Positions 1-42,842 of a stretch of DNA of 42,842 nucleotides are shown here, piece after piece (the first letter of the stretch is position 1; each line of letters begins with the position of its first letter). Origin of the DNA: Hyphochytrium catenoides (taxonomy: Eukaryota > Protista > Hyphochytriomycota). Location: the NCBI GenBank assembly GCA_900088475.1, contig FLMG01004558.1, forward strand, positions 1-42,842, read 5' to 3'. The notes beneath the pieces are model-generated. The model worked only from the letters and a program-made list of their open reading frames with translations, searched no databases and was not told the DNA's origin. The translations under genes and the position numbers were made by a program.

Positions 1-186
1 TCTCCTTTCCGCCGATAGATCTTTCCCATTCGTAGATCTTCCCAACAGGACTGACATTGCTGATCAGGCAAACGCAGCTTGGCTGCCCAGGAGAACATTG
101 GTAAAAGAGAAAAGACAGTGAAGAGATAGAGAGGGGCAACAAAAGCTTTAGGACGAGGAAGGGACAAGAGGAGAAGGAGGCGGGAG

Positions 187-495
187 ATGGATCAGCAGGA
201 ACCTCGCCGAAGAAGCTCTGATTGCACAGACATTGGTAAGAAAGAGAAGCTGAAGATATCTAAAGTGCATCTAGCATATTCATATTCTCTCTCTTTGTGT
301 GTGTCTCTCTCTCCCTCTCTCTCTTTCTCTCCTCTCTCTCCACGCGCGCTCTGTCTCTCTGAGGCCCTTTTTTTACTGCTCTTTCTCGCTTTGTTTATCC
401 GTCTGACTTCCTATGTTTCTCAAGCGTTCGGCATGACTTGCTTCCTGCTATTCGTCTTCTTACTCTGGGTGCCTCTTCAGATTCTCTCTCTTCTT

Positions 496-533
<38 letters not shown>

Positions 534-1447
534 TTTCTCTCTCTCTCTCTCTGTCTCTCTTTGTTTAAAGTGGCTGTCTGTCCATTGTTCTCCTGCGTTA
601 CGTATTCCACCCAGAAAAGAAGCATTCTCTTTGTTTCTCACCAGTGTTTTTGCCTGTGCGCTCCTCATCTCTCTCCTCTTTCTGTCTCTCTCCACCGGTC
701 CGCCCCCCAATCCACGCAGTGCCAGTGAGGACAGCGCCTCAGGAATGGCCTAGCGAGGGAGGAACAGAATGGCTGGCGTGGTTCCTTCTCGAGCATCAAA
801 GACAGCAGCAGCTCCTTCTCCTCAATTCCTCCTCTTCCTTCTCCTCCCCTGCACAGCACATTCCTTGCGATGTCATCCCTAACATCCTTTCCTTTGTGGA
901 TGCGGAGACACTCTGCAGGGCATCCCAGGTCTGCATCTCATGGAGAGGTTAGTACCCAGGGATCAGGGAGTTAGTGGGCCTCTTTCTCTCTCTCTCTTTC
1001 TCTCTCTTTCCATGAAAGTGTCTGACTGTATTGCTGTGGCTTTCCACGTCATCCTTCTCGCCATCTATGCGGACATTGTCTCTCTTCTTCATTGCCCGTC
1101 TCTCTTTGCGCTCTCATTCTTCGCAACCTCTTTCACCCTCTGTCTGCCAGCCCCCCTCAGTCTTGACTCTCTCTCTCTCTCTCTCTCTGTCTGCAGACGT
1201 TGCCAACCAGGAAATCTACTGGCAGAGACTTTGTGAGAGGCGATGGGCAGTCTCTCTTTCTGCTCTCTCTTCCTCTTCTTCCTCCGCCTTGCCCTCCTCG
1301 CGCACTCTGTATAAGATGACACTGCAGTCCTTGAGGAAGATGCGAAGAGAGATCCTGCAGGAGCACGCGTTGGCAGCTGCGCAGCACCTTCTCAAGATCC
1401 CGCTCCATACGGCCATGCAGATCTTGCAGTCCACAGGCGCTGCCTGA
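187..1447 (+). CDS. F-box domain protein; 3 exons (187-235, 720-947, 1197-1447)
   Basis: Phase-consistent GT-AG introns join MDQQEP...DI/VPVRTAPQEW...HIPCDVIPNILSFVDAETLCRASQVCISWR/DVANQEIYWQRLCERRW, a canonical F-box motif. Short C-terminus with no recognisable substrate-binding domain. Confidence 0.85.
284..560. repeat. (CT)n microsatellite-rich intron tracts
   Basis: Long ctctct runs at about 284-340 and 481-560. Similar tracts at about 1166-1190, 2940-3040, 14495-14562, 24440-24570 and 40130-40240. Confidence 0.9.
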
Positions 1448-1810
1448 ATCCTCTCTCCTCTCTCTTCTCTTCTCTCTCCCTCTGCGCAGGTCATTGCTTT
1501 AAAGTATGGACGAGAACAGCGAGCCAACAAAGAGAAAAAGAGACGAAACTGTACACTTCTGTTGTCGCTATTAGCTAAATATACAAAGCGTAGTTAGCAT
1601 TCTTCCTCTAGAAGAGAGGCGTCTCGCCGTTGGATCCTGTACACACAATGTAAATAAAGGAGAATGCTTTGATGCTTCCATACTTTTCGGCGTATCCTCT
1701 CTTTTTCCCATTGAGAGTGACGAAGAGGCAAAGAACGGATAAAAAAGATGTCAAAGACGAGTGAGACGGCCAACCCCGGACACGAAGGCTCTCTCTTCTG
1801 GTGAATGTGA

Positions 1811-4800
1811 TCATTCTGCTTTCTGCTTGTCTCTCTTCTCCTCACGAAACAGCAGGATGTATAGTGCAGCGAGGTAGGCAGGCAAATACACCGCGCACAC
1901 CAAAGGAAAGAGCACGGAGCCCAAGAGAAAATGTGAACGCGTGAGCTCCGAGATGAAAGCTGCCATCTGTCCGCCTAAACGCAAGGAGTCAGCAATTACG
2001 CAGAGCCAGTCAGTTGAATCAAAGCGCCAGTGAGCTGATGGGTTCAGTCGAGGGAGAGAATAAGAAAGGCGAATGAGAGGAGGTGTAAATGGCTTTGGCT
2101 GCATAAAACAGAGCTCCTCACAAAGTACCACGACGGACAATGGAGTCTTAAGTATGAAAGAGACACGGCAATAGGAGTCTCTTAAGTATGAAAGGGACAG
2201 GGCAATAGGAGACATTCGGCGCTCGGCAAATCCATCAATAGCAGAGGACCATACAAAAGAGAAAGCAGCTCTAAGGAAGCACTCGGGAGACCGTCAGGAA
2301 CCAAACGACAGGCAGGAGAGAGAGGAGACATAATCAGGAGGCCTCTGCGAAGAACAAACTTATAGTGGCTTGTACCTGAGAGAGCTAATAACAACAGCGG
2401 GGGAGACATAGATATAACGTACAGAGCCGACAAAGCTCTCCTTCCCCTACACAGTTCCGGTCAGAGCCAAGGAAGAGAGAGCATCTAGCAAGCGCAGCTG
2501 GTGGACCGACTTACCAATAGAAGGAGGGGCATGAGACTGGAACAAGAAGGGACACTGGAGTGCAGAGTATGGCGCTCCACAGGGCCAGAGGGAAATTCAG
2601 TACTCCTAAGATTGCGTGCGCGTAGCTAACAACAGAACGGTATCCCATAATGTCAGTAAGCTACCAAGTAACGCACATCTTATTGGGAAGCACTGACCTG
2701 ATCAGTAGGAGCTGCCCGACCTTCACCGCCCTCCAGCCAGGGTCGCTCTCATATGTTGGCGCGGTGGAGAAAAGAGGCTTTAGTTCTATTCCTAACTGTA
2801 GAGGAAGAGGGGGACTTAGTGTTGTTAGTGCTGAACTCCCTCTGCTGAAAAGACTCCCCTGCACGTTGAGTAAAAGTGTTAACCCCTCCCCGCTGTCCGA
2901 CAGCTCTTCTTAAGTGTTAGGGAACCCTTCCTTTCCCAACCTCTCTTTTTCACTCTCTCTCTCTGACACAACCCCTCTCTCTCTCTCTCTCTCTCTCTTA
3001 CTCCTTTCTCTCTCCTTCGCTTGCAGGTTCTCTCTCCCTCTAACACTTGATCTCGGTTTATAAGCCTTACGACGGCTAAAAATTGAAATACATACCTTCT
3101 TAGCTTTTTCTATCTCTTTTTGTTCCTTTTCTAGCGCTGAAGTACTAATGAACGCCGCCTCTGTCTCTGCACCGCGTAGTCCTGGAAGTCTTTGCAAGAG
3201 CGAGAGGACCCGAAGACAAAATAAGGACAAGACGGAAGATCCTCCAAGCCAGATGAAAGGGGTGCTTCCTGCCGATCTCTCTAGCCCAATAAGAAGCTCC
3301 AGCTCTGTCCGATAGTGATGGAGCGAGCTGCCAAATGAAGAAGATAAGGGAGTCGTAGCCGGCAGTAGTCGTAACCGATCAAGGACAGGGCGCGGAGCGG
3401 TGAGAAAACGTGTCACACATGTGATAAGAGTGCGCGAGGAGCTCTGACAGCTACGTGAAAACGCTAACCTTGCCAACTGGTAACATAAGAAGCCTGTGAC
3501 AGTAAACGCCATAAACGCCAGCATTCCGAACGCCGTCCTAAAGCCACACTGAGCGAGAAACGAAAAAAAGAGATGCAGGCGCCCATTAGGTGCTCGGGCT
3601 GAAATAAACAGCGATGAGCGACTGCGAATCCAAGAAGAAAAGCTTACCGTGGACACCGATAGTCGAAGGAGCGCAAAGAAGCTCGGCGAGAGGATGAGGG
3701 CTAAAGAGTAGTAGTACTCCCCAATAGACACGAACGTCCGCGCGCTTGGCAGAAGGTAGAACCAGAACGACTACAGGAGGAGCCAGAGGTTAGTCAATGG
3801 CAGGGCTTACAGCGACAGAATGCAGGCTAAGGAAACGAAAGCGTCCATTGCGCTTTGGAGGGTCGAGGGGGCAACAGGGTGGATGACACAAAGGAACTAC
3901 GCGCGACTATGAGCACCTGATGGAGCTTTTCTTCTGTGTTGCTGATGGCTCTAACTGCCATTTCTAAGGTGCGAAGTATGCTCTTCCGCGGCTTCTTCGG
4001 CTGATTGGTGTCCAGCGCGGTTAACGAAAGAGCGTCGATATTATAGCTGCAGACCGGTGACATAAAGGATGACAGTGACCAAAGGGCGATGACGACACAC
4101 AAAGAATGAGTCGATAGGCTGACTAGCAAACAGTAGACAATACGTCTTGCCTGATGAAATGGGCGTGTGATCCAGACGGTCCTGACGCCAAAGTCTTCAT
4201 GAAGCGGAAGAGCTGGAACAAATGTTGCAGGTAGTTCTAGGTGATAAGGGACAGGATGAAGGCAGAGGAGCCGTCAAGAGAGAAGCAAATACAAGTCCGT
4301 TGACAAGGTGAGAGGGAGGCGGGAATTGCGTACGGAACAGATCAGCCAGATTAACCGGATGAAAAGCACAAATCAAAGAGAGAGAGAGGAGAAAAGAGCA
4401 AGAAACTTTTGTTCCCAGAAGTCAGAAGCAACAAGATATCCAGACCCTGAACAAGATCCCTAATAAAGTAAGGGAGGCTTCTTACGTCGATGGCGCGTTG
4501 CATTGAAGAAGGGACTATCGGGAGGATGGACTTGAAGGCAAAAGACTCCATGGACTGCAGGAAGTCCTGGCAGAGGCCCCGTCCCACTGGACAGCTAGCC
4601 CCAAGAAGCAGAAGTGGCTTGAGATAATACACTTGACCGTTATGCATTCAAAAGGGTTGAGGGCAACGAGCAAATGCTAAAAGTCAGGAGGCAGGATGCA
4701 CGAGCAACGAGAAGCCCCAGAAGTTGGCTGTATAGTCAGCAAAGCCAAATGAGAAACGGTAACCTCAGTGGAGCGAGGAAGGTCTTGCAAAAAAGTTCAA

Positions 4801-7255
4801 GACCGTGACGAAAACAGCCGGATTTTAGGCATCGCGAGAGAGACGTACCGGTCCACAACCACAGGAACTCCTGCCCCTTCGTTATATTGGATGGCAGTAT
4901 GGAATGTGTTGAGGAGGTCTAAGTTGGGCAGTTGTCCGTTCAGACCGGCACCCAAGAGAGCCAGGGAGTCAAATTTTTTGCCTATTAAAGGAGATAAAAC
5001 ATCAGATAGTCTAGCAGTACCATGCAGAGTGATGAGGTTGACCGACGATCAGTGGGTGATGCGGAGAGACAAAGGGCGGTTCACAATAAGGATCAGACAG
5101 CGCCAAGATTATAAAGAGTGAAGCTCACCTAGAAGAGATGGGCAATTGGTAGATCAACAGCAAGAATAAAAAAAAAGAGTGAAGGAGCAACGGCTCGGAC
5201 GCTGAACAAAAGTAAGTCTAGCAAGATGTAGTTTACCGGAGACATCGACCACTACGGCAGCTCTGATCACCCCCGCGTGAGCAAAGATTATATCACCGCC
5301 TTCTGTTATGGGGTCAGCGTGATATTGTCGCAACCACAGCTTCAAAGGGAGGAAAGAGAGGCATTAGAGACAGCCACGTTGCTGAACGAGTAAGAGTGGA
5401 ACAAGGTGGACGATAAGGAACAACCTCGTGAAACGATGAAGACAAAAGAGAGAAGGTTATCCGGGGGACCCTGTCGCTGTCCCAGGGAGCGGCGCCGCAA
5501 AGTTTTGAAAAGAAGTACACCTTACCTGTGTGCCTGGCGCATGGCCGTCCCTGCCATCTTTATCGCCATCTAGAGCGCCACGCAGGGAAAATATTAGGTC
5601 CACATTATACACAACAAGCTTCCATTTCCTTACGACTTTCAATAACTTTCCCTCCCTAACCGTACGGACCGACATCCCGCGTGCCGTCTCTCTCTCAGTC
5701 CGATCCTTGTCTATAGTATCTCACCATCAGCCAAAAGTAAGATCACGTCTTTGGACAGCCAGGTGACTGTCTGCAGGTGCTTCATGAGAAACATCAAGAT
5801 GGCCATTCCGGAGGTTTCTGAACCATATCGGGATGGCAAATAGAGTAGAGCACAAAGATATATTGAGTGGTGACATTTCCCTTCCCGCTGAAAGAGCTGC
5901 AAGCTGAAATTCCTGACCTTTGCTCGGACCTCCAGCAGGTAGATTGCGATAGTGAGCCACCAGCGCTATGGATTCCTACTCCCAAGCAGTATAGCGAGCA
6001 CCGCATTAGAATGGCGGGAAGATCAACGACAGCCAATGTACTGACTTCGTACGCGACTTGCCAACGGCAGGAAGAAGAGATTAAGAATCTGCTACATGAC
6101 CGTAGAAAGAGAGCGAAGGAGAAAAAAAAGAGAAGAGGGCTTTCTACCTTCCCATCTGCCGCGGGGTGAGCGCGTAACAAAGCGTAGACATTCTCTCGCT
6201 TCACTCCGTCAGCGTCCGTGAAATTCTGTCTATAGGCCTCTAGACCCATGCTTTGGAGCTTCTGCTGCAGCCACTGGGCCGAGGATGCACAGCGGTCTTG
6301 ACAACCATTTACAGAGAGGTGTGGCAGCGAGGAATACTCCGCTTGGATCCTCTGCACTTCCGACATCTGATAAGAGAGACAGTGCGATGAACGTCAAGGG
6401 AAAGTCGAGAGTAAGAAGGGTGCAAATCCACATGACGCGTACTGACCGCGGGCTTTCCTAATGAGGATCTCAACATATCCGTGAGTAGCGCATTCTCCGA
6501 TATGTAGGTCCCGCGGCACTTGAGCTCGCCAGTGGTGACAGTCACAGCAGGGAAGAGAAGGACCCACACCAGCCCCACAACCAGCAGAAAGACGCTGTAG
6601 AAACGAAAGGCAAAGAAGCAGAACGGATCAGGTAAGGTCAGATCTCTGAGTTCTTCTCTATATAGTCGATTAGCGATGGCATCGTAGAAAAAGCGAAAGA
6701 CGATAGACGAAAGAGAAAGACAATAGAGAAAGACGATACAGTACTGCAAAGAGAGGTCAGGAGGAGTGCAAGAGTTGACAGAAGGCCAAGGGCTGAGAGG
6801 TGTACATCGAGAGGAGGAGGGAGAGAAATGGAAAGCGAGATAAGAGAAGAGACATGAAGACAGAGAAGGCGTGCGCAGACAGACAGTGACAAAGTAAAGA
6901 GTAAGAGGCTCGCCAGGTAAGAGGCGGGAAGGAGAAGCAAAGTGGGAGAGGAGAGGAGAGAGCTGCGGAAAGGGAAATGCGTCCGATCAAGTCAAGGGGA
7001 GGAGGAGAGAGAGGAGAGAGAGAAAAAGACAAAGAACCAACGAATGTAGCCTGGCAGTGTCAGAACAATCGACGGAGGATGAGCACCAATGGCCAGAGTA
7101 GAGATGCCTCGTGGTGACCTGAATGGAGCATTCCACTTCCAAATGAACTGAAGCACCTTTTGCCTGCGCTCAAAGCGCTTGGTAGAGGCTTTGAAGAGCT
7201 CATCACCACAGGCAAGCTTGGCTTGAGATAACTCTTCTGCTGCCGCATCTCCCAT
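1811..7255 (-). CDS. GAA1: GPI transamidase component GAA1/GPAA1, multi-exon
   Basis: Exon fragments carry GAA1 hallmarks: N-terminal TM then 'RGTYISENALL', 'NVYALLRAHPAADGKESIALV', 'WLSKDVILL', 'GLNGQLPNLDLLN', 'HAHFISYNIDALSL', 'RAISNTEEKLHQSFWFYLL...FVSIGEY', several C-terminal TMs, ending ...ILLFREEKRDKQKAE*. Some internal exon edges are unresolved. Confidence 0.92.
2142..2213. repeat. Tandem duplication of about 33 bp near the 3' end of GAA1
   Basis: ggagtcttaagtatgaaagagacacggcaata followed by ggagtctcttaagtatgaaagggacagggcaata, then ggagac. Confidence 0.8.
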
Positions 7256-7886
7256 CTTACTATTGAAGGCACTCTCCAGTCCCCGCCCTGTACTAATGTC
7301 AGAACCTAAATCGTGACAGAACCCAAGCCGAGGATCTCCTGCCCTTCCAACCTAACCAGATAGTCGGCCCGCCCGTAACACTCTTCGTGCAGAAGCAGAA
7401 GAAAGATCAGGAGAGTCAACAGGAGATCAAGGGACGGAGAACGGCTGCGTGCAAAGCTTTATATACCGGAGCTTTTGACCCTGGATAGAGCTTCGGAGCC
7501 GCAATAATCTCTGGATCTGTAAAGCATCAGAAGCCAGATCCAAGAGGCAAGTTGCCTTCTCTGCAGGGTTATTATTATAGTACTAGTCTAAGTTTATACT
7601 CGAATAAATAGAATCATACAGTACTCTATCAGGAATAGTCGAGGGCTTGACGATCTGAAGAGTTACTTAGGAAGCGCAGCACAACCGTGTTGTCCCTTGG
7701 CCCCCACAAGCTCGGTGATGGTCCACTTTTCTCTTGGCTTACTCTCTCTCTCTCTCGCTCGTCAGTCGTCAGTCCACTCCCTGTCTGGCTGCGCGCCTCT
7801 CCACTATCGAGGTAACCCTGGTACGGGATGGCTGATCTTCCTTGCGCGATGTGGCTCTGATGGCAGGAGAGATGAGATCGTATCCT

Positions 7887-8891
7887 CTACTGTCGGATAG
7901 GGACAATGGGCCATAGGGTTGCTGGCTGCTGTTCCTTGTATTTTCTCTCTAATGCTACTTCTAATTCTCCAATAGCTGTCGCTCGATCTCCGTACAGCGC
8001 CTGAAGCTGACGCTTTCTCGCGGTAAGGGCGGGCTCATTGCCGACCTTGCCTGTCCCTGCGAACAGCCAGATTCAGATAGAAGAACAGAGGAGCGCGACC
8101 TACGGTACAATCACCTGTTGATAGATCAGCAGCACCAATTTCTATTGCATTGGCTCCGTTTGTTGAAGTTTGACTCATAACTCCTCCCATTGTGTCCTTT
8201 GACTTGAGCTTAGCTGTCCTTCTTTCTGCAAAAAGTGGCAGGTCAGGACATATTATATTTAGCCTTGACCACCATCAGAGATTAAGGACAGCGTACTGGT
8301 ATCGACTCAGATGAGAACAGAGACTTCATAAAGCAACAATGGTTCAAGACAAGCCAGCGAAGCCCGTGTCCAACCTTTTTGCGCTTTTTTACGTTCCCTG
8401 CGTAACTTCGCTTGTCGCCTCTTAACAGTCTCCAACAGCTTTGCTGCCCACTCATCAGTTAATTCAAAGCCCAGTTCATACTCAGCCTCCGGCTCCTTAT
8501 TCTTATCAATCGCCAACCATTCCTACGCACGGGCAATGGTGACATGGAATAGGACGACGATGATTAGAAAGATCGCGAGGGCAGTATTAGTGAGAGAGGG
8601 GGTAGAGGGGCCTCTCAGGCATGAGGGTCTATAACTTGCCTGATCTTCAGCCTCAATTGCTCCTACTTCTTCTTCTTCGTCTTCGAGATTCTCAGGTATT
8701 TGCGTTTGGGCCTGTTCACATGAGGGGTCCACTTGACTCCAGGGCGAGGATGGAGCGCAGGGGCTGTAGAACGCAGGACAGGGCCGTTGACTCGAAGAAG
8801 TGGGAAAGAGCCAGACGTGCTGATAGTGCGGGTTATTGACCAACGATGGGTCCGACCAGCGACCAGGAAACGGATAAGGTGGCCGAATCAT
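7887..8891 (-). CDS. GEMIN8: Gemin8-like protein (SMN complex); 4 exons (8640-8891, 8375-8522, 8115-8225, 7887-8056)
   Basis: Spliced product: MIRPPYPFPGRW...NPHYQHVW...acidic tract...GFELTDEWAAKLLETVKRRQAKLRRER...RKRQLQALYGDRATAIGELEVALERKYKEQQPATLWPIVPIRQ*. The C-terminus matches the Gemin8 signature (R..M..LYG..A..I..ME......F......P..WP.IPL). All three introns are phase-consistent; the first is GC-AG. Start codon is less certain. Confidence 0.8.
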
Positions 8892-10477
8892 CGCCAACCC
8901 TTCGGTTCCTTCCGCAAGAACTTTGAGGTCGCCAATAAGTCCTTCTGCTTCTCTTTCACCGAAGGGACAACAAATGGAAGGTATCAAGGCTTTCGTATGT
9001 GCGGGAAGAGAGGACAAGTTCGGCAAGCTCTTCTCCTGCAGCAGTGCCTCATCACAGCGCCCAGCTCGCCTCTTAAAGGCTTGGCAAACTCTCTGAAGAT
9101 GGTGATCTCTGACACGGCTCTGCTGAAGTCTGACTCGGAACCTCGGAAGTCTGCTATCGGATTTCTTCAGGCCTGATGCTGGTAGCTGAGCATTACTCAA
9201 CCGATCCGGCTGCAGTTACTACAGGGAGCACAGTGTGATTAACCATAGGTAGGATGGGTAGATTTTGTTTGGGTGATTACTACGGCGGTAAGGGTGTCCT
9301 TATATCGGACTTAATCTGATAGTCTGAGTAGAGAAAGAAGGTGATGGCTTTTTTGGAAGCCGCTATTCGGCTTTGAGATTTGTACCTTAGGCTTTGGGCC
9401 TGGCTCGGGTTCTTGGGGTTTCCCATCTGCTCATAACACATAGAACCAGAAGGTATTCCGCGTCCAAGCTAAATTTAGCCCTTCTTCATAGCAAGCTTAG
9501 CTTCTAATTAAATTCCCCCTTTTCTGACAGGAACCTATATTCTGTCCATTTCTAACCTGAGGGTGCGCCGCCCGAGCACCTATAACGGCCACAAAAGGGT
9601 TGTCTGTTTCCAACCCTAAGAATAGCCGCCCATGTCTGAGTCTCACCCCCTCTGAATTTTGCTTCAGCCAGCGGCGCACAAGAGCGCGAGGCAGACAGAG
9701 GATAAAGGCAGATACAAAAAGATACAAACGCACCCGAGACAGATAGCACCAATAATCACACGACACCTAGGTTACGGGAAAAAGAGAGATACGATGCGTG
9801 AGAGGAAGAGTTTGAATGCGAGTGCAAAGAGATAGAGAGCGAGGAGAAGTGAGGGAAGGCCCCAGGAATATTGTAGGAAACACAGGAGAATCCAAACTTA
9901 GTGATAAAATAAATGAAGAAAGCGCAGGGAAACGGGTCCGACAGAGGTTTTGGCTGGGTCTCACAAGGGGCGAGGGAAGACACGCAGCAGGGCAAACAGA
10001 CAGAGAGCTCAACATCGCGAGGTGGACTCATCACTGTCTGAGAGCTCTATTGAAGCTGCACCAGGCGGACAGTGGAGATTTCTATCGTCCGTTGAAGATT
10101 TTGACTTCAAAGGTGGCATTGGGATCTCGGTTCTGCTGCCATAGTATTTGTCTCTTGGGGCCTGTCATCTACTACTAGGCTTAGGAAAAATCTGACGGGC
10201 ACATCCTGGCGTGATTGACGATTGACAGGTACAGGGCGCCACTATCCTTTCTTTCTGGCGGCAATACTATGCTCTTTGAGTGGGAAGCATTACTCAGTGC
10301 ATGGGAGTCAACCGAGAACAGCCTCTTACTACGATCTTCTCACTCTTTTAGGAAACGATACGGCGACTGTGACCGCAAAGACTGCCGTCAATGCCGTTCA
10401 AGCGGGCTTAAACCTTTATTCCATCATCCAACCTTTTCATCTGATCTTGCGGCCAGTACGAGCAGCGGGTGGCAGCA

Positions 10478-13400
10478 ATGGAGGGGCAAAAGGTGCGTTT
10501 TACGCGATGTGGAGCTCTCCTGCCCCTGGCTACGCCTGGATTTGCTCTAACTTTACTTTGCCAGAGGCTTCCCTATCTTTGCCGGCGCTTCCCCTAACTT
10601 GAAAACTTACCTCTGTCTATCCTCATATACTTCCTCTCATTGGGCACCGTCTTTTCTCTAGGTTTACGTTCCGGACAAGGAGCACATCTGGCTCCCAGCC
10701 GTGGTGGTTAGCTTTTCCGGCTCCAACGTCGAGGTGAAAATAGCGGACGATGGGGATGTGAAGTCCTTAGGGGAGCTGGTAGGGACCGTCAGGGAGGTTG
10801 ACCTGACGGACAAGGAGGTGGTGCAGATGATTGCCAGTCACACAGTGAGCACCGGGAGCAATGCGAAGAATTTGCCGCTTCAGAATGAGATGCGCAAAGA
10901 GACTGGCATTGATGATATGATCGATATGAATCACCTGCACGAGGCGGCTATCCTGTACAACCTTAGAAGAAGGTTCTTCAAGGGCCTGCCATGTTAGTCC
11001 ACCTCCTAGCGTGCACTCTTCTGTCCTTCGGTCGCGCTGCTGGCCCGGCTGTTGTTATTACAGCCACCTTATTTCTAGCTTGTCCGCCACTCTCTCCTGC
11101 TTGCAATCTTAACCTGGAGACCCTTCTGCTCTGGAGGCTCATCATGTAGTTGGCACGATGGATAGTACAACTTAGCGCCCCGCCCCCTTTATCCCCGGTT
11201 CTATGCCTTACCATTTTCACTTCATATCTCTTCTTTCAATGCTCTTACCTTTCCGCCGCTCTCGTCTATAGACACCTACACCGGAAAGATTTGCATAGCG
11301 GTGAACCCTTACCAGTGGCTGGATCTGTATAGCAAGGACCTAATGCACACCTATAACAATGCGGATCGGGACGGGCTCACGCCTCACGTGTACAGCACCT
11401 CTTCGGACGCTTTCTATGATATGTTTAACCACTCCACCAACCAGTCCATTCTAGTCAGTGGAGAGTCCGGAGCAGGAAAGACCGAGACGACGAAGATTAT
11501 GATGGTGAGCGAGCTGCATTGGCCTTCGCTCTAAACCCTTCGGGCTCTAAGCCGCTTGAGATGTTGCTGCCATTGGGTTTCTTCCCGTATGAGTCTTCAT
11601 TATGCGCCTTAGCAAACCGTTCTGATCTTCGGCTCTATGTAGCTTGAAGCCCTCGGCTCTAGTTTGAGGCTTGTTTATCCAATAGACTTTCTCCTTTTCT
11701 GCCGTTCTGTTCACCTACAGGCGCACTTGGCCCACCTGTCTCGCGGACATGACGCTGAGAATCAGCGCGTCATCCAGCAAGTCATTGAGGCAAATCCTCT
11801 CCTAGAATCCTTCGGTAATGCGAAGACAATCAGGAATGACAACAGTAGTCGATTTGGCAAGTTCACAGAGCTCCAATTCAATATCGAGGTAAGGGCGATG
11901 GACCTTGCAAGCCGATTGACCTGAAACCGCTTGCCTTTCCTTCTTCTCGTTCTTAATCCCTCATTTTCCTTGTTGCTGATATATCTACCGCTTTCAGAGA
12001 AGGCGTCTGATCCTCTGCTCTTATCTCTACTTCGTTTCTATGATCAGGGAGTGCTTGTTGGTGCCAAGTCCAGGACGTACTTGCTAGAAAAGAGTCGTGT
12101 GATCTATCAGGCGCCTGGGGAGAGAAACTTCCACTTCTTCTACCAGCTCCTTGCCGTGGCGGGAGACTATCCACAGTTGCAGCTGAGAGACACGACTTAC
12201 AAGCTTGTGCGAGAGGATCCCACAATTACCAAGCAGAGGTCAGAAGATTACTGCCGGAACAAGCTCCTCCTTTTGCTCTTCCGCGCTATATGTTGCCATG
12301 AGAAGCGTCTCGCCTTATACGGCCACCTTGCTCCCTTACCTGCGATTAGCCGTCTTCATACGCCTTACATCCCGTTTGTGTCTCCAGTTCTGTCAATAAG
12401 TTCAAGAAGACTTGGTCAGCTCTAGATATTGTGGGAATCTCCTCCGCAGACCGCGAGGAGATGCTGAAGGTGGTGGCTTCCGTCCTTCATGTGGGAGAGA
12501 TTGAGGTGGCCGCAAAGAATGGAGATGTGGACAGCAGCACCGTGGTCAGCACTGACCTCTTGAAGACCGTTGGAGGTAAGACTTTGATGCAGCTGCACAA
12601 TCGTCATGGCCGTTGCTGGGCGTAGCTTGCGGTGTCCACAAGAAGGGCTGGTGACGAATAACTAGGTTCACCTGCTAGAGATGAGGGGTGAAATTCCTGC
12701 GGTTGGAAGAGGCCTAAAGGTTAGTCACGAGATGTGACGGTCGTATGTCTGACTACTTCCTGGCGGTGCAGAACTTCTGGGCTGTGACGCAGCCAGCCTT
12801 GAGAACGTCATTTGCAATCGCACTGTCGTTGTAGGGAGAGAGAAGATCAAGAAACCGATGACCGCGACGCAGGTATATGTTTTCCTTATCTCATTACAAT
12901 GTTCCCGCTGCGGCCTACCTGTTATTGTTCCCTTGCAGTGACCTCTCGTTAGGTCTTGTTCCCTTCTCCCGCTAACCGTCTGTTGATATTTGGAAGTATC
13001 CCTATCGTCCTACTTTTAGACACCCTCTTCGGCATTACATCTCCCAATTCTAAGGACCTCTTCCCTCTTTTTCCTCTCGCTCCCCTTCCCTTCCCGCATC
13101 ATTGTTCACTTCCTTCTTATAAAGGCGGCGGATACGCGTGATGCCTTGGCAAAGGCTTTGTACGCCAAACTCTTTGACTGGCTAGTAAGCAAAGTTAACG
13201 ACCTAATCAGTGCAAAGAGAGGGGCAAAGCAGCACGTAGGCATCTTGGATATCTTTGGCTTCGAGCATTTTGAGCAGAATTCCTTCGAGCAGTTCTGTAT
13301 CAACTATGCAAATGAAAAGCTGCAGCAAAAGGTAAGCGCGGTTCGAGAGGGAGAGCAAGTGAAGGCTCTGCAGTATCATCGCGGGCTGGACGTGGCGCGT

Positions 13401-16400
13401 GTGTGTCTCTGAGACTGTGCAGATGGGTGAGCGATTGCCCGTGCCAACGACAATCCTTACGTTCTCTTCCGCTTGCAGTTCACTCAGGATGTGCTAAAGA
13501 CTATTCAGGAGGAGTACGAGGAGGAAGGCATCTCTTGGGACCACGTCGAGTTTGCTGATAATCAAGATGTGCTGGACATGATTGAGGGCAGACTTGGAGT
13601 TATCTCAATGCTTAATGAGGAGGCACTGCTCCAAAGAGGAACAGACCAGGCCTTTGCGCATAAGCTTGCCACTGTCATGAGTGAAAACCCTCTGTTTACC
13701 GTCCCAAGGTGAGAGATAGTTGTTAAGAGAAACAAGTGGAGACGGTATGCTAAGTTTGATTTTACTTTAGACTGGACAAATGTGCCTTCACTGTGGCTCA
13801 TTATGCTGGGAAGGTTCAGTACAACGCCCGTGGGTTCTTGGAGAAGCATCGTGATAGCTTGTTGCCAGACGTGGAAGAATTGATGGTCGCTTCGAGCAAC
13901 CGCCTGGTGTCTGCCATCTTCAAGCTCAAGAGCGAAGGCAAGCCAGAGTGTCCTGTCTGTCTCTCTCTCTCTCTGTCTGCGTCCTCACTTGCATTTTGTC
14001 AGCCATATAGCGGCCCGGTCTCTTGGATTGTCCTCATGTAGCCGGTCCACCCGATGTCTCTTTTTTCTTGACCTTGCGCCTCCTCCACGTTATCTTGGGC
14101 CTCAACTATAAGGATAATCTTCCTTCCCTTTTTTAACTGGTGCCTGATCGTCCTGTGTTAAAGCAGATGATACCAGTAAGGGCCGCTCCAAGGGTCAACT
14201 GCTCGCCACCACTGTCGCCACCCAGTTTAAGAACAACCTCTCGGAGCTGATGGCCAAGATCAGCGCCACTAACGTCTATTACGTGCGCTGCATCAAACCG
14301 AACTCACTGAAGAGCCCAGACGATTTTGAGCATCCGAGTGTGATCAACCAGCTCAGGTGCGCAGGAGTGGTTGAAGCCATCCGGGTCAGCAGATCAGCAT
14401 ATCCAAACTCTATGCCGCACAACGATGCCCTTATGAGCTTTGCAATGCTAGCTCCTGGGGGAATGAAGTGAGTTACACTAAGCAACCTCCATGTTTCTCT
14501 CTCTTTCTCTCTGTTTCTCTCTCTCTCTATTTCTCTCTCTCTCTCTATTTCTCTCTCTCTCTCGTCCTTTATGTCTCTCTGTGTCAAACTTTTCTTTTGT
14601 CTCATTCCACCAAACTCTTGCCATCCCTTGTACTCTGGCTGTCTCCTCGTGTCAACAACTCTTTGTTCTGCTGGCTTTCCCCTACATCTGTCCTCACATG
14701 GACTGGACTGTCTGCCACTTGTCATCTTTTATAGAGCATTGGAGGAGGCACGTCAGGCTGTGGATCAGAAGGGACACCTTCACCAGCTTATGGTGACGCT
14801 TCTTCCTGGTAAAATGGCAGCTCAACAGGGTTATCATATGCTTCATGCCTAACTGCAGCGCTGCGTCACTACTATATTCGCAGGGAGAGATATTATTGAC
14901 TTCCAGGTGGGAAGGACTAAAATCTACTTCCGGGAGGGAGTGCTGGAGGCGTTAGAGATAAGGTGAGCCCTAGCGAAACTCCATTGCCGCCCTTCGGCTA
15001 CCTCTACCTCTTTCTTTCTCTAGCCACTACTTCTTTCTCATAACTCCTAGCTCCTGTGGGTCTCCGTGAGCGTTGGCAAACACTATGCCGCTTGTGGCAA
15101 CTTCTTCACATGCAAACTTCCATTCCCCCGGCTGACACGCGGAATGTCATACCTGCAGGAGAGGAGAGGCCCTTAAGGCCAAGGCAGTGCTCATCCAGAA
15201 GGTAAGCAGTGAGAGTATGACATGGAATTTGAAGTGAGAGACTTTGACCTCGTTCCCTCCTGGCATTCTCCATATTCCCAGATTATCCGCGGCTATGTCT
15301 ACCGCCAACGATTTCTACGGATGCGCCGTGCTACATGCAAGATTCAAGCAACATATCGTATGCATTATACCCGCAAGCGCTACAAGGCAACGATCAGAGG
15401 GTTCACCAGGTACGTGAAAGCGTGAGACTGATAGGCAGAGGGAGCACGTGCCCGAGAACGATCAGCAGCGACTAGAGAACCCAGTAGAGATTGGGTGGAG
15501 CCAGATGTCCCGTAGGAAAGGGATCATCAAGGGTCAAACGGCGACGACAGAGCAACCTGTACCTGGCTCTACCCATGCAAAGAGAGAACCTAGGATATAG
15601 AGGTTTTAAAGCGCGAAGTGTACCAGAGGTAGTGGGCGAAGTGGGTGCAGAAGAGTAGAACTTGAAGGGAAGGGAACTAACGAAGTGCTGACCTGATTCT
15701 TCTTTCTTTGCTGTCTTCTCCAGACTGCAAGCCGTATATCGCGGACGCAAAGCCCGCCGGCTGTACTATGAGATGCGCATGAGGAGGCTTGCCTCCTTGG
15801 TGCAAGCATTCTTCAAAGCTGTCACCTTCAGAAAGAGGTTCTTGGTAGGCCATTGAACCCAATATCTTCGAACACAGTCTTCCTAGTTCACTCCGCCGCA
15901 CTTTCCTCTTGGCTCCCTCTGTGGTGTGGTCTCTTAGGGCTTGTTCCCAGCGTAGTGTCGGAATCTCTGTTGCCATGGCTCCACATATCTCTATCTCAGT
16001 GTATTCTCCTCACTTCTTATAGCAAAAACGCCGTGCGTGCATCAAGATCCAGTCCCAATGGAGAAGGGTCATGGCGACCAGAAAGGTGGAGGTCGTAAGG
16101 AAGGATAGAGAAGAAGAGAAAGTCCGCAAGCAAAAGGTAATGGGGCTTCCCGATTCTCGGACCGTCCTCGGGCCCCTTTTCTCTTTTTGAATGTTGGGTT
16201 CGATCTTCTTGCTTCTTCGCTTAACACTGTCCTCTTGCTCCTCAGCTTGAGAACCTCAAGAATGCTCTTAAGTACACCGCAGCTCCTCAGACTGCTGCTG
16301 GCAAGGGCTTGGGGCCAGTCAGTCCGCCCATTGTAGAGGGATCCGCAGCAATTCTTGAGGTAAGTAGCTCAGGCCCCCACGACCGTAGCTTTGCCTTAGT

Positions 16401-18782
16401 CCGCAGATCAACCTTCGACCTATCCATTTGCCTGTGACCCAGCCTTAGGCCTCAACGGTCTCTTCCATGCCATCGGTTGGCACAGTTCCCTTCCCTCCTC
16501 GTTTCCCTTTCGTTGGAGTGCGCATGTCGGGGTGCAGTTGGCTTGACTAACGCCCATTTATTTCCTCCTCTTAGGAGCTTGAGAACGAGAACTCTCAGTT
16601 GAAGAAGCAGGTGGAGGAGCTCCAGCAACAGCTGTCAAAGATGAGAGAAGAGAACGGGAAGCTCCGAGAATGGCAGAAGAGCAAGGCTGTGGATGAGAGT
16701 GTCAAGCAGATGAGCAGGAAGCAGCAGGAGGGCAAGGACGCAGCGTATGCCGATGCGGTTGAGAAGCAGTATGAGTCCCTCAGATCCTTCTTGGTTGAGA
16801 GGTTCAAGCTTCCCACCGACGCTGGCACTCCTGCACGGTACGAACAGCGCGTCAACAAGCTTGAGAAGCAAGGTAAGAACGCCAACCAACCGGCAGAATC
16901 TGCTGTCCTTGTGCCAATCTAATGGTTTTTCTATGTCCGTCTCTCCATTCCTCGCTTCCTCTTTACACGTCAACCTTCTGGAAAAGGAGGTTCTCGAACG
17001 GACGTCAATGACGGTGAACGGCTTAGCGAGAGCAAGCTGCAGAGAGATCGCTCCATCTCTAAGGTCGGTCTAATTTCTCGTTTCTCTAGTGATCCCTCAA
17101 CGGTATCTGACTCTTGCTGCGTTCCTTTCTGTAGACCACTCCTGCGACCCCTGGAGACGTTCTTGAGCCCTCAGGGAACGCTGACGAGGACAAAATTCGC
17201 TCAGAAGTCCTCGCAGTAAGTAGATTGCCTCCTGATGTGGAGCAACAAAGATGTTGACTTTTACTATTGCAGCACTTGCGCAAGGGCGAGAGATCTCTGG
17301 CCCGTGCCAAGCAGCAGGCAGGACCTTCGCATACCAGGAGGATTAGAGATCAGTGGGAAGAGATCACGAACTTCCCGCCACCCATGGAGTACAGGTTAGC
17401 TCGTGTTAACTTCTCCATGTGTCTCTCTCTTTGTGCCACATCCTTATCCTCTCCTTTGTCCCTACGTCTTTTCGCCACTCTTTTGCTTGCAACTAACCCC
17501 TGTGCCTATTCTCAGCTTGGGCTCAGTCCCATGGAAGAGGCTGCTGACGGATTGGGCACAAGGAAACCCGAAGAAGCTCGACTACATGACCAGGTACAGA
17601 TTCTCCTTCAGTCATTCCTGGGTCTTGTTGGCACTGCGTCCGTCTATCTTCTTTCTCTCTCTTTCTCTACCACTCTTTGTCACGCTTTCTGCAAGCTCGC
17701 CTTAGGACTCCTCGTTCCCCGCTTTGAAGTGGTTTTCCTTCGCTCTTCATTGTCGTTGCGTTCCACTCCCCGCGGCTATTGTAACTTTATTACTATGGCG
17801 CTGGTTGGTAGAAGATGGAGGGCAACTGCCCGATTTAGCCGCTTTAAAGATCTCTGCTTCAGTTTGCCCTACATGTCGCTCACTCTCTGCCCTGTCCCTT
17901 CTTACAGATGGCTCAAGAATGTACTCGATGGGGCTCCAATCCCCAACCCTCACTTCCCTATGGGCGTGGAGCTGAAGAGTGTGACGCCGATGATGCTGGA
18001 CGGCTTCATTCAGCTCGTCATCCCCAAGCTGGCGGAGAGGAGGGACATTAGGGTCCATGTACACACCAAGGAGTTCATCGGAACGAGCATGAGAATCACC
18101 CTTACCAAGAGAGAGGGTAGGCCGTGCCTATTCCCTGTTTTTCGTCTGTGTACCTGTACTAACGGCTAATGCTGGTGCTCTTTTTTCTGCCTCCTGGGTA
18201 ACAGGTGGTCGCGTGGGAGACGAGTCCGTGCCAGCTTCTGCTCTGCCGTCAGCTGCTCGAATGACTACTTTGCTCGGCCAGAACAGTCAGTCCGATATGC
18301 TAGGCATTGACGATGTACGTCCTGCTTACCTTTCTCCATCGCTTGCACTAGCGCTCCCGTCTATTCATTTCGTGCTCACTCACACGCCACAGGGCAAGGA
18401 AGAAGGTTCACGCCAGAGCTTCATCTCTCTCTCACGGAAGCATACGGCGGGATCTCGAGGCAGTGGAGACGGAAGCAGCCNNNNNNNNNNNNNNNNNNNN
18501 NNNNNNNNNNNNNNNNNNNNNNNNGTCTTACTTCCTGTTTTGCATTGTTCCCTGGCGATTTCTCTCACTTGGTTCCAACTAATTATCTCTCAACTGCAGT
18601 CCGGTCCGCCCAGCTCCCGTGGCGGTAGCGCGAGCTCAAGCTTCTCTAATGGCAGCTCTTTCTCAATGCGAGAAACTGGCTCCATTGACGACGGGTCGGA
18701 GCCCTCTAGAAAATCAGATCTCAAGGAGAAAAAGTCTAGTCGGCTTTCCATTTTCAGTAGGCGGAAGAAGGAAGGGCCATGA
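10478..18782 (+). CDS. Unconventional myosin heavy chain (N-terminal SH3-like region, motor, 5 IQ motifs, coiled coil, globular tail); more than 20 exons
   Basis: 15-nt first exon MEGQK joined to [13 protein letters not shown]. Motifs: '[14 protein letters not shown]', 'VNPYQWL', P-loop GESGAGKT, switch [11 protein letters not shown], 'YLLEKSRV', 'RDALAKALY', switch II DIFGFE, 'YVRCIKPN', '[12 protein letters not shown]', 'GRTKIYFR'. IQ motifs at about 15190-16090, coiled coil at about 16580-16870. N gap at 18481-18524 covers one donor site. Confidence 0.95.
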
Positions 18783-19201
18783 GCCATGAGTGAGTGACAT
18801 TAGGAGACAGAAAGGATCCGCTGTGAGAGCAGAGGGGACAGTAGGTTCCCCTTGTGCACTTCCCCGTGGTCCGGTTCAAAGTCGTAGAGATGCAGCTTCA
18901 AGGGTACACTGCCTGTTCAAAGTTTAATCAACTCATCATATTCTACGTTCATCCCTTCCCTTCGCCATGTGTGTCACTCAGTGAAACTATCTGTGAGGGC
19001 ATCTCAGAACTCGGTCTCTCTGACCCTTTCACCTCGCTCTGCATGGAAAGCGGCAGCAGGGAAGACGACGGGGAACTATAGGAATTTTAAACATTATTTA
19101 ACTTGTAAATACCTCTGCTCGGAGGTTATCGGCGATGTGGGAGAAGACGCAGGGAGAGCTCAACGTAGCCCTCTATCCTATGCACAAAAGAGACAATTCA
19201 T

Positions 19202-20632
19202 CTACAGAGCGGCCTGCATGGCCGTAGCAGCTACTAGCACCATTACTGCACCCAGCACTGACACTGACTCGGCGCCTGACTTAGCGCCACTGCCACTGCC
19301 ATCGCCGCCATCTGAGGAGGAATCCGAATCGCTGGCAGAATCGCCATTACCACCGGTTGGCTTATCCTTTGGCTTCTCGGGCTGAGGAACAGGTGGAATG
19401 GTGAGCGATGGGTACTGGAATCCTGCAGGGACGGTCTCACAGAGACCGGGAGGCGTATTGTCTGTGCATTTCTCACAAATTTGCTGGTCATTGCGGAAGC
19501 ACTTGACCTTACTGCAAGCAAGAGTTGTCTCATAGCACTTCGGGTTCTTCTTTCGTAACGTTGCAGCGTCTATCATTGGGATGTTGTTAGGATGGAGAGT
19601 GGTGTTAGAGTAGTACTCAATGGCAAGCTCCGCTCGCCTGGTGTTAGCCTCGGGATCTGAGGCGTTCTCCCAGAACTTGAAACCACCAGTCGTCGAGCAG
19701 ACATCCCCGTTGCATTGCCTTGAGAAGAAGACGCCCTTGTACTCGTTCTCCTTGTCCATGCAGAACTTCATATAGTCTGCGGTCGCATTGTCCGACTTGT
19801 ACTTTGGTTTGCCCGTTTGTGGGTCCACGATATCGTACATGCCCACAAGGCCGTTGATGTCGATGAGGCCCATTGTCCTATAGTTCCAGGTACAAGTTAT
19901 GCCGTCAGGAGTACCCTCGGGAGTGCCATAAGCTCCCTTGCACAGTCCATTCTTGAGTCCCTGGCAGATAGGCGCCTTCTTGTAGGCAAAGGTGTTGGTG
20001 GTACAGTCTGCAGGTAGAGCGAACCACCAGTTCTTAGGGTACTTGGCCTTGATCCCTTCAAACTTCCACGCTCCAATGTATGGGCCTAGTGGAGGGTTGT
20101 CCATGCCCACAGTGCCGTCATCCTTCAGAGGCTTACTGCTGAAGTTCCCAAACTTTTCTTGGGTCAGTTTCTGAGAGGCGTAACTTCCGTTCCATAGCTG
20201 AGGACCCCAGTTCTGTCCAGGAGTGACAGCTCCACCATCAATGGCATAATAGCGGCCATACTCGAACGGTGTCTCATAAGCAGGAGGGCTGTTATTATAA
20301 TAAGCTAGAGCAGCGTTGGGTTGCACCATTTGGACTTCATAGAAGACGATGAGATTGGCGTTGGAACGTCGCACACAAGGCTCCGCGAGGGCATCCTCAG
20401 GGATAACTTCTTCCTGTGCGTACTGAAGGCTGCCCAGCAGGCTTGCAGTGTTTCCAGAGGAGAGATCGAACTTGGCTTGCCACTTCTTCGCGGTCTCATT
20501 GTAGACGTGGGGGTTGTTCCCCAGGAAGCGAGTGTGATACATGGTCACGACAGGCATCTTGTAGGCAGCGGCGGCCTCAGCGCCTGCCCAGCCGCTGGCC
20601 ACCATGGCCATTGCCAAGACAGCAACCTTCAT
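19202..20632 (-). CDS. Secreted Cys-rich, predicted GPI-anchored cell-surface protein of unknown function (476 aa, no intron in the CDS)
   Basis: Signal peptide MKVAVLAMAMVASGWAGAEA. Cys/aromatic-rich core (IVFYEVQMVQP, LGPYIG, YPKNWWFALPADC, PDGITCTWNYRTMGLIDINGLVG, FKFW) recalling an uncharacterised oomycete secreted family. Pro/Ser/Gly/Asp linker and a hydrophobic C-terminus preceded by SGA (GPI signal). Confidence 0.88.
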   Translation of the reverse strand: MKVAVLAMAMVASGWAGAEAAAAYKMPVVTMYHTRFLGNNPHVYNETAKKWQAKFDLSSGNTASLLGSLQYAQEEVIPEDALAEPCVRRSNANLIVFYEVQMVQPNAALAYYNNSPPAYETPFEYGRYYAIDGGAVTPGQNWGPQLWNGSYASQKLTQEKFGNFSSKPLKDDGTVGMDNPPLGPYIGAWKFEGIKAKYPKNWWFALPADCTTNTFAYKKAPICQGLKNGLCKGAYGTPEGTPDGITCTWNYRTMGLIDINGLVGMYDIVDPQTGKPKYKSDNATADYMKFCMDKENEYKGVFFSRQCNGDVCSTTGGFKFWENASDPEANTRRAELAIEYYSNTTLHPNNIPMIDAATLRKKNPKCYETTLACSKVKCFRNDQQICEKCTDNTPPGLCETVPAGFQYPSLTIPPVPQPEKPKDKPTGGNGDSASDSDSSSDGGDGSGSGAKSGAESVSVLGAVMVLVAATAMQAAL

Positions 20633-22321
20633 GACTAATCAACAGAGGTGGGAGCTTGTAAGACGATAGCTGCTGTCAGCGGCCTGCAAAAGACAAAGTG
20701 GTCTACAAAATTATGGGTGCTCAGTCCTGTTCCAGTCTCACTTGAGCCTGCCCACAGATGAAGGAAGCTATAGCTATAACATGGAGCTCCTTACAGGTTA
20801 CAGGCTTGCCTCTTTCTTCCAGACAGAGCTTGTCTAAGTGATGGACCGTGTCTGAGAAGGTGCAGAGCTCACCAGCGATGAAAGAGAGCGAGCTAGGTTC
20901 TGCTGTGCCAGAGACTGATGAGAGTGAGAGAGAGACATGAGGTCCAATGGCCAGGCCAGGGATAGGGCAGACAGCAGACCAAAAGATTCGGATGATATAC
21001 ACCGTCGCGGCAGGAGAGTGAGTTTGACTACAATGTGAGTTTGAGGAGTTAAATGTGTAGAGAATAGAGTCTGAGTTTAGATGAGCGCTGTGGTTGAGTA
21101 TTGGTGTCAGGGTCCAGGGTCCCTTGTGATCCCATCAGAATCAAGAGAGCCAGCGTAGGATAAAGGATCTATGAATTATTATCACAAGGCTCAATGGCTT
21201 CGGGAGGTAATGGCTGAGTATTATCACCTCTACTCCTGGGGGAGCTCAGCAGCTTCTAAAATGGAGTGGGAAACAAGGAAAATTTTCAGTGTCCCACTTT
21301 TTGTCAAAACCCTAGGAACGTCAGGGACATCCTTTAGACCTTGAAAGGCCACCTCGCCTGCCTTTGTGAACTTCTAGTTTCTAGACATTTTATTAGAACT
21401 TTAGAACTAATAAGGGCCTAGAAAAACATATAATAAAGGCTCGGAGGTTGGGGCTCCGTTTATAATAAGGCCATCCTTCTTACTACTACGTTTCCTCTAC
21501 TTTCTAAATAGCAAATGATTTTGTGTGTGAGATCGGACTTTCGTCAAACAAAACTGACGAAAATTGTTTCTCGGCGATAAGAGCAGCAGGATGTTGCCAT
21601 GTAGATCCACTCTCTAGCAGCATGAGGACACCTCAGTCGTAATACAGAGGATGGAAGGCTGGGTGATTCTACTTACTCAGTTGATTCAAAGAAAAATAGC
21701 TAGGAAAGGTTCTGGCTAATAGTTCTACAAGTACCTCAGCTGTGCTTCTGTAGATCTACGAGAGCATGCAGCTGGCCAATATGTGTGGAACTGTGGATGG
21801 ACTCCTGCTATACTCTACTACTTTCGGAGGACTTACCTTCTTATGGCTGACCCAACCTTGTTTGCTTGTACCAAGACTGTTCCTCTACATGTGGAAGTTC
21901 CTCACAATGTTCCATCGTTAATATCACTCATTGATAACTGAGAGTCTAGCTAGGTTGAGAATCTTACCGCTGCACATTAACGAAAATTCTTAGTATGATC
22001 TGTATCCAGTTATCTTCCATCCCCACTTTCTGCTTCCTGCTGCTTCATCGGTCCATCATTCCAAGCACCAGAGCAGCAGTTGAAAGAGACACAGCATCAT
22101 CAGCACCATCAGCAACAGAGGATCTTTCTTCAAGCTGCTGTTGCTGCTTCTCTTTGCCCATGCATAACGAAGCTGCTGAGCTCGAGGCTATGCTAGGTCA
22201 ATTCTGCGCTAAGATAGAGTCCTTAGTCCTTTTTGGTGCCTCCGCTAGCCATGTGGGCTGATTGAATCCCCCTCTCTGCTGCCTTGTACCTTGATTGGTC
22301 TGTTTTGGCAGACGTTGAACC

Positions 22322-23197
22322 ATGAACTCTGTCTCTTTAGGCTTAGAAGTGCCCGAGGAACCATCGGCGGAAGACCATCAGCCATTTTCAGTCCCTTTGT
22401 CTCATGGGAACCCGAATGGGACCCATCAAGGCACTTCTCGAGATTCAGACGGTGACCACGATGGATTAGGTGCAACCCCAGTCGGGGGCACAGGTGTTAG
22501 CGCAGATCTTGACGGCGAAACCCTTCTGTCCATTGAAGATAATGGCCAGATAGAGAAGGCCAGCTGGGGTGGGCGCCGTGCGGGTGCGGGCAGGAAGCCC
22601 AAGACCAGAGGCGGTGGCGAGAGACCAAAGAGAAAACAGGGTAGCCTACACAAGGCAAAGAGCCATATGAGAAGAAAGTACTCAGAGATTAGGGCAGCCG
22701 TGACGCGTTCTAGCGGTAGTACCATCACGCAACAGGAAAGCCGCTTGGTCCTCCGCTGTTTGTCTACATTGGTGGTCGATAGAGACTTTACCCCTACGGA
22801 AGCTGTTAGAGAGTCTTCCCAGTTGCTGGGGCTTTCGCAGAAAACGGTAGGCTGACTTGTAGACGCACATAATTAGCCATTCTTCCTGTCCTAACCACCA
22901 TTGTTTCCATGTTCTTACAAGGTTTGGAGAATTCTTAAGACGATGGCCGACGAAGGTCAAGTGCTGGAGACTGATGCATCCAATCGTGGACAGTGCGTTG
23001 ACGAAAGGGCGGACAAGAGAGTCAAGGTTCCACGCGAAGTGTACGGTCAGATTGAAGAGTGGAAGCACGACTGTCAGAGCAAGAGTATGGAGGTCACGGG
23101 AAAGAGCTTGCAAGAGTTTCTTAGAGATCACGCAGATATTCATATCACTGAACGATCAGGAAGGCGCCTCTTGGAGCGGCTGATGGTCTTCGAGTGA
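22322..23197 (+). mobile_element. IS630/Tc1/mariner-like transposase N-terminal DNA-binding region, 2 exons (intron about 22848-22921), no DDE domain
   Basis: 'WGGRRAGAGRKPK' basic motif, then HTH-like 'EAVRESSQLLGLSQKT/VWRILK' and a second HTH-like 'VTGKSLQEFLRDHADIHITERSGRRLLERL'. Stop codon follows immediately. No TIRs found. Confidence 0.6.
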
Positions 23198-24822
23198 GGG
23201 GGACTGCATATGCTTTTGGAAGCTCTCTCCTGCCGTCACTACCATCCAACTAGCTGAGAGCTGAGACAGGAACTGCTAGGCATCTGCTGTCTACTCCACC
23301 TGGACCAAGAAAGTGAATCGAGGGACATCGCACTGTGAAAGTGTGACTGGACGCTGGAAGCTTCAGCCGTGACTGCCTTTGATATGGGGTGCGTTTGTCC
23401 TTTCGGGCCCTTCTAAAGAACTTATATTCAACGAGTGGCCAACTCGATCAGCCAGACACCCTTCATGGGTTCTGGTGGCGAGCTCTGCTCTAGCTGCTCT
23501 GGCCATGTAAGCAATGGGGAATGGATGCAGCCACGACGTAGAAGGTACCAAGATCTCACTTCAGACGGAAATCTAGTGTGCCAGGGCGATTGACAGGAAC
23601 AACGAGGCCAGTTACCATTGCTATGTGTCACCGATCCTTTACAAGGTTATTATTTTCACTCTTGCTCGTAGAGTAGAGGGACGACGGAGTGGCGATACTA
23701 TTCCCGTACAGCGCATAGTAGGCGAAGACATCCTCAATGACATATAGACAGTCAACATACCTCAAAACATAGCAGCAGCCACTAAAACTTGATTGCTCAT
23801 AGCCAGTGGTGTGGTCTTCCGAGGCCTTCCAGTGCTCTTTTCCTGTCCCTAAGGTCCCACTGTTGCTGAGCTAGTTCAGCCTCTTTTCGTCGTTGCTATC
23901 ACTATTCATGCTGACTCTCGTCCCTCCTCATCAGGATAGTTCCTGAAGATCAGAGATCCTCTGCGGGGTCAACCATCCAGTATGGGTAGAACAGAATAAG
24001 CGACCATCCCCTGCGCCGCGCCTTACGTGCCTAAGCAGAGGCAGTGATCCCACTATGCGGAGCTACAGGTTCAGCCTTTAAAGGCCTAGAAGGGCTATGA
24101 CTTCTCGACACTGACACCGTATCGCCGCCTTCATCTCCGGACAGCATTGCCTGGGAGGAGGTATCATCAGTCAGCAGGAGAAGGCTCGCTTCCACATCGG
24201 GCCAAGGACCAAGGATCTCCAATAATCTGTGTGCCCTTTCGCAATCTCACTCCGCCCTCACCTACTGTTCGAAGTTACAACACGTACGAACATAGACACA
24301 TTCTGTCGTAAATAGCAGGTCCATCAACCCAGAGATCCCCTCGGACTCATGAGATCATGAGAGACCAGATGAAAGGACAGAAAGGCAGAAACCTGACCAA
24401 CACTAGGAGCCAGTGAGGGCAAGAGATGCGAAAGAGACAGACAGACAGAGAGAGAGAGAGAGAGACAGACAGAGACAGACAGAGAGAGACAGAGAAAGAG
24501 AGGGAGAGGGAAAAAGAGAGAGAGAGGGAGAGAGAGAAAAAGAGGCAGACAGAGGGAGAGAGTAGGGAGAGGGCTGAGGGCCCATCAGCGCTGCCTGATG
24601 GTTACGAGCAGCGAGTTATACAACTGCTGGCGGCTCCAACCCCAGAGATTCCCTTCTCAATATTAGCTGGTCCCCGCGCAAGATCTTGAAGACTCTGCGG
24701 TCGCGCTCTTGAGATTGCCAGCCCTCTGCAACGCCGAGGAGGTCAGGGGAACAGGCGCTGCAGACTCCTGCCGTAGCTCTAGTGCCTCCAACAACCCCAG
24801 CTGCTGCCATCCTCTCCTAATC

Positions 24823-27022
24823 ATGTACGGCAGTGTAGACAGTAATAATGCCCCTGCAAGGAATCTTCCCCTCAGTCCTTTGCCTGAGAGGGCAGTGGAG
24901 AGAGATCTGGAAGAGATGCAGCGCCCAGGAAGCCACCGCATTGCTATCATCTCTCCCACCTCTTCTCCTAGAAAGAGCAGCAGCCGTAAGATGCTATACT
25001 GGTCGGAGAACAGTCAGGTGGAGCCAACAGACTTCCTATTATGCTCGTACTCTCGCCTGGCCCAGCTTAGGCGGCGCTCTCTTTGGCTTTTTTAATTATA
25101 TCGCACTCCTTTGCGCCCCTAGATCACATCTTCGTCTCCCTCTCTCCCTTGTCTTTTCCTCTGCCTTTCTTTCTCTCTCCTCTCCTTCTCTCTCTCACTC
25201 TCTTTCTGTTCTTCTTTTCTTTCTTTCTCTCTTTCTCAACCTCTCTCTGTCATGCCTGTCGCTCCAATAAAGAGTTTCCTCTTACTTTTGTTCTCTCCTT
25301 GCTCCCTAGAAACATCACTCTCGGGGCCATAGATTCGAGGACTCCGGGGATCTCCTCTCCCCTGCCCGTCCTGCACCTGGTACACCGGAGGAGGACGGCG
25401 TCTTACTAGAGAAGAATTTAGAAGAGAGAGGCGTTTTGCCGACCAACTGGCTTGCCAATCATGACCGTGTGCAGCTGGCAATCCACCTCTCTCTTGTGGC
25501 TAATGTGCTGCTCTGTCTTGCCAAGACCTATGTCTTCGTAGCCACCCGGTCTCTTGCTGTTCTTTCGTCTCTTGTGGACTCGTTGCTGGATCTCACCTCA
25601 CAGTTCATCTTCTGGTGGACTGATCGCTATTCGAAGATCCCTAACGTCGAGTACCCGGCAGGGAGGTGAGCTTGCTATAATCTCACTGTTTCTCTACGTC
25701 GCTGTCCTCTACATAGTAGTCTTCTGTTGCACATCTGCACTGTCTCGTTCTGTTGTCCACCTCATCAGGACCATTACAGGGTGCTCTTCTCTCAATTCCT
25801 TTCTGTTGTCTAGGAAGGAGAGCACAGAAGTCTCTGCATAGACTGACACTGGTTTCTACTGCTTCAATAGTTTGTCTGTTTGCGCGGGAGATCCCTATGC
25901 GTTTTCTCCTATTGACGTCTCACCCTTGTCTCTTTATTGCCCTCTCTACGTAGAACACGACTGGAGCCCGTTGGGATCATCATCGCGGCCGCACTGATGG
26001 GAATGGCGGCACTGGAAGTGATCCAAACCTCCGTGGAAACCTTACTTCAGGGCTGGACTTCCCACAACTATCCAGACCTTGACGTCTCTCCTGCTTCTTT
26101 CTGTATCATCCTGGTGGCAATCTTCACTAAGTTCGGTCTGTGGATTTACTGCCGCCGACTATCTTCACTCTCCGCGAGTGCTCGTGCCTTATCTCAGGTA
26201 TCCCCACGTCCTTTACCACGTTAGCTTCGCCCTGCCTCTCTGCAGTAGGACCCTTCGTAGGTCCCTTTCACTTCGACGTCAAGTTCTGGCTAAACAACCT
26301 CCGCCCCTCTCTGTGCTTTGAACGTCTAGGACCATTTGAACGACGTGCTGAGCAACAGTGTTGCCATTGCGTCTCTGATTGGCGCCATTATCAATTCACA
26401 TCTTTGGTACCTGGACGCTGTGGGAGCCATTTTGATCTCCATCTACATTGCATGGAGCTGGATACGGACGGGGAAAGAGCATGTTGACCAGCTCGTCGGA
26501 AAGAGTAAGTTTCAAGCGCTTGAGTCAGATAGGGCGTGGCATTGTTCAAAAATCAATTCTTTAACGCCTGGCTCTGTCTCTCGCCAACAGAGGCGGAAGA
26601 AGAATTTGTGGATGAACTCCGCAAGCTGGCATCTGAGCACCATCCGCTGCTGATGCCGGATATTATTAGGGCTTATCACTTCGGATGTAATTTTCTGGTA
26701 TGACCTAGCGACACTTTGATGTGGAACTAAAATGTTTCATTGGAGAGCTAAAGCTTCCCGCTTCCGGCCATTCTTCTCTTTGATGCCATCCTCGATGACC
26801 AATACCTGTCACGCCACACTGTGATTCCTTTAGGTTGAAGTGGAAGTTGTGATGCCTGAGGAGATGACGGTGCGCGAAGCCCATGACATTGGATTGGAGC
26901 TCCAGCGGAAAATTGAACGGTTTGACCGAGTGGAGCGGGCCTTCGTGCACATTGACTATCTGCAGCGGGACTATGATGAGCACAAGGTCCCGACAATCAA
27001 TGGAAGATCGTCTAGCGGCTAG
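24823..27022 (+). CDS. Cation diffusion facilitator, Mn-CDF subgroup (MTP8/9/10/11-like); about 6 exons
   Basis: TM2 'SSLVDSLLD' and TM5 'DHLND' (DxxxD/DxxxD, Mn-CDF signature), 'YPAGRTRLEPVGII', 'WYLDAVGAILIS', C-terminal domain 'RAYHFG...VEVEVV...EAHDIGLELQRKIE...VERAFVHIDY'. Start codon is tentative. Confidence 0.92.
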
Positions 27023-27120
27023 ACGATTTGACAGAGAAACGCTAGCGCAACCTTAGACATGAACATTTCCACTATCTGTATCTATCTTAACGTGTGAAAA
27101 GGCTCGGAAAGTTACTGATG

Positions 27121-28185
27121 TTAGTTATGTGCTGCCTCTAACACTGTGGGAAGATTGTCGTCAGCTTTGTGCTCTTCAGTAGACGCTACGACTGGCTGAG
27201 TCTCTGTGACTGATCCTTTGCCTGGCTCTTGGCCCTCCTTCTTAACAGATCTAGACGTTTCCCCTGCAGTTAGCCTGCCACAGAGAAGAAATGGTCACTT
27301 CTATGAGACGCGAGAAGATCGATGAGATGAGCAATCGGGCCTACCTGCCGGTCCCAAATCTGGATCTACCGGTGCCCTGCAGCTCTCTTTGCTTTCTGAC
27401 CATATCTGTGTATGCTTTGGCCTCCTCGGCATCGATATCTCGGGATAAAACGCCCAGAGCTCGCTCCACTTTTATAATGCGGCCATCCAAGGCGAAGGGG
27501 AGCATGTACCTGTTAAGAAGACAGTATGAACCCCTTAGCCATATTATTGGATAACGATAAGAAGGGAGACAGGGCAGATTCGGTTCCTACTTTACCTGAG
27601 TACCATTGACATGAGGTTTGACCACGCATCCAACACCGTGTGTGCTTCTTCTTTGGCTCCCAGCATCGAAGCTAAGCTGACCAGCAGCGTGTCAATGTAT
27701 ACAGAGAACATCCACGGACGGATGGGTTTGAACTTGTGGGACTCTCCCAGACCTCGCAGTCGATCCCGCACAGAATCAGGATTATCTGGGTTGAGGCTCA
27801 GTACAAACTCTATGGCTAACACCATGACATTTCCTAGCCAAAGATCAACGATTTAGGTTATGTTTGACTCCTAAGCCACGCGTCAAGCCATACCTTTTCT
27901 CTTCAGGTCAGTGCCAAAGACTGCGTTAAACTCCTCTGAGCGCTCCATCAGGCGCTTGTAGAAGTCTGTGTAGAGATAGACCACTCCTGGCACATCATTC
28001 ACTTGCAAATCCACTAGTGTTAGCCAGGACTTTTTGCAGAGTTCCATAGTCTCCTGCGTCACTACAGGCTTAATCGGGAGCGAAGGAGGGTAATAATGTT
28101 CGATTAGAGCCTCCTTCGATAGCTTCTTATCCCAAGCCTCCTCTGCCCACGCATCATAATCCAGATGAGACTGTGCCTTCCCCAT
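27121..28185 (-). CDS. Single-domain 3/3 globin with N-terminal extension (myristoylation motif) and C-terminal tail; 4 exons
   Basis: A helix 'LCKKSW', B helix 'TDFYKRL', CD1 Phe 'NAVF', E helix 'KRKGNVMVLAIEFV', F8 His 'LRGLGESHKFK', G helix 'IRPWMFSVYIDTLLVSL', H helix 'DAWSNLMSMVLRYML'. Start MGKAQS. GT-AG introns are phase-consistent; ends ...VLEAAHN*. Confidence 0.88.
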
Positions 28186-28737
28186 CTCTGCTGCGTGGTT
28201 CTGCTTTCTAGGCGTATGGCGAAGGCTGCTGTTGTTCGTTGGTAAGGGCCAGCTGCGGGATAGCCGCCCTCTTACAATTGCGCGCTTTATACTTCGCTTT
28301 GGAGCTAAGGCTGCAACTGGTACACTGGCGCTCTGAGGAAGAAGGTGTCGCCCATGAGCGCTAGGAGAACGGGAATGACACTGTTCGATAAGTACTCTAT
28401 TAGAATGAGAAGAGGTGCTAGTTCAGACTGTAGGAGACAGGATGACCTTCTTTGTTGAGTTCGCCCTCCTGTTCTCTAATAAAAAACTGTTCTGAGACTT
28501 GGGAAGAACCAGAATAGCCAGGCGGAACTAGATGTTTCATCTATGAATAAAGTTAAATAGTGACCCAAGACCGCCACTGTGCTTCCTTCCTAGAATGAGA
28601 ACCCCTCGTATCTAAGGGCGACAGGGGGTTCGGCCAGCGAGGGTACAGCTATGATCCTGGTTAGCAACATTTATGGAAATAAGCAAAGGGACATTCTGGA
28701 TGAGTAAAGGTAACCACTGGCAATTCGTAACGGCGCG

Positions 28738-28852
28738 CTTATGTCACTTCCTGACTGCACAGTGCTTGCACATCAATGCCTAAGAAACATCAAAGATAAC
28801 ACTTACGTCGCAGATGAATGCACAGCGCTTGCACATGCATGGCTTGAAGAGC
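28738..28852. repeat. Imperfect direct repeat with 63-bp period
   Basis: tgcacagtgcttgcacatcaatgcctaagaa (28756) versus tgcacagcgcttgcacatgcatggcttgaaga (28819). Confidence 0.7.
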
Positions 28853-29249
28853 CTATTGCTGGTGGGGAATGAAGCGGAACATTGATTAACACGTCTCCTC
28901 TTGCGCTTGAGGAGTAGATGATTGAGTGTCGCTAGGCCGCCCTCCTAGGAGACACGGCTCCTGGAGCAGGTACCAGCTATCTACGCCCATCCACTCTCCT
29001 CAAAGACCCCAAGCCTGGGATAGCTAGTGGCTGGCCCTACTGAACTGATGACTTATTGGCCGTGGCACCTCCTCATCGATCTTTCCCGACGTCTACTACC
29101 TCGCTAGCGACTGGGCGACAATGTAACGGACGGATCGTGTTCATCCACAAGTCTGCGTTGGAGTGGGTCAAGTATGTAAAGCGACTAGCACTACTTACTT
29201 AGTATTGGTTGCTGTCTCTTATATAGTTATTATCCGGCACCCAGACCAC

Positions 29250-29620
29250 AAGTACAAGTACTACTCTACTGGGCATAAGGGCCAGCAGTGTCTATACTTA
29301 TTGGTATGTGCTTGATAGCTTTGGAAGGGCCTTTGAGTTAGATACTTGTTCTGTATCGCACTTAGCCCGGTGCAAGTACTTGTACACCCTACTTGTATAT
29401 TAAGCCTGTCTTGTCGGGAAGAAAACGGTACTAGGTACTACCTATAAATCTTATAAATCTATACTTGTACAACAACTACTACTGTTTCTTCCTTTGATGC
29501 GGCCGTCTTATTTAATGTAGTTCTACAAGTAAGAATAATAAGGAGAAAAGTAAGTCTTTCCTGGGCTTATTTCTCTTATTCAGTAGTTGTACAGTGTAAG
29601 TACAGGTGCAAGTACAAGTA
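29250..29620. repeat. Cluster of TACAAGTA/TACTTGTA motifs with an imperfect inverted repeat
   Basis: Six exact copies at about 29253, 29377, 29390, 29462, 29524 and 29613. Inverted arms at 29252-29279 and 29361-29385. Confidence 0.7.
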
Positions 29621-30379
29621 CCGCAGTTGGTTTCATGACAGAGTCAAAGGACGATGATGGCCCAGGCGCCAGCAGGTGCAGCTCTTCGTCATCTCCTCCT
29701 CCTGCCGTTATCACCACCATCTTCTGCTGCCCTGTCTCTGCCGCGGATTACATCGATTACACCGCCGCCAGCCGCCAGTCCTCGAGGATGATAGTAAATG
29801 ACTCGGTTCAGCGGGTAGAACTATTACACACTACTGTGCCACCGTGATCAGTAGTAGTAGGAGCAATAGAACTAATGTGCCAATCAGCCAGTCGGCATCA
29901 GAGCCAGAGTAAGTGGTTGGTAATGTTGCCGTTGCTGCTGCTTGCTACTGCAGACTGTCTTCAAAGATTTGGCCAAGGAGAAAGAAACAATGTAGGTTTG
30001 AGCTTCCCCTTTCTCCTATTGAGCTGATGCAGAGCGTGTCTCTGCTTGTAGGGGCCTGTGACGCGATTCCGCCCTCCCCTTTCACTTCCTGCCTCCTTTC
30101 TCTCTTTCCTTGAGCTGGTATAGCCTCCTGCTGCATGTTTACGCAGGGTGCTGTTCGTCAATGGGGCTCCAGCGACGTGCCGTCGTCTCCCTATCTTCTG
30201 TCTGTCGGTAATGATGCGTTTCTTTCGCCTCCATCGGCCACTTCGGTATAATTGCCTATTACACTCAAAGAAGCTTCGTCATCTTCGTCAGCGAGTATTA
30301 AGAAGAGCATCTCCATTAGCTGGCAGTAGGAACGATCAGCCGATTGCTATATCTGTATCAAGCAAACTGGTCACAGGTG

Positions 30380-30670
30380 GAAATTGGCTCTTGTTGTCCT
30401 AAGAAGAACCAGCATCTTCGTTAGAGTTAACAGATTCCATCAGTCCTCCTGTCTACTCTAACAATGACTACGCCGGCTGCCCTTTACAATTTATGAAGGG
30501 CACCTCTCCCTCATCAGTTAAGTTCTATTACTTGATAGCAGAACGTTCCGTGCCAGCTCTTGTCAAACAAAAAGCTTAATTTGTCCGCTGAGAGGAGATC
30601 TTATACTGGTGTCCAATCTAAACTGCTCTACAATGGTACTGCGGAAAATATATGATGAGATGATGGACCA
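30380..30670 (+). pseudogene. Decayed Myb/SANT-like (Harbinger accessory-type) ORF remnant
   Basis: With stops and frameshifts: 'NW..S*EE..SLEL..SISP', 'ERSVPALVKQK', 'YTG', 'LRKIYDEM', in the order seen in Harbinger Myb-like proteins. Convergent on the DDE remnant. Confidence 0.35.
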
Positions 30671-31369
30671 TCCGCAGCAGACGCCGAACAATAGTTGAAA
30701 GCTACTTTGTAGTAAGGCCAATCTTATTGAGTTCCTGGACCTAATAGGTCAACAGCACCAATATGGAGAAAGGTGGCCAAAGAGGTGCCGGCACCATGAG
30801 AGAGTAAGAGATGGCGTCTCCTTGGATAAGATGCCATATTGTCGATATGGCCTGGAAGGAAGAGGGGACAAGGACCCATAATAAAAGAGAAGAGGAACAG
30901 CTTTGGAGGACACTATGACCCCTGTAGAAGTGCTGGGGATCAGGTAGAACTATAGCTGCAGCCGCAATGCTCCCTTTAGAGGACCTCATGGCACCTTGAA
31001 AAGCGATAGTAATTAGTCCGATTATGGCTGATGGAAGCTGCTATTAATAAGAGCTGGTGGACCGGCGACACAGAAGATAGAAAGGCAGGAACACCGCGAC
31101 TGCTGCTCATCGTGGTCAAACAGCCATCTTGATATTTAGCTACAATACCCGCAGGACGGCCCTGCGCAGTATTAGATCAGTAGCCAAGAAGATCCCTGTT
31201 CTATGAGTTCTGCCTTCTGTCTCCTCCCTGCATGTCTCGGTTTGAAGATGAGGCAGGAGCAGGAGGGGTCCAGGATCTATGACAGTCCGTCATCCGACTA
31301 TCTCCTCTTTCCCAAGTGGCCCATGTTCTATTGTCTATCATCTACGGTGCATCCAGTTCCAGGTCATCC

Positions 31370-32600
31370 GCCCGTCATGTGGATGTCGATGCCGGGCGGG
31401 TCAATCGCCGTGATTACTGGGCAACCATCTCGTCCTTTGACTTTAATACCGAGTCTTCTGTCTGTGGCTCCTTCGTTCGATTTCGTCGGGATGCCAGCGA
31501 CTGCCCTCGAGGAGGACGAGAGGTAAGCCCGCCAGCGTCTTCGGCATGAGGGTCACAATCTGCTGTGTCTTGCATCATTAGCTAAACGGGTCCATTCTAC
31601 ATGAGCAGCTGACTTGGGGGAAGAGAAGGTATAGACGCGGAGGAGGAGTCTTTGCTTTCAAACTTTTGGCTATAGGGCTTTGAGAATACATAGACAGGAC
31701 CTAGAATGACTGAGGAGTCTTCTATGTTCTACTCTAAGAAAAAGAAGTCATCACCAACCAGATAAAGGCCTTGTATGTGGCAGCTGGTTGGATAAGAATG
31801 AGCAAGTCTCTAGCTTCTGATAGAAGTCACTCCATCTATCAGCCATTGGACTTCTTGCCGGCCTAATGATTGGTTTGACTCTCTATACATTCTGTACAGG
31901 GCCAGCAACCACAAGCGGCTGCACCAAGATGTTTCTCCGTTCAATCCTCGTTATCTTCAACGCTTGCTTCCTTGACAACGATGGCAGGTATGGCACCATC
32001 CATTTCCTTTTAAAGCATCTATGCTGCTGCTTGCTTGCTTGCTTGCTTCCTTGCTGGTGCGTGCTAGCCTGCGACTGCTGCGGCTGCTGCTGATGTGCTG
32101 CAGATGGTGCAGATCCATCAGTTCCCAAGTCAGACTCTCATCTGCTGCTGACTGAAAATTCTCTTCCTGCCCTTGTCTTTGTTCCCATCAGAACCACATG
32201 TATTCCATATATGATAGTAATTCTCGAGTGTATTTGTAAATTCTCTATAGGTGTATTCTGAATAGCCATTGGATAGTGTTCGACGAACTCTATCTTAGGC
32301 AAATCCTCCACCTCTCCCTCCCTCCAGCTGGCAAGCTCTACCACTCCTCTTAGCGCCCAGCTGTTGCTGCTGCCTCTTGGAAGGAAGAAAGATCTCATCT
32401 CCCTTCTCTCATCTATCTTCCCCGTCGTCTTCTCTTCCTCCTTGTGCATTAGTCAGCTCATCCGTAGCACCCGCAGAAGGCTTCCCTCTTGCTTCTTCCA
32501 GACCAAGTTCGCTGTTCGTCCTTCTTTGAAGGCCTTACGTACAGGGAAGGGCCCCAGTAGAGCTCCCAGTAGCACGGTTCTCTAACTTAGCGGTGCACTA
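31370..32600 (-). mobile_element. Heavily decayed PIF/Harbinger DDE transposase (DDE_Tnp_4-like) pseudogene
   Basis: Motif remnants in the correct order on the minus strand: 'MDGAIPAI' (about 32000), 'NILVQPLV', 'SDFYQKLE...GLYLVGDDF' (about 31750), 'SKPY', 'RVYTF...HVEW', and C-terminal 'KDEMVAQ..RLTRP'. Many stops and frameshifts. Confidence 0.6.
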
Positions 32601-32803
32601 GCCATTCAAAGGTTAATCTTCTTCACAAGCAACATTTAGAAAAGATCTTCAGCCTCTCAACAGCTCTATTGGCAGCTAGTTCTTCCCGTGGAGCATCGAG
32701 GACCAGTCTTGATCTTCAGCAAAAGGTTCACCTACTAGGTTGAGAGGTGATATTCGTCTTCCAGTCTCCATCAGAGCCTTTTCATCCATTACTTTCAGAC
32801 AAG

Positions 32804-33376
32804 ATGACCTCGCAAATTAGAAACCAGAATGAGACCGAAAAGGCGGTGTTCCGCTACAGCTACACATCGGGGATGAGGACGGGGATCACAACCTTCATTG
32901 CTACTTCTGGTCTCTCTCTTGCTGGGCACTACATGTCTCCTTGGTACCGCAATCGTCTAGGTGTCAGCGGAAAGGTGGCTCTTCCTGTCATGGCAGCCGT
33001 GGCGGCCTTTACGATCAAGACCGAGACCTTACTTCTAGCGCATAGGAGGGATCCTGAAGGCTTTCTCTCTAAAATGGGAGTAGAGCGTCTGTCTCGCCAC
33101 ATAACCAAAGTGAGAGAAGAGGGCTCCGCCGGTGGCCATCTTACCTGGTATCATAAGGGTGCGAACTGGGTCTATGACCATCCTTTCAGGACCTTGGTCA
33201 TGGCAGCGATCCCAGCTGTTGGAGGAATCGCCTACTCACAATCTCTCGACAAGAATGTTCTTCCCTCCCAGAGAGTAATGCACACAAGAGTTTATGGGCA
33301 AATGACCGTTCTTGGTCTACTCATCGGCTCTATGGCGTTCCATGACTGGATGGAGAAGAGAGGCAAGTTCGAGTAG
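32804..33376 (+). CDS. HIG1-domain mitochondrial inner membrane protein (Rcf2/HIGD-like), single exon
   Basis: Two N-terminal TMs ('LGVSGKVALPVM') and a C-terminal HIG1 hairpin with 'SQRVMHTRVYGQMTVLGLL'. First ATG at 32804. Confidence 0.85.
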   Translation: MTSQIRNQNETEKAVFRYSYTSGMRTGITTFIATSGLSLAGHYMSPWYRNRLGVSGKVALPVMAAVAAFTIKTETLLLAHRRDPEGFLSKMGVERLSRHITKVREEGSAGGHLTWYHKGANWVYDHPFRTLVMAAIPAVGGIAYSQSLDKNVLPSQRVMHTRVYGQMTVLGLLIGSMAFHDWMEKRGKFE

Positions 33377-33619
33377 ACACGGGAGCACCAGAATTGTATA
33401 GCTTTAGTGAGTGCTTGGTGGGCTCATTGATGATATGGGGAAAGTAAGGCTCAAATAGATAGATATTGGTGTCATCATGGACAAGAACTATAAAGAAGAT
33501 CTGCGGAGTCCGCCGTGATCTGTCACTCCTGGTCCAGACAACTTCCTCTACTTGGTAAACTAGTTGACATGATTAAGGGTAATAAATGAGCTGTTAGTTT
33601 CTCAATGGTGTCACGATGA

Positions 33620-34995
33620 TCATGATGGACTTACTTTGAGGATGAGCGGTACCAAGATTATAATCAAGAGGATGAGGATGGCGATAAAGATGTACCACAT
33701 CCGCTTGTTTGACTTTTTCTGTTTCGTTGCTGCTTCTGCTAGCTGCTCAACTCCAGCTCGGACATTCTGATTCGCATCCTCTATATTTGTGGCAACCTGT
33801 TCCACCTGGACTGCCTGGGTCTCCGCCAACTCGTTAACCTCTTGGAATAGTTCCTTCAGCTTCACTGCATCTCTAGCTAGGTTCTCATACTCTTGTTCTC
33901 TCTGTGAAAACGACGAAGAGGGTAAGAATCCGAATGGGTAGCACTTCCTTCACTACCATATGACGAAGATGGCCCGTACCTCAGCTAGAAAGTCAAAATC
34001 GGCATGAGTGACCTTGTTTGCATTGGCATAAAGCTGATCCTGTCTTTGTTGTGGAGGCTCGTTGAGCAAAGCACCTGCATCATTCATTTATCAGGTAAGA
34101 GAGAAATGTAGGATAATGTAGAGGATGAGGAAATACGCACTGGAGCTTGTCTTGCGGTACACCGACATCCGGGTAATATTTTCTTGCTCTAAGTTAAGGG
34201 ACTCCTGATTGACACTTCTAAAGTTCTCGAAGACCCGCGTGAAGTCTCTGTTAAGCAAGACGAAGAAGAGAGAGTTGTGGTCAGTCTTCTCCACCCAAAC
34301 GACATCTCTCCTCCTCCACTGAGACAAGGTCAAAAGCAAAGCCTCACCTGTGCAGTTTTTTCAGATTAGGATCCCTCATCACACCCTGATTATCTGTGAA
34401 ATAGTGGCCAATCGTCGTTGCGTTCTCCTTGGCCTGTTCCCTGCACTTTGACAGCTATCGGGACCATAACGTGAGTTATTCAACCCAATAAACTCACACA
34501 ATCATCGTAACTCGCCTGCTGTCTGAAGGATGTCGTGTCATGGCGTGTGCCAATCTTCTGATTGAGTGATCGTAGCTCCCTCACTTGGGCATCAAATCTT
34601 TGTATTCTTTCGGCAACAGCCCCCGGGTCGAGGTTCCGACCAGAGGGCTGAGCTCTGTACGAGTCTACGTAAGGGACCCGCGGGCGGGAGTCACCCTGAT
34701 CTCTGCTTTGGCTCGAGCTCCCATAATAGCCTCTGTTGTCAGCGCCTCCTCCTCCTCTGGAACTACTGTAATAACCCCTATCATTCCCTCCACTAGAGCT
34801 ACTCTGTCCATAATTTGGACTTGACCGTCCGCCGCCTGGTAGCAGAACGAGAATCGTTACTTTGGGGTCAACACATCGTGACCTGCGATGACGGATCTGT
34901 CAATTACCTTGACGGTTCCGGGAGTCATCGCCATAACCTCTTTGGTAACCTTGATTGCGACCGTCAGGCCGACGCTGTGCGGCTTCCTCCCACAT
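33620..34995 (-). CDS. Syntaxin (Qa-SNARE, syntaxin-7/12/Pep12-like); about 6 exons
   Basis: Habc region 'KIGTRHDTTSFRQQL', 'KLHRDFTRVFENF'; SNARE motif 'REQEYENLARDAVKLKELFQEVNELAETQAVQVEQVATNIEDANQNVRAGVEQL'; basic linker and C-terminal TM. N-terminal G/S/Y/R low-complexity extension. Confidence 0.9.
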
Positions 34996-37900
34996 ACTCC
35001 CTTCAGCGCACTCCGATGTTTGATCAAAGACGAAAGAGACGGCGACGAGAGGGTTGCTATGTTTGAGAAGAAAAGCCCTTCCCGCTTGCCTTCTGAGAAG
35101 GCGAGTCACCTGACACTACGTTCTATTGGTAGATGTCAGATCATAGGGTACAGTTGCTTTATGGCTATCACCCTCCTGTTGTCTGGAGTCCCGTCACTCA
35201 GCAAGGATTGAGCCTAACCTACTATAAGGCCAAGAGACTCTGCGAAGCTCTGTACAGGTAAATAGGTTGCTGCAGGCGCAGACAATGTCATCTGGCCATC
35301 TGGTCATCGGCCATTGGCGTCTCTCAGCAACAACTCCGCCTTTACTACGAGCTCGCTCACTATGTCTTCCTGGTTTCTCTTGTCGATCCAATGTAATTGC
35401 CAAGCAAGGGGCCAACTATGTGCGGAACAGCTGGCCATTTTACAACTATCGAACTTCTAAAGGACCAGATAGTGCGCACGTCACTCAACTCTTCGACATC
35501 TTTACTGCGCTTTTGATTTCCGGTAACTCAATGCTTGCGGGATGTGCGCACACTGCCGAGACTCTTAGGAGCTCCCACCCAGTTCAGTGAAGGTTTACAA
35601 GGGTCACGATTCACAGAGTTGATGTCCGTTGGCCCATCCGTCCTCCCACTTCTGCCATAGTTTTCGGACCTGAGACTTCTGTTGTGTGCGCCGCCGCCTC
35701 CATCTTTTCTGAGTGTTGAGAGACGAGGAGAAACTTTATGCTCCCGCAATTGAGAAAATGGACAGCACTGGAAAGCTTTCAGAAAAAAACAGAATAGTAT
35801 TCGGGATCAATGGAACTGTGAAAGCAGGAACAAATTGATGCTGGAAGAACTTATTATTGCAAACTTGAGAACTTTGTCAGTCCTGGGGGTTCAGAGGACG
35901 ACAGTATTTCTTCATTGCGTAGACTCCACTACAGCTGACATACTACACGCACAGCAAGGTCGCACCCGTGGAATGAGCCTGTAAGCTTGTGCTTTCTGCT
36001 TGAGGCTTTACCAAAAAAAAAATGGTATCTACAATAAAGCCGTACTTTGTGTCGTTGTGCTCATGTTGTGTTGTTGCCTCCTCTGTCCTCATCATCAAAG
36101 CAAACAACTGAATGGAACTTATCTTTGTTTCCTTTCTACGAGTAGTCGGTCATAATCTTTTTTAGCCGTCTCACTTTGTTAATAATTGCGCACAGCTTCT
36201 CTTCTCTTCATTATGATGATCCATCAGGTTCCTGAGCTAATAATAACCCTTCGTTCATTATTGTCATTCCATAATTATCATCCTCACCTCCTCCTTTATC
36301 TTCATCCAAGTGTAGATCAAGACACCACCACCACCAACCAAGCCGAAGGACCCCGCAATAAGGAAGAAGAAGAAAAAGAGAAGAAGAGTGATGAGAAAGA
36401 AGAGGAAAAAGACTGCTGAGAATTTTTGACATACATGATGAATGAAAAGAACGTTCCAGACGATTGAAGATGACCTACTACTATTTTGAGGTCGAAGCGA
36501 GACATCAAGTCAATGCTTACTAATTTATCTCTCATCTCTCCACAAGAAGGAAGCAGCCACAGTGAGACATTATTGGATGGCATCCGTCCTCAGAAAGAAA
36601 GATACAGGGCCATAAATAAACAGCTAGCCCGAAGAAGAAGTCAAGCAGAAGAAGATATAAAAAATATCATCAACATCAGGGCAAGGAGGAGCGGAACAAA
36701 CACTATCATTTACTGTTCTATGATGAGTTGACTGGGCTTCTTTCTTCATTACTGTACTGCCTCGGTCGCTCGGCCAGCTTCTTCTGCATGATGGCATGAT
36801 GGCCAGCTCTTCAAAATCAACATAGACAGATTCCTAAAAGTGCTGATAAAGTTGGGCAATATAAATAAACTGGCAATAGACTGGCCACAACCCTTCCGTA
36901 GTTCGTTACGTACACGTACAACCGGCCCAATCTCGCTCGCCCATTGTAAACCCTCACTCACAGAAGAGAGCGATCTGGTAGTAGTTCTACGCTAGCCCAA
37001 GAAAAAGAAGACATGATGAAGAGCAGCTGCTGCTGTCTCATAGGGAACACTAGCATGAAGGTTTTATTAGGAGGNNNNNNNNNNNNNNNNNNNNNNNNNN
37101 NNNNNGTGATCCTTCTTCCCTCTATCTTCAGTGCGATCCGCCTCACTCTTTTCCTCTTCTTCAGTCCTCCTCCCGCTATCGCCATCGATCAATCACCAGG
37201 ATAATGCAAAGGATCCAGCAGCAACAGCACATGGTGGAGGAGGAGGAGGAGGCAGAGTGAACAAGTAGAGATGTTCTCAGTCAGGACCTCCCTCTTTGTT
37301 GGCTATGTCGTACCATCGTTCCTCCTCCGTCCGTCTTGTCGTCTCCCGGGCAGTGGTCCTCTTCTCTAATGTCATGGTTCTTCCATCATTATTACGAGGA
37401 TAATACATACGAGTAGAACCTCGGCCCGGTCAGTCACCAGTATGAGAAGATGAAGCAGAGTCCAAGTCTACCTACTTCCCCTTCTTCTTACTTCACATCC
37501 AACAAGCGCTTCTGCCTCTGCTTCTTTCTTACCATCTTACCTCTTTCCTCTCATCTTCCACCTCCATGTCTACCTCCACGATCCCTACACAGTGCTGTCT
37601 TAGAGGAAATAACCCTTACTAGCAAGGAGAGGAGAGGAGCAGGAAAGATGATGTTCCTCCATGATCCTGATCATAGCAGAAGAGGAGGACTGCCTCCTCC
37701 TTTCGCCCTCTCCAGAGGGAGAATCTCCAGTCGTCAGCAGGAGAATCGGTGCATTCTTATAAAAAATATCTCCAGTGGCTCGGCTGATCAGACTGCGCAG
37801 CAAGCAATCTCGTAGCACTGATGCGAGAACTAGCAGAAGAGGAAAGGGTTTAGAAGGGAGGTCAGAGAAGAAGGACCATGAGTAACCACTTCTTGTCCGA

Positions 37901-38313
37901 GCCTGCTTTCAAATCTTCGTGGTCGTCAACTAACTTGTTAGGTTGTGTCCTATACCCCTGGACTATTCTGAAGGGCTAATACTCCTTCCCTTGTCCTTCG
38001 CTTGCTGCTCTCGGAAGGGTCGCTCGAAGGATGATGGCCGCCCCCTGCCCCCAATAAAGATACCCTCTACCCTGCCCTTCTGCTTGTTCTTCAGTTTGTT
38101 GTTCCTGTGCATAGGAATAGCGGAAGAAACATTATATCCTCCGCCTTCTTTCAAGTAGGCTTCAGCGGTAGGCTTCACCTCTCTGTCGTCAGTTCTGGAG
38201 TCTCCCTTCATTTCTCTATTTCCAAAAAGCATCTTCAACGAGCAAGATAATAGCGCCAGCTTCATAGCTTCTGTCTAGTACTACTGCCGGACGATCCTAT
38301 TGCTGAAGGCGAA

Positions 38314-38964
38314 ATGGTGTGGCTCCACAGGCTCTCAGAGCTCCTCTTGGTCGCTTGTCTTGTGTCCAGCTCGCTAGCCAACCTTGATACCAGCGTACGG
38401 AGAGGAGGTCAGGAACGCTCTTCCTTTAATGATTGGCAGCGGCGTCAATTTACCCACGACAAGGCGCTTCGGGGTCAATCTCATGATGCCAACCCTGATG
38501 GGCTAGACTTAGGCGCCGTTGGTCAAGTAACTCTCTCTTCATCATTGACAAGCACGGAAGACACGCAGAGTTTACGTGGCCAAGATAGCGAAAAGGACAA
38601 GACTACCGGTCGTCACCCTTCTGCCACCAGCAAGAATTCTGATAAGAGTCCTAAGGTGAAGGATGCTTCGTCAGGAAAGTTTGACGATACCTCAGACAAC
38701 GTCGTCCACCCTGGAGACAGCAGAGGCCCCGCGGGGTCCACCAGTAAAAACCACATTCTACCTGGTCCGAAAACAACCCAAGCAGCACCAGGCACAAGGG
38801 ACCCGCAGCAGATTCCTAGTGGTAAAGACAAAGGAAGTTCCTCCGATCACCCCACACCACGCGGTCCATCCTCACAACAACCCACGAAGGGAGCGCAGGG
38901 TCACTCTACGGGTGGGCCGTCTGTGTCAGGAAGGCCATTCAATAAAGTCAATGGCTCAAAATAA
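38314..38964 (+). CDS. Secreted low-complexity protein (216 aa), paralogue of the downstream collagen-like gene
   Basis: Signal peptide MVWLHRLSELLLVACLVSSSLA, 'RR...KALRGQSHDANPDGLDL' and a second 'SLRGQ', then an S/G/P/K/T-rich tail with scattered Gly-X-Y. Confidence 0.75.
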   Translation: MVWLHRLSELLLVACLVSSSLANLDTSVRRGGQERSSFNDWQRRQFTHDKALRGQSHDANPDGLDLGAVGQVTLSSSLTSTEDTQSLRGQDSEKDKTTGRHPSATSKNSDKSPKVKDASSGKFDDTSDNVVHPGDSRGPAGSTSKNHILPGPKTTQAAPGTRDPQQIPSGKDKGSSSDHPTPRGPSSQQPTKGAQGHSTGGPSVSGRPFNKVNGSK

Positions 38965-39004
38965 AGGTTCTCCACCAAGGTAAGGGAATATGGGATATCA
39001 AAGC

Positions 39005-39400
39005 CTTTCCTCTGTCATCCTGTTGGTGAGAAACTATTGCCACGTTGAAGATGTCTTTTCTTAGTTTTCCCCCTCGTCTCTATTACTATCGAACCTCACA
39101 AGAACTAGTCTCAAAACCTCAAAGAGAAGCTATAGGCTGTCGCTAATCATAAAAAAGAAAGTAAAAGTTTGCAATGAGCGCCTCATTTTTTGAGCAGCCT
39201 AGCCAGGTCCGCCTCCTCTCAGCTGTCAATTTTGTTCATTATAAAATGGGTGCACCGAGAATGAGAAGAGAGAAGTTGTCGGCACTGAGTGCACTGCAGA
39301 AAAACATGGATGTGAATGTGAAACATCCTTTTGGGGAGATCATCAAGTCCATTGTGCTAATCCATAATGTGATATCACTGAGTTTCCCCCCAAGTCATCA
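39005..39400 (+). mobile_element. Possible decayed C-terminal Harbinger transposase fragment
   Basis: 'HPVGEKLLP...LFLVFP', 'FF..PSQVR', 'IKW' and 'EIIKSIVLIHN' echo GDxAYP..L..PF / LS..R / KW / II.A...LHN in order. Confidence 0.3.
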
Positions 39401-41530
39401 TCGACATCCGCCCCTCTTTAAGTCTTCTTCCTCCCAGTTTTACCTCTCTCTGTCTGACTTTCTCGATAAGTGATACTGTAGTCTTTTGCAGAAGAGCAGA
39501 ATGACAAGCCTGATGATGTAAATAAGAAAGCTGGTCAGCCCCGCACGGTGAAGCTAGGTATCTTTATTATTGCCAGCTCCTCTGCCCTGTTGCTAATAAC
39601 CGTTTTTTGAACAGGGGACAGCATGATGACAATGCTCGGCAGTACAAGGGCATCCAGATCAACGCCGACCTCTTTTTGTTGCCATTGGGACAGCAGCCTG
39701 TTAGCTGCGCTGTAATAATAGGACTCGAATGCTGTTGCGATGACGACGAGCTGGGCCTGACTGTTTGACCATCATCCCAGTCCACCAACCAGCTCGCTAG
39801 AAACGAAGATGTCGATAGCCAACTGAGAGCACAACGATCCCACACATGAGCATCAGTGGTGGCGGCTGGCACGTGGAACTGGATAGAGGGAAGCTGGATT
39901 TTCAAACAAAATGAGCCAGTAGCCGCATCGAGTGGCTCCCAGGCACAGAATGCCTGCGAAAGCGTGTCCTACCCAGCTTTTGTCAGCTACAAAGAGAAAA
40001 GGACGATAACCTGGTCGATTTCTGCTCGTCTTCATGTAAGGCTACCGCGTGCCGCAGGTGACTGCTGGTTTGGTCATCCTCCTGCTTCTTCTTCTACCTC
40101 TTCAGGATAATAGCAAAGCAAGCTTCTGCCCGAGAGAGCGAGACAGAATGAAGAGGGCGGGGGAGAGAGAGGCGGGGAAGAGGAAGAGGACAGGAGAGAG
40201 GGGAAGGGAGAGAGGAAGAGAGAGAGAGATAGGAAGGAGGAACGAACAACCTGGCCACTTCGATCTCGAAAGGGGGACAGGGCGGGCTGTCTCCTCAGGC
40301 GTTACGGACGCTTATAATACTTCAATTATTTCCTGAAGTATAATTTCCTCATTACATTGTATCAGGAAACCTAGAGAATGTTTCCATAGGAATATTCGTT
40401 GAGTGAACAGTCACTCATCACTTCAGAAACGAAAGAAGTGCACTTCCCTTTCCGCCCTGCCCGTGCCTTCCCTCTGTCTTTCTCCTCTTCTGTTCTCTCC
40501 TCTGTTGGTCTTCTCCCCTCCCCTGTCCCCCTCTTTTTGCGCTTCCTCAATCAGTTCAGCAGACGGAACCATCATCTCTCTCCTGGGCGTCCTCCATCAT
40601 CATCACCCTTACCTCACTCCCTTCATCATGAATTGCCTGGCATTAGGATCAACTACTACTTCCTTTGCACGCATCCATGGTCTCTGGTAGGAGCCGTACG
40701 ATGATACTTTAATGGGGTTGTTTGGGCTTGGCACGCCTGAACAGCCAACCCCTGGTGAATAACATAGGAGAGGAGAGGAGTTCAACTGCCTATTAGGTCT
40801 GTTCCTCCTCACCACCACTCTGTACGCTGTTGTGGTGGTAAATCACAAGCGAGCAACAACAGATCAAGACGGAGGAGAAGGGTAAGGAGCTGAGTCATTC
40901 AGAGTACTTGTACACGGCTAAAGAACCTATATGAGTGTTCGATCGCGTGCTCCTGCCTGATGAGAGAAGGGCCAAAAGCCTTCCTTGTTGGGGCTGCAAC
41001 AGCCAGCCAAATGACCTAGATAGGATTGGTAATTAGAAGGAAATGTCATCAGCATAGAACTATTATTCTTGTCCTCCTGTCGCCCAGTGGTACGCTACTC
41101 TTTTCAGGGAGGAAAAGGATGAGGGAAGGAAGAAATGAGGACTCTGCCAGTCTATCGTTCTCTCTTGTCCTTTTCACGAGATTCAAGCGATCTTGCCGTT
41201 GCTTAGGACAACAATCTCGTAGAAGACAGACACGCTTATAAAGAGCCAGCCTGCAAGAGGGTTGCCCTCCTCCCTCTCATTCATTTGTTCCTGTACAGTC
41301 AATGATCTATCACGGTTTGTGCTAGCTAGTTTGATGGAAGACTGAGCACTCCTCGAAAGGTCGCCCCCGCAATGCATTGATTGCCCCTTGTTACCCCGGT
41401 ACACGCCTCATGCCCCGACCTTTTTCCCTCTAACTCCGTCCAAGGGTTACTGCCTTTGATTAAGCTTCCAAGCATCTGGGACGGATCGAAAGAATAAGGG
41501 TCGGCCCGCTGCCTTTTATGAAAGTTTCAA

Positions 41531-41546
41531 TCACTTCATCATTTCT
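41531..41546 (+). promoter_or_regulatory. Possible INR/FPR-like core promoter
   Basis: TCACTTCATCATTTCT resembles the oomycete TCATTYYNCAWTTT initiator, about 120 nt upstream of the ATG at 41651. Confidence 0.25.
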
Positions 41547-41650
41547 GTGCAAGGGAGCACTCCCTCGCCAGATACCTGCCGCCGCTATCTTTCCCTTCTT
41601 CCCGTTTGCCACCACCTTCTTCTCCGACCGCATTGGTCGCTGAAGGAGCG

Positions 41651-42842
41651 ATGGTATGGCTCCAGAGGTTCGCGGACCTTCTCGTGGTCGCTGCTTTACT
41701 TTCCAGCCCTCTAGTTCATGTAGAGGCTACCGGACGGAGGGGACAACACTTGTTCTCTGAGCATCATCGTAGCCGCAAAGCGCTTCGAGGACATCATGAC
41801 GCACACAACAATCCCGCGTCGCTTGATGGCATGGAGCTGGTCGCAGGCCGAGCGGCCCTTTCGATCATCCCTGTTGAGCACCGATTAGAAAGGCCAGCAT
41901 TGAAAATCATCAAAAATGTCTATTATGACGATAACCCTGCCAAGAGTCCCAAAGATAACAACAACTATCCTGCAGAGTACTCATCTGGCAACAAGGATGA
42001 CAATAAGCATAAATACGGCTACCCCGGAGGACAGACCACCGAAGCTCCGAAGGGCTACGCTGGCCCTCCAGGTCCCCAAGGTCCTAAGGGAGATACCGGC
42101 AATCCAGGACCTAAAGGCCCAGCCGGAGAGAGGGGCCCACCAGGCCCTAAAGGAGATGATGGGTACAAAGGGGCGACCGGTCCAGCTGGCCCTGCAGGTC
42201 CTGAAGGCCCCAAGGGGCCTCCTGGTTCAAACGGCTACAAGGGTGAGACTGGTCCTCCAGGCGCCATAGGTCCTCAAGGGCCGAAGGGTGAGAACGGTTA
42301 CCCTGGTGCTACCGGCGCCGCAGGCCCTAAAGGAGATAACGGAGCCACTGGTCCTGCTGGACCTCAAGGCAAGAAAGGAGAGGACGGTAAGCCAGGTTTC
42401 CCTGGAGCTCCCGGAGAGAAGGGAGCCAAGGGAGACGTTGGACAGCAGGGACCTTCAGGACCTACGGGTCCGGCTGGTCCTGAAGGACAGAGAGGATATC
42501 CCGGAAGCCCGGGTCCCACAGGTCCTCCCGGTCTACCAGGTTCGGTAGGGCCGGCAGGACCACAGGGACCCAAGGGAGAGAAGGGCAACCAAGGAACTAC
42601 AGGCGGCGCTGGATCTCCAGGTGTGGACGGCAGTCCCGGATCTGCTGGTCCTCCAGGAGCAATCGGACCTCAAGGACCACAAGGTGAAAAAGGCTACCGC
42701 GGTGAGGCTGGACCTGCAGGTGCCAAGGGAGACACTGGAGCTACTGGGGCCCCTGGCCAGCCAGGACCCCAAGGGCCAGCAGGACAGAATGGGAGCCCTG
42801 GACTGAAGGGTGACAAGGGTGACAGCGGGGCGACGGGTCCTC
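41651..42842 (+). CDS. Secreted collagen-like protein, 3' partial (not in the ORF track)
   Basis: Open frame from ATG 41651: [26 protein letters not shown] (signal peptide), 'RR...[13 protein letters not shown]...DGMEL', then from 42053 87 complete uninterrupted Gly-X-Y triplets ([18 protein letters not shown] ... [11 protein letters not shown]) to the window end. Confidence 0.95.

Follow-up and report, generated by a model that had tools for sequence, protein, structure and literature searches.

Collagen has long been regarded as a hallmark of animals, and to our knowledge no collagen from a non-holozoan protist has been studied at the bench. The closest described systems are those catalogued by Linden & King 2021 (10.1101/2021.10.08.463732), who searched UniProt proteomes for collagen domains. 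In the parts of the survey considered here, collagen domains were recorded in 19 of 31 SAR families, stramenopiles included, the non-metazoan collagens being scattered in distribution, and most collagen-encoding species also had a P4H-like domain. The same parts give medians of 85.5 aa and 0% Pro for the SAR collagens and of 192 aa and 29.9% Pro for the metazoan ones, with overlapping distributions of both length and Pro content. From the survey table, with its columns as interpreted by us, the maximum repeat length and maximum Pro content were 348 aa and 48% in Aphanomyces stellatus, 378 aa and 9% in Saprolegnia parasitica, 363 aa and 44% in Guillardia theta, and 300 aa and 44% in Symbiodinium. 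Most of the oomycetes in the table rows examined had no collagen, or only short Pro-free repeats of 48-114 aa, and this was also the case for the Phytophthora species (none, or repeats of 48-114 aa at 0% Pro). Hyphochytrium was absent from the survey text and from the table rows examined, and a literature search on oomycete, Phytophthora, and protist collagens yielded nothing specific beyond this survey.

The window analysed in this study, which is the whole stretch of 42,842 nucleotides with about 50% G+C, carries a collagen-like gene at its end. We conclude, with a probability of about 0.78, that the gene is nuclear, intact, and made up of one exon, that it belongs to an intron-rich stramenopile (most likely Hyphochytrium catenoides), and that it encodes a secreted collagen-domain protein. 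Positions 41651-42842 on the forward strand were translated into 397 residues without a stop codon, the frame being open at the window end, and the ATG at 41651 was the first one downstream of an in-frame stop at 41519. The ORF was absent from the ORF list because its frame runs off the end of the window, as the initial annotation had supposed.

The collagen triple-helix region was located at 42053..42842 (+ strand) by translation, Pfam, and a bridging contig. From residue 135, Gly occurred at every third residue 88 times consecutively, giving 87 complete Gly-X-Y triplets, after which the window ends within a further triplet ('GP'). The run therefore comprises at least 263 residues with no interruption, encoded by 789 nt with no intron in the window; this frame had no stop codon in the collagen part, and the remaining five frames had 3-15 stops each. 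Pro was present at Y in 19 of the 87 triplets (0.22) and at X in 33, which corresponds to 29.9% of the X and Y positions. Lys occupied Y in 17 triplets, GPP was found six times, and KGD (seven) and KGE (four) gave 11 charged motifs. The protein contained 12 Tyr, six of which were at X positions. Pfam PF01391 (Collagen) was matched in 4 stretches with 146.3 bits (E 2.1e-43), the cut-off being 27.2 bits. All four Gly codons were in use (GGA 33, GGT 28, GGC 18, and GGG 9). Furthermore, Tandem Repeats Finder detected three 9-nt micro-arrays and nothing else, and the single longer internal repeat (42249 versus 42645, 121 nt) showed an identity of 62-70%. The collagen sequence is therefore old and diversified, with no recent expansion. 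These results agreed with the initial annotation, which had described at least 87 perfect triplets without an intron, a hand count of 19 Pro at Y (identical to our recount), frequent KGD/KGE, and codons too diverse for a simple tandem expansion, and which had named PF01391 for a check. The GC3 of the collagen part was 0.40 versus 0.50-0.64 in the neighbouring genes, which could be due to repeat-specific codon choice or foreign origin. The preferred Pro codon was CCT, like that of a neighbouring 476-aa ORF.

Upstream of the triplets, the start codon and a predicted signal peptide of residues 1-26 were assigned to 41651..41728 (+ strand) from a hydrophobic core, a cleavage-like site, and the match to a paralogue described below. 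The protein begins with MVWLQRF. A short charged start is followed by the hydrophobic core, which spans residues 7-20 and reaches a Kyte-Doolittle mean of 2.6, and residues 1-26 are closed by a small-residue, cleavage-like site between VEA and TG. The signal peptide and the non-collagenous region ending at residue 134 that had been proposed initially were thus both recovered, the former as a putative one based on these sequence features. The non-collagenous N-terminal region, residues 27-134 (108 residues; 41729..42052, + strand), was characterised by AlphaFold2, Pfam, and library searches. It was rich in His, Asn, Lys, and Tyr, had no Cys, and included a KALRG motif common to the paralogue. 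The AlphaFold2 single-sequence model of residues 27-150 had a mean pLDDT of 57 and no secondary structure; on this prediction, the region resembles a disordered spacer or a propeptide rather than a trimerisation domain. No relative of the N-terminal 134 residues was found among the candidates of 218-695 aa in a word-indexed library of 5.8 billion proteins, and an exhaustive phmmer search of the N-terminal region against 1.84 billion cluster representatives likewise gave no relative. The Pfam scan of the 397 residues indicated no family besides Collagen, with neither TSPN nor VWC, and no trimerisation domain was detected within the 397 residues in the window by Pfam or within residues 27-150 by AlphaFold2.

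A tandem paralogue of 216 aa (38314..38964, + strand; BLASTP E 3e-14) was found 3.3 kb upstream of the collagen gene. It has a signal peptide and a KALRG region and no Gly-X-Y run. The similarity was concentrated in residues 1-70, with a MVWLxR...LLVxA start common to both proteins and a DNA identity of 74% that spans the start of the gene and extends into the bases immediately preceding the ATG. Since the paralogue shares the first ~70 residues, it ties the 5' part of the collagen gene to the host genome. No Pfam family was assigned to the paralogue, and its tail was Pro/Gly/Ser-rich and non-periodic. The idea that this tail is a decayed collagen was rejected, as the alignments were not significant and no other Gly-X-Y run of at least 5 triplets was present on the coding strand of the window. 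As a separate observation, KALRG is located in both genes (38314-38964 and 41651-41860) 16-20 residues past the predicted cleavage site, and the paralogues diverge completely afterwards. By its position it is reminiscent of the RxLR/PEXEL-type processing motifs known from oomycetes and apicomplexans; here, however, the sequence is K-x-L-R, and the organism lives as a saprotroph.

The protein was then compared with the surveyed protist collagens (10.1101/2021.10.08.463732). In the parts of the survey examined, these share with it the IPR008160/PF01391 repeat, often a signal peptide, and a length and Pro content overlapping the metazoan range, whereas the N-terminal region of the present protein had no relative in the two libraries searched. 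With a repeat of at least 263 aa and 29.9% Pro, the protein is at the metazoan median in Pro and ranks in the upper tail among the collagens of its own lineage, as far as the survey rows examined extend. Because collagens are documented at survey level in protists, stramenopiles included, the gene is a new example of already catalogued protist collagens, unusual for its lineage, and not a new kind of thing. The rarity implied by the initial annotation was accordingly not upheld in view of the 19 of 31 SAR families with collagen domains in the portion of the survey considered.

Several likenesses to metazoan fibrillar collagens were recognised, namely the unbroken Gly-X-Y run, Pro at Y (22% of triplets), and the KGE/KGD pairs; in addition, the Pro content at X and Y (29.9%) equals the metazoan median given in the examined part of Linden & King 2021 (10.1101/2021.10.08.463732). 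The best sequence match with a solved structure was rat collagen alpha-2(I) (PDB 3hqv_B, 428 bits over seven stretches), for which the composition bias was very high, and the nearest language-model (Atlas) clusters were chordate collagens, with 97 of 256 features shared. Judging from the very high bias terms and the 97/256 shared features, the likeness to rat collagen and the chordate clusters is composition-driven and is no evidence of common descent. The helix had been called animal-style in the initial annotation; the long unbroken run and the animal-like Pro content are in line with this wording. There are also differences. Metazoan fibrillar collagens have a C-terminal COLF1 (fibrillar collagen NC1) propeptide and an N-propeptide with TSPN or VWC; the N-terminal region here was without TSPN and VWC in the Pfam scan and is predicted to be disordered, and the 397 residues of the present protein are without Cys. 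In vertebrate collagen genes, the sequence coding for the triple helix is split into many short exons of the 54-bp type; this pattern is absent here, where one exon extends over at least 1.19 kb. Collagen IV has a C-terminal NC1 (C4) domain and a frequently interrupted helix; the present run was uninterrupted over the 263 residues in the window.

A whole-protein search, confined to library proteins of 242-770 aa, gave 4770 matches, all of which were restricted to the Gly-X-Y part, at the level of composition, and with an identity of at most 54%; in this length range, the product of the gene itself was not recovered, nor was any orthologue. The named matches were all bacterial (Kangiella DUF7467 proteins and Glaesserella YadA-like adhesins); among the match sequences inspected, several resembled phage tail-fibre types. 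Bacterial and phage collagen-like proteins (Kangiella DUF7467, Glaesserella YadA-like, phage tail-fibre, and BclA), the best-scoring matches in the length range searched, showed 45-54% identity over Gly-X-Y. In the best 120 of the 4770 matches, however, Thr or Gln is favoured at Y, almost never Pro, and aromatic residues, including Tyr at X, are lacking; the fraction of triplets with Pro at Y was 0.22 in the present protein, whereas these 120 had a median of 0.026 and reached 0.167 at most. The bacterial and phage-type matches have unrelated flanking domains, whereas the present gene adjoins spliced eukaryotic genes, so that neither a prokaryotic or phage context nor a Thr/Gln-rich, Pro-poor Y position was seen. 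When metagenome and viral contigs were scanned with the protein as guide, the loci detected were generic collagen-like ones with at most 54% identity and no N-terminal match. For the collagen-like proteins of giant viruses, the best IMG/VR match had 53% identity in the Gly-X-Y part alone, and neither a location in recognisable viral DNA nor a close viral relative was found for the gene.

The flanks contained myosin, cation-efflux transporter, SNARE, and HIG1 genes, all cut into short exons, and the nearest Atlas clusters of the HIG1 protein were fungal and oomycete, none of them animal. The assignment to a stramenopile genome made initially was thus borne out, the flanking genes being intron-rich, eukaryotic, and not metazoan. 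The H. catenoides genome has been reported to contain 3.64 introns per gene (PMC5795050); collagen and P4H are absent from the text and supplements of that paper. The runs that contain the locus date from 2011 and 2017 and belong to one study, in keeping with the history of the H. catenoides project, whose 2018 genome updated an earlier BioProject. No virus-type genes were recognised in the neighbourhood from the ORFs and Pfam scans.

To evaluate the genuineness of the locus, Logan contigs of two DNA runs (X1 and X2) and two soil/rhizosphere metagenomes (X3 and X4) were compared with positions 38000-42842; no RNA run was among those listed. A contaminant or chimeric assembly, in which host DNA is joined to animal or bacterial collagen DNA, might be suspected because the gene abuts the window end, assemblies often break at collagen repeats, and X2 had a zero-depth bin at 41564-41725. 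The depth of X1 was continuous, however, and the assembler depth of the collagen part was similar to that of the flanks in both libraries (20.4 versus ~27 in X1 and ~295 versus ~300 in X2). The junction between the N-terminal and collagen regions at 42053, whose coverage the initial annotation had left to be checked, was crossed by single contigs, namely X1 record 8 (2595 nt), which covers 41914-42842, and X2 record 15 (42009-42321). X1 record 8 also extends 1666 nt past the window end, and the gene therefore continues in real DNA. In X3 and X4, contigs of 151 nt matched 41314-41463 (upstream non-coding), 41590-41725 (gene start), and 42172-42483 (collagen part) with 1-4 differences each, so that soil metagenome sequence is present both for the non-coding DNA upstream and for the collagen part; since these contigs are near-identical to the locus, the source organism or a very close relative lives in soil. 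The exact-product look-ups for three ORFs of the window gave no record, and the degenerate DNA pattern of the last 15 codons gave no match in the metagenome contigs. Because the depth is like that of the flanks, contigs bridge the junction, and the paralogue 3.3 kb upstream ties the 5' part to the host, contamination or chimerism is very unlikely; the lack of introns, unlike in animal collagen genes, is a further argument against it.

Two other explanations accept the gene as real. The Gly-X-Y part may have been acquired horizontally from a giant virus, a bacterium, or an animal cDNA and fused to a host signal peptide and N-terminal region. As the N-terminal 70 residues are common to a non-collagen paralogue, the collagen part can be seen as a separable 'cargo', and the GC3 lower than that of the neighbours, the scattered spread of non-metazoan collagens in the examined parts of the survey (10.1101/2021.10.08.463732), and the asfarvirus-like insertions reported elsewhere in H. 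catenoides (PMC5294986) would be in line with such an origin. We nevertheless consider it unlikely, since no viral or metagenomic match exceeded 54% identity or lay outside Gly-X-Y, no virus-like genes were recognised nearby, the composition differs from that of the mostly bacterial and phage-type matches, the Pro codon choice is host-like, and the old internal divergence argues against a recent arrival. Alternatively, the product could be a secreted Gly/Pro-rich low-complexity protein that is disordered or otherwise assembled and forms no triple helix. The 397 residues in the window contain no recognised trimerisation domain, the N-terminal region is predicted to be disordered, and the upstream paralogue has a non-periodic Pro/Gly/Ser-rich tail, all of which would suit such a protein. 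This explanation appears quite improbable, because, in the absence of selection for a triple helix, it is difficult to account for 88 consecutive in-register Gly among such varied X and Y residues and codons, and because the observed variants spare Gly: of five variants within the CDS, three were synonymous and two were at non-Gly residues (H48Q and F250S), and no variant removed a Gly, the Gly codons being touched synonymously only.

Our preferred reading, a host gene for a secreted collagen-domain protein, allows a mechanism to be proposed. Three chains would wind into a collagen triple helix; with the rise of 0.286 nm per residue of the collagen helix, the rod would be at least ~75 nm long. 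A trimerising or nucleating domain is probably located in the C-terminal part beyond the window. The helix may be stabilised by the ~30% imino acids and the 11 Lys-Gly-Asp/Glu charge pairs, and bacterial collagens attain useful melting temperatures in this way without hydroxyproline. The 19 X-Pro-Gly sites have the form expected of substrates of collagen prolyl 4-hydroxylases, and if an ER prolyl 4-hydroxylase candidate acts on the protein, 4-hydroxyproline would be formed at the 19 Y-position prolines. The 17 Y-position Lys and the 12 Tyr are possible sites of cross-linking or glycosylation. As for the role, our best guess is that the protein would serve as fibrous material in the cell wall, the zoospore cyst coat, or an adhesive. 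The full proposal, that a hyphochytrid makes hydroxyproline-stabilised collagen fibres of more than 75 nm that go into the wall, the cyst coat, or an adhesive, by means of its own ER prolyl 4-hydroxylase, is put forward tentatively, and we regard it as doubtful. If it were true, an animal-style collagen biosynthesis pathway would have arisen or survived far outside Holozoa. The gene is in any case a clean test case, being intact, single-exon, predicted to be secreted, with Pro at the median animal level, and from a culturable organism, and it raises the questions of whether a stramenopile can build a stable hydroxylated triple helix and what the job of such a fibre would be in a walled osmotroph. 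These questions bear on whether collagen-type matrices have evolved more than once, and the protein could be an animal-free source of collagen-like material.

Some minor observations were also made. An X1 contig had a loose end at 42694, from which it diverged for 255 nt while keeping the Gly-X-Y register with other residues (GEKG, then PAGKDGERGY). This register-keeping but divergent end suggests a second collagen-like gene copy or a length-variant allele in the genome. In the intergenic stretches 40311-40581 and 38986-39046, the contigs of both DNA runs differed densely from the window sequence, with 10-12 substitutions over 271 nt as well as a number of small deletions, suggesting divergent haplotypes or strains. 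The myosin gene at 10662-16919 (+ strand) encodes a heavy chain with an SH3-like N-domain, a motor, and a coiled-coil tail in many exons of ~90-130 codons, and CT/GA repeats translating as SLSLSL are abundant in its introns. The 476-aa ORF at 19205-20632 (- strand) was intact. Its start resembles a signal peptide, its product contains many Cys and a tail rich in Ser/Gly/Asp, and the C-terminus is hydrophobic and looks like a GPI anchor signal; it had no Pfam family and no match in the library of 5.8 billion proteins. Finally, the third-best match of the collagen region among the solved structures was PDB 8zxl_X / 9ius, a 780-aa chain named 'spindlefibril / axialfibril'.
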